From Guillardia theta CCMP2712 (lineage: Eukaryota > Protista > Cryptophyta): a stretch of 64,000 bases of DNA. The translations under genes and the position numbers were made by a program. The stretch is taken from NCBI RefSeq assembly GCF_000315625.1, contig NW_005434646.1, positions 1-64,000 of the forward strand, read 5' to 3'. The notes under the pieces were generated by a model, which worked only from the letters and a program-made list of their open reading frames with translations, was not told the DNA's origin and did not search any database. Numbering within the stretch: the first letter of the stretch is position 1; each line of letters starts with the position of its first letter. Shown here piece by piece: positions 1-64,000 of the stretch.

Positions 1-135
1 TGAGCTGCGCCTGTCCTGTCCCTTCCCCCCCCAGTCGCCCACCCCTTCCCTCCAAGACTATTAGCTGCGCCTGTCCTGTCCCTTCCCCCCCCAGTCGCCC
101 ACCTCTTCCCTCCATGACCATGAGCTGCGCCTGCC
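1..135. repeat. ~60-bp C-rich tandem repeat in the 3' UTR of copy A
   Basis: TGAGCTGCGCCTGTCCTGTCCCTTCCCCCCC.. recurs at 1, ~62 and partially at 121. Confidence 0.75.
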
Positions 136-231
136 TCCTTGATGCTAGGCTTGTTTTCCTTCCCTGCCGCCTGTGCTCCATAGGTGGCTTGCCCCTGTGC
201 CGCGCCTGCCCCCTCACCTGCCCCCATCGGA

Positions 232-3200
232 CTAGGTCGACTCGCTTCCCCTTCTTGCCGTCCATAGCATGTGTTGCACCTCCAGCAGTTGCTTGATTGC
301 TGCTGTCTTGATGCTTTCCCATTCCGTGTCTTCCACCCTTAGCATCCTGAAATTCTCATGCCATTCCCTTTCCATGATCGATCCTTTCACTCCTGCTATG
401 AATGTTGCTTGTTCAACTTCATGGTCAGGGAGCAGAGCTGTGATTGCTGCTCGTAGAGCGGTATATTTCTCTTCTTTTTCCTGAAATTTCTTCTTCAGGC
501 ATTCCAGGCTTGTTTGTTCGACTCCGTCATATTCCGATGTCCTTGCGAATTCAATGATGACGATGCGTTTGATGTTTGTAAAGTAGCAGCAACCGTCTGG
601 TATCCATTGTCCTTCTTGGTGCATTGATGTCCCCATCGCTTCCATCACGATGCGCATTGGAGTTTCCCACCATGTAGTGACCTGTAGCCTTTGTTTCCTC
701 CAACTCTGCTGCAGTTTTACCTTGATCTTCTTCATGACTTGATTGTGTGCTTGTTGGATCATTGCTTGAAACTGCCGACATGCCAGCTGAATATGCCCCC
801 AGGTTTCTTCTCGGTCTGGACAGTGGGGGCAGCATGATGAGTTAGTCTTCCCCCATTGAAAGAGCTTCTTCCTCGTCGGTGCTGAGAAGGTTATCGCTTG
901 AATTGCTGTTCGTGTGAATGAACCTTGACATAATCTGAACGCCTTCCCGAGTAGTTCTCTGCCCACATGTACTTCAAGCATGAATTTCTCCGTCAAGGTG
1001 AGGTCTCCCGCTCCAATCCTCGCAGTCATTGCCTGTTGTCGAATTATATAGTCCCACTTCTTCAGTCTATCCATTCCTGATGTAGGGTTGTCTTCTCCTG
1101 CGATGGTGAACTCCATTGCGCTGTCATAAATCGCTTTCTCCCATCCCGAGGCAAATGTTTGTTTTGCTTGCTTGGCCATCTCCTTTGCCTCTTGGATGTG
1201 CCGGTCGGATTCTTTTGCTAATTGAAGTCGGATCTTGATTCCTCTCCCCTCGAGTTTCTTCATGCAAGTGAGTAATCGATCATGTAGGTCCTCCAGCAGT
1301 TCATCTTCGTATCGCATGGTATCAATGCGTAATGTATTCGTGATGAAGCGGTGAAAGCGGGTGGACTGATACATGATTGTGACTTGATTTCCCCTCTTGA
1401 TTTGTATCCCTTCCTCGAGGATGTGTTGGAACAGTAAGCCAATTGCAATTGTATTCGCTCGAATGATGCTGCATTTCCCATTGATTTTCATCCCTCCTCC
1501 TGCTGCCGTCGCTTGTTGCTGGAGAACATACCCTATTCGCATGGTTCTATTTTTTCTGCTCTGTGTGACGTCTCCTTCAATAGCTGCTGTGAAATTCCTT
1601 CCGCCTTGGTGATTGCTGCGCGGCTGGATCTGACCCCTTCGTTGGATACACATCTCCTCATACGTTGGGAGGATGTTGTCATGAAGCTGAGCTCTGGGGT
1701 ATGTTGGGAATGTGTGCTTGACGAGTATCCATAGCTCCTCTAACGTTTTCATCAGGCAACGATTCCCTGTTCCCCAAAAGTTTGCTGCGTATGCTATCTG
1801 AGCGCCTTTCGGGATCCGGCTGATAATTTCGAAGCCTTCTGGTATCTCATCAATGTTATTCTTCCATCCTATCAGAATGACATGTATTGTGTTTTGCAGG
1901 ATGTGCTCGCGAAATCTCTTTTGTTTATCTATCCAAACCACCACTCGTTGCAGTTCCTTTGCTCTCTTGTTGCTCAGAGCCTGGGGATGTGTGTGTAGTG
2001 TCGGCCAGTTACGAAATGTGCTGATGTCACAATCTGTGATCTCTGCTAGGTGTTGTAAAAACTCGTATGCCAATGGTTGTGTTGTTTCTTGGCGAACCTC
2101 TGATACTACCTCTTCGAGTTGTTGCCACCATGCTGTAGCTTCTGTTTCGCCGTCGTCCAACATATTGACTATTTCCAGCAACAGATGGATACTTTGATTG
2201 CATTCTCTTCGGTTATTCCCGTCTTCTTCTTCCTTTGTTGCAGATGTGAAGGGAGCCGAGTCCAGCGACGCTTCCACCCATTCTATTGGTGGGTCCGAGG
2301 TTGTGTTTACTCCTGTGTGGGGCGGCTCAAAGATAGCGATGTCTCCATGAACTTTGAAAGGTATGCGCCCTGAAGTGTAGCAGAATCTTTCTCGCTGATT
2401 CTTGTCATCCCCATAGTAAGTAGCGTCATGTTGGAGGAGCTCCCTCAAAATCTCCCGGGTATGAGCCCTCCTATTTGTTTCCTCTCTCCCTTGGTCCGGT
2501 CTGGCTAGTTTCGTGGGTGGCAGGAGCTCGGGTGGGCTAGCCTCCCTTTTTCCTTTCCTTCTCTTGTTTGAGGGCTTCCCTTCCTCTCTGGCTGGCCTTC
2601 TTCTCTTCCCTGTTCCTGCCTGCTCTTGACCGAGTTTTGCCCAGATGACGTTCACTTGCAGATATCGTGCAAGGATTTCTTCTGCCTGTTCCCGTTGCTT
2701 TGGGAATGGCCAGAGTCGAATGGGTAGGTGCAGGGAGATGCCTTCGGTATCTGGAACAGGTAAGATACTTGTTAGGTAGTGATAGCCTACTTGGGGTAAT
2801 TTTCTCCATGCCTTAGCAAAGCTCTCCCAGCCTTGCCGAGCAGGAGATGTACGCAGGGATTGTTCTTCTGGGAGCAGGGAGTTTTCTTCTGAGAGCATCT
2901 TGTCTTCAATGTCGTGTAGCATAGCTATTGTCCCCGGTCTCATCTTGCTTTCAATCATTTCCCAGCTGATAGTTGTCTGCATTTTCTCCGCTACCCATAT
3001 TGCGAGTCGTTCTGGGCCCCTTATCTCTTCGATTTCGTTGAGTCTGCCCGATCTGATTTCTCGTTGTACTTGGCTTATTGTTTGACACCCCCATTGGTTG
3101 CACCATGATGTTAGTTTGTGTATCAGACTGCTTTTGATATCATCATCCACCCTGCATTTCTTATTCGTTTCTTTCTCTAGATACCGAATCGCCGCCCTTC

Positions 3201-6200
3201 CCAAGATGGGTGCTGGATGGGGGAGTTGGAGGCCTCCTCTGTCCCAAGGTAGGCGAAAAATCGCATTGCTTGTGCTCTTACTCAATCCCATAGCTCGTTT
3301 GAACGCTCTGGTCCAGAGGTTATCCAAGGTTTGTAAATCTTTCCACGTCCAGCTAACGAGTACCGCCGAGTATCGAAAGATATTCACGATACCTACTTTG
3401 ACTAGGTAGTATTTCTGGGCTGCAGAGTAGGCCGATGATTCAATCAGGTTTGTCAGTTCCCTGGTCTTTTCGAAGATATGCTCCTTCTCTCCCCACGTGA
3501 AGGGGCAGGTGTGCACCCTGTTGCCTCTTCCTCCTGATCGCCACAAGCTGATTCGAATCCCTAGATATTTGAACCATTTCGTCGGTGGTAGGTTCACAAA
3601 CTCCTTGTCGAAGAACTTGATGTTTTGCGTCCCCGGGATCTCCCTCTTGAGCCGATAATCAAAGCTGGTGATTTCAGATTTCTTCGTGTTCAGTTCTAAT
3701 CCGCTCCATCTACAGAATCGCTCTACCACTTGAACTAGTGTTTTCATTTCCCTCACTGAGTTGGCTATCAGTACAAGGTCATCTGCGAATGACAGGTTGT
3801 TGGGCTGCTGAGTTGCAATCTCGTCTTGTTGTTGATCGAGTTGTCTGGACAGGATGCTGAGCAGTAGATTTGTTTTGGGAGGACTTGCAGGACTGCCTTG
3901 AGGTAATCCCCTGAGAAGCGGGATGGCTGCCGTTTCGAACCTCTCTGTTTGAATCTGCAATGCTATCCCTTTGCTGCCGCTGATTACCACGTCTACATCA
4001 CGCTGATGGAAGCCATATACTTCCATGATTTTTGCGATGGATTCGACTGCCACGTTGTTAAAAAAGTTTGCAAAGTCGAGGTATAACAGGATGAGGGTGT
4101 GTTGATTGCTCTGAGCCTCCTCGATGATGTTGAGTAGACGATGGCCCTGCCGGATCGTCCCTCCCTCTGGTCTGAAACCTTCCTGGTTGTTCGTCAGCAG
4201 CTTATGTTTTTCAGCTGCTTTCGCGAGTCTGTGCGCTATGACCGCCTGGAAGATCCGCGTCACCGAGGAGAGGACGCATATAGGTCGTTGGTTCTCCAGG
4301 ACGTGACAGAGCTCATTTTTTGGTAAGAGCCTGACCCTTGCCAGCATATTCAACATCTTTTTGTCTCCTGTCAAAGCTTTGCTGATTACTTCCCCTATCT
4401 CCTCCTTTGCGCTATCAGGTAGAGCTTTCAGGATCTCATTTGAGATCAAATCCATGCCTGCTGCCTTGCGGTTGGATAATCTTTGGATCCAGACCTGAAT
4501 CTCTCCTGGCTCCAGCGGGTATGCTATTTCTATCTCCCTGGTCTGATATTGATTGATTTGATCTGGGGGGTCGAAGTCCGGTGGTTTGATGGAAGTGAAT
4601 AATTGACAGCTTTTGCAGAAGAAGAGGATCTTTGGTTCTTTGTTTTCCTGACGTCTGTCGTACAGCGGAATCATTCTTCCCTTTGTTTGACATTCAGCCC
4701 GTGCGCATGTTCCGTTCAATGTACAGCCGTTCACTGCAAAGAAGGTTGCCGTGTGGGTTTCATCTTCGAGGTCTCTTGCCAATCTCATGGGGATGAATTG
4801 CTCGATGTTTTTGTATCCTACTAAGCGCCACCCTCCTGGCTGCCCCCGGGTGATCAGTCCTCGGATGATGGGTACGATCGCGTGTGCAGGCGCCAGAGTT
4901 ATGTACATCTTTTGTGGTGCCTGGTTTCTCGCCCCGAGAGTCTCGACGTGTAGCATGGTTTGATGTCTTGCATTCCAAAAGGTTTTGCTTGATTCTTTGG
5001 AGCTGCTTTGTAAGAATGTTTCGATTAACGGGTTCAGTTCTTGAAGATATGCTGTCTCCGGCTGTTGCAGCGCTTGCTGGAGATCCTTCCATGACGTAAG
5101 TTCGATTGTATTTGGGTGGCACTTCTCTGGCAGTTGACTCAGCATTGGGGCTTTGGGCTTAAAGTCTGACTTCTTGCCCATCGCGTTTTGAGACTCTTTA
5201 CTGCCTATCGTCCCCAAGCGTCTTCTGCGTTCGTCGCATGTTTTCAGAAATATCTCTTGGTCCTGTGCTGCACAGATCTCTTTGAATTTGGTCATATTCT
5301 CTCTTATTTCTGCATGTAAGCTCGACTCCTTGTGTGCGCGATCAATAAAGTCTGGAATTTCTGAAGCGTTTCTTAAATCCTTGTGAAGTTGCTTGATTTG
5401 CGTTTCAGCTCCATCTGAATCTTAGATGCATGTCTTTTCCCGCTGGAGCCTCGTAGGGGGATTTCCTTGATGGGGAGGGCTGTTGTTATCAGTTCGAGAA
5501 TGTCCAAGTCTTGGTGTAGGGCTTTTGCCGCTGTTATCTTCTCATCCAGTGCTATTGCCCATTCTACACCTAATCTTCCTGATAACTTGTCCATCTCGAC
5601 CACCCTTTTCTTTCGTCGAGGAATTGCTTCTCGATCTCTCCTTTGCGGGAGAATTTCAATCTTTGGGATGGCTTGCTCACCTCAGCATCGAGCGAGCTCA
5701 CATTCACTACGAGTGCTCTGTGGTCGACGGCAGCTCCTATGATGCAGTCTTCTGCAGTCTGCGATATCAGGCTTACTGTGCGAGATGGATGATGGAAAGC
5801 AAAGATATGATCCAATTTCGCTTGGTGGTGACCCTGCTTGTACCATGTGGAGAAGGTGAAGTGTGTGCTGCTTTTGCACATCTTCTCGCAGGTGACTGTC
5901 TGGAATCGCCCAAGCTCATTTAAGACTTGCTCCATTTTCTCATCTGCACGGTGTACACTCGAATTGCTTCCGTATCCTATTCTCATGGGGATCTCTGGAT
6001 GTTGTCGAGATGCATTGAAGTCGCCTCCGATGATGATGAGCTTGATGTTTGGGTCTGGCTTGAGCATCTGGCTTAGCGCCTTCCACATGCTGTCTTGTTC
6101 CCCCTCCTCCGTCGCCACTGGCATATGAATGTTACACAGAAGTATGTTTTCTTTTTTTCGTGAGATCTGTAAAACTTGTATTTTTTGTCTGTGTGCCCCC

Positions 6201-7984
6201 TCCAATGCTGTACCATTTGGCGAGGAGGGGGGGCGCGGGAGAAGGTCAGCATGCGCCAGTATCACAAGGCGTAGATCACTCTTACCCTTTCTCCCTAACC
6301 CTGTACCATTGGTCATAAACATTCGGTAACATCCCCATTCTTTCTTGATCATCATTCGGAGATCTGTTTCCTTTTTCTTACCACGCCCCACCCTGACTTC
6401 CTGCAACATGACAATAGATGGATGATACTTCTCAATCAAATATGCCAGGATGTGTTTCAGCACGAATTGACTGCATCCATTGACATTTTGAGAGATGATG
6501 TTGCCTGGAGCGTTGTCCTTCTTGTGGGTTTCCACCCATGCTGAGTGCACTGACCTATCGGTGGTAGCCTCGTGTGCGTTGCTGCTTGCTGTTAGGATTT
6601 GCTCCTCCGCCTCCGATGCCCATTGAAGGTGAGACGCGTGCCTCTCTTGCATCTTCGTTGGGGCTGATGGCTCCTCCTCCCCCCTAGTCTCCTTGTCGTG
6701 CTTCGAGTTTGTCTCTGCGTGCATGTCTGGTGGGGGGGAAGGTGGCTGGAGTGGAGAGACGGGGCATGGGGCGGGAGGTGGTGGAGGGGGGTATGGCAGG
6801 ATGTCCCCCTGTGCTGACCTGTCTGGTATTTGCAGGGCCGCTCCATCTTTCCATCTCTCCTCTAGCCATGCATCTTCGGCTACCTGGGTCATCTGAAGCT
6901 CGCCTGCGCGTTTTTGGCCATTCTCTCGCCTTTCCATCTGGTTAGGTCTACGTTCCATGGTGAGCTTTGCTGCTTGCCATTCCTTGTAGCCTGTTTCTTG
7001 CGCGTGTTGTAACGCTCTGCAGATGCATTGGATCGTTTCTCGCATGTGAACTTGTTCTAGACCCCCTCCCCAGAGCCCATCCAGCAGCAGGTGCCTTGTT
7101 CTCACGAGCCATTGTTGGTGTGGCGGGACGCCTTGTTGCCTACCTATGTTGAAGATATCGTGTTGTTGCGTCTGCTTTCGTGTCTTTGCGATCAGTAGCA
7201 GATGCAGTAGTACAAAAATTCCGCAGTTGTAGCCGTCCGTTTGTTGCAGTCCCGTTGACACACATGCCCTCCATGCCTTGTCGTCTTGTTCTTGTTGGTC
7301 GCTAATTGCCTCGGTGATGATCGTCGCCACGAGTGATGCTAGGTCCATTCGCTGTGCGCCCCCCAATTGAAACTGTGCATCCCTTTGACTTCTGACTGTC
7401 CCCAGGTCTCTCTCCCCGGCCGTGTTGAGCGAGTCGACGATGTGTATTCTTTTTGTGTTGACATCTGCCACGATTAGGATCCAATGATTGCCGTTTTCTA
7501 CGCATGGGAATAATAATGGTTGATCTGCTCCGGCTAACAGTCGCTTTGCTCTCCTTGCCCTTCCCTCCTGATCTCTCAAACCCGCTACTATTCTCGGGAG
7601 AACAATGGTCCCTCTCTGCAGCCCAAATTGGTTTCTAGTTTGCTCGCTGGCATACCTCGTGCCTTGGAGCCATGCTATTTGAAATCTGTCTTCCGCTGGT
7701 TCTAAATTTCGGTTTACCTCAACGATTAAAGCCTCCATAACGTCCTCAGAGAGAAATCCATCTTCTCCTGAGTTGAGCAGCGCCGCTGCTCCGTACTCTC
7801 TATTGTTTTCCCGTAGACTCCAGGGGATCTCCCCTATCAAGTCGAATGTTTGTATTTTTCTGTTTTTTGGATTTTCTTTGTCATTCTTTTTCTCACCTTC
7901 TTGTCTCTTTCTGCTTGATTCCACCACGCCCTGGTGCCCACTGTCCCACCTGCCCTCAACTCCTCCTCCTCCTCCTGCTTCCAT
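232..7984 (-). CDS. ORF2 polyprotein (~2,580 aa when two 1-nt frameshifts at ~5680 and ~5398 are corrected): Ulp1/C48-like protease, APE, Cys4 insert, RT, inactive RNase H, CCHC, RLE
   Basis: Protease: NHWILIV..DSL..QQTDGYNCG. APE: QNVNG, LQE, GDFN, LDHI, VDH. RT: RPICVLS, QEGFR, GLPQGSPASP, FADD, FKYLG. Zinc finger: CPHCPDREETWGHIQLAC. RLE: AHN..IPDG..IIEF..KEEKY. Synonymous differences versus copy F identify the true frame across the joins. Confidence 0.9.
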
Positions 7985-10119
7985 TAGGCTTGCGCTGCTG
8001 GGAAGGAGTCAAGCGACATCTCTTCCGATTCTGCCGCCATGCTCCCAGCCGCGGGTACATCTTCCATTCGAGCGTCTTTCATCTGTAGCTCACTGCTCAA
8101 AACAAATTTCAATTCGTTTCTATCTCCCAGCATTCCTACGAGGGAGAGCGCCGTTGCCTCCAGGAATTTATTCAAAGCAATGAAGAGGAGATCAGTTTTC
8201 AATGGCTTCTCTTCATTTGGTGCGAAAGCGCTGTTCTTGCGCTTAGCTACCTTCCACGTATGTTTGCCTGCAATCACCCTGACTCGTTCACGCAGTCGCT
8301 TGCTCACGGCATTCTCTGCCGCGTTGGCACCCTTATCAGCCCACTCTTGTAGCGTGGGGAAGGATGCATTTCCTGGGCTCTCCGGAGCCATCTCTTGCAC
8401 CGCGTCATCAAGATGGAGTTGAAGCTGTCCTTGCTGTTGCAGCTCGCTCCTAGTTACGTCAGCAATAGTTTCCTTAAGTTCTTCGACGACCACGTCCGTT
8501 CCCGCATCTGGGAAGTTGGTTTCATTGATAATGGAACTGTTCCACACAGTTCCCTCTGCTCTGGTCCCCGTCGTTTGTGACCTGGCCTCAGGGTTAGACT
8601 GATCGCGAGTTGCCTGAGGCGACACTTTGAGGTTCAGACTGCTCGCTGTCGTTTGGATTTCAACTGTGCCTTGCCAGCAGAGGAGCTGTGTGGGGAATTC
8701 AGCCATCATCTTTCTTGCACTACTTTCACTGCGTAGCCGGAGAATGATACCAGACCCATCCCAGATCCCTGTTTCTGGATCGCATTGGAGGTGGATCCGT
8801 TGGAGATCTTTTTCCACCTGTGGATCAAAGCAAGCGACAGCCCTCCGAATGTTTCGGATGACTTTTGCTCTGCCCGTTTCGTCACTTGCACAGATTTTTT
8901 CGATCTCATTTCGGGAGAACTTCCCTGACGGCACAGGAGAGGAGATTTGTACCGAGTACAGCATCTCTGCTCCCGTTGCCATTGCCGTGCCCTCTTGTCG
9001 CACCGCATTCTTCATATTCTTGTGCAGCGCCGTTGCTTCCATCTGCACTGAGAACCATTTCAGTATTTTGTCATTCTCTGAGATCAGTCCCAAAGTGACT
9101 CCTGCTCGATCCTTTCCATGTCGATCGAATGCTTGAAGAACGATGTCCGCTGCTTCAAGGCTCGAGCACGTTGCGATCCAGTCGACCTCTCTGTTCTGGT
9201 TGACTGTTTCTATTCCTACCGCAGCGAACACCTTCTTTGGCGGTAGGTTCCTCTTGGGGGGGAGGTTCACTGTCATTCCCGCGTTTGGGATCAGATCAAT
9301 GATCGCTAATCCCTGCTTCAGGCATAGCTGCCTGTAGATCTCACATATGTCACCTGTGCTCGAATCGTTGAGCTTAAGGAGTTGGGCCACCTCAGCTAGG
9401 ATTCCAACTCTGCCCATGTTCTCCTTCTTTGGCCGCATCTTGAACGAGATCGGTGGGTTGGCTGCTGGGTTCACTGCTAGAATCCTCCTGCCTGCCACCT
9501 TGAAGGTACCTTCTCCTTTCCAGAGTTTCTCAGCCGCCTCATTGCGGACAAAGGTGATCACTGCTGGGATCTCCGCTGCCTGCACAAGGTCAGGCTTCAA
9601 GGGAGCCTTGAAGATCAGGCTCCTGCTGTCTTGCGTCTGATCGACGATCAAGCCTTGCTCTTCAAGCTTGAGGCATAAGTTTTCCACCTGTCTGGAAAAG
9701 TATGCAGGGATCCCAAGTACCTTCATGGTAATCGTCTGCACATTGGTGCCCTGATCATCATATGATCTGGCCTCCATCTGCCTTTGTCTGTCAGCTTGGA
9801 ACTCTGACAGGTACCACTGCCTGACATCGTCACCCCACTGCCTGAGCCCTTTCGGATTCTCCAGTGACGAGGGTTCAGCAAAGCTGCATGTCTGACTGAT
9901 GGCTTCGGCTAAGGCTTCCAAGGATATTTCTTTTGCTTTCAGAGCTTTGCTCGTCCTGCTTTTGGGGTTCTGCCTTGCGAATTCATCCAGTCTCCGCATC
10001 AGTTCGGCTGATGACGGCATCGTTGCAGCTTCCGTCTGCCTCTTGAGGTAGCTGGAGGTACGGTACTGCACGATCTCGTCAGGGTTCACAATAGATATTG
10101 GCCACATGTTTCGAAGCAT
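7984..10119 (-). CDS. ORF1 (711 aa), type A; putative RRM-like nucleic-acid-binding protein with acidic tail, no CCHC knuckle
   Basis: Open frame upstream of ORF2, homologous to ORFs at 19609-21756, 22111-24258, 24445-25551 and 31901-34026. RRM-like segments by eye (VLGIP..AVITFVRNEAAEKL..FKVAGRRI). Confidence 0.85.
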   Translation of the reverse strand: MLRNMWPISIVNPDEIVQYRTSSYLKRQTEAATMPSSAELMRRLDEFARQNPKSRTSKALKAKEISLEALAEAISQTCSFAEPSSLENPKGLRQWGDDVRQWYLSEFQADRQRQMEARSYDDQGTNVQTITMKVLGIPAYFSRQVENLCLKLEEQGLIVDQTQDSRSLIFKAPLKPDLVQAAEIPAVITFVRNEAAEKLWKGEGTFKVAGRRILAVNPAANPPISFKMRPKKENMGRVGILAEVAQLLKLNDSSTGDICEIYRQLCLKQGLAIIDLIPNAGMTVNLPPKRNLPPKKVFAAVGIETVNQNREVDWIATCSSLEAADIVLQAFDRHGKDRAGVTLGLISENDKILKWFSVQMEATALHKNMKNAVRQEGTAMATGAEMLYSVQISSPVPSGKFSRNEIEKICASDETGRAKVIRNIRRAVACFDPQVEKDLQRIHLQCDPETGIWDGSGIILRLRSESSARKMMAEFPTQLLCWQGTVEIQTTASSLNLKVSPQATRDQSNPEARSQTTGTRAEGTVWNSSIINETNFPDAGTDVVVEELKETIADVTRSELQQQGQLQLHLDDAVQEMAPESPGNASFPTLQEWADKGANAAENAVSKRLRERVRVIAGKHTWKVAKRKNSAFAPNEEKPLKTDLLFIALNKFLEATALSLVGMLGDRNELKFVLSSELQMKDARMEDVPAAGSMAAESEEMSLDSFPAAQA

Positions 10120-10193
10120 TCTCGATGGTTTCCCGAGCTTCCTGCGTTCCTGGCGACTCTTGCTCTACCACGCAGGGACCCCGCTGATCTGCA

Positions 10194-10478
10194 TGCCTCA
10201 GATAAAGGGATCCTGCCTCAGATAAAGGGATCCTGCCTCAGATAAAGGGATCCTGCCTCAGATAAAGGGATCCTGCCTCAGATAAAGGGATCCTGCCTCA
10301 GATAAAGGGATCCTGCCTCAGATAAAGGGATCCTGCCTCAGATAAAGGGATCCTGCCTCAGATAAAGGGATCCTGCCTCAGATAAAGGGATCCTGCCTCA
10401 GATAAAGGGATCCTGCCTCAGATAAAGGGATCCTGCCTCAGATAAAGGGATCCTGCCTCAGATAAAGGGATCCTGCCT
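10194..10478. repeat. 20-bp minisatellite (GATAAAGGGATCCTGCCTCA) x ~14, 5' end of copy A
   Basis: Perfect tandem copies read directly. Confidence 0.98.
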
Positions 10479-10660
10479 AAACCCTAAACCCTAAACCCTA
10501 AACCCTAAACCCTAAACCCTAAACCCTAAACCCTAAACCCTAAACCCTAAACCCTAAACCCTAAACCCTAAACCCTAAACCCTAAACCCTAAACCCTAAA
10601 CCCTAAACCCTAAACCCTAAACCCTAAACCCTAAACCCTAAACCCTAAACCCTAAACCCT
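10476..10660. repeat. Telomeric repeat (CCCTAAA)n, ~26 units
   Basis: Perfect heptamer array. Confidence 0.99.
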
Positions 10661-11624
10661 TCAACAGGTAGGGTAGGCTGGTGTTGCTCACCCGTACCTG
10701 ATAGCCGGAAACAATGGGATTATACAGGGTGGTATACGACTAGGGTAGGGCTCCATGTAGGGGGGTGGTCGGGCGGGAAACATGGCAGGAGGATGAAGGG
10801 GGAGAGCGGGAGGAGAGAGGGAGAGAGGATGGAAGGAGCTTGAGGGAGGGCGACGACAAGCTTGTCATGTCGCTAGTGTGTGAGAGATGTCTTGTACCTG
10901 CTGCAGAGAGAAGGAGATGTGACAACAGACAGAAGAGAGGAGAAGAGAGGAGGGAAAAGAAACGGCTGAAGGAAGGGATGAAATATGAAGAATACCAAGA
11001 GGAGCGAGGAAACCTTCTCTGTGCTTGATTAATGTGTTTTCGGCATTCTTGATCCCTCTCTTGCTGTGTCAAGGAAGGATGGAGAAGCTTGCTCTCTTGA
11101 TCTCCTTATTTCTTTCTTTCTCCTTGCCTTCTCTTCCCTCGCTGTCTTTTTTTCATCTCTCTCTCTACGAACAGTCACTGAAAGGGAGAAAGGAGACGGC
11201 GTGGGAGAAGGAGGCAGAGTCGGAAGCAGGGCAGAGCTTCGAGAGAGAATAAGACATGCATGGATAAGTGAGCAAGAGAGGGGAAGTCAGAATGAGTGAT
11301 AGGTCTTATGATGAAGAATAGACGGCACTTGTTGAGGTGAATACTTGATAAGCTCTGAAAGAGCAGGCGACTGATACGCTCTTGGAGTTGCAGTTGCAGG
11401 CAGTAGGATCAGAGTGTATAGACAAAAAGCCTCAGGTGTACATCACAAAGCTGTGCTGTTCTGTAATCCGATCGTTGTGGTGTAAACCGAACCACAAACA
11501 GAGGAAGATCCAAGATAGAGAGACGTAAAAAGAGGGAGGGAGAGAGTGGTGGAGGACAGAGGATATCTGAAGCCGGCTGATGCAAGCTCCTGTAGCAGGT
11601 ATCTCCCTGGGCTGAGAAAGGGAC

Positions 11625-14600
11625 ATGAGTTGCTTCCCCTGCTTCTCGTCCAAAGTGAAGCCCGAGGAGGGTCGTGATGACTCGCTACTCCAGCAGAGGT
11701 TGGAAGAAGCGACAAGAAGGATCTCAGAGCTCGAGGCTGAGCTGAGAAAGCAGACTGTCAAAGATCCCCCAGCCCCTCAAGGAGACGTAGAGACCATTCC
11801 GTCAAGCATCTCCAGCCCTAGGACTCGGCCATCAAACAAGACAGACATCGAGATCAAATCTCAAATCAGCCATCCCACGGCTCATCCACCAGCTAGTACC
11901 CAGCAGACGACCAGCTGGACTATCCCCGACGACATCAGCTCTGACCTCAAGAAGCTCTTTCAGACCCCTCAAGACTCCGAGGAATACAAAACGATTCTCA
12001 ACAACCTCCGCATGGCTCTCGGCGTCGACGCGTCGGCCCTCAGCCCTGACAAGCTCTCGTACGACGACTACGAGGTCAGAGTCGCAAGAGAGTGGGAGCT
12101 CGAGCGCAAGACCAGCAGCCTCGGCGACCTCAACATCCTCCGAGTCATAGCGGAGTGCATCCCCGGCGGGAGCGCGGCGAGTCCTCTTGCGGGGCTACAG
12201 GGGATGACGGAGAGCGCTCTATCGGCTCTATGGCAGACGGCGATAGGGAGGAGGCTCGAGGAGGCGCTGAGGAGGCCGGCGGAGGCAGGAGGGCGGGCGG
12301 GAGGAGACGGTCCGACGTCGCACAACAGCAAGTTTGCGGAGGTACGCGAGGCCGTGTACGGGAAGATCGAGGAGTACTACGGGGGGCTGATGGAGCGGAT
12401 CGGGCTACCTCAGACGGAGCTGATGAAGGCGATAGAGGAGGAGCACTGCAAGGGCAAGGACGCGGAGGAAGCGTTCACGACGAGCAACTACAAGATCACG
12501 ACGACAGCCAAGGAGGAGTGGCTCAACGTCACAGACCCGGAGAGGAGGCGGAGGCTGTCGGACGGGACGCGGGTGATCCGAGGGATGGAGGAGCTGAAGG
12601 CGCTGGACACGGCGATCAAGGCGGGGCTACAGGAGGCGGAGCTGATCGCGCTGCAGCTCTACACAGGTACGAGAGAGAGATAGCGAGAGAGGGAGAAGGA
12701 GCATGGGGGAGGAGAGAGGAGCAAGAGAGCGTGAGATGGCTGACAAGAGGCTTGCTATGACAGGGCCGATGTACTTCAAGTACAACTCTGTTCTTCGAGC
12801 TCCCAACGAGCTCCTCCGAGACTCCAGCAAGGTCCCCAACAAGTACACGACGACCATCCACTGCATCGTCAGCGGCATCGTGAAGCTGTCTCGTCACACG
12901 CCTCTNNNNNNNNNNNNNNNNNNNNNNNNNNNNNNNNNNNNNNNNNNNNNNNNNNNNNNNNNNNNNNNNNNNNNNNNNNNNNNNNNNNNNNNNNNNNNNN
13001 NNNNNACGAGGACAAGCTCGGGGTGTCCGGAGGAGTCGAGTACGGGCTGCTGAGCACGACGACAGACGTCAGGACGGCGATCCAGTACGCCGGGGAGGAG
13101 GGAGAGTCGATCGTGTTCGAGATCAGCTGCGGGGCGATCGACCGGGGGGCGAGCTTGACGTTTGTGTCTCAGTATCCGGGGGAGGGGGAGATGTTGTATC
13201 CGCCGCTGTCGTACCTGGAGGTGGTGAAGACGCCGCGGTACAGGGAGGTAGAGGGGAGGCAGGTGAAGGTGCTGGAGCTGAAGATCAACGCGAACACGAT
13301 GAGCTTGTCGATCGAGGACTTTGTGGGGAAGAGGAAGCAGCTGTACGTAGGGCTGATGGAGAACCTGGCGAGGGAGGTAGAGCGAGACGTGAGGGGGTGG
13401 GAGGGGAGGATCCAGGAGCGGCTCAGGACAGCAACGGCTGACTCTTGGTTCAAGCTCCATCAGGGTCTTGTGGGGTCGATCGTGGAGGAGTGCTGGGGGC
13501 TGGTGGAGGCGAGCAGGGCGAGGGAGTCGGGCTGGTACAACGAGGAGTCAAGATACAAGGAGGCGATCGAGCTGTCGAACCGAGTCAAGGACATGGCGAT
13601 CAACAAGCTCAGGCACTGGATCGAAGACACTCAAGGAGACAGGAAATGTCATGCCCTCACGAGAGAGCGGATGCAGTCAGTGTACTGGAGGACGATGGCG
13701 GGTCTGATGTACGAGATCAGCTCGCGGACTCCAGCAGGCGATGACGGCAGACGAGAGCAGAGCAAGAGGCTGTGCGGGATGTACGGCTTGTCGATGTCAA
13801 GGTCGGGCCAGCACGGGGAGCCGTCGACAGTGACGGCGGTGGTACGAGGACAGGGGGAGCTGATCGGGCTGCTGAAGGCGGGCGGGTACGACATGGACGA
13901 GCGGACGGAGGACGGGAGGACAGGGCTGCATGTAGCGGGGATGCTGGGGAGGGCGGGGAGCATGAGGGAGCTGATAGAGGCAGGAGCAGAGGTAGGAGCG
14001 AAGGACGAAGAAGGGAAGACGATGGTACACTGGGCGGGGGAGTATGGGCATGTGGAGGTGCTGAAGACGGTAGAGGAAGAATGCGGGAAAGAGACTCTGA
14101 GGACCTTGATGGTGGACAAGGACAAGCACGGCATGACATGCGCGCACTGGGCGAGTGAGGGAGGGCACTTGGAGGTAGTGCGGTATGCTGCAGAGACATG
14201 CGGGGAGGAGGTGCTGAGGGAGAAGGACGAAGACGGCAAGACATGCGCGCAGTATGCGAGTGCTGAAGGGAACTTGGAGGTGCTGCGGTATGTTGGGGAG
14301 ACATGCGGGGAGGAGGTACTGAGGGAGAAGGACAATAACGGCAAGACATGCGCGCACTGGGCGAGTGAGGGAGGGCAGTTGGAGGTGCTGCGGTATGCTG
14401 TAGAGACATGCGGGGAGGAGGTACTGAGGGAGAAGGACTTTGACGGCAGGACATGCGCTCACTGGGCGAGTCTCAGAGGGCAGTTGGAGGTGCTGCGGTA
14501 TGTTGGGGAGACATGCGGGGAGGAGCTGCTGAGGGAGAAGGACAATGACGGCTGGACATGCGCGCACTGGGCGAGTGAGGGAGGGCAGTTGGAGGTGCTG

Positions 14601-14891
14601 CGGTATGCTGTAGAGACATGCGGGGAGGAGGTGCTGAGGGAGAAGGCCAAGCACGGCAGGACATGCGCGCATACGGCGAGTCTCAGAGGGCACTTGGAGG
14701 TAGTGCGGTATGTTGTAGAGACATGCGGGGAGGATGTGCTGAGGGAGAAGGACAAGCACGGCAAGACATGCGCGCGCTGGGCGAGTCTCGGAGGGCACTT
14801 GGAGGTGCTGCGGTATGTTGTAGAGACATGCGGGGAGGATGTGCTGAGGGAGAAGGACAAGCTCCGCTGTCTTGGGCTTTTATACACGTAA
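11625..14891 (+). CDS. Mono-ADP-ribosyltransferase (R-S-E type ART) domain fused to C-terminal ankyrin repeats; intron 12667-12763; gap 12906-13005
   Basis: Splicing joins ALQLYTG|PMYFKYNSVLR. LLSTTTD and SQYPGEGEMLYPP are the STS and ExE motifs; the catalytic Arg is expected inside the N gap. Ankyrin GRTGLHVA and GKTCAHWAS repeats follow. Confidence 0.82.
14110..14860 (+). repeat. 105-bp (35-aa) ankyrin-coding tandem repeat, ~7 copies
   Basis: GAGACATGCGGGGAGGA recurs at 14193, 14298, 14403, 14508, 14613, 14718 and 14823. Confidence 0.93.
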
Positions 14892-15834
14892 CAAAGATAT
14901 ACAGGGCAGGGACGGCACATTCGCAGGGCCGACTTGTGCATACAAGCAGAGGTGGAAAGGTGGAGCGGAGTTCAAGAGCTTGTCCTCTCCTCTTGCCCCG
15001 AAATACTTGTTCGACGTCATTTCAGGGCTGGTGTCACAGGATCTGGATGTCAACCTGTGCATGGTATCGGCGTTCGCAAAAGATTTGAACCTCCAACACT
15101 GAATGGCTGGTCTTGCATTTGAGGGCAGGTAGAACATGGTTTGCCACAGTCCCGTCAATTGTCGAACCAGAAAGCAAGAGGAGGAAATGCGGTAACGAGG
15201 GAGACAAGGCTCAGACGGGTACACGTAAAAGAGTGCTGATCATAGTAGAGATTGGATTGGAAACAGAACCATTCTGCGGATCAGCGCGCCTTGTAACAGA
15301 AAGCAATGCACCTCAGACGACGGGGAGGCTTGAGGATGGAATGGTGGTGTCTTTGGAATGATACCATACGATCTGCATGGCAGCCATCTGATTCATGGAT
15401 ATCCGACAAAATTGCAGATTACATGTATTTTGTATTTGATTGGCATTATGATATCTCTCCGAACAAATTGAAGGAACGTATTCATATTCCGAATGCCTGT
15501 GTCGTATCGATCCGGTGAAGAGAAGATGGGAGAGGTGACATTGAAGAAAGAAGCTTNNNNNNNNNNNNNNNNNNNNNNNNNNNNNNNNNNNNNNNNNNNN
15601 NNNNNNNNNNNNNNNNNNNNNNNNNNNNNNNNNNNNNNNNNNNNNNNNNNNNNNNNNNNNNNNNNNNNNNNNNNNNNNNNNNNNNNNNNNNNNNNNNNNN
15701 NNNNNNNNNNNNNNNNNNNNNNNNNNNNNNNNNNNNNNNNNNNNNNNNNNNNNNNNNNNNNNNNNNNNNNNNNNNNNNNNNNGGTTGGTTGACCTGGAGT
15801 GTCTCGATGACCCGACGATCTCAATGTCATAGCA

Positions 15835-15874
15835 CCAGCATGTCATGGAGAGTGCGCTCTCCATGACATGCTGG
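15835..15874. repeat. Perfect hairpin, 18-bp arms, 4-nt loop
   Basis: CCAGCATGTCATGGAGAG-TGCG-CTCTCCATGACATGCTGG. Confidence 0.9.
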
Positions 15875-16283
15875 AAGAGGAGAAGACAGCAGAGTAGAAA
15901 GGCGATCAGAAAAGTAAAGGGAAGAGAAGAGGAGAGGAGAGAGCAGGGGTGGAGAAGCGACGAGCAGAGCGGGGAAAAGCAGAGAGCAGAGAGCGGAGAA
16001 GAGGAATGGACAGGAGGGAGGTGGTGGAGTGCAATGACAAGGGGAGCAGACAAGGGAGAGGACGAGTAAAGAGAGATGGAGGAGGGAGGAGAAGGGGGGA
16101 GAAGGAAAGAGAAGGAAAGAAGGAAAGGAAGGGACTGCGAGGAGCAGATCTGACCGGAGAGAAGAAGATCTTGCACGAGAGGAGAGGAGAGGGGAAGCAG
16201 GTGAAAGGAGAGCAGATCAAACAGAAGAGAAGATCAGATCAGAGGAAAAGGCTGGCGGAGAGGAGAGTAGATAACGGAGAGAA

Positions 16284-16503
16284 GGCTCTATATGTGAGCA
16301 ATATAGGGTAAGGAGCCAATGCAAGGAGTGTGGAGGTGGCTCTATATGCATCCACAACAACGGAAGGTGTAACTGTAAGGACTGCGAGACACAAGATGAA
16401 CAATGTCGCCACAAGAGAAGAAGGCTAGATTGTTGTGAAGATGAACAATGTAGCCACAAGAGAAGAAGGCTAGATTGTGAAGAGTGTATTGGAGATTTGT
16501 AAA
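16284..16503 (+). pseudogene. Fragment of Cys/His-rich repeat protein (CxHxRxRxxCKECGG type)
   Basis: Manual translation GSICEQYRVRSQCKECGGGSICIHNNGRCNCKDC...CRHKRRRLDC...CSHKRRRLDCEEC. No upstream start codon in frame. Confidence 0.6.
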
Positions 16504-16892
16504 AATGAACATCCAAACATTGATGAGAAAATATGCTTGGATTGAAGGTGCACAGTTAGTAAAATGTACCCCCTGGATTCTTATTGTCTACTACCATTCG
16601 TCTGCAGACCTGCAACCATATGAGCAATAGTCCTCATCATATCCATTACACAGTTTGTATATGATTCCACAATAGCAGCATGAGAACTCGAGCTCCTCTT
16701 CACAACATCTCTTGCAGTGTCGCTCCTCTATCCAGCGTCCATCGCGATATCCTATGGTTTCTCTGCGTGGAGGTGCTCAAACACATCATCACATGTAGAG
16801 CATCTCCATACAAAATAATTATCTGTGCAGGTCTTGCAGGCAGACAATCTATTGCACTCTTCAGAAGGTGTCCAAGAGCAGCACATCTCGCA

Positions 16893-16992
16893 NNNNNNNN
16901 NNNNNNNNNNNNNNNNNNNNNNNNNNNNNNNNNNNNNNNNNNNNNNNNNNNNNNNNNNNNNNNNNNNNNNNNNNNNNNNNNNNNNNNNNNNN
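16893..16992. other. Assembly gap (100 N); other gaps at 12906-13005 and 15557-15782
   Basis: N runs. Confidence 0.99.
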
Positions 16993-17028
16993 TCGGTCGC
17001 CTCCTACCTTCTGCTACTTACCTTGAGC

Positions 17029-19172
17029 TCAGCTCAAGCTCGGTACGGGCTCGCCCCGTCTTCTTTCCTCGCCCTCGCCTTTGCTCTTCCTCCATGTCTT
17101 CCTCTTCTTCGCATCTTCCCTCATCTCCACCCGCAGTCGGTCCTTCTTGTCCACCTTCAGCGAGCAGGCCAGCACATGCATCTCTGCGAATTTACTCAGT
17201 GCTATGAACAGGAAGCTAAGAGATCGACGCTCTATGTCGTCGCTCTCCGCCTCCTGCTCAAGCTCAGCAGCTGCCGTTGCCCGTGGCGAGAACGCGCTGC
17301 CCCTCCTTGCCTTCTTGCTCTCTCCTTGCACGCGAGTCCAGCGCTTGCTCTGCAGCCACTTCCCCAGCTTCTCCTTGAGCGCGTTGCGTCCCACTCCCTG
17401 CTCCTCTGGCGTCTTCGCCCACTCTCCCAGCGACATGAACTCCAGGCTCCCCGGAGAGTAGAAGGTGTCGTGGAGGTTGCCAACGGCCTTGTCCAGGACC
17501 AGCTTGATCGGCTCGCTCGTCCCTGCCTCGTTCAAAGAAGCTGCATCTTCGATGACTGCTGACAGCTCGCTGACGAGCTGCATGTCCTCTTGGCTTGACG
17601 GAGATGCTGCCTCCATTGTGATCCTCTCCAGGTCTGTAAACTCCAGCCACTCTCCCTCGCTCTCCTCCTGTCGCTGCGCTGTGTCGCTGGTGCCCCGCTG
17701 ACCAGCCGCCTCAGGCTCCTTGTCGAAGCCGACTGCTTCGAGCTTGGTTGCTGCGCCTTCGAGATAGAAGGGCAGCTCCTTCATCATGCGTCGAGCATCC
17801 TCCGTGGAGCCGAGGAGGATGCATAGCTTGGACCCGTTCCAGGACTTGGTGTTCAAATCCTCCTCCATGTCGATGCCTTCAACGTTGATCTCGAGCCTGT
17901 TAGCGATCTCCAACAAGACTCTCTTGACTCTTGCGATAGACGTGTTGCCGCCGTTGCACAGCCCCTCCATCTCCTTCCTCGTGAAGCGACCAGATGCCGC
18001 CGTCGACTTGATGATGATCTTGATCTCCTTAACCCTAAACCCTAAACCCTAAACCCTAAACCCTAAACCCTAAACTTATTTCTGGACACAAAGCGATCAG
18101 CTGTCAACTCGACTGCGAGCGCCTCTCTGATCTTCGGGTCCTCGCTGAACAGAGTCAGGTGTACTCCCTCCATCGCTTCGCTCTCTCGGAAAGCTCGAAA
18201 TGCTGTATCATTCGCCTCTGGGCAGCTCGAGGAGACGATCCACTCCACCTCCCTCTGTCTCCAGATGACGTTGGCCCCTACAGCGATGAAGCCTTTCTGA
18301 CCTAAGCCTTTGTGGACTTGCTGTCCTGGCGCCCCAGCGACCAGCATGCCTGCCAGCGGCTGGAGTTGGACCGCTGCAAGGGACTGGCGCAGCAGCTGAT
18401 AGCGATAGACGGCAGCTATCTCAGCCGTTGTCATGCCGCCCAAGGTTAGCAGGTGAGTCAGCTCTGCCAAGCTGCCCCCTTTGCCCCAGGGTCCTCTCTT
18501 GGCTCGAATCTTGAAAGATCGATCGTGCACGATGCTCACATGTACAGCTGTGAACTTGCGACCATCGATCGCGAAGTCCTCTCTTCCCTGCCAGAGCTTC
18601 TCCGCTTGTGCATTGCGGAGGAAGGAAACAGTCACCGGGATCTCCTCAGCACTCGCTATCTCGGGTCTATACGGAGCCTTCCACATGATTGCTTTACTCT
18701 CTTGCACTGAGTCTACGATCAGTCCGATCTCTTCGAATTTCTTCTTCAGCTTCTCTTCATGGTTGACATACACCGAGGAAATGCCCAGGAGAGTCATGGA
18801 GATGAAGGAAGTTACCTCGTTGCCTGCTGAGGCGGTGTATGTCTCGACCTTCTCCTTCTTGGCTTCCTCAATCTGCTGCATAAACCACTCTCTGGATGCG
18901 TCACTCCATCCAGTCATCGCTTCTTGCAGAAGCTCACGTCGTGCCTGCTGACATGTCGAGCGGATGGCTTCTGCGATAGCGTCGGGGGTGCATCCCTCCA
19001 CAGCCTTGCAAGCCTGGGCTGTCCTGCTGTTCGGATAACGCTTCGCGAAGCTCTTCACCCTCTCGACGAGATCAGCTTCGAGGACAGAGGCATCCACAAG
19101 TCCGCTCTGCATGTATTGGCATGATCTCCGATACAGCAGTTTGCGAACATTTTCATCATACTGAAGAACCAT
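17029..19172 (-). pseudogene. Type-B ORF1 disrupted by telomeric-repeat substitution
   Basis: ORF pieces 18063-19199 and 17029-17970 match the intact D ORF. Confidence 0.88.
18031..18075. repeat. Interstitial (CCCTAAA)n, ~6 units, inside ORF1 of copy B
   Basis: Replaces 46 bp that are present in copy D (23113-23158). Confidence 0.97.
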
Positions 19173-19263
19173 ACTTAGAAAGCTATTTGAAGTATACAAA
19201 CCTCTCGCTTGCAGCTTCCTTGGCGCCCTGGAGGCTTCCCCTACACCACGCGTGCAGCCATGG

Positions 19264-19529
19264 TGCCTGAAATAACCGGCGCTGCCTGAAATAACCGGCG
19301 CTGCCTGAAATAACCGGCGCTGCCTGAAATAACCGGCGCTGCCTGAAATAACCGGCGCTGCCTGAAATAACCGGCGCTGCCTGAAATAACCGGCGCTGCC
19401 TGAAATAACCGGCGCTGCCTGAAATAACCGGCGCTGCCTGAAATAACCGGCGCTCTGAAATAACCGGCGCTGCCTGAAATAACCGGCGCTGCCTGAAATA
19501 ACCGGCGCTGCCTGAAATAACCGGCGCTG
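19264..19529. repeat. 19-bp minisatellite (TGCCTGAAATAACCGGCGC) x ~14, 5' end of copy B
   Basis: Direct reading; one unit has a 3-nt deletion. Confidence 0.97.
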
Positions 19530-19608
19530 TTCTCACCTTCTTGTCCTTCCACCTCACCCTTGTGCCAATTGTCCCACCTGCCCTCGTCTCCTCCTGTTCC
19601 TGCGTCCA

Positions 19609-21756
19609 TTAAGCTTGTGCCGCAGGGGGGGAGTCTAGTGACATCCCCTCTGCGTCGTCCGCCTTGCTCCCTTCCTCCGGTTCCTCTTCCATTCCGGCCT
19701 CTTTCATCTGTAGTTCAGTGCTCAACATGAACTTTAGTTCGTCGTTATCTCCCAGCATTCCTACCGAAGAGATTACTGTCTCCTCTAGGAATTTATTCAA
19801 TGCAATGAAGAGCAGGTCAGTCTTAAACTGCTTCTCTTCTTTGGGGGCAAAAGCGCTTTGCTTGCGCTTCGCGACCTTCCATGTATGCTTCTCAACGATT
19901 CGTTGGACTCGCTCTTTGAAGCCCTTACTCTGGGTATCCCATGTCGCTCCAGTGCCTTTATCAGCCCATTCTTGCAGCGTGGAGAAGGACGCGTTGCCTG
20001 GACTGTCTAAGGCGACCTGCATGTCGTGCACAGCATCGTCAAGACGAAGTAAGGTCTTTCCTTGCTGTTGTAGGTCATTGTTAACTACTTCCGCGATAGC
20101 TGTCTTGATCTCAGCAATTACTACCTCTGCTTCCGCGTCGGGCAGGTTTGTTTCGTTGATGATTGAGTTCAGTTCAATCTCTTTCCACACGGTTCCGCCT
20201 GCTCTGGTTCCCGGCGTTTGTGATCTGGCTTGGTCAGATTGATCCTGTGTTGCCTGAGGCGACACTTTGAGGTTCAGACTACTTGCTGTCGTCTGGATCT
20301 CAACTGTGCCTTGCCAGCAGAGAAGGTGTGTGGGGAATTCAGCCATCATCTTTCTTGCACTCCTTTCACTTCGTAGCCTGAGAATAATTCCAGACCCATC
20401 CCACATCCCCGTCTCTGCGTCACATTGGATGTGTACCCGTTGCAGCTCTTTTTCAACCTGTGGGTCCCAGCATGCGACAGCCCTCCGAATGTTTCGGATG
20501 ACTTTGGCTCTGCCCGTTTCGTCACTGGCGCAGATTTTTTCAATCTCACTTCGAGAGAACTTCCCTGATGGCACTGGGGAGGAGATTTGCACTGAGTACA
20601 GCATCTCTGCCCCCGTTGCCGTTGCCGCCTCCTGTCGCACCGCATTCTTCGTATGCTTGAGCATAGTCGTTGCTTCCATTTGAACTGAAAACCATTTCAG
20701 TATTTTGTCATTCTCTGAGACCAATCCCAAAGTGACTCCTGCTCGATCTTTTCCATGTCGATCGAATGCCTGGAGGACGATGTCCGCTACTTCCAGGCTC
20801 GAACAAGTCGCGATCCAGTCTACCTCTCTGTTCTGGTTGACTGTGTCTATTCCTACCGCTGCAAACACCTTCTTTGGCGGCAGGTTCCTCTTGGGGGGGA
20901 GGTTCACTGTCATTCCCGCGTTTGGGATCAGGTCGATAATTGCTAGGCCCTGTTTCAAGCACAAATGCCTGTAGATCTCACATATATCACCTGTACTCGA
21001 ATCATTGAGCTTAAGGAGTTGGGCCACCTCCGCTAGGATTCCGACTCTGCCCATGTTCTCCTTCTTTGGTCGCATCTTGAACGAGATCGGTGGGTTGGCT
21101 GCTGGGTTCACTGCTAGGATCCTCCTTCCAGCCACCTTAAAGGTACCTTCTCCTTTCCAGAATTTCTCTGCCGCCTCGTTGCGGACAAAGGTGATCACTG
21201 CTGGGATCTCTTCTGCCTTCGCCAGGTCAGGCTTGAGGGGAGCCTTGAAGATCAAACTCCTGCTGTCTTGCGTCTGATCTACGATCAAGCCTTGCTCTTC
21301 CAGCTTGACGCATAAGTTTTCAACCTGTCTGGAGAAGTATGCAGGTATCCCTAGTACCTTCATGGTAATCGTCTGCACACTCGTGCCCTGGTCATCATAA
21401 GACCTGGCCTCCATCTGCCGTTGCCTGTCTGCTAGAAATTCGGACAGGTACCACTGCCTGGCATCATCACCCCACTGCCCGAGACCTTTCAGACTCTCCA
21501 GTGGTGAAGGTTCAGCAAAGCTGCATGTGTGACTGATGGCTTCGGCTAAGGCTTCCAAGGATATCTCTTTGGCTTTCAGAGCTTTGCTCGTCCTGCTTTT
21601 GGGATTCTGCCTTGCGAAGTCATCCAGTCGTCGCACAAGCTCAGCTGGTGACGGCATCGTTCCAGTTTCCGTCTGCCTCTTGAGGTAGCTGGAGGTACGG
21701 TACTGCACGATCTCGTCAGGGTTCACAATAGATATTGGCCACATGCTTCGGAGCAT
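19609..21756 (-). CDS. ORF1 (715 aa), type A
   Basis: Intact ORF, colinear with 7984-10119. Confidence 0.87.
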   Translation of the reverse strand: MLRSMWPISIVNPDEIVQYRTSSYLKRQTETGTMPSPAELVRRLDDFARQNPKSRTSKALKAKEISLEALAEAISHTCSFAEPSPLESLKGLGQWGDDARQWYLSEFLADRQRQMEARSYDDQGTSVQTITMKVLGIPAYFSRQVENLCVKLEEQGLIVDQTQDSRSLIFKAPLKPDLAKAEEIPAVITFVRNEAAEKFWKGEGTFKVAGRRILAVNPAANPPISFKMRPKKENMGRVGILAEVAQLLKLNDSSTGDICEIYRHLCLKQGLAIIDLIPNAGMTVNLPPKRNLPPKKVFAAVGIDTVNQNREVDWIATCSSLEVADIVLQAFDRHGKDRAGVTLGLVSENDKILKWFSVQMEATTMLKHTKNAVRQEAATATGAEMLYSVQISSPVPSGKFSRSEIEKICASDETGRAKVIRNIRRAVACWDPQVEKELQRVHIQCDAETGMWDGSGIILRLRSERSARKMMAEFPTHLLCWQGTVEIQTTASSLNLKVSPQATQDQSDQARSQTPGTRAGGTVWKEIELNSIINETNLPDAEAEVVIAEIKTAIAEVVNNDLQQQGKTLLRLDDAVHDMQVALDSPGNASFSTLQEWADKGTGATWDTQSKGFKERVQRIVEKHTWKVAKRKQSAFAPKEEKQFKTDLLFIALNKFLEETVISSVGMLGDNDELKFMLSTELQMKEAGMEEEPEEGSKADDAEGMSLDSPPAAQA

Positions 21757-21831
21757 TCTCGATGGTTTCCCAAGCTTCCGTCGTTCCTGGCGGCTCTTAC
21801 TCCACCAGCGCAGGGGTACCGCAAATCTGCA

Positions 21832-21917
21832 TGCCAGGAAATAAGGAACCTGTCAGGAAATAAGGAACCTACCCAGGAAATAAGGAACCTGCCGGAACCT
21901 GCCAGGAAATAAGGAAC
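21832..21917. repeat. 19-bp minisatellite (TGCCAGGAAATAAGGAACC) x ~4.5, 5' end of copy C
   Basis: Direct reading; slightly degenerate. Confidence 0.92.
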
Positions 21918-24407
21918 TTCGGTCACCACCTACTCTACCTCCATTCAGCTTCCTCAGCCTCAGTCAGGAGAGTTGCCTCTCCTCACCTTGGCCTTCGGTC
22001 GCCACCTACTCGTCCTCCATTCAGCTTCCTCAGCTTTAGTCAGGAGAGTTGCCTCTCCTCACCTTGGCCTTCGGTCGCCTCCTACCTTCTCTCCTTACCT
22101 TGAGCTCAGCTCAAGCTCGGTACGGGCTCGCCCCGTCTTCTTCCTCGCCCTCGCCTTGCTCTTCCTCCATGTCTTCCTCTTCTTCGCCATCTTCCCTCAT
22201 CTCCACTCGCAGTCGGTCCTTCTTGTCCACCTTCAGCGAGCAGGCCAGCACATGCATCTCTGCGAATTTACTCAGTGCTATGAACAGGAGGCTAAGAGAT
22301 CGACGCTCTATGTCGTCGCTCTCCGCCTCCTGCTCAAGCTCAGCAGCTGCCGTTGCCCGTGGCGAGAACGCGCTGCCCCTCCTTGCCTTCTTGCTCTCTC
22401 CTTGCACGCGAGTCCAGCGCTTGCTCTGCAGCCACTTCCCCAGCTTCTCCTTGAGCGCGTTGCGTCCCACTCCCTGCTCCTCTGGCATCTTCGCCCACTC
22501 TCCCAGCGACATGAACTCCAGGCTCCCCGGAGAGTAGAACGTGTCGTGGAGGTTGCCAACGGCCTTGTCCAGGACCAGCTTGATCGGCTCGCTCGTCCCT
22601 GCCTCGTTCAAAGAAGCTGCATCTTCGATGACTGCTGACAGCTCGCTGACGAGCTGCATGTCCTCTTGGCTTGACGGAGATGCTGCCTCCATTGTGATCC
22701 TCTCCAGGTCTGTAAACTCCAGCCACTCTCCCTCGCTCTCCTCCTGTCGCTGCGCTGCGTCGCTGGTGCCCCGCTGACCAGCCGCCTCAGAGTCAGGCTC
22801 CTTGTCGAAGCCGACTGCTTCGAGCTTGGTTGCTGCGCCTTCGAGATAGAAGGGCAGCTCCTTCATCATGCGTCGAGCATCCTCCGTGGAGCCGAGGAGG
22901 ATGCATAGCTTGGACCCGTTCCAGGACTTGGTGTTCAAATCCTCCTCCATGTCGATGCCTTCAACGTTGATCTCGAGCCTGTTAGCGATCTCCAACAAGA
23001 CTCTCTTGACTCTTGCGATAGACGTGTTGCCGCCGTTGCACAGCCCCTCCATCTCCTTCCTCGTGAAGCGACCAGATGCCGCCGTCGACTTGATGATGAT
23101 CTTGATCTCCTTGCCGTCCTTGCCGCCTGCCTTCTTCTGCATCCTTGATGCCTTCTTCAACTTATTTCTGGACACAAAGCGATCAGCTGTCAACTCGACT
23201 GCGAGCGCCTCTCTGATCTTCGGGTCCTCGCTGAACAGAGTCAGGTGTACTCCCTCCATCGCTTCGCTCTCTCGGAAAGCTCGAAATGCTGTATCATTCG
23301 CCTCTGGGCAGCTCGAGGAGACGATCCACTCCACCTCCCTCTGTCTCCAGATGACGTTGGCCCCTACAGCGATGAAGCCTTTCTGACCTAAGCCTTTGTG
23401 GACTTGCTGTCCTGGCGCCCCAGCGACCAGCATGCCTGCCAGCGGCTGGAGTTGGACCGCTGCAAGGGACTGGCGCAGCAGCTGATAGCGATAGACGGCA
23501 GCTATCTCAGCCGTTGTCATGCCGCCCAAGGTTAGCAGGTGAGTCAGCTCTGCCAAGCTGCCCCCTTTGCCCCAGGGTCCTCTCTTGGCTCGAATCTTGA
23601 AAGATCGATCGTGCACGATGCTCACATGTACAGCTGTGAACTTGCGACCATCGATCGCGAAGTCCTCTCTTCCCTGCCAGAGCTTCTCCGCTTGTGCATT
23701 GCGGAGGAAGGAAACAGTCACCGGGATCTCCTCAGCACTCGCTATCTCGGGTCTATACGGAGCCTTCCACATGATTGCTTTACTCTCTTGCACTGAGTCT
23801 ACGATCAGTCCAATCTCTTCAAATTTCTTCTTCAACTTCTCTTCATGGTTGACATACACCGAGGAGATGCCCAGGAGAGTCATGGAGATGAAGGAAGTCA
23901 CCTCGTTGCCTGCTGAGGCGGTGTATGTCTCGACCTTCTCCTTCTTGGCTTCTTCAATCTGCTGCATAAACCACTCTCTGGATGCGTCACTCCATCCAGT
24001 CATCGCTTCTTGCAGAAGCTCACGTCGTGCCTGCTGACATGTCGAGCGGATGGCTTCTGCGATAGCGTCGGGGGTGCATCCCTCCACAGCCTTGCAAGCC
24101 TGGGCTGTCCTGCTGTTCGGATAACGCTTCGCGAAGCTCTTCACCCTCTCGACGAGATCAGCTTCGAGGACAGAGGCATCCACAAGTCCGCTCTGCGTGT
24201 ATTGGCATGATCTCCGATACAGCAGGTTGCGAACATTTTCATCATACTGAAGAACCATACTTAGAAAGCTATTTGAAGTATACAAACCTCTCGCTTGCAG
24301 CTTCCTTGGCGCCCTGGCAGCTTCCCCTACACCACGCGTGCAGCCATGGTGCCTGAAATAACCGGCGCTGCCTGAAATAACCGGCCGCGCTGCCTGAAAT
24401 AACCGGC
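21918..24407 (-). mobile_element. Copy D: ORF1-only element (type B) with intact ORF; 3' UTR has 76-bp tandem repeats (21918-22086) and is truncated against copy C
   Basis: No ORF2 follows the stop. 5' 19-bp array x3 (24350-24407) abuts a telomeric tract. Confidence 0.88.
22111..24258 (-). CDS. ORF1 type B (~715 aa from first ATG), acidic C-terminus
   Basis: Intact ORF. Shares blocks with type A (SRT..A..IAEAI..TC; KAP; LAE; REVEWI; SAFSP; LFIALSKF). Confidence 0.85.
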   Translation of the reverse strand: MVLQYDENVRNLLYRRSCQYTQSGLVDASVLEADLVERVKSFAKRYPNSRTAQACKAVEGCTPDAIAEAIRSTCQQARRELLQEAMTGWSDASREWFMQQIEEAKKEKVETYTASAGNEVTSFISMTLLGISSVYVNHEEKLKKKFEEIGLIVDSVQESKAIMWKAPYRPEIASAEEIPVTVSFLRNAQAEKLWQGREDFAIDGRKFTAVHVSIVHDRSFKIRAKRGPWGKGGSLAELTHLLTLGGMTTAEIAAVYRYQLLRQSLAAVQLQPLAGMLVAGAPGQQVHKGLGQKGFIAVGANVIWRQREVEWIVSSSCPEANDTAFRAFRESEAMEGVHLTLFSEDPKIREALAVELTADRFVSRNKLKKASRMQKKAGGKDGKEIKIIIKSTAASGRFTRKEMEGLCNGGNTSIARVKRVLLEIANRLEINVEGIDMEEDLNTKSWNGSKLCILLGSTEDARRMMKELPFYLEGAATKLEAVGFDKEPDSEAAGQRGTSDAAQRQEESEGEWLEFTDLERITMEAASPSSQEDMQLVSELSAVIEDAASLNEAGTSEPIKLVLDKAVGNLHDTFYSPGSLEFMSLGEWAKMPEEQGVGRNALKEKLGKWLQSKRWTRVQGESKKARRGSAFSPRATAAAELEQEAESDDIERRSLSLLFIALSKFAEMHVLACSLKVDKKDRLRVEMREDGEEEEDMEEEQGEGEEEDGASPYRA

Positions 24408-24444
24408 CTAAACCCTAAACCCTAAACCCTAAACCCTAAACCCT
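24407..24444. repeat. Telomeric tract, ~5 units
   Basis: (CCCTAAA)n. Confidence 0.98.
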
Positions 24445-25802
24445 TCGTGGTACTGCGCCTAGCGCGTCGGGCAAGAAGTCCAACCTAATTGGATGCTGTC
24501 TCGTTACCCTGGTGATTGCACTAACCTGAGTAGTGAACCATTTGAGGATCTTTTCATCTTCCGACATCAGTCCGAGGTGTATCATGATGCCTCCTCCATT
24601 CCTGTCGTCTCCCTCAAACATCCGTAGCGTGGTGCTCAGGACGTCCGTCGAAGAGCATCTCGCAATCCAATCGATCTCTCTTCCTTGTCGTATCTCGTCC
24701 ACTCCGGCTGCTGCGAAAGTGCGTTTGTTGGGTTGACCTTGAGGTCTCCTCTTCGTCTTGACCTCTAGCTGCATGCCCGCTTCCGGCTGCACCTCCAACA
24801 CAGCTATTCCTTGTTGCAGCAGGTATTGACGATAGATCTCCGTAATCCCAGCTGAGTTCATGCCATTCATCTTGAGGAGGTGAGAGAACTCAGCTAGGGC
24901 CCCCGCCTTGCCAGAGTGCTTATCCTTCTGTGGCCTTATCTTGAAGGAGCAAGGATGCTTCGAATGCGCGTTCGCCGCGCGGATCATCTTTCCGTCGATC
25001 CTGAAGTTCGTCTGTCCTTTCCACAGCAGTTCTGCTGCGTCGTTCAATTGGAGTGTTGCCACGACTGGGATTTCATCCACTGTCGGAATCAAATCTTTCT
25101 TGATCGGGGCTCTCCACGAGATGCATTTCTTGCCCTGCTCCTCGTGCACCAAGAGTCCTTGATCCTTCAACTTCTCACACAGTACCTCAACTTGTTTTAT
25201 GTACTGGGTAGGAACTCCGAGGATAGCCATGGTAATCAGTTTACCACTCTCGGGGGACGCTCCTGAAGCATCGATGCAGGCACTCTTGTCTAGTACCTCC
25301 TGTTTGTCTGCGTTCCATGCAGAGACATACCACGACTGTCCTTCTTCCCCCCATTCTTTGATGGCATCCTCCTGGCTCCTGACTTCAGCATGTTTGCAGG
25401 TCTGTCGAATGGCTTCGGCTAAGGCGTTCATCGAGACTTCCTTGGACTGCAAGGCTCTGCCTGTCCTGCTCTGAGGGTACTGCCTATTTAGGAACTGGGA
25501 AACTCGGACACGAGCAATCTGTTTCCTTTCCTCTTTGGATAGATACCACATGATCAAACAACCGTTTCTGCACAGAAAGATATCCTGTTCAGCACCCTAG
25601 CTCGCAGGGATCCCCTCAAACTGCAGGGGAGGAGAGCATGTCTGTTACTCCAGCGGCCTGTCTGTTACTCCAGCGGCCTGTGTCTGTTACTCCAGCGGCC
25701 TGTCTGTTACTCCAGCGGCCTGTCTGTTACTCCAGCGGCCTGTCTGTTACTCCAGCGGCCTTGTCTGTTACTCCAGCGGCCTGTCTGTTACTCCAGCGGC
25801 CT
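24445..25802 (-). mobile_element. Copy E: third ORF1 subfamily, 3'-truncated mid-ORF and capped by telomeric repeats
   Basis: ORF (ATG 25551) is homologous to the N-half of type A and runs into TTTAGGG. 20-bp array TGTCTGTTACTCCAGCGGCC x8 at 25639-25801. Confidence 0.87.
25639..25801. repeat. 20-bp minisatellite x8, 5' end of copy E
   Basis: Direct reading. Confidence 0.96.
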
Positions 25803-25847
25803 CCTAAACCCTAAACCCTAAACCCTAACCCTAAACCCTAAACCCTA
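25803..25847. repeat. Telomeric tract, ~6 units, one CCCTAA variant
   Basis: Direct reading. Confidence 0.97.
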
Positions 25848-28800
25848 TTATTATTATTATTATTTGAGTTTATTAGACTCTTAGTCAAGAGTTTCATAGC
25901 TAAGAACTATTGCTCTTTGCTCATCTCTCGCCTAATGATCCGTCTAAAGGGGTTCCCAACCTTGGGAGGTTGGCCCATTCTCCTATAGGCCCCTTAGGCC
26001 TGGTTGCTTCCGTATGAGTTGTTTTCAGTAACGCTGTCCTCCGGGCCCGTCGCAAGTCCGATCCCGGTCCCCTTCCTTATTTTCGCTAAGTTCCGTTGTA
26101 CCTTCCTGCCCCTTCCCCCCCCAACACGCAGTCGCCCACTGTGGCAAGGCTGTACCTTCTCCTGCTGGCTAGCCCTTCTCTTCTTCCCTTCATGCAGCCC
26201 ATGACCATGCACCATGGGTGGCTTGCCCATGAGCCGCGCCTGCCCCCATCGGACTACATCGACTCTCTTACCCTTCTTGCCGTCCATAGCATGTGTTGCA
26301 CCTCCAGCAGTTGCTTGATTGCTGCTGTCTTGATGCCTTCCCATTCCGTGTCATCCACCCTTAGCCTCCTGAAATTCTCATGCCATTCCCTCTCCATGAT
26401 CGATCCTTTCACTCCTGCTATGAATGTTGCTTGTTCCACTTCATGGTCAGGTAGCAAAGCTGTGATTGCTGCTCGCAGAGGGGCATATTTCTCTTCCTTT
26501 TCCTGAAATTTCTTCTTCAGGCATTCCAGACTTGTTTGTTCGACTCCGTCATATTCCGATGTCCTTGCAAATTCGATGAGGACAATGCGTTTGATGCTTG
26601 CAAAGTAGCAGCAACCGTCTGGTATCCATTGCCCTTCTCGGTGCATTGAAGTCCCCATCGCTTCCATCACGATGCGTATTGGAGTGTCCCACCATGAATT
26701 GACCTGTACCCTTTGTTTCCTCCAGCTCTGCTGCAGTCTTACCTTGATCTTCTTCATGACTTCGTTGTGTGCTTTTTGGATCATATCTTGGAATTGCCTA
26801 CACGCAAGCTGAACATGTCCCCAGGTTTCTTCTCGGTCTGGACAGTGAGGACAACATGGTGAGTTAGTTTTCCCCCATTGAAAGAGCTTCTTCCTCGTCG
26901 GTGCTGAGAAGGTGATCGCTTGGATAGCTGTTCGCGTAACTGACCCTTCGCATAATCTGAACGCTCTCCCTAGTAAATCTCTTCCCACATGCATTTCGAG
27001 CATGAATTTCTCTGTCAAGGTGAGGTCTCCCGCTCGAATCCTTGCCACCATTGTCTGTTGTCTGATAATGTAGTCCCATTTCTTCAAGCGATCGAATCCT
27101 GATGTAGGATTTTCTTCTCCTGCAATGATGAATTCCATTGGGCTATCGTAGATTGCTTTCTCCCATCCCGAGGCAAATGCTTGTTTTCCTTGCTTGGCCA
27201 TTTCCTTTGCCTCTTGAATATGTCTCTGAGATTCTTTTGCTAGTTGGAGTCGGATCCTGATTCCCCTCCCTTCGAGTTTCTTCATGCAAGTGAGTAACCG
27301 ATCATGTAGGTCCTCCAGCAGTTCGTCTTCGTATCGCATGGTATCCATTTGCAACGTATTTGTCATAAAGCGGTGGAAACGTGTGGACTGGTACATTATT
27401 GTGACTTGATTTCCCCTTTTGATCTGTATTCCTTCCTCAAGGACATGTTGCAGAAGTAAGCCAATTCAATGCGATTGTGTTCGCTCGAATGATGCTGCAC
27501 TTCCCATTGATTTTCATCCCTCCTCCTGACGTCATCTCTTGTTGTTGGAGAACATATCCTATTCGCATGGATCTGTTTTTTCTGCCCTGCGTGATGTCTC
27601 CTTCAATAGCTGCTGTGAAATGCCTTCCGCCTTGATGATCGCTGCGCGGCTGGATCTGATCCCTTCGTCTGTTACACAGCTCCTCATACGTTGGGAGGAT
27701 GTTGTCATGAAGCTGGTCCCGCAAGTACGTTGGGAATGTGTGCCCAACTAGTATCCATAGCTCCTCTACAGTTTTCGTCAAGCACCTATTCCCTGTTTGC
27801 CAGAAGTTTGCTGCATAAGCTATTTGAGCGCCTTTCGGGACCCGGCTGATAATTTCGAAGCCTTCTGGTATCTCATCAATGTTATTCTTCCATCCTATCA
27901 GAATGACATGTATTGTATCCAGGATTTGTTCGCGAAATCTCTTTTGTTTGTCCATCCAAACCACCACTCTGTGCAGTTCCCTTGCTCTCTTTTTGCCCAG
28001 AGCCTGGGGATGTGTGTGTAGGGTAGGCCAGTTACGAAATGTACTGATGTCGCATTCTGTAATCTCTGCTAAATGTTGTAAAAACTCGTATGCCAATGGT
28101 TGTGTTGTTTCTTGGCGAACCTCTGATACTACCTCCTCGAGTTGTTGCCACCATGCTGTAGCTTCTGTTTCGCCGTCGTCCAATGCATTAACTATTTCCA
28201 GCAGCAGATGGATGCTTTGATTGCAGTCTCTTCGGTTATTACCGTCCTCTTCCCTTGTTGCAGATGCGAAGGGAGCCGAGTCCAGCGACGCTTCCAACCA
28301 TTCTATTGGTGGATCCACGGTCTTGCTTTCTTCAATTTGAGATCGCTCAAAGATGGCTATGTTTCCTTGAACTTTGAAAGGTATGTTGCTTGAAGTGTGG
28401 CTGAATCTTTCTTGCTGATTCCCTCCTTCATCATAACAGGTGGGGTCATGTTGGAGCCACCGCCTCAAAATTACCCGGGTGCAAGCCTTCGTATTCGTTT
28501 CCTCTCTCCCTTGGTCCGGTCTGGCTAGTTTCTTGTGTGGCTGAAGTTCATGTGGGCTAGCCTCCCTTTTTCCTTTCCTTCTCTTGTTTGGGGGCTTCCC
28601 CTCCTCCCTGGCTGGCCTTCTTCTCTTCCCTGTTCCTGCCTGCTCAAGTCCGAGTTTTGCCCAGATGAGATATTGTGCAAGGATTTCTTCTGCTTGTTCC
28701 CTTTGCTTTGGGAATGGCCAGAGTCGGATGGGCAGGTGCAGGGAGATGCCCTCGGTATCTGGGACGGGTAAGACACTTGTCATGGAGTGGAAGCCTACTT

Positions 28801-31298
28801 GGGGCAGTAGTCTCCATGCCTTTGCAAAACTCTCCCAGCCTTGCCGAGCAGGAGATGTAGGTAGGGAGTTTTCTCCGGACAGCAGGGAGTTTTCTTCTGA
28901 GAGCATCTTGTCCTCCAGGTCGTGTAAGATGGCTATTGTCCCCGGTTTCATCTTGCTTTCAATCATTTCCCAACTGATGGTGGTCTGCATTTTTTCCGCT
29001 ATCCAGATTGCGAGTCTTTCCGGTCCTCTTATCTCTTCGTTCTCTTTGAGTCTGCCCGATCTGATTTCTCGTTGTAGCTGGTTTATTGTTTGACACCCCC
29101 ATTGGTTGCACCATGATGTTAGTTTGTGGATCAGACTGCTTTTGATATCATCATCCACCCTGCATTTCTTATTTGTTTCTTTCTCTAGATACCGAATCGC
29201 CGCCCTTCCCAAGATGGGTGCTGGATGGGGGAGTTGGAGGCCTCCTCTGTCCCAAGGTAGGTGAAAGATAGCGTTGCTTGTACTCTTGCTCAATCCCATA
29301 GCTCTTTTGAATGCTCTGGTCCAGAGGGTATCTAAGGTTTGTAAGTCTGACCAAGACCAGCTCACCAGTACCGCCGAGTATCTAAAGATATTGACGATGC
29401 CTACCTTCACCAGGTAATATTTTTGGGCTGCAGAGTAAGCAGATGATTCAATCAGCTTTGTCAGTTCTTTTGTCTTCTCCAAGATGTGTTCTTTCTCTCC
29501 CCACGTGAAGGGGCAGGTGTGCGCCTTGTTGCCTCTTCCTCCTGGTCTCCACAAGCTGATCCGGATCCCTAGATATTTGAACCATTTTGTCGGTGGTAGG
29601 TTCACAAACTCCTTGTCGAAGAACTTAATGGTCTGTGTTCCTGGGATCTCCCTCTTTAGCCGATAATCAAAGCTGGTGATTTCAGATTTCTTCGTGTTCA
29701 GTTCTAATCCACTCCATCGACAGAATCGTTCTACCACTTGAACAAGCGTTTTCATCTCTCTCACTGAATGTGCTATCAGGACAAGGTCGTCTGCAAATGA
29801 CAGATTATTAGGGTGTTGAGTTGCAATCTCGTCTTGTTGTTGATCAAGTTGTCTGGACAAGATGCTGAGCAGAAGATTTGTTTTTGGCGGACTTGCGGGG
29901 CTGCCTTGGGGTAATCCTCTGAGAAGTGGGATGGCTGCTGTTTCGAACCTCTCTGTCTGAATTTGCAGCGCTATCCCTTGGCTACAACTGATTGCGACGT
30001 CTACATCACACTGGTGAAAGCCATATACTTCCATGATTTTTGCAATGGATTCGACTGCCACATTGTTAAAGAAGTTTGCAAAGTCGAGGTACAGCAGGAT
30101 GAGGTTGTGTTGATTACTCTGAGCCTCCTCGATGATGTTGAGTAGACGATGACCCTGCCTGATCGTTCCTCCCTGGTCGGGTGTTGATTGATTTGCTCTG
30201 GGGGTTCGAAGTCCGGTGGTTTGACGGAAGTCAGTGATTGACAGTTTTTGCAGAAGAAGAGGATTGATGCTTCTCCGTTTTTCTGGCTTTTGTCATACAG
30301 CGGAATCAGTCGTCCTTTTGTTTGACATTCAGCTCTTGCACAGGTTCCGTTCATGGTACATCCGTTGACTGCAAAGAAGGTTGCCGTGTGGGTTTCATCT
30401 TCTAGATCTCTTGCCAATCTCATGGGGAGAAGTTGCTCGATGTTTTTGTATCCTTCCAGGCGCCACCCTCCTGGCTGTGTGATCAGTCCTCGGATGATGG
30501 GTACGATTGCGTGTGCAGGCGCCAGAGTTATGAACAGCTTTTGTGTCAGTGTTGCCGGGTTCCTCGTCCCGAGAACCTCGACGTGCAGCATGGTTTGATG
30601 TCTTGCACTCCAAAAAGTTTTGCTTGCTTCTTTGGAGTTGCTCTGGAGGAATGTCTCGATTAACGGGTTCAGTTCTTGAAGATATGCTGTCTCCGGCTGT
30701 TGCAGCGCTGGCTGGAGATCGCTCCATGACGTAAGTTCGATTGTGTTTGGGTGGCACTTCTCTGGCAGTTGACTCAGCATTGGGGCTTTGGGCTTAAAGT
30801 CTGACTTCTTGCCCATTGCATTTTGAAACTCTTTACTCCCTATCGTGCCCAAGCGTCTTCTTCGTTCTTCGCATGCTTTCAGGAATATCTCTTGGTCTTG
30901 TGCTGCGCAGATCTCCTTGAATTTGGTCATATTCTCTCTTATTTCTGCATGTAAGCTCGACTCCTTGTGTGCGCGATCAATAAAGTCTGGAATTTCTGAA
31001 GCGTTTCTTAAATCCTTGAGAAGTTGCTTGATTTTGCGTTTCAGATCCATCTGGATCTTGGATGCATGTCTTTTCCCGCTGGAGCCTCGTAGAGGAATTT
31101 CCTTGATGGGGAGGGCTGTTGTTATCAATTCGAGAATGTCGCAATCTTGATGTAGAGCTTGTGCCGCTTTTATCTTCTCATCAAGTGCTATTGCCCATTC
31201 CACGCCTAGTCTTCCCGATAGCTTGTCCATCTCGACCACCCTTTTCTTTCGTCGAGGGGTTGCTTCTCGATCCCTCCTTTGCGGGTTAAGGGATCCTT
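25848..31298 (-). mobile_element. Copy F: 5'-truncated, decayed autonomous-type element with complete 3' end and (ATA)n tail
   Basis: Colinear with A 232-5650. ~373-bp deletion at ~30172 (CTCCCT microhomology) and 4-nt insertion at ~27465. Ends TAATAAACTCAA(ATA)n joined to GGGTTTA. Confidence 0.93.
26254..31285 (-). pseudogene. ORF2 remnant (RT, RNH-like, CCHC, RLE)
   Basis: ORF pieces 30001-31239, 27437-30061 and 26254-27396 match the A ORF2. Confidence 0.9.
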
Positions 31299-31322
31299 CT
31301 AAACCCTAAACCCTAAACCCTA
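31299..31322. repeat. Telomeric tract, ~3 units
   Basis: CTAAACCCTAAACCCTAAACCCTA. Confidence 0.95.
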
Positions 31323-31900
31323 GTAGTAGTAGTAGTAGTTGAGTTTATTAGAATGCTAGGTAGGTTGCATGGCTTGTTATCACCTTGCTCTATTCTAGTC
31401 TAACAGGGATCTCGTGACCTGGCAGTTCGGCCCGACTTGGCTGGCCCTTATGGCAGCCGTGCTTCTGCTCTGCTCCCTCCTCTGATATACTTCAGTGATC
31501 TTCCCCGGCCTCAGCCAGTGGAGTTTCCTCCGCCGGCCTTGGCCTGGGTCGTCCGTGCTTTGCTTGTGTTGCTTCCTCGGCTCCGACACACCTTGGCGGT
31601 CTCGGCCGGCCTTCGGCCAGTGAGTGGGTGATGAATGAGGTGGCAGGTGGGTTGTGGATGGGTCCCTGGGACTCACGTCCCTTCCCCCCGGGCCTCTGTC
31701 CGGACCGGGCCCGAGAGCCCGGCCGGCCTCCGCCCGGCCTCCTCCCCCCCGCCCCCCCCCTCTCCCCTCCCCCTCCGGCTTACCTGCCCTTACCTTCGTT
31801 GCTTGCCCCATGTCCACCTCATTTATTTCTTCCTCCTTCCCCCCTTGGGGCCCACAGCTCCGCTCCGCCTCTTGTCCACCTCTAAGCCTTGACTCGAGCT

Positions 31901-34026
31901 TCAAGCGCGCGAGAGGCCTGCACCGGCCTCCTCCTCCACGCCCTCGCCCTCCTCAGCTTCCATGTCGACTTCCTCCCTCATCATCAGCCGCAGTCGGTCT
32001 TGCTTGTCGACCTTGCCCGTGCAGCTCAACCCATGGTGCTCAGCAAATTTACTGATCGCAAGAAACAAGAGGCTTACAGATCGACTCTCGATGTCATCGC
32101 TCTCAGCCTCCTGCTCGAGCGCATCAGTCGCTGCTGCCCTTGGAGAGAAGGCGCTGCCCCTCCTCGCTGCCTTATTCCCTTGCACCCGTGTCCAGCGCTG
32201 CTCGCCGAGGTACGCTCTGAGCTTTTCTTTCAACATGTTTCGCTTCGATCCCAGCGTCGGCGTGGCTGCCCAAGCTCCGAGCGTCATGAACTCCACGTTG
32301 CCCGGCGAGCAGAAGGTGTCATGCAGCTTGCCAACACTCTTGTCTAGCTCCAGGGAGATCGGCTTGCCAGCTAGCAGCTCCTCCTCTGATGTCTCCAAGA
32401 GCATCGTCGAGAGGTCGAGCAAGACCTGTTGATCGACTGGCCCTGACGGCGACGCTGCTTCCATGGTGATCCTGTCGATGTCGCTGAGCTCCAGCCATCC
32501 AGCGCCTTGCTGCTGCCCTTGGGGCTCTTGGACTTGCTCCTCGCTGCTCGGGCTCCTCTCCTCCTCATGCTGAGAGCTGAGCTTAAAACCCACCGCTTCC
32601 AGCTTGACTTCCAGGATCCCTTCCAAGTAGAAGGGCATGTCGTCCATCAGGCGTCGAGCCTCTGCCTTGGTCGCCAGGGAGAGAGCTATCAGGCTCCCAT
32701 CCCAGCTGAGCGTGTCACGATCCTCCTCGACCTCGACGCTGACCAGCTTGAGGTTCGTTCTTCTTGCTAACTCCAACATGGCTCGCTTGACTCTCGTGAT
32801 CGATGTGTTACCTCCTCCGCACAGCGCTTCCATCTCCTTCCTCGAGAAGCGGCCTGTGCTCATGCTTGACCTCGACTTGATCTGTACTCTAAAGCTGCTG
32901 CGCCCCGCATGATCTCTCTCGCGAAGTAGCTTCCTCTGCTTGGCAATCTTTCCCCTCGGCACGAAGGTGTCGGCTGTGAGCTCGACTGCAAACGTCTCTC
33001 TGAGCTTGGCGTCGTCGCTGATGAGAGTGAGATGCACCCCCTCCATCGCCTCGCTCTCTCTGAACGAAGCCAAGGTCTGCTCGCAACTTGCCGTCGAAGG
33101 CGAGCTCAGCACCCACTCCAGCTCTTTTTGCTAGCGACATACGTCTTCGGGCTCGGCCCCTTGCGACCTCTCTGCCCAGGACCCTGGACGAGCATGCCGG
33201 CAAGCGGTTGTACCTCTGCGGCTGCAAGAGATTGCGAGAGCAGCTGAAATCGATAAATCTGAGCGATCTCGGCCGTCGACATTCCTCCGAGAGCTAGGAG
33301 CTGCGATAGCTCGGCAAGGCTCCCTCCCTTGCCCCAAGGTCCTCGCTTGGCTCGAAGCTTGAAGGACCGGTCGTGTGCAATGCTGACCTCTGTGGCTCGA
33401 AACGATCTGCCGTCTATGGTGTATTCTCTCCTGCCTTCCCATAGCTCCATGGCTGCTTCATTCCGAAGGAAGGAGACGGTGACTGAGATGTCGTCTGCTC
33501 GTGCTATCTCAGGTCTGTAAGGTGCTTTCCACATGATGGCCTTGTCGACTCCATCGACTGAGTCTACCATGAGATCCAGCTCCATAAGCTTCGTTTTCAA
33601 CTTTTCTTCTTGTCGAACAAACATCGAGGAAATCCCTAGGAGAGTCATGGAGATGAAGGACGTCCCCTCGGTGCCTTCGGTGCCGATGTATGTCTCGACA
33701 TTCTGCTTCTTGGCCTCCTCCATCTGTTGAATAAACCATGCTCTCGACTCTGAGCTCCATTCGCTCAGAGAGTCTTCAAACAGGTCGCGTCTCGCCTGCC
33801 GACATGTCGAGCGGATGGCTTCAGCGATAGCGTCGGGAGTGCATCCCCCCTCAGCTCTGCAAGCATAAGCTGTCCGACTATTCGGATAACGCTTGGTGAA
33901 GCTCTTCACCTTCTCGACGAGGTCGGCGGCCTCCTCGACGTGGCCTCCAGAGCGCTCACCCTGCGTGTATTGGCATGATCTCCGATACAGCAGGTTGCGA
34001 ACGCTCTCATCATACTGTAGTACCAT
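31901..34026 (-). pseudogene. Type-B-like ORF1 with ~22-nt frameshifting deletion at ~33130
   Basis: Alignment to D: FIAVGANVIWRQREVEW versus YVA/QKELEW. Confidence 0.82.
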
Positions 34027-34110
34027 GCTTAGAAAGCTTTTTGAACGATACAAACCTCTTGCTCGCAGCTTCCTCCGGTCCCCTTGTGCTCCCCCTACGC
34101 GCCGCGGATG

Positions 34111-34264
34111 TGCATGCCTCAGGAAGGGGCGGCCTGCATGCCTCGGGAAGGGGCGGCCTGCATGCCTCGGGAAGGGGCGGCCTGCCTCGGGAAGGGGCGG
34201 CCTTGCCTCGGGAAGGGGCGGCCTGCCTCGGGAAGGGGCGGCCTGCCTCGGGAAGGGGCGGCCT
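34111..34264. repeat. 20/24-bp minisatellite (TGCCTCGGGAAGGGGCGGCC) x7, 5' end of copy G
   Basis: Three 24-nt units (extra TGCA) followed by four 20-nt units. Confidence 0.95.
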
Positions 34265-34330
34265 CCTAAACCCTAAACCCTAAACCCTAAACCCTAAACC
34301 CTAAACCCTAAACCCTAAACCCTAAACCCT
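34265..34330. repeat. Innermost telomeric tract (~9 units), boundary to unique sequence
   Basis: (CCCTAAA)n followed by non-repetitive DNA. Confidence 0.98.
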
Positions 34331-34859
34331 TTCCAAACTTTTTGAACTGTACAAATTCCTGCAAAGACCTTTGTATCATCATGAATGATCCCTTGTAGTC
34401 GTTGACTATTTTGGTCATCAAGAGAAACATTCACCTCCTGATGGGGGTACATACCATAGCTGGCTGCGTGGCGGCAACCGGGATCGCAGCGGCCACGGGG
34501 GGGTTCGTGAAGATGTCGTCGCTCTCTGTCGCTAAGGCCACACAGTCCCAAAAATTCAAAGTGCGACACAATCAGCGCTAGGAAGTTCTATTCAGTCATA
34601 TCTAGTAGAGCTTTATAGCCCTCCAGTTGTGGGGATGCGAGGCGCCTTGAAATACACAGCGATGCCATTTTCGATGCCATGGCAAAGAGCATTAAAATCT
34701 CAAATCTGAAGGGAAGGGAAGAAGGGTGGAAACATGGTCAGCGCTGTATTATGGTCCAAATGGTATGCATGCATAGGCACGCCAACATTAAAACATTTTT
34801 CTTTATGTTATGCATCCATGCATCCCTGTGTCAGTATGGTTTTGTACCCTCTTTATGTA

Positions 34860-36761
34860 TGGACAACACGTACTCTTCCAATGGTTTCATGCTCACGCTC
34901 GAAGACACTCCTGGTCTGACCTTGATTCACCCGCACTTGAATTTGCGCTCACTCCCATGCAGGCATCGGATTTCTCAATCACTACAACGGTCCATGGAAA
35001 ATAGGACCGTGGGGGTTCATCGATGGCTGTCCCAGCAGTTCCAGAACGACCTTGTGCCCAGGCGCCGCATATCCACCTGCTACCCAATCGTTTGAATGCA
35101 CAATCCCGGGGGGTCTGACTTGTGGAAGCTATGTACGCTGGGTACGGATCGATCTAACTCAACCAAAGGAAGTGAATGCAATCACGGTTTGGTCGTCGTA
35201 TGCAACAAACTATTGCCGGGACATGTTCGTGTACGTGACGAACACGTCCACTACCTTCACTTCAGCTGACGAGTGCAACTACTGGCCTGGGGAATGCTGC
35301 GGGTGTGACTATTGCTACAAAAAACAATACTGCAAACAACCCTTGACGTGAGTATACATACCCACACTTCTTTTCATGCTGACACCGTGCACTACACAGG
35401 GGGAGATACGTGTGGTTTTGGTCATACGTGGGTGGAGACAACAACAATCTGTTTGAAATCAACGAGTTATCTATTGAAGGCGGTTGCACGGGGTGTCCCT
35501 TGCACTCCACCTCAATATCAAGATTGGGGTCGCTGTCGCTCTTTTCATCCTCGGTGGCTACCTCTGGAACACCGATTGGGGATCTAGGACAGAAGGGCTC
35601 GTCTAGGCTGCGCTGCTCCGCCTTCCCACCTACCTTGCCCTTGTGGCGGTGGTGGCTCTGCAGCTGCAGCGGGGGAAAAAACACGAGTCGTTCGAGCAAG
35701 CCAAGGCGCAACTGGAGATCGAGGTTGTTTGCATCGCCTCCACCTCGGTGGTGGCCCTCCCACTCCTCGCGCTGAGCCCCTTTGTCGTTCTTCCCCTGAT
35801 CGCACTGCTATTGCGGGGTGTGGCTTTCCTGACGGTATATAAGAATTGCACATGCGACGTGGGGTACGTCGGGATCAATAACACAAACTTCACGAATCAA
35901 GACTTTGGAAGGTGTCTGGACATTTGTCCTGCAAACTCTACCAGAAGAAACGGCACAGATGGCTGCAAGTGCTTCGAGGGTCATATCAGCAAAAGAGCTC
36001 TGACACTAACCAACTATGCCGGTGGGCCGTGTGTTCAGCAGTCGTGCCAGGCTATATGCGGTAACTGCCAAAACAATCAAAGCACTGGAGGATGCAATTG
36101 CCTAGCTGGGTATGGCTACAATGAAAACAACGGCACGTGCGACTTGTGCCCACTGGGCTACCACTCTATCAATGTCGCTAATTCAGATCAAGTCTCAGAC
36201 AAGGGATGTGTATCATGCCCAGTGACGACATACGGCACCCCTGTCAGCGCGGTCGAAAACACTTGCACCGACTGCCCATCCGATTCCTTCGCCGCACCCG
36301 GTTCCGTTTCATGCACCAAATGCTCGTCCGTGTGCGTCAACTGTTCCAGGCTGCCCAGTAGCCATCCCCTCACCGGGAATTTCACTACCGATTGCAACTG
36401 CTCAACATACTTTGCATATTTTGCATCTTCGTCGTCTTGCCAACGGTGCGCTGCAGGCTGGGAAGCATACTATACACAAAAGACAGGAACCATTACAGGA
36501 AGCGCTTATTGCACAAAATGCCCTGACGGCACGATCTCTAAACTTCCCGGATCCTCGTTTGATAAATGCTTGCCTTGTGATTCCAATAGCTACTGCGCTT
36601 CTGGCCTTGAAACCGCCTGCCCAGAATACTCCTCCTCACCCGCAGGATCGGCAAATTTGTTTAATTGCAGCTGCATACAAGGCTACTACAGAAGAGATCC
36701 TTTGCTTTGCGCAATCTGTCCAAAGGGCTTGCATTGCCCGGACACATGCTCGGTTGTTTGA
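34860..36761 (+). CDS. Cys-rich extracellular protein (F5/8- or fucolectin-like module plus EGF/TNFR/GCC2-like repeats); probably disrupted
   Basis: WVRIDL..VNAITVW..(intron)GRYVWF..EINEL, then repeated CPxxSxS..CxCxxGY motifs with many N-glycosylation sequons. Frame break around 35515-35830; start uncertain. Confidence 0.62.
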
Positions 36762-37880
36762 CACTGGGTGTGCGGCATTCTACATTGGTCAAGCCTTCTC
36801 GACTCTCCTGATTGTAACTTTGAGTAAAGGGACTTGACTGATCCTTTGCTTTGCGCAATCTGTCCAAAGGGCTTTTTCAACAATGAACGGATAGTCAGAG
36901 ATTTGGCCAGATTGTGGGAAGCCATGATCAACGAACAGACAGCCAGAGATATAGCCAGAGAGGAGGAAGCTAGGATCAACGAACAGAGAGCCAGAGAGAG
37001 AGCCAGAGAGAGAGCCAGAGAGAGGGATATGATCAACGAACACAGTGCCAGAGAGAGAGAGAAGGCCGCTTTCTTTCGCAGGATGGTTCAACTTCAGGGA
37101 TATTGGCAACATAGGACTTCAATGATTTTTAAAAATAAAAAAGAAATTTCAAATAACTTCACCATATACTTTTCACTAGCCGTTATCCCGCAGCTACCCA
37201 CCGTACACTACCCACCCTCCCTCGCATCATCTCACAACACTTTTTTTCGATCCCTGGGGGGGGGGGGGGGATGTTTTTGGTACCATACCCGGGTTGGGGT
37301 GGATCGTTTAGAATTATTCAAAACACTTTGCCGGCGCCGGCGGTTGCCCCGGCATTGCGCCGGGTAAAGTTATGGAATTCAGAATTGACCTCTAATTGGC
37401 GTAGCGAACTCGCCTCAGTAGTGTTTTATTGAGTCTTGGACCTCTGAGGCGGGTGTGTAAGTGTTTGAGGGTAGGGAGGGAGGGTGGGTGGGGTCCTGAA
37501 CTGGTTTGTTTGGTAAACTTTTTGCGTCAAATTTCCAAACTTGAAAACAAATATTTCAAATAAATTCAAATAATGAAAACTTCTCAATAAACCAATACCT
37601 AGGGGGTACTGTCATGTTTTGCTGGCGACGAAGGGTGGGGTGGTAGTAATACGAGAACTTCCATGTCATGGCACGTGAAGCGAGATAGCATCTCAGAACA
37701 GAACTGCAAAACGGGGAGGGAATGAAGTAGGAGACGAGGTAGCAGAAGAAAACGTGTTGACACAAGACTTTACGATAGTGAGAAAATGGATAAAGTGCAC
37801 TCTGATATTTCCACACGACGCAGTGATTATGTTCTTTGATACTATAGTGATTGGTTTTGCAAAGCAGGATTATTCTCCGG

Positions 37881-38877
37881 ATGCCTGCAGAAAACCTCCC
37901 TTCGGACCCTGCACCACAGACTCAGGGCAGCCTTCCAGGATTCAAATTCAATCTTGGTCACCAAGAAACAGATCGGATCATAGACGAACTCGAGCAAGTT
38001 TGCAAACAAGTTCGACAGAGCGCAGGAGAGTCTTGGATGACGGCAGACGCAGCAGCAAATATCATCTGCAGCAACTTGGGTTACGAAGACCAGGGTGAGC
38101 TTGAGGTGCGGAAGCTATTATTGACCTAACCAGTGTCTTGACACGCACTTGCAGGACGCCCTGAAATGCCAGTGGGGAACGTTTTTGGAATCGATGCCCC
38201 ACTTAGAAACCAAAATTCAGGATGATGGGTCTTTTGCAGAAGGAAAGCTAGTATTTCGCATGAAACCATTTCAAGCTTTGCTTGATCGGAAAATGTTCAT
38301 CAAGACTTTTAAGATCAATAACAGGCAAGACCTTTGGCGCATCTGTCACAAAGCTCCAAGTGCAGTCCTTGAAATCCCTGAGATGGAGTTTGAGATTGGA
38401 GCCGACGCCAAGCGAAAGATTGACTCCATCTACAATCACCTTGCTTCTGCAATTTACAACCTCAGTATGCACTTGTCCACGCTGGGATCACAACTCTCTG
38501 AGGACCATCGCAATAAAATTGGCGCGACAATCCAAGAGCTTAACGTGCTTCTTGACGTTGAAAAGCCTTTCACGGTCATGCTGCATGATCGCACGGGTTT
38601 GAGCGACATCCAGCCAGAGGACGGTGTTGAAACGCAGTATGGTGGACCTGCTGAAGAAGATCCGTGAGAGAACGAGATGAGTCTTCGCAAACACTAACTT
38701 GTGCTGGTGCCAGAATTGAAACTGAGGAAAGAAAAATGGAAGAGGTGAAACTAACTTTCCATGATTTCGATTTGATTTTTTTTGATTCTTTTTTTGTAGA
38801 TGATGTTTGCCATCTCTGAGGACGAGAAAGGCGAGTCAGAAGATTTGAGTCGCTTGACTGTCACAGATGTTGACTAG
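37881..38877 (+). CDS. ZPR1 A/B-domain-like protein (multi-exon)
   Basis: DLWRICHKAPSAVLEIPEMEFEI...PFTVMLHDRTGLSDI resembles ZPR1 (DLxR.VKS..A.I.IPEL.FEI...PFTL.L.DP.GNS.I). First intron ~38106-38154. Confidence 0.65.
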
Positions 38878-39098
38878 AACAACTTTTTTTTGTTTGATAA
38901 GAAAAGAACGTTTAATCCGATTGGTTGAATGGAGCAACATTCAGACGATGCTCTAATTCGCTATTTGGTCGTTTTGAGTATTCGAAATCCCAGCAACCTT
39001 CTCCCGTTGGCCCATCTTCCAAGGGACCCGATCGGCCTGCGGTGATCATCGGAATCCTGCTGTGAAACAACAGTCTGTATGTTGAGTCTGCATCGGAT

Positions 39099-39617
39099 GT
39101 GGCCACCACACTGTTGCTCAAGGAACTCGCTGCTGCCAACCCTTGGTTCGAGAATATGCACTTCAGCACTGCGCGGAACAAATTCGTCGAATATGTCGAG
39201 GACTTCAAGACGACTCAAAAACCTTCTCCTGGGGGTGTTGGGAACGCATCTGGCAACGCCAATGAAGTGTATGGCGAGTGGGAGCATACTTGGCAAGAGG
39301 TTGTTACTAAAATTGAAACCCATCGTCATATGAAAGAACGTGTGCGGGAGCAAACCAAGCAACCAATTGAGTTGGTGCATCGTGCTTTGCAGACTGTAGT
39401 AGCCAAGAAGAACAAGGACAAACAGCCAGATGGTACCAACGACCCTGAGGTGGACAATGAGGTGTTATCACCTGGACACTTTGTTGAATCGGAACAGGCG
39501 CTTGCAATCACCATCAGAGATAGCTTCAAGCCTAGGGGGGTCAGTAGACGACCCACTCGCTTGACTGAGAGGTGTTTCAGCGTCAACAATCCTGGATTCC
39601 ATGACTCGATCGAGTAG
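39099..39617 (+). CDS. Hypothetical protein or degraded fragment
   Basis: 172-aa frame with protein-like composition; no motif recognised. Confidence 0.3.
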   Translation: MATTLLLKELAAANPWFENMHFSTARNKFVEYVEDFKTTQKPSPGGVGNASGNANEVYGEWEHTWQEVVTKIETHRHMKERVREQTKQPIELVHRALQTVVAKKNKDKQPDGTNDPEVDNEVLSPGHFVESEQALAITIRDSFKPRGVSRRPTRLTERCFSVNNPGFHDSIE

Positions 39618-41527
39618 CAACATGAGGTGTCCATCTAACCTCACTTTCATCGAGATGAGTTCCAGAGGAGCATCGAGTACAATGAGTGCTTGCATACCTA
39701 AGAATCGCAAGACGTTGAGAATTATCTTCAAGGCTTTGTGTTGCCTACGAAGGTTCCGTATCTGTACTGCTGACAGCCGTGTCCTGGGTCGATATGGCAC
39801 AGGTTGTCTGCGATGCAGAGGGAACGCCCTTCCAGACCCCCCAAAACTCGCAACGGTTCTAAGCGGGTTCCAAAGTAATTACATATGCGGGTCCACTTGC
39901 TTTGGATGGAAATTTGGATCAACCTTGATGGTCTGAGACAAATTCGTATCATCCCGAAAGCGAATTGGTGCTGTCCAACATTCATCATAGAATTGTTTGG
40001 CGATAGCCTCAAGTGCCAGCTTCTTTGAGGTCTCTCCAGAATCTAGCTGGAAAGCATTCTGCGAACGATGCATGTTGATCATGAACTTGCGAGTTGATTC
40101 ATGCAGCCTCCAAAGTGGCATACCGTGTCTATTGGGACGTGGTACAGGTGGTGTTGAAAGGGGATTGGATCCACTGGCAGAACCGATGTTGGCGTTGGAT
40201 GTCAAGGCGGCGACCAACACAAAAGTTACGAAGGAGAACTTCGTTCTCCTCATCATCAGATCCCAGTTGGAACCAGCATTGCGAACACAGCCTGTGCTTG
40301 CACACATGTACTACTAATATGCAAGCAGGATCAAGCGTTTGGCAACACTGCGCGCATGCCTGAACACCCCTTCCTGTTGTCTGCATGCTACCAGGTGATA
40401 CCACGTTCGTACCCGTCGGACCGACCTATTGCCTTCCGATGGCGGGAAGGGCACATCAATACATACCCTGAAATTTCTGATATCTCAATTGGAAAATCGT
40501 CCACCTTTGAGGTGGGACACAATGGATCGAAGGGCCTTGGTAGGCGGCAGAACCATGACAATGCATGACAATTTCGGTTTTATAAACATGTATATTTCAA
40601 ATAAATTTAAGACTACTGTAGACCTTTGGGGCTCGGCGTGAAACGGCCCTTATGGTGCACCAACTTGGTGCTGCCCGAAATAGATTGCCGTTGGAGCGTT
40701 GACTAAACATTTGTACCAAGCCTTTTTTTTCGCTAATTGCTCTAAAAACATCTAGTAGAAATAAATGATGTTTGTCCTCGTACTGATTTTTAACTTAACT
40801 TTGAGTACAGAGATGTTACAGTCACCTGGTTTGATAAGCAGAGCCGGACCTACATCTCCCAAAATAGATCGCTTTCGTGGTACAGCCAATGCCATGATGC
40901 ACGGGCATCAAGATGATGCGATGCAACGATGATGCGTGATTAAGGGGAGGTACGGGGAAGAGCAAGAAGAAGCTAGTTGACGTAGACTGCAGGAGCAGGG
41001 TGGGCGGTTAAAAAGTTCTGTGGTGGGAGGAGGAAGGGAACAAAATTTACAAGAAACATTGAATATGGTGTATGAGAGAGAGGAGCGAGGCGTAAACTTG
41101 GAAGATCAATGCAGTGCAGGCAATTACGGAAAAGGGGGTGGTGAAGCCGACTTTCTGATGTACAATATGCTTAGTCTTATCTTGTCAGATGTTCGCCCTG
41201 CTTACTCAAACCATGCTCTCTGAAGACTCTGGCTCTGGCTACATTGCATATGGCGCAGGTGACTTTGACGGACAGAGCTCTGGACATGACTTCTACGGCG
41301 TGCGTTTCTCGTTTCTTACCTAAATTTGCGTAACTCTTTCACACAGACCGTCTACTTCCCCCCCACTGGCTTTGTCAACAACTGTGATGGAGGACGCAGC
41401 CACAACTATTGTGACTACCGTCAGCAGTAATAAGAGGAGACGAAGTTCAGACGCAATAAAGTCCACTCAATCTATTGTACGCAAGCAATGGAGCCTCTCA
41501 AGTTCTGTCGCTCGTTCAACCCTAATT

Positions 41528-44500
41528 TCATGTCAACGAATTTGCTGGGCCAAGCTCTTTGGGAAAGAGACTGTGTCGAGCCCCTGAGTTCAAGTCAGAA
41601 CACCTTAACCTGACTACATATTCGACCTGCACTTCTTGTGAGATGATGCTCCCAATCTGCAGAGTTTCAATGCTCTTCCTACTCACCTGAGTTTTATCAT
41701 TTATGCTCTCCTCCTGAAGCCTCTCACCATTTGACACTTGGACTTGACCAAACCACCTCTGTCCTGTTGTTTCTTTAGCGGGTCTGATGCCGCAACTGTG
41801 AAAGCGATCGAAACCTGTGGATTGTCTAGACGCAAACCTATGTCTTGAGGTTCGTGAAGGAACTTGAAGGACCCCTGGGCTGTGTCAGTAGCACGCGAGA
41901 CCAGGGCCAAGCGTACCTCTCTGCTCGAAACAGATGATCGCCTCCTGACAGGCCCTGCATCCTCGGCGACAAACGCCTTGTCCTTTCCCGTTGCCTTGGA
42001 TTCAGAGACTGTCCTAGACATGCTAGGCCCATGCTTGAGCTTGACGTTAGCATCTGAGGTGTCATTCCCCCAGAGTGAGTCCGAGGTTGACTTCTTGGAA
42101 CCTCGACAAGGCTGGCGTTGGGGGAAGGTGAGATCCATTCCCATTCTTTTCCCGATGTCTGCGGAATCTTGACTCCTCCGCTGATCCTTGAGTTGCCTTT
42201 CAAGCATGTAGTTCGACCATTCGATCTCCTTGGAGCTGCTACGAGCCCCTCGTGACGAGTTTGATTGATCGGCATAAGATCTGTCTAAGTCGATGGATCT
42301 CCTGCAATTCTGCTCGCTCACAGTCCTTGCGTCCTTATGAATCTTATCTTTGACGACAATCTTATCCTTTTTGTCCTGAAACTTGTTGTACTTGTCATTT
42401 CTACTGGGTTGGCATGAGCAACAATTGCTCTGCACTGCTGTCAACGATTCCAGCAAGTTTTCAACATGATGGCAAAGGTTTCCAACTTGAGCCTCGAGCT
42501 CGGTGAAACGTCGTTCCCATTTTTGGAATTTCACATCGATGTTAAGGTTTGTTTCAAGTTGTTCGACGTTTCCTTGATCTGGAAGATTACATGTCATCGC
42601 ACGACCAAACGTGGTAAAGATTGTACCGTTTTGATGTACCACTGTATCATTTCTACTGATCAACTTTTCGACTTCTTGTTGAACAATCTTACGAATTTCC
42701 TGAGGAAAGAGGAATTTCAGTGGCAGGAGTGAAAAGCACGAACTGTTCATACTGCAAGATCAGCTTTGTCAAATTTTGACTTGGCTTTTTCAGAGCATTC
42801 TGGTTCGGATGTGTGTTTCTCAGTACTTGAATCTTTCTTCATTGACGGCAGTTTCGTGATATCTGAACAAAGAGAAATTGATGTCAGAAATTTAATTGTA
42901 CAAGCAATAATACCTGGGAGTTTTGTGCTTCCTTTCTCACCAGTGAAGAGATGAGGATGTTCCGCTGGACATGGTTAAGCATAAGGATGTCAAAACAAAT
43001 AGGCCTGGTCACCCTTGAAACGTCGAAATTGCGTGAAAGCCTGACATGCAGTAAGGAAAATCAACACAATGAGAATGTGATCACATTTTTCATATTCTTT
43101 CTCGATTCAGCAAGTTGTCTTGTTGCTGATGACAAGTCACTCCCCAACAAAAACAAGAGGAACAAATCTCACCAGCCTCACCCATCAGTCTCTTGCTCTT
43201 GATACGCACAAAGACTTGAATCCTTCTGTACTATAGTTATGCCCTGCTGTGTTTCAATCCAATCAACCTCGCACTAGCGACCACAAGACGACAGCGCATG
43301 GACTCGATGCTCATGATTCTCATCAGCTCCGCTTCGTTGTCATTGAGATCAAACGCTCTACAAATCAAATCAAACACTTGTTGCAAGATTCTTCTGTCAT
43401 ACACCTAGTGGCCGAAGCTGTGAAAATGGCAGTGAAGAGAAATCCCGCCAACATCGCAAAGATACTCACGAACCGTCCAGCATGGGTGACCTGTTGAGGT
43501 TGTAAAGAAAGGGTACTCCAATCAAAGAATGGTTCTCCAGTCCTTCACTTACTGGGTACATGTCACCATATCCAGTAGTTGACATGGTCACCTATAAACC
43601 CAATTTTTAGTCCATTTCGTAGCACGGATCAATTCAGCTCACCATCACCATCCACAACTTCATGATAAGCAGCAAAAATATGAGTGTCTACAAGGGAAAC
43701 CAATATCATCAAATTCACCTGATTCCAAAAATAGTTTGCTGCATTGCAATGTATCAGGAAAAAAATCAGACAGCAAAATATCTCACAATGTATTCGATTG
43801 GCACATCCTTCTGCCACTCGAGTGCAGTAAGCCATTACGACTATCGAAACGAGCGCCATTCCTCCGATGAAGCGCAGTGGGTGTCTCTTCAAGGCAACCT
43901 TGAGAGCAAGTTTTCCTCCTATCTTGTTCGCAGGATTGAAGATCTACAACAATGCACATTTCTCATGGGAAAAAGAATGAATTAGCTCTTCACCATCTGA
44001 AGCGTTGCCTCGTCTCCTAGGTTAAACGCTGCTTCTTCAAAATAGTGCATAAAGAGCCATCGTCTAACAAGTAGATACGCTAGATAGAGCCTGCAAAGGT
44101 TTGTGAGAATCTACCTTGTGTTACCTCAATGCAAAACAAATCGTTGTACCTGAAGAACATCCAGATGACAATCAATGACTCGAATCTATACACCGCAACT
44201 CTTCCGAGCATTTCAACATCGATCCTCATCTGCCATGATCTCACAGACCTCAAGGCATGGTTAATCTTTCAGATTTACTGTAAATCCCGGCAAACAATGT
44301 GGCAAACAAATGATGAGCTCAATCATGAAGCGAATGATTTGTATCTTTCTGATGTGCTTCCTCTTGACCAGGACAAATTGGTACGGATCAAAGGATCCTC
44401 TTCTCGTATGAAAATAAAACAGCTTAGCTTCTGCCAGGCGAACAAAGATGATGTTGTAGTAGGCGATCAAAAGAATTAGCACCAAGGTAGATGCGGTGAC

Positions 44501-44689
44501 AGCAGCCTTGGCAAGCTCGACTCCAACTCTCCGAGATTGTATTGTCTGTTCCCGCGCACAATGCTGTTGGATCTTTTTGATGTTTGAAGGATACCCATAT
44601 TGAATAAACTTTTCTGGCCTGAATGTCACTTTTTCAATCTAACGTTTAAATCGAGCAATATAGGCTTGATAGGTATTGTCCTTCTCCAT
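41528..44689 (-). CDS. Potassium channel, SK/KCNN-like (multi-exon; ends approximate)
   Basis: Pore VTMSTTGYGDMYP (~43555-43592), S6-like GRFVSIFAMLAGFLFTAIFTA, ELIICLPHCLPG, AYCTRVAEG, and a C-terminal coiled coil. Confidence 0.8.
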
Positions 44690-46163
44690 GGAAACTTCAC
44701 TTCAACAGTTCCTTGTACACCCAAAATTTACACCTACAGGTGAATCAGTTAGCATGCACCTTCGTATTTCTGGTCTTGATCAACTCATAGCATTTTCAAT
44801 CTATTCTGAATGTGATTCTATACTTCCCGGTGAAAATAAACTGCACGAAGAAAACGTAATGGAAATATTTCAACTGTTTCTGGTTCCTTCCGTTCTGGTA
44901 TTCGATCTCCAACCTCCCTCTCTTTGCCTCAGCAAGAGAAGACAACTCATGTCTGTCTGTCGCTTTCTCAGTTTTCTCACTACTGCGCCTCTAGCTACCT
45001 TTCAAGTGGATGGTTTGACACGCACAAGAGTAAACCGGAGGTAGGTAGGGTATTTGACGGAATGGGTACGGGTGGCTCTGAATTTCAATAATAGGGTAGG
45101 GGTGGTCTCACCCTCTACTAGGTGAGACCAAGTTCAGCGATACAACGGTCACAGACTGAAACGGTTTCTTGAAAGAGGAGGCGGTGTATGCTAGCGCTAC
45201 TCTCTTTGTCCTGATCCTTGTTCCCCTGCTTGTCGTGCATGCTGTCGCTTGCGTGGTTGGAGTAGCGGTTTTCGCTGCCTCCTCCGTTTCCTAGTCACTT
45301 TTATTGAGGCGGGTTTGTAGGCTTTATTCTCGTCCACTTCTTGTTTGCTCCGGTTTGCTTCAGGGAAGCTTTCCATGATCTGGCGTCTCCAAGTGGGTCA
45401 ATATCAGCACCCAGAGGAATGACGCGAGGTGCTTGAGTTGTCCAAATCCTCCAAGGCTCACGAGGTGGGCGCCCTATTCGCCGTAGGCGGCTCCTATCTT
45501 TGAAAAACGAATACACGACAGTCTGAGGGTGCCATTGCCTTACTTCGCTCTTGAGGCAGCCTGTACCGAAGTGAACCTGTATTAGCACATGGAATACTAC
45601 AAGGTTCTGGGCATTGACAAGTATGGGGCGACAAAGAATTGTTATCGATGCAAATCGAAGAGAAACGGCGGGGCTTTGAAGCAGTGGCAACTGAGGTACG
45701 AGGTTTGAAATGGTGTGGATCCACCAGATGTTCAAGAGGTCGGATATTATCTCGCCGCATGTAAATGTTGAACTGAACATCCTGCTCATAGAGTAATCAG
45801 TGACGTGAGTTGAAAGCAGGTCACAGCAGCAACTCACACCATCATTGCAAAACAAACTTCCTTCTGCGTATTGCCAGCACGGTTTGTCTGTGGAAGAGTC
45901 TATTGGATAGCGTCTAGTCATTTCACTGAGGAAGGCGCCACGTCGTGACGAATGTCCTCATCTCAATACGCAAAGATTGCTGGGCACTGGCAACTTTGTA
46001 TATTTCGAAACGATCGCCTACATGCGCAAAACAGGAATTCTGACGATTCTGAAGTTTTTGAAGCACAATCTTGCAAGGCGACTGTCTACGTGCAAAAACT
46101 TCTCTTCTTCTGTCGCGTCCTCCCAGGTTCCAACTACTCCCTTGGCGCTGCTCTTACGATTGA

Positions 46164-48399
46164 CTACGTATGTTGCGGAGCGAAACTCATCCATCCCTTT
46201 GGCCTCCGCATCGCATCCTCCTTCGAAAGCATCATGATATGCTGAGTGACTCCCCTCATTTGACTCTCCTGCTCCTGGTTTGCCTCCACTCCCTGAGATG
46301 TCAAGCCTTGATCTCGTCCCCAGCAGGGCATTTCCTCACGCCCTGAAGGTACAACGAACACAAAGTTTACCCTCTCAAACTTGTTCTTGGCTCGCAGAGC
46401 TTTCAAGATGCTGAGCAATGAGTCCACTTTGATAGGATATTTCCCCTCTCGTGTTATATGGAACATGTAGAGAACCCCGCTGGCAGCGGCTGCCAGCGGG
46501 GCAGCAGCAGGTGTAGCTTTTGCTACACCTGCTCAGCAGCAGGTGTAGCTTTTTTGACTCATAGCCAGAATTAGGACTCGAAAAAGCAAAGTCGACAACA
46601 TGATCCCAATCCCTTTTCACAAGGGCCTCAAATATCATCGTCTCGGCCTTCTTCGAGCATATTCGAGCGGTAAAGGATCTGTAGTCAGTGCTGGGGGAAA
46701 GGTGAATCAGTTTCGATGGCATTCCAAGGTCGTCATTCACTGCTGCATCCATCTTCCTCTTGAGTGATGACACTGATTCTATTCCTGCAATAGCCTGCTC
46801 AAGTGTCTCTAAAGGTTTCACGACGATATTTCTCGGCACATTACCCCAATCCTCTACGATCTTCATCACTTCATCGGAGTCAATACGCCCCGATTGCATC
46901 ATGATGAAGAGTGACATCTCATCGTCTGACCACAACGGCAAGAAATATCTCTTCGCCGATCCAGTATTCAAAATGTCCTTGAACATCCCATACTTCGGTG
47001 AAGAGATTATGATTGTTTTTGCGGTTCGTGACATTGAATAGCTCCCCTGGTTGTTGTACAGATCACAGATATACCAGCGCCTAAACGTTTGAAGAAAGCG
47101 TTGCGCTACGGATCCATCCATGAAGAGGTTCCATGCTTCTCCATCAAAGTACCAATATTCACTCCCTATCTGATACACTACTTCCTCACCAGGCCGGAGG
47201 AGCTGAAGAAGTAAGAAGTATGCGAAGCAGGACTTCCCGATCCCTGGAGTACCTGTGAGGATCACTTGATGGCATCCTTGAGTGGTGTCCATGCCCTCTA
47301 GCGTCTCTGGGTCCAATTTGAAATCCTCTGCAATTTTCCGTCTCATCTCGAAGTAGCACTCTCGTATGAAGAGCTTGTTTCCAAGTGTCTCATGGCCTCC
47401 TAAGCATGCGGAGAAGCTGACGTATTCATTAGCCCATAAAACCTTTCCTAGGCATGCGGTAGTCCAGAGCTCTTTCAAGAAACTTAGCATGCCAACTAGC
47501 ATAAGTCCTGTTAGTACCCATGATAGCCACATTCAATTCTGTTTCACCTTCAGGTCTTGACATACTGTCTCTAAGTTGCACAGGACGTGGAATAAGCCCC
47601 TCAACCTGCTTATCCTTGTCTAAAAGCAGCTTCACCCTGTCCATAAGCTGCTGGTGGTACGCTACAAGCTGCTGCTGGTACGCTACAAGCTGCTTCTTGT
47701 CCTCTACAAGCTGCTTCTTGTCCTCTACAAGCTGCTGCTGGTACGCTACAAGCTGCTTCTTGTCCTCTACAAGCTGCTCCTTCAGCGTTGGGTCATTTTG
47801 ATCGTGCATCCTTCTCAACACATCTGTGATCTCTTGTTGTACACCTTCGATTTTTCCTTGTACACCTTCGATCTTTCCTTGTACACCTTCGATCTTTCCT
47901 TGTACACCTTCGATCTTTCCTTGTACAACTTTGATATCTTGTTGTACATCTCCGATCTCTTCATTTTTCCTCTCTTGTTGTTCTCCCTCGATTTTTGATT
48001 GCACTCCCTCGGTCCCTTCGTCCTGCTTTGTCAGAATCTCGAGCTCAAGAATGTTGGAGCTCCCCTGCATAACGGCTTTTGTGAATTGGTCTCTTAATTT
48101 TTTGCCATTCTTATCTGCGGCGTCAATGGCTACGTCCCAGACATTCAACATGTGTGGGGCTTCCTCTTGAACAGAAGCGTTCATCTCATCTCCGCCATCA
48201 TTTCCTCCCCGTATCCGAAGACAAGAGCGCTGACAAACAGCACTCTGCTCGCGATCGAACCGAGTCCACTGAAAGCAACACAATCCCTGCAGTAACAACA
48301 CAAGTTCAAAAAGCTTTTATCTAGCATTATGCCTACCTCTGAGCTCGAAATGATGATTGAGCTCAAGCAAAGGAATCCAAGAGGCGATACGAGCGACAT
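46164..48399 (-). pseudogene. Crinkler/RHS-like protein: leader, LRIRGG, heptad coiled coil, P-loop NTPase, truncated REase-like tail
   Basis: KLFIRECY, VILTGTPGIGKS, WYICD, IISSP, FLPLWS, WGNVPR and C-terminal FVFVVP. Frameshift ~47435 and lesion ~46475-46555. Confidence 0.75.
47644..47950. repeat. 21-bp coiled-coil-coding repeats (IEGVQGK; QLVEDKK/QLVAYQQ)
   Basis: Direct tandem 21-mers. Confidence 0.9.
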
Positions 48400-48609
48400 G
48401 GCACCCAAGACGCACTTCCCCCCTGCTGGCAAACAGCAAACTTAGGCTTGACGAGAAGGCTTGTTTGAAGTGAAGGTTGCCTGTATTCCCATTTGCTTTG
48501 GACCCTCACTAGAGTCGGGACCGATTTTTAACTTAACCGGCGAAGTTTGAGTAAAGCTAACTTGAAGTTGGATGATCCGCCAAGCAGGCTGCCTGGTCGG
48601 ATCCTTGCC

Positions 48610-51600
48610 ATGGCGCACGATGCTGTACCTCATGTCGTCAACGCCGTGGTGCTGTTGATGGTTTCAAGCTTGCATGGCAGCTTCTCTTTCTCTTTCTCTT
48701 CTCTTCACCCTGCCTCACGATCCTTGCACTTACCTAGTCATACCCCGTCTATTCGAAAGTTAAGCTGCTTTGATGGAATGAGAAATTCTCTTCGTTTGTC
48801 CTCAATGAAGCTTGCAGATGACAGAGAAAATACGACCGATCTAGTCAACCTCCTTCGGGACTTTCGAAATGGTATCCATCAAGAAGATGAAAGCAAACTT
48901 ATCTTCGATGCTCAGCTATCTTCTAAAGACAGGGCCCTCCTACATGAAGCCTGCGAAAGGCTTGGATTGGGTCACGAAAGCTTTGGACAGAATGAGGAAA
49001 GGAGGCTATCTGTTTGGAAAATACAGACCGCAGATAGATTAGAAGATATTGAGAATGCACTTCGCATTGAAAAAACAGCGGCGAGGAAGCAATGGGAAGA
49101 AGCGATGGCATTCTCAGAACCGAACGAGATGGAGGCTGCTGGTATGCTGCTGCTGAACGCAAGGATACAAAACGTTGACGTGACGGACTTTGGCCGCTTC
49201 AAATGGACGTTGGCTGAGGATGCTTCAAGGAAAGGACACATGACGCGATTCAATGTGAAGACTGGAAGTCCAGTTGTCCTCGCACAACGCTCGAAATCCG
49301 GGCAGTGGCAAGCGAGTCAAGCATCAGGATCATTTGGTTTCATCATCAGCACTCGGAGAGGGTCGTTGGATGTAATCTTTGAAGTTCACCCAGATCAAGT
49401 CGAAAATATAGAGAACACAGAGTCAATCAGCTTGCTGGCTTCTCCTGATTCTGTCACTTATGACAGACTGCTCCAAGGCACCAGGAAGTGCCGAAACCTT
49501 GGTGGAGACTCGAAACAGATTCTTGACATGATGTTTGAGAATGATCTGGATGATATGGTCCTTTTGATGTCTGAGACATTTGTGAGGCTGAATCTTGAGC
49601 AGAAAGAAGCACTGAATACATCACAACAATTCAAGCTTGAGTTCTTTGATTCTATGTTGAATCAAGAACAGAGGGATGCTGTAGAAAAGTGTTGTTCACC
49701 TCAAAAAACTTCTGTACTCCCTATTCAATTGATTCATGGCCCTTTTGGAACTGGGAAAACAAAAACTTTAGTTGAGGTATACTAAACAAGGTACATGGAG
49801 TGATTTAATCATGGTTGGCAGATTATCCGACAGAGGATTAAACTAGATCAGCGGATCCTTGTTTGCGCCGCATCAAATGCGGCTGTGGACAATCTCGCTA
49901 TTGGACTGCTCCGAGCTGATGTGATTTCTTCTTATATTGAAGTTTCATACATTGACAGACCTGAACTAGCCAAACCTTCAACTAGCAAGGGCTGGGCTAC
50001 CTGAAAGAGTCGATGAACAACTTTCAGGTGTAACTCTGGCTGCATTGCAGAAAAAGGAACCCAGCGCAGCTCTATCGAAATCGTTATTTCAACAAGCAAA
50101 TGAAGAGCTACGCGTTTCTGAAAAATGGAGGAGAAGCACGAACGGTGCTGCAATTCGCAGAGAGGCGAGGAAGGAGAGCCGTGAGTTGTTCAGAGATGCG
50201 AGGCAACTGCAAAAAGAGGTTCAGCGCATCCTCTCTCTATGATTGTTAATGTCTTGTTTACCGAAGGCAGTCAGTGCGACCTTGCGGAAAGTGAGAATTT
50301 TGTGTGGTACGCTTACCGGCTTTGTGTCAGCCCTGCAAGAGGTCTAGGAGATGTGACCGCTTTCGATTTGCCTAAAACAATGCGAAGGCAAGAGACGATG
50401 AATTGGTTTTGTTCGACGCAGTCATTGTTGATGAAGCCAGCCAGGTTGCTGTCTCAGCTCCAACTATCACATTTTAATGAATGCAAGCAGGCGTTGACAG
50501 CAGCAATTTTACAGACTCTGCCTTACGTCAAAAATCAGACAAAACAGTCCGTTTACTCCCATTTACCCCGGATGATTTTGGCAGGAGATCATCGTCAACT
50601 TCCCCCTACAGTCCTCGCTGAAGATAGGGGCGCAAGAACTGTACTTCAAAGCACCATCTTTGAGGCTGACGTCTTTACCACATTTACTTAGATCTGACAT
50701 CGTTCCAGGAGTTAATGGAAAGAGATGGAGGGGGTTTAGGCGGGAACAAAGCAATTATTCGACTCGACCAAAGCGAGGTGAAACAGAAAGAAGATCTTCG
50801 TGATGCCCTTTGATTTGAAATATTTGCAAATCAGATTGTCGCAAGAGCTCAAAATCTTGTTTCAGCAAACTTATCAGAAGGAAACCTTGGAGGCCAACTT
50901 TGGAGTCAGACGCTTTTCCGGCAATACAGGATGCCAGCGTCGTTGATGGCTTTCCCAGCAGCATCTTTTTACGGAGGGTTGCTGAGACCTGAGTGTCAGA
51001 ACGCCGGTGGCTACAGTTATTTGAACTGCAGTGACGAAAGCGAAACGTCATTATTGTTGAGAAAGACATGTCTGTTTGAGGCGATTGATACAGCTGGCGC
51101 GGGGTTCGACGAAGAAACAGTCACAAGTGCAGCTCCGACAGAGGGAAGCCGTTCATCTTCAGCAGTTCTTGTTCGAGACTTCTCGACGCTCAATCGAGAG
51201 CAGGCTGAACTGACTCTCCGTATTGTAAGAGAATTGGTGGAGGTCTGGAATATCCCACCCCATGACATTGGAGTAATAACTCCATACAACGCGCATGCTT
51301 CACTTTTGAGGGAAAGGATGCAATCAGATGCCTGCATGCAATCTATCGACGTGAGCACCGTGGATGGTTTTCAAGGACAAGAGAAAGTTGCAATCGTGTT
51401 TGATTCTGTAAGAAGCAACGCTGATTGTGAGGTGAACGGCATCTAGTTTGCTTCTACACCATGATGAAGTTTTAGGTTGGCTTCCTGTCCGATTACAGAA
51501 GGATTAACGTGGCTCTCACTCGAGCAAAGCGAAAACTCGTTGTGGTTGGTGACTCGGCAACGTTGACAAGCGATCCGGTTTGGGCAGCATTTTGGGACTG

Positions 51601-51730
51601 GGCAGCAATGCCTGGCAGTGGCGATGCTGAGTCTTTTTCAATTGCGTACCGTTCGTATTATGAATTGCCACCAGAAGGAGGATGGTGAGTTCACTGTCTA
51701 CCAGTGCGAACAGAAATTTTGGTTGACTTT
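48610..51730 (+). CDS. SF1 Upf1/IGHMBP2-like helicase with N-terminal targeting leader and R3H domain (multi-exon; 3' end approximate)
   Basis: R3H: [24 protein letters not shown]. Helicase motifs: [67 protein letters not shown]. Confidence 0.88.
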
Positions 51731-51954
51731 TCATCTTAATTTTTTCGGCACTTCAATATTTGATGAACACAAAACACAAAACACTATATTTTTACATTGT
51801 CCTACCCATTCTCTTCCTTCCTCGTCAATTTTCTTTCGCCTAGTATTTCTCCAACTAAAGTTTCAAATGAAATCAAAGCTAGATCACTTTTTCTTCCTTC
51901 TTCTTCATCCCCTCCCCTCCCCCCTCCTCTCCTCTACGCGTGGTTCTTTCGTCA

Positions 51955-52066
51955 ACATGTTTGTTCGTGGCTTATCTCATGTTTGTTCCTGGCTTGCCTC
52001 ATGTTTGTTCCTGGCTTACCTCATGTTTGTTCCTGGCTTACCTCATGTTTGTTCCTGGCTTACCTC
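51955..52066. repeat. 22-bp tandem repeat (CTCATGTTTGTTCCTGGCTTAC) x ~5, intergenic
   Basis: Period 22 at 51976, 51998, 52020 and 52042. Confidence 0.9.
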
Positions 52067-52170
52067 GCCATTGGCAACAGATTTGACCACCTTCGCCCAT
52101 TTGGTTACCACATTTTGAACCGTCCTTTGACCCAGGTTTGACCAGGATTTGAGTGCAGGCGTGTGTGATC

Positions 52171-55100
52171 ATGGTAGAGGTAGCGGAGATGTTGTCGGCT
52201 CTGACGCGTCAGATGGGGAGGGCGTTGAACGAAGCTCAGCAGCTGGAGGAAGACGCTAGCAGTCTCCTTCCCCGTACCCCACCAACCGTCAGAAGGACAC
52301 ATCGCAGGCACATGCCCAACCCTCAAGAACTTTGTGACTCCGAGCAAGCCGAGTTGAGTGGTAGGAAGGTTGCGGGCGGGAGATGGGGCTCCTCTGAGAG
52401 GTTCAAGGCCAAGAAGCAGAATGCTGAAGTTGGTCCTGGACATTATCAACCTGATGTCAGCAAGGTTGTGCGTAGGACGCCAGGAGCGCGTATTTGCCCG
52501 CCCACAAGAAAGAATCTAGCTGCACATCTCAACGAGTTCCAGAAGCTCCTGGAAAAAAGCGAAGTTGGCCCTGGAAAGTACTCTCCTCAATACTTTGCAA
52601 CAAGCGAATGGGTCTCTACCCATGCACCTTGCATCCCGCAACCAAGAATCGCTTCAACGGCCCGTGTTATACAGACTCACGATTGCGAAGCCTTATACTG
52701 CAAATCTCAACGCTCTGGTTATGCACTTTCCGAGAAAAGCTTTTCTGATCGCAAAAGTGTTGGTTGCTTGAAATGGATGCCAGATTACTTTCCTGAAAGA
52801 CCCGTGCAGCATACCCCCGGTCCAGGAAGCTACGACCCTCTCTTCCAATTTGTCAGCGAACGAATACCTGGCAGTTCGTGGCAGAGAAGTTCACTTTCCT
52901 CGAACGGGAAGCTCAGTCAAGCCATTCTGTCTCATGCAAATGACATTGTTCCTGGACCGGGAAGTTACGACGTCAAGACAGACCTTCTCTTTCGAAGAAG
53001 TTCCAGCGCACTCTTTGTTTCATCTCGTCAGCTCGAGACTAGCGAAGATGAGAGTTGGGGAGACAAATTGATCTTGCAGCCCAACTTCAGTCTGGTGCAT
53101 CCGCGAATCAGATGTTCTGTGACATATCGAGAGCCTTCTGTGCTGTCTCTTGCTTCAACTGAGCGTGCAGCATCAACTTCATCAGTTTCATCTCTCGACT
53201 CATCCTGTCTCTCAATTTTGAGCACCAAACGCCGATCGTTGTCATATTCTTTTTGCAAGGGTGTGGGATCGCGAAATCAGAGTCGAAATTACAAAACAAT
53301 TGGTCCTAGTGATTACATGCCAAACTACAAATTTGTATCAAGGAGAACGGCAACATGTGTCATTGCTAGGGCACATCGAGGTCTGTTAGAGAAGGAACAG
53401 CAAAGAGAATTGTACGGGGACGTGCTGTACATCGATCCTGAGACGTCATATAAGACAACTGTCAAAACCCAACCACGAATAGTCTTTTCCAGACACAAGA
53501 AACCCTCTTTCCTTTCGCATCAGACTTCGTATCTGGGACCCAACGACAGTGGCGTGCTCGTGGGGAAGCTAGCTGAGTATACCCCTTCCATCGACATGTC
53601 AAGAACCTCCGCACGAGCGTCCGCAAGCAAGGATGAGGACGCGAGGCTGGGCCCAGGGTACTACTATGTAGACGACACGCTCACGGCTAGGAGGGTGCCC
53701 GCAGCGTTCATCAGCCCTCCGGCACCGGAAGACGAGGTGGAGGAGGACAGAGAGGGAGATCGGCTAGTGCTGGAAACGTCAGCAGCCGATGAGATGACGA
53801 GGCGGAGAGTCGTGATGATGGTGGACATCGGCAGGCAGATGGGCCGGGAGGAGGCGACGAGGAGGGACCGAGCGCCGGAAGCTCTCGACTACAATCCCGA
53901 GGTCCCGCGAGACATCAGGGGCTTCAGCATGGCGACGCAGTCAAGCAGGAAGGAGAACGATCCAAGGAGGGGAGGGAAGTCACTTGCTCAACAAGTACCC
54001 AAGCCAGCTACAGCCTGGTAGAGAACAGCGGGGAGGGCATACAGCATCGGGAAGAGCAAGCGGACCAAGCGAGGATGGTGGGGAGGAGGAAGACAGAGGG
54101 GGGGACGTGCTAATCCTGGATACGAACAAGGGGTGGGAGTACCTGAGAGTCCGACACGACATTGCAGGTTTTGATAAGCAGGAAGGACGACCGGAGGCTG
54201 TCGCAGGGCAGCACTTGTCTTCTTATCTGGGACCCAACGACAGTGGCGTGGTTGTGGGGAAGCTAGCTGAGTATACCCCTTCCATCGACATGTCAAGAAC
54301 CTCCGCACGAGCGTCCGCAAGCAAGGATGAGGACGCGAGGCTGGGCCCAGGGTACTACTATGTAGACGACACGCTCACGGCTAGGAGGGTGCCCGCAGCG
54401 TTCATCAGCCCTCCGGCACCGGAAGACGAGGTGGAGGAGGACAGAGAGGGAGATCGGCTAGTGCTGGAAACGTCAGCAGCCGATGAGATGACGAGGCGGA
54501 GAGTCGTGATGATGGTGGACATCGGCAGGCAGATGGGCCGGGAGGAGGCGACGAGGAGGGACCGAGCGCCGGAAGCTCTCGACTACAATCCCGAGGTCCC
54601 GCGAGACATCAGGGGCTTCAGCATGGCGACGCAGTCAAGCAGGAAGGAGAACGATCAAGGAGGGGAGGGAAGTCACTTGCTCAACAAGTACCAAGCCAGC
54701 TACAGCCTGGTAGAGAACAGCGGGAGGGCATACAGCATCGGGAAGAGCAAGCGGACAAGCGAGGATGGTGGGGAGGAGGAAGACAGAGGGGGGGACGTGC
54801 TAATCCTGGATACGAACAAGGGGTGGGAGTACCTGAGAGTCCGGCATGGGATTGTGGAGTTTGGAAAGTTGACAGGGCGCGTGAGTGAGATTATTGAGTC
54901 GTCAGACCCGTCACAGGATCTTGTCGACTGGGAGGGAGCGCGTGGGGTCGCGGAGAAGACTTTGGGATTCGTTGACTTCAGTCGGATGACAGCGAGGAAG
55001 GAACCTTTCTCAGCTACAACCTCAGCTGTTCTGGGCCCTGGTGCATATGAAATTCAAGACCATCTCTTGTTCAGAGACTGCTTTCACGTATCGTTTGGTC

Positions 55101-57121
55101 GACAGAGGCGATTTTCAGATGACAAGTACGAGGATGACGAGGGCGATCGCCTGGTTTTATACCCAGAGAGAGCTGAAAGTCTGATTCGCCCAAATATTCC
55201 AAGTTTCACTTTCATTTTTCAACCTTCTGCTCTTGTTTCAGAATGGGCCAGCAAAAAAATCTTTGTCCGAGGTCATGATGGAGAACTCTTTGAATTGCCT
55301 TCGATTGGAAGCAGAGTGAGAATGAAACAGCTGTCTGAAATCTTCTCAGCATGGAGACGACCTGATTTCTATGAAATCAAAGAAACCTTGACGCGAAAAA
55401 GCTGTTACCAGAAAACTCTTGTTGACATCGGCAAGGCTTCGAATGTTAGAAAAGTGGATATTGGGATGAAACTTCAGTTTGACGACACTATATCAACCTC
55501 TCTGCCGATTGTGAAACAGATCCATAAAGGTGGTCTCTTGGATAAAGCTGGGTCGATCCAGAAAGGAGATAAGATAGTCAAAATTGTGGGAAAGGATGGG
55601 AGGACGATGGATTTGCATCGATGGGCTATGAAATCAAGAAATAAAGGAGCCTCTCGCAAACTGCCAGCAGACACTTCCAATCAGGTCAACCATCTCGGTC
55701 CTTGGAGAGAATGCGTGATATCTTCTCCGGGTACATCAACACGATCGAGGACTCAACAACATTCTTTCTTTTTCAATGTTCAAACAAAGGAGAAACTTTG
55801 GTCTTTTGACGTTTGGTCCAGGAAAGATGAGGTTGTGCGAAATATTATGCAGGAGATCGAAGAACTACAATTTCCGATCACCATTCACTTCCGAAGACAC
55901 CAATCCCATTGCACATTGCAAGTCCTGGTGGAAAACTTTCAAGATTTTCTGTATGGAGCGTATGATCCCAAGTACGACCTGGTTGAACGTGACTTGCGGT
56001 CTGTCTCAGACTTTGTGACAGCAAATGGAAGAGAGTCATCATTGGAAGCCAAGGCGAGGATGCGACTGTTCCAGAAGAACATGACATTGAGTGCTCTCAA
56101 GACGCTTCCAACGCATCTTGCTGCTCCTCCTTCTGAAGCTACCAACAGAGATTTCACATCCCAAAAGTTGGCGCTCCGTGATAAGCATGAACGAATGTTT
56201 CGAAGTTTGCGAGAAAAGCACAAGCAGGAGGCAGAGGAGATTGATGGAGAGGAAGCTGAATCGCTGAAGCTTCGACATTCTCAAGAGAGAAAATCGTTGA
56301 GGAAGAAGATTAGGAGGGAAGAAGAAGCTTTGGAACGATCGCTGCAAGAACAGCAGCTGATCTCGCTGGACAAGTCAGAGATTGAGAGGGAGGTTTCCAA
56401 GATAGTCCTCCAGCAACATCTGGAGCTTGATGCAGGAGCGCGGCTGAGGGAGACTGAAAGGCAACGGCGAGTGAGGTTCGCCCCTGAGAACGAGGCTCTC
56501 CTGCACACCGCTGCCTACTCGCAAGCGGCTCCTGCAGGGAAGAAGTGGATCCAGAAAGGAAAGTCGCACACCTGCCCTGACGTTCGAGGACTGACCGACC
56601 AAGAGGTTCAAGACTGGAAGCTGCACACTGAGTACCGAGGCTTCTCTGGGAGTGACGACCTCGTCAAGTGGTTCTGGCAGCTTATGGAGAGCTGGAGCCC
56701 GCGCAGAAGGGCCGAAACCCTTCAGTTGGCGACGGGAACAGCAGCAGCACCTAGGGGAGGTTTCGGGTGTTTGTTCGGGCATGACATCAAACACTCGGAT
56801 CGGCCGATTCCTTTCTCAATTAGGAGGATAGCTGAGCGAGGCGACAAGAAACAGAAACAGCTAAGATCGTTTCCTCCTCTGAACCGCCTGTACCTCCCTG
56901 AGTGAGCCCATGTTCTTCCTCTTGGATCTCAGCTGACAGTGCACAGGTATCGCTCCAAGCAGGAGCTGGCGGAGGGACTGAAGAAGGCGATAGGGGAGAT
57001 GATGAATTTACATATCAAGTCGCGGGCAGAGGCACCGGCAGTCTCCTCCGCAACGTTGCAAAACGACATCACGTGCAGACAAGTACCCGCGGCGGCAAAT
57101 CACATCTTTGTACTGAATTAA
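52171..57121 (+). CDS. Large SHIPPO (PGPGxY)-repeat protein with PDZ-like, WW-like, coiled-coil and partial HECT domains; frameshift ~53960-54070 likely artefactual
   Basis: VGPGHY, PGPGSY and LGPGYY repeats. PDZ-like IHKGGLLDKAGSIQKGDKIVKI. WW-like GPWRE..FFFNVQTKEKLW. HECT DWKLHTEY..VKWFWQ..LQLATG..NRLYLPE|YRSKQEL. Intron ~56902-56947. Confidence 0.75.
53530..54845 (+). repeat. Near-identical intragenic tandem duplication, period ~690 bp
   Basis: 53530-54154 repeats at 54224-54845. Confidence 0.93.
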
Positions 57122-57167
57122 TGCGGGATTGACGAGATTTGAGAGAAATGTAAAGCCAGAAAATAAG

Positions 57168-59512
57168 CTAGACAAAGGCAGGAGCGTCGAGAAGCGCCAT
57201 GACGAGGCCAACGCCGTATCCTGTTCCTCGTTCATCCTGAGATTGTTGTCAATCACCTCAACCCTAAACCCTCTCCCTCTCTTCTCCTCTCACCACAAAC
57301 GCCGGCCCCGCCATGTCTACGTGCAGCCATTCGCCCTTGAAATCCTTCGGCAGATGCTGGTGGATGAAGATTCCTGCGCAAGAGCTCTGGGCGTTGGATC
57401 GGTCCTTCACCTGGTATTGCGTCATCGCATCACACCCCATCCACGTGACGAGCGCTCACGCTGTTCTTCATGTCGGCAACCTTTTGATGGTTTTGTCACA
57501 GGGTGCGATCGCACAAACACAAGGATACCTTGGACTTGAACTCGTCCTTAAAAATCTCTGGGCAGAAAGGCAAAGGATGACATAGATCGCCACTTTTCTT
57601 GCCAGCCATGATTGCTCCTGACGCGGAAGATGACCAGAGTGAAATGCAGGATGAGGGCACTAACGATTCTCTAGCTCCTCTGAGTTGCAGACAAGCGCAG
57701 CGTGCTTCTTTCCTGTCGATATGAGCTGTGCTCCAGTGAGGGTTGCCATGTCGATCTTGAAAACATGTCACACAAACTCAGCTTTCACGTCATTTTTCGT
57801 GTACCAAAATGTCGGGAGAAAGGTGCTTGCAGGCATGGGCTACGCCATCTGCAAGAAGAAGTCGACCTACAAAGCTGTCATCAAGACAAAAATTCCTTGT
57901 CGCGTCCTCTCAAGCACCTTCGGCATCCGTGTTGTTGATCTCCACACACAGGCCCGAATACCTGCAGCAGGTCAGCAGCGCAAGTGAGCTCATGCGCCGT
58001 CACATTCGCAGGATGTCATCGTTGCGAAGGGCATTCGGTCCAATAGCATTCTCAGCCAAGCAGAGAACGAGGTGAATTCTCTTGTTGACTTTCGACTCGA
58101 CAAGTCCTGCCAGCCAACCAGTCGGTCACTATTGATGAGGCAAAGAGCGATGACAACGCACCATAGAAAGCTCCCAAGAGACCCGCAGCGCCTGCCATGT
58201 CTGCTTTCATTCCCACCTGCCGGTCGCATCAGCAAGCTCCTCTTCCTATCTGTGGCAACCATGCTTCCGGATATCTTGAGGGAGAGACCACCGGTGTCAT
58301 ACATGACGCCCTTGCCGACGAGACATACCTGCGAGCAACAGGAAGGGATGAGCCACGCTTTCGTCTCCCCTTCACCGTCTTACTGTTTGCGACGCTCCTT
58401 CAGGATCATATGAAAGAATTGCAAGGGCAGGCTGATTGACTGCAGCCTTGCCCACCCCTGCCACCATTCGTCATGAAGGACTCACAGTACGGCAGCGACG
58501 GCAGCACCCCAGATACCCCCGTATCCTCTATCTCGGAGCTCCGGCCCTCGGATGACGTCCATTTTGACCTGTCATGCATGAGGAGCTCTGCATCGTCACG
58601 TGCACAGACTCACATTCTTGCACTTGTCAGCGACTTTCTTGGCTTCTTGGAGGAACGTGTCCACGTTCTGTGACATCAAGGGGTTTGAAATGCAGAGGAA
58701 GCAGAGAGGAAAGATACCATTGTCTCCGGGGGCTCATCAACAAGCCTCATGGAGAGAGAGACAGCCTCGCGCACAATGTCGCAGGATCGCAAGCGGTTGA
58801 GGTCCTGAATCTGCGAGCCATCGGGTTTCACTAGGTTGACGACGATGCTCCGATCGCCTTGGTTGGGAGCAGCTTCGCCGTTGTCCCTCCTCTTCATGGA
58901 GAAGCTAGGCAGCGCTTTCGCTAGAGCTGACGCTACAGGCCCGCACCCTCCGTCCTCGCCTATTGCAACAACGACGCGCGCATTCCCATTCTGACCGAGA
59001 TTGGTCTGGAGGAGCGATGCGAGGGTGTGGACTTGTGCGAGGCTGTTGTGGCGGGAGACCTTGTCAGCCAAGAGGCCCATGACGACTCTCACAACACTCT
59101 CCTTCTCTTTCGCCCAGGTCGATGATGATGAACCCGGCCCGCCCTCGCTGAGCTCCTTCATCATTGCATCAACTACCGTCTGGTCCAGGCTTGGAGGGAT
59201 ATGCTTCCGAAGGCCCCCGTCCTTGAAATCGCCGATGTTTCCTATCAGCACCAACACGTTCGTCTGCTCCTTTGTCTCCAGCGGTCCGAACTTTACCTGA
59301 GCAGATCCCGCCATCGCCCTGCAACCTCGGAGGCTGCACTGGCGAGAAGTTCGCGTCCTAGGCTTGCCAACCTGATCAAAAGCACCGGACGAGGCCTTGT
59401 GGCAGGGAAAGTTTCGGACGGCATGGTTGAAGCCAGGCAGAGGAAAAGCTGCCGCCCTCCTCCCCACCATTGCTGCCATTATCATGGCATAAGCCACCGC
59501 AGCTCTCGCCAT
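57168..59512 (-). CDS. M17 leucyl aminopeptidase (NPEPL1-like) with bipartite plastid-type leader (multi-exon)
   Basis: VGKGVMYDTGGLSLK, MKADMAGAA, NNTDAEG|RL, GTGYGVGL. N-terminus ..AAAFP. Confidence 0.9.
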
Positions 59513-59649
59513 GGGATCCGAGTTTTCAGCAAGAGGAAACCTAACCCGCCTCGTCTTAACTACTTAGTAGGAAGAGAGAGGCAGCACCAAAAGTATTTCT
59601 CTGCCCTTGCGCTTAGTTGAGCCTCGACTACGGAACCGTCAGGCGCGCC

Positions 59650-60641
59650 ATGCAGCAGGAAGGGTTCGAGGTGTTGAAAGAGGAACAGATCTTCCACAGG
59701 TGAGACAGGAGGGGACGAGAAGAGACTTACAAGCTTGTTACACAGGTATCTGACCATCATCGATAGAGTTGTCAAGTATCCGAATGGTAAAGAAGTAAAG
59801 TTCGACGTTCTTACCTGCCCAAGTGAGACATGAACTTGTGAATTACTTGCCAATGGATTCATTGACTGATTGACATAAGGCAACCATTTCGTGACTGCTC
59901 TCGCTTTCTTCACGTCAACAAAACAGTTTGCTGTGATCAAGGAGTAAGTTGACGTGTATCTGTGTTGGGAGTGTTGATAGCGCATCAGGTACTTTCAGGG
60001 CGTCAACAGAATAGGATCGGCGATCGCATGTGGTAGATATGAACCATCAAAACATAACAGCATCTTGCACGCAGCAGAGTGAGTTATATGTCATGAGATC
60101 CTCGGAGCAATATTGTTGATTGACCTTTCCAGATGTGAGTTGTCGGAGGAGTGTGCGCTGAAGGGAGGGAAATGGATCAAACTTATTCCCGATGGACATC
60201 CGGGAGTAAGAATTCATCTTTCATCGACCATCCTCTTTCCCGTCTGCTTTCATTTCATCTTTCTTACAATATCTTTCATTGTCTTGTTCGTGAATCTTAT
60301 CTGCCTGATCAAGTTGCGTGAAGGTCATTGAGGCGAAGTGGGCAGCGACTAGATTCACACCTTTCCTTGTGATCGATCCAGAAGAGGATGAAAGTATGGA
60401 GACAATGCTGGCTTGATAGCGCTTGATGAACTCTTACAGATCCACTCGAGAAAGACGAGGAGGAATACATGCACAGGGCAAGTGTAGAATTTTGCGTGTT
60501 TCGTTATTCTGACTTCATGAACAGGAGAATGTCACTTTAGAGCAGCTAGAAGATCTTGCTTTCAGTGGAGAAATGCATTTGCCTTCATCACAAACCGTTT
60601 TCATGGGATTGAAATATTTACGAACAAACAATTTACTATAA
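59650..60641 (+). CDS. Nudix-family hydrolase (multi-exon)
   Basis: Spliced reading RYLTIIDRVVKYPNGK..CGRYEPSKHNSILHAAE|CELSEECAL resembles a Nudix box. Confidence 0.7.
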
Positions 60642-60922
60642 ACTCCTTTGAGAATTTTTCGTTCCTCATCATCTTATGTGAGCTTGATGACTTAGTACAT
60701 GCGTTGGTTTCTTCCATTAATAGTCGATCTTGGTTACTGATACGATCATCCGTCTACGAAATGAATAGGCGATTTTGAATACTTCACGACTGTGTAAATG
60801 CTTTCCACGATTGTTCTTACAAGAAAGACAAACTCACATAAAATGGCTTTTGAAATCTTCAATAAATGGGAGGAAACAAGAAACTTAAAAAATTACAGTC
60901 ACACATGTGCAAAACAAGGGGT

Positions 60923-62356
60923 CTAGGCCCCAAACAGAGGAGAACCCGCCATGGTGCTGGCGAGGGGGGCCTCTGATTCCGGATGAGGGTGCTTCTTTCG
61001 GTAGGCGTTTGTGGCAGGACCATACTGCCCGTTTTCCGCAGGATTAACGACGGAAGGGTCCCAACCACTCCCACCGACTGGGTTCAAATACCCCCCGTCA
61101 TCATCTCCTCCCCAGTGCAGCCACCCAGGAGTTGGTCGACCCAGCAATGACCATGTGGTGGTTGACTTGACGAAAGGATCGAAAGTTCCACCACCACCAA
61201 CGGTCATGTCATAAACAGATCCTTCACGCCCTGTAGAAATTCCCACCTCTGTTCTGAAATAGAGCATCTGTCGTTTCAGGTTAATCTTCTCCTGCTCAAG
61301 GTTCAACTTCGCAAGGGTTCTGGTCAATGAGTTTGCGTTCAACTTGGAATCAAGAAGGATTTCTTCCTTCGTTTTCTTGGCTCGTAAATGCTTGAGAGCA
61401 TCAAGTAGAGGATATCCTGACGTCTTTCGGGCCAGCTCTACCATTTCATGTAGTCGCTTCAGATTCTCCTCTTGCTTTTCAACGGCGATACCCCAAGGAC
61501 TTGTATCCGACTTGACGCCAGCAAGGGATGCAGGGCAAGTTTCAACAGCTTCATGGACAAGCTGACCTTGAATTGCAGGGCACTCTGTGCTACATATTTG
61601 AGCATCGCTACCGCACCAGAGGCAACCACCATTCACGCAAGCAGAGCATTCTGACAAGGATGCGCAGTTCCGAGCCACGGTGCCGTTCCCATGTTCCATC
61701 TCCATCGTGCTCGTCTTGGACTGCGAAAGCTTTGAAGAGGGCACGAACCTAAGCCAAGATGGAACAGGTCGACCTTGCGGATCCAGCGGTGGGACCCACT
61801 CAGTGAATAGCTTAACTCCTTTACCTTGCCAAGGGCTGCCGACCAGACTTGCAAACACCTTGGCTCGTTTCCAATTGAGTAGCAGTTGTTGACGATCGAG
61901 GGCTTCTTGCTGAGAAAATAAACTTCGGGGAACCATGATGTGACTCTTAGCATCGGATTTCGAGCTCGACGTAGAGGACTTCTTTCCAAAGTTTTTTTGG
62001 GCAAGGAGGCTCATACTAGCATCGTTTGTGTCACCCCAGCTGGGGTGCGAGAGGAAACAAGAATTGAGAGTGGCCCGCTCTGTTGCACTCTTGCAAGCTC
62101 CTCGGATGCATTCAAGAGCTCCTGTAGCATCAATCTCTGCATCCTTCCAAGGCTTGTTCGTCTGCAATATGTCGCCCATGCATTGAGCACAAGCCTGTCT
62201 TAACTCAGCATTCACATGATGTCGTCCACTTCCAGCCATGTTCATCAGAAGCTTCGTGTGATTGTGACTGTCTCTCTGCCATGCTGTCAACATAAGCATC
62301 GTCACCATCAACGCAAAGCTGCTCGCGGCAGCTGCTCCACCGCGCCATCCCCTCAT
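60923..62356 (-). CDS. Membrane-anchored or secreted protein with PSI-like Cys module
   Basis: Long ORF, N-terminal hydrophobic segment, CASLSECSACVNGGCLWCGS..C. Confidence 0.65.
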   Translation of the reverse strand: MRGWRGGAAAASSFALMVTMLMLTAWQRDSHNHTKLLMNMAGSGRHHVNAELRQACAQCMGDILQTNKPWKDAEIDATGALECIRGACKSATERATLNSCFLSHPSWGDTNDASMSLLAQKNFGKKSSTSSSKSDAKSHIMVPRSLFSQQEALDRQQLLLNWKRAKVFASLVGSPWQGKGVKLFTEWVPPLDPQGRPVPSWLRFVPSSKLSQSKTSTMEMEHGNGTVARNCASLSECSACVNGGCLWCGSDAQICSTECPAIQGQLVHEAVETCPASLAGVKSDTSPWGIAVEKQEENLKRLHEMVELARKTSGYPLLDALKHLRAKKTKEEILLDSKLNANSLTRTLAKLNLEQEKINLKRQMLYFRTEVGISTGREGSVYDMTVGGGGTFDPFVKSTTTWSLLGRPTPGWLHWGGDDDGGYLNPVGGSGWDPSVVNPAENGQYGPATNAYRKKHPHPESEAPLASTMAGSPLFGA

Positions 62357-63486
62357 TTCCGAATTTAGAGTCACCGCCAGTCTTTTTTTTTTTCCACGAC
62401 TCGAAATCTTTGTGGAGGCAACCAGGAACTTGCGAGGATTGGCGGCAGCGAGAAGGACGCATGCTACCCGCGTTGCTGTGAAAGTCAGATTGCAGTCATT
62501 CTTGGAAGAGAGTCAGCTATTCCTTTCCATTGTCGTATGACTAGCACGCCTCATCATAGAAGGGAGACATCTCAAGCAGGTCTGGGGCAGAATTCCGAAC
62601 TTAATTCCACATACAATTGTCTCCAGCAGCAAATTTGTGACAGTCTTTAGTGTCACTCAGATCGCGGATCAAAATGTTTCTCGGAACAAATCAAAACTAT
62701 CATTTTATTCGAACACAAATCTGGCAACGAAGATCGAAAGGACGAACATGTTTGAGTATTTTGTGGACTGCACAAAACAGAGCGTGTCTACAATATAAGC
62801 GTTCAAGAGATAGCATTTCATTATGATTGTCTATGTCGTCCCATTGTCTGCATCAAGTGCATCAAAATGTTCGTATGAAATGGCTCTAAGTCAACATCTT
62901 GCTGAGCAATGAATGATTGCTTTTCAACATCTCTTTACAAGGACAGCTCTCATTCGTTTCTGATTCTTGTATTTTAAGGCCATTCCATTTGCATAATTCT
63001 ATGAGAACAGATGAAATCAGATTTCATGAGGCATCTACATCAACGGCGTTTACTCTCACTAATGGGCCATACGGAGCCAAGGGGATACAGCACTACGAGC
63101 ATGTCGCTCCCGATGTGTCTCGGGATCGATGCTCGGAGGCGGGTCACCGTACCGGGTCGGAGTATTTGCAGCCGATGTGATCCCCCCGGCCTCCCCCATC
63201 TAGAAGGGTCGGACCTGGGGGTCCACGTGAGCCGGTCCTCATAGGAGGGGTCTCGACCTGAATGCTAAGGGGTGGAATCAGGTCAGAAGATGGGGTCATC
63301 TCCCCTCGTGTCGAACATATCCGATGTGCTGCGAGCAAGGGATAGGGGTAGATTGCAGATGGGGGTAGGGTAGGTCCGTTACATTTTTTGGGCATGCAGG
63401 ATCGTTGGCATGCGAGTGGCGGAGGAAAGCAGAACATGATGCGAGAGACAAGGAGGGAGCATCACCACCTTCACCATCGTATCTAT

Positions 63487-63529
<43 letters not shown>

Positions 63530-63530
63530 T
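63487..63530. repeat. (CAG)n microsatellite, ~14 units, probably within a partial + strand gene
   Basis: Direct reading. Confidence 0.93.
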
Positions 63531-64000
63531 GTTTCATGCTCATTCAGCTGCCGCTCGAGGTCCCCTACCTTTGGGATTGCAATCAGCCACAATAGTCCCG
63601 AGTGCTTCCATGCCAGCAGTACAAAGAATGTCCGGGGCGGTACTGCAGGCTGGGATGAGAGGACGCGTGAACTCTACTCCTGATGTAAAACCTCTGAGTT
63701 CGGGCTTCGGCTCCAGTTCTCAAGAAGTAGAAAGAATCATGTCAAATGCTCAAGCGCAGAAGTGGGGACGGGATTGGCCTGAGCTGTTTGATAACCTTCC
63801 AGGCAGCGAGGTGTACATGGGGACAGGAACCTTTGAAGTCGATGAAGACTTTCACTTCTTCTTGGACCTTGACGATCTTCTCTTCCGACAGAGAGCTGCA
63901 CGACTAGCCAAGCAGAACGCAGCTCAACTAGCTAAAGAGAGACCACCTGGAAACGTGCAGCGGCAAAGCTCGAATGATCCAATGAGAGGATCAAGGTCTG

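Follow-up and report, generated by a model that had tools for sequence, protein, structure and literature searches.

Does the beginning of a contig of the cryptophyte Guillardia theta CCMP2712 hold a single retrotransposon equipped with two kinds of nuclease and a protease, and, if so, does it represent a kind of element not described before? A first-pass annotation of the window (the whole 64,000-nucleotide stretch of DNA analysed here) had placed behind a separate ORF1 an ORF2 with a Ulp1-like protease, an APE-type nuclease, a reverse transcriptase (RT), an RNase H (RNH) and a restriction-like endonuclease (RLE), and had taken this combination as a possible new clade. Pfam, fold and sister-copy comparisons show a non-LTR retrotransposon on the minus strand at 232-10478, in which a 5' minisatellite, ORF1, the overlap TAATG and ORF2 (C48, APE, RT, RNase H-like, CCHC, RLE) follow one another in the sense direction (Table 1). 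The motifs of the first-pass annotation were all found near the positions it gave, each backed by a profile or fold search. Positions 1-10478 (minus strand) very probably hold a nearly full-length copy, at present non-coding, of a non-LTR retrotransposon that is specific for telomere repeats and of the Dualen/RandI kind, in the C48-bearing version known from cryptophytes. The organism is borne out by an HSP90 ORF on contig C3 of the assembly, which is identical to XP_005841364.1 of G. theta CCMP2712.

Table 1. Features of the retrotransposon copy and its flank, in the sense direction (ORF2a and ORF2b, N- and C-terminal pieces of the broken ORF2)
Feature	Position	Strand	Basis or remark
Telomeric tract upstream of the element, (GGGTTTA)26 in the sense direction	10476..10660	-	Target DNA, outside the element
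5' minisatellite, 14 perfect 20-bp units	10194..10478	-	
5' UTR, ~75 nt, after the minisatellite	10120-10193	-	
ORF1, 711 aa	7984..10119	-	Without Pfam family
TAATG, one base common to ORF1 stop codon and ORF2 start codon	7982..7986	-	
Predicted C48/Ulp1-like cysteine protease, ORF2a aa ~131-290	7115..7594	-	Pfam, invariant residues, fold matches
APE-type (exo-endo-phosphatase) endonuclease, ORF2a aa ~491-760	5705..6514	-	Pfam; all catalytic motifs present
Broken ORF2 stretch	5296..5680	-	Two 1-bp deletions vs sister copies
Reverse transcriptase, ORF2b aa ~261-600, FADD 503-506	3496..4515	-	Pfam RVT_1
RNase H-like domain, ORF2b aa ~1226-1390	1126..1620	-	Alignment with relatives passing Pfam RNase_H
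CCHC zinc knuckle and restriction-like PD-(D/E)xK endonuclease (RLE)	256..834	-	Invariant residues, profile match
3' UTR, first part; holds 60-bp unit x 2.2	1..231	-	Remainder lost at contig start

Domains of the two open reading frames

The element is repetitive in this genome, either end of ORF2 matching no fewer than 70 fragments, and open ORF2s of 2,482-2,573 aa with the identical domain order are found in at least two diverged families of the genome and on a public JGI contig. Near the N terminus of ORF2, the annotated Ulp1-like protease is borne out by profile, residues and predicted fold. Pfam Peptidase_C48 scores 27.8 bits (cut-off 20.7; E 2.7e-6) on ORF2a residues 157-274 (nt 7163-7516), and the triad H167, D184 and C254 is invariant across families, as is the oxyanion residue Q248. 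An AF2 model of moderate quality (pLDDT 63, pTM 0.70) retrieved SENP1/2, Ulp1 and XopD in Foldseek at probability 1.0; all 22 matches at E<=0.001 are Ulp1-type proteins of clan CE (SENP1/2/3/5, Ulp1, XopD, SnCE1) and, one MBP-fusion chain excepted, they have probability 1.0 and a TM by target of 0.47-0.63. A sister copy has the gene model GUITHDRAFT_117917, in which PF02902 is found too. Searches with ORF2a as a single sequence were less informative, giving weak matches to XopD and L1-EN in the PDB (E >0.1) and, in a word-index protein search, one Guillardia gene model and nothing else. The domain thus belongs to peptidase family C48 (Ulp1/SENP, clan CE) and is a predicted protease. Three Gly-Gly sites are common to families A and B (aa 7, 841 and 1575 of P0001, an intact ORF2 of the window's own family) and were considered as sites of self-processing; they do not argue for it, because they are too few and too unspecific.

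The RT was rightly annotated, with a Pfam RVT_1 match on ORF2b at E 5.9e-29, and is followed by a thumb-like region up to about aa 755 of ORF2b. Its best solved relatives are R2 proteins (1.2e-22; the RNA-directed DNA polymerase chain 8c8j reaches 7.8e-13). As for the annotated RNase H, a homologous domain is indeed present, but the four catalytic carboxylates are gone in the Guillardia lineage, being replaced by E1240, N1281, Q1310 and K1371. Pfam RNase_H was undetected in the Guillardia copies (window ORFs and intact sister ORF2s), and a profile of the domain matches RNase H1 (2qk9) at 1.6e-10. By its aligned residues, the domain is an RNase H homologue that is predicted to be catalytically degenerate and that has lost its active site yet stays strongly conserved. 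An atlas feature search of the 470 aa between the RT thumb and this domain, and of the 260 aa before the RT, gave nothing usable.

The two nucleases lie on either side of the RT in the same ORF2, APE N-terminal and CCHC+RLE C-terminal, as identified by Pfam and profile in the window and in intact ORF2s. The APE, including the NIHMP motif singled out in the first-pass annotation, was correctly recognised: Pfam Exo_endo_phos matches ORF2a residues 498-735 (nt 5780-6493) with 26.3 bits vs a cut-off of 24.5, intact sister ORFs score 31.7-33.2 bits, and the motifs QNVNG, LQEV, NIHMP, GDFNA, KLDH and VDHRAL are readable. The annotated CCHC and RLE likewise hold, since 26 relatives show little or no variation at their residues (C1489, C1492, H1501 and C1506; P1566-D1567, E1582, K1607 and Y1611), and a profile of the module matches the solved R2 proteins 9nl3 and 9dou at E ~1e-23 over ~210 residues. 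With ORF2b as a single sequence, phmmer against the PDB found the RT alone, and the RLE required the profile. The first-pass annotation had allowed that profiles might fail to support C48 or RLE folds; both folds are supported.

Every domain is under purifying selection (dN/dS 0.06-0.27, with 0 for the RT in the family-B pair). The values are 0.24 for C48; 0.22 (family A) and 0.08 (family B) for APE; 0.06-0.07 for RT; 0.08-0.10 for the RNase H-like domain, with 0.27 for the pair from family B; 0.11-0.27 for CCHC-RLE; and 0.15 for ORF1. The protease, the RT and both nucleases retain what are, by sequence, their catalytic residues. One could still suppose that a single nuclease is in use and that the other is a relic being lost, as expected if Dualen is transitional; the RNase H-like domain shows that catalysis can be lost within this very protein, and the environmental relative P0031 has D for the E of the APE 'QE' motif. 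However, all catalytic residues of both nucleases are kept across families that are 36-53% identical, and both domains have dN/dS values of 0.08-0.27, so that a relic nuclease seems unlikely. Conservation by itself is no proof of catalysis, given that the constraint on the dead RNase H-like domain is just as strong.

The separate ORF1 of the first-pass annotation is present upstream of ORF2 and is kept in at least two families, its 711-aa product having a counterpart in family B with 35% identity across 698 aa. A Pfam search of ORF1 from the window and from sister copies gave no family, and an atlas feature search gave sub-threshold RRM_PARP14 leads only. ORF1 may contain RRM-like beta-alpha-beta-beta-alpha-beta modules at aa ~123-226 (nt 9442-9753) and aa ~385-492 (nt 8644-8967). 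The support for these folds is weak (Z <8): the mean pLDDT of the AF2 model is low, at 50, and its two better segments resemble RRM domains with Z scores of 5.7-7.2. The TAATG overlap between the two frames also occurs in two other copies (L013 and L002), and the family B junction consists of TAA, three codons and an in-frame ATG.

Kinship with cryptophyte Dualen

The proposal of an undescribed mosaic does not stand, because cryptophyte Dualen elements with C48, APE, RT, RNH, CCHC and RLE are already known (PMC5029228). Lescot et al. (2016) reported for Dualen-1_GCr the set SET, C48 peptidase, APE, RT, RNase H, CCHC and RLE, and called it unique to cryptophyte Dualen; the C48-bearing configuration is absent from the Chlamydomonas elements (PMC5029228). 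The recognised both-nuclease group is Dualen (PMC4640811), and the dual endonucleases, rather than ORF count, are its main characteristic (PMC5029228). [quoted passage not shown]

A new LINE clade bridging the RLE and APE types was nevertheless worth weighing, since the mosaic itself is real, several traits set the lineage apart from Dualen-1_GCr (an ORF1 of its own, no SET, an RNase H without active site, insertion into telomere repeats), and a word-based search of 5.8 billion proteins with the RT region returned two close full-length relatives only. However, the domain list and the both-nuclease group were on record in the two papers just cited, and a full HMMER search readily gave environmental proteins of the same order (P0031, P0032 and P0036). 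A new clade is therefore quite improbable. Architecture and likeness to the environmental relatives point to the Dualen group, within which the Guillardia element is a variant of the known cryptophyte kind, and its domain mosaic is not new.

What distinguishes the lineage is a separate ORF1, no SET, an RNase H-like domain without catalytic carboxylates and insertion into TTTAGGG in one phase. [quoted passage not shown] No Pfam match to SET was found in the window ORFs or in intact sister ORF1s and ORF2s, while the environmental relative P0031 has SET, and BLASTP found no similarity between ORF1 and the N-terminal 1,300 aa of this relative. Dualen/RandI elements were described in the first-pass annotation as having a single ORF, and the Guillardia element differs from this by its two. 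In Dualen/RandI of Chlamydomonas reinhardtii (Kojima and Fujiwara 2005, as cited in PMC4640811 and PMC5029228), APE and RLE likewise occur in a single RT protein, where RNase H lies between RT and RLE. The tails of RandI, (ATT)n and (CTATTT)n (PMC3747384), are short repeats and not poly(A), as are those of the Guillardia elements, (AAT)n and (CTA)n.

The broken ORF2 and the telomere-repeat target

The single ORF2 of the first-pass annotation is intact in sister copies, and one element is present, but in the window its frame is split by two 1-bp deletions. Compared with the sister copies, one base is missing at ~5677-5679 and one at ~5396, which brings a stop codon at 5570-5572 into frame and leaves ORF2a (7984-5570), a short middle piece and ORF2b (5295-232). 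As assembled, this copy is unable to make the ORF2 protein. The frameshifts may be an assembly error in this copy. Contigs from public runs have one additional base at each of the two sites; they deviate from the window sequence at many further positions and thus come from sister copies.

It is evident from the sister copies that the APE-bearing and RT-bearing halves are parts of one element. Intact ORF2s of family B have APE and RT in one frame (2,502 aa in L010, 2,504 aa in L009 and 2,482 aa in L012), and the window's own family has the 2,573-aa ORF2 P0001 on the public JGI contig L013, where ORF1 lies upstream with TAATG between them and where the contig starts with two units of a 20-mer related to the window's minisatellite. 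Uninterrupted ORFs cross the APE-RT junction in L005, L009, L010, L012 and L013. The first-pass annotation had also allowed for the two halves coming from different elements, and these intact ORF2s span both. Nesting or fusion of an APE/protease element with an RLE-type element, by insertion or misassembly, can be dismissed. In its favour, the break falls exactly between APE and RT, and similarity to the window's second copy (26208-31285) ends at the position corresponding to nt 5649, beyond which that copy runs into unrelated ORF1-type sequence. Against it, the break consists of two single-base deletions in a region (5150-5750) that is otherwise 92-96% identical in the four sister copies shown (L002, L001, L005 and L007), the second copy is most simply a 5'-truncated insertion, and junction-spanning ORFs in two families just 36% identical in the N-terminal part already refute it.

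The window copy lacks its 3' end because the contig start truncates the 3' UTR, and the target was read from other copies. Of the 29 family-A 3' ends recovered from the genome, a strict test placed 18 in one phase as (AAT)n-A|GGGTTTAGGG, and a further 3-4 show the same junction with a short or degenerate tract (21-22/29 in total). Complete copies, whose (AAT)n ends are joined at one phase to GGGTTTA repeats, point to the contig ends, and in family B the junction is (CTA)n followed by GGGTTTA. All RLE-domain matches less than 12 kb from a contig start (27/27) are on the minus strand, and the 3' ends thus face outward. Seven of the 29 family-A ends lie in non-telomeric DNA, which suggests that the specificity is strong and not absolute, or that copies were relocated later. 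The lineage is therefore a telomere-repeat-specific retrotransposon (TTTAGGG), inserted in a fixed phase in most copies. A literature search found no report of a tie between Dualen and telomere repeats. In public runs whose RNA type is a guess, splice joints are antisense to the element.

Comparison with other LINEs, and a possible mechanism

Like the Guillardia element, NeSL and Utopia-1_TSP have an N-terminal Ulp1/C48 domain, a C-terminal CCHC and RLE, and target-specific insertion into repeated sequence; unlike it, they lack APE and RNase H, target spliced-leader or U2 snRNA genes and live in nematodes (PMC4640811). RLE is the sole endonuclease in NeSL, whereas APE is present and conserved in the Guillardia element. 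The closest solved relatives of the Guillardia RT and CCHC + RLE module are R2 proteins (9nl3, 9dou, 9nl2 and 8gh6), their matches to ORF2 being restricted to these two parts. R2 has N-terminal zinc-finger/Myb DNA-binding domains. R2 is a single ORF aimed at 28S rDNA, whereas the Guillardia element has two ORFs and is aimed at the telomere repeat. TRAS1 and SART1 of Bombyx mori resemble it in a fixed telomere-repeat position, two ORFs and arrays at chromosome ends, but they belong to the R1 clade, have APE as their single nuclease without RLE or protease, and target TTAGG.

Target-primed reverse transcription would copy the element RNA into the chromosome end. Either APE or RLE would nick the C-rich strand of the telomere repeat and prime the cDNA, and the other nuclease would cut the second strand. 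The ORF1 protein may coat the RNA. The host's own RNase H, or else strand displacement, could stand in for the missing activity, and the inactive domain may be a structural or nucleic-acid-holding module. The C48 protease might, speculatively, either cut the ORF2 polyprotein or strip SUMO or ubiquitin-like modifiers from host proteins that block integration. With little confidence, we propose a fuller picture in which the Guillardia elements would be a distinct, telomere-dedicated Dualen branch: APE and RLE would make one strand break each in TTTAGGG, the inactive RNase H-like domain would be re-used as a nucleic-acid clamp, C48 would act on SUMO-modified host proteins of the chromosome end and not on its own polyprotein, and, together with ORF1-only partner elements, these elements would make up much of the alga's chromosome ends under the control of spliced antisense RNA.

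To our knowledge, Dualen elements are the only LINEs with both nuclease types, and they have been used in arguing how RLE gave way to APE in LINE evolution. The Guillardia lineage offers a tractable case for the role of each nuclease: its copies are many, its target is a 7-bp repeat, its junction is precise, and selection acts on both nucleases. That the RNase H fold has been retained without its catalysis is a small, testable point on domain re-use in LINE proteins. Telomere-specific LINEs have separate origins in insects, fungi, Giardia and green algae, and the dual-nuclease element of a cryptophyte adds one more.

Anatomy of the element and its intact relatives

On the minus strand of the window, three long ORFs follow one another head to tail, namely ORF1 and the two pieces of a broken ORF2 (ORF2a and ORF2b); the DNA upstream of the telomere repeats that precede them is unique. 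Base 1 of the window is also base 1 of its contig (C28), where the 3′ UTR of the studied element is cut short. The assembly is that of Guillardia theta CCMP2712, since an intronless HSP90 ORF on its contig C3 matches XP_005841364.1 of this strain without a difference. The complete 3′ end that this copy lacks is supplied by a second copy of the same family (family A), and consists of a UTR of ~400 nt, a short (AAT)n tail and GGGTTTA repeats, followed by the minisatellite of the next element. This second copy breaks off at the position corresponding to nt 5649, shortly downstream of the APE domain, carries an internal gap (4166-4534) and has an unrelated ORF1-type sequence as its upstream neighbour. 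In the 3′ UTR of the studied copy (window 1-133) a 60-bp unit is repeated 2.2 times with a match of 93%; in sister copies the unit is present once or twice, which makes UTR length variable.

Features of the studied element and of the second family-A copy in the window
Feature	Position	Strand	Description
ORF1	10119-7984	-	711 aa
ORF2a	7984-5570	-	804 aa
ORF2b	5295-232	-	1,687 aa
Minisatellite upstream of ORF1	10194-10478	-	20-bp unit, 14 perfect copies
Telomere repeats upstream of minisatellite	10476-10660	-	n = 26, GGGTTTA on sense strand
Second copy, family A	26208-31285	-	5′-truncated, 88-90% identical to studied copy

The studied copy changes reading frame twice between APE and RT, being one base short at ~5677-5679 and one at ~5396 relative to sister copies (92-96% identical there). 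Contigs from public runs have the extra base at both sites; since they also show other differences from the window, these contigs derive from sister copies, and the two missing bases may be true deletions or assembly errors. Either end of ORF2 has at least 70 matching fragments in the genome. Uninterrupted ORF2s of 2,502, 2,504 and 2,482 aa were found in a diverged family (family B), whose identity to the window element is 36% N-terminally and 53% C-terminally, and by Pfam these carry APE and RT within one protein. Moreover, a 10,731-nt contig (L013; JGI 3300016466, Ga0186760_100687), 87% identical to the window element, is a complete family-A element with an open ORF1, the TAATG junction and an open ORF2 of 2,573 aa (P0001). 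Two 20-bp minisatellite units open the contig; at its other end, (AAT)n is joined by two and a half telomere repeats, after which a further minisatellite just begins. The contig represents either genomic DNA or the product of read-through transcription. The APE- and RT-bearing halves thus belong to one element and do not derive from different ones, as intact ORF2s span both.

Protease, nucleases and an RNase H-like domain under selection

By Pfam, the 804-aa piece contains Peptidase_C48 (residues 157-274) and Exo_endo_phos (residues 498-735), both over the curated cut-off, and the 1,687-aa piece contains RVT_1 (residues 325-582). C48 residues H167, D184, Q248 and C254 do not vary in an alignment of the two Guillardia families, the Guillardia gene model GUITHDRAFT_117917 (in which PF02902 is present) and one environmental relative. 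Residues 40-330 were modelled with AlphaFold2 at moderate quality (pLDDT 63, pTM 0.70), and the model gave 22 Foldseek matches at E<=0.001, all 22 to Ulp1-type CE-clan proteases with probability 1.0 throughout, among them SENP1, SENP2, SENP3, SENP5, Ulp1, XopD and SnCE1. For APE, the motifs QNVNG, LQEV, NIHMP, GDFNA, KLDH and VDHRAL are legible in the window, NIHMP reading just as first noticed; the core LQ(E/D)V, N-x-H/Y, GD(F/M)NA and LD(H/Y/A) is preserved across every aligned copy, in alignment ranges that exclude QNVNG and VDHRAL in some rows.

At the other end of ORF2, a HMMER search with the last 1,100 residues against 1.84 billion representatives returned 236 matches. Among 26 aligned C-terminal segments, C1489, C1492, H1501, C1506, P1566, D1567, K1607 and Y1611 are invariant and E1582 nearly so. 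The profile of this alignment matches the CCHC and RLE parts of solved R2 retrotransposon proteins (E 8e-24), and the PD, D/E and K..KY motifs line up between them. The C48 and RLE calls of the first-pass annotation are therefore both supported by profiles.

Pfam did not detect RNase H in any Guillardia copy searched. Pfam RNase_H is passed by seven relatives recovered with the window's own sequence as query (P0023, P0037, P0121, P0022, P0032, P0036 and P0099), and alignment with these shows clearly that residues 1226-1390 of the window's ORF2b form this domain; the profile of the RNase H alignment also matches human RNase H1 (1.6e-10). In place of the catalytic carboxylates D, E, D and D, the window's family has E1240, N1281, Q1310 and K1371, and family B has H, H, K and A.

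dN/dS by domain (Nei-Gojobori), from the window pieces against the sister copies L013 and L005 and from the family-B pair L010-L012
Domain	dN/dS
C48	0.24
APE	0.22 and 0.08
RT	0.06-0.07; 0 for L010-L012
Thumb	0.08-0.11
Stretch in middle of ORF2 without domain assignment	0.21-0.23
RNase H-like	0.08-0.10; 0.27 for L010-L012
CCHC-RLE	0.11-0.27
ORF1	0.15

The low dN/dS indicates that both nucleases and the protease, whose catalytic residues are intact, are maintained by selection; the loosest part is the linker between C48 and APE (0.50-0.73). Conservation alone is no proof of catalysis, as is demonstrated by the RNase H-like domain, which is among the most constrained parts of the protein. Two long stretches of ORF2b are conserved (dN/dS ~0.2) and have no assigned fold: aa 756-1225 (nt 1621-3030), with a basic NLS-like run, and aa 1-260 (nt 4516-5295), with a Cys-rich motif (C-x5-C-x4-C ... 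C-x2-C).

The telomere-repeat target

To survey the target, we located the terminal 29 nt of the family-A 3′ UTR throughout the genome and examined the sequence downstream. Under a strict test, 18 of 29 family-A 3′ ends show the junction (AAT)n-A/GGGTTTAGGG; three to four more have the same junction with a tract that is short, degenerate or truncated by the contig end. The phase of the telomere-repeat junction is always identical, and family B joins (CTA)n to the telomere repeat in the same phase. The other seven ends have non-telomeric DNA downstream (L021, L025, L026, L035, L036, L037 and L041, on contigs C54, C97 twice, C12, C79, C84 and C29 of the G000 assembly), the two on C97 representing a duplication because their flank is identical. 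Such ends may reflect rare insertion outside the target, rearrangement at a later time, or short non-autonomous elements with the same 3′ end. Where an RLE-domain match lies no more than 12 kb from a contig start, it is on the minus strand in every case (27/27); the elements therefore point outward, and their sense strand is contiguous with the G-rich strand of the telomere.

In the window region 4800-8200 (plus strand), contigs of three public runs presumed to be RNA, from three studies, omit five segments of 47-315 nt: 5095-5143, 6626-6834, 6958-7022, 7087-7403 and, in one run, 8053-8130. Read on the plus strand, which is antisense to the element, every one of these segments begins with GT and ends with AG; a DNA-type run has none of the five joints. 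The plus strand there has no long ORF. These observations suggest antisense transcription that proceeds inward from the side of the chromosome end and yields a spliced RNA.

Comparison with Dualen, ORF1 and a possible mechanism

LINE/Dualen elements are reported from cryptophyte genomes, and are expanded in all of these but that of G. theta (PMC12747079). In Dualen-1_GCr, from the cryptophyte Geminigera cryophila, SET, C48 peptidase, APE, RT, RNase H, CCHC and RLE sit in one protein of 5,287 aa, a configuration termed unique to cryptophyte Dualen (PMC5029228). Two environmental proteins repeat the domain order of the window element, P0031 with SET, C48, APE, RT and a C-terminal RLE match, and P0032 with C48, APE, RT, RNase H and a zinc knuckle. 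The domain mosaic, which had been raised as a possible new clade, is therefore already published. Unlike Dualen-1_GCr, the window element lacks SET and has a separate ORF1; in the literature searched, we found no description of these two features, nor of the inactive RNase H-like domain or the telomere-repeat target. A distant RT relative, the 3,451-aa ENA metagenome protein P0004, is an additional LINE-like protein combining a ubiquitin-family protease (ubiquitin carboxyl-terminal hydrolase PF00443, upstream of RT) with RLE, its C-terminus being a classical CCHC + RPD...E...K..KY module.

No Pfam family was found for ORF1 in the window or sister copies, but ORF1 shows conservation between the families, with 35% identity across 698 aa. 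Its AlphaFold2 model (residues 101-520) is poor overall (pLDDT 50), with two better segments of beta-alpha-beta-beta-alpha-beta order that mostly match RRM domains at Z 5.7-7.2, under the safe level; an RNA-binding protein is the likeliest reading, if a tentative one.

In insertion, the C-rich strand would be nicked and the RNA, perhaps bound by the ORF1 protein, copied by target-primed reverse transcription, after which the second nuclease might cut the other strand; host RNase H or strand displacement may replace the lost RNase H activity. The C48 protease could cleave the polyprotein in cis or target SUMO-like modifiers in trans, and the three Gly-Gly sites common to both families are too little basis for arguing what it cuts.

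In family A, the ORF1 stop overlaps the ORF2 start (TAATG). In family B (L010:7715-7760 on contig C64 of G000, and likewise L012 and L009), three codons separate the TAA stop of ORF1 from the in-frame ATG of ORF2. Reinitiation at ORF2 is plausible in both families, and in family B stop-codon read-through could also yield an ORF1-ORF2 fusion. If read-through does occur there, the fusion would place the C48 protease shortly past the junction.
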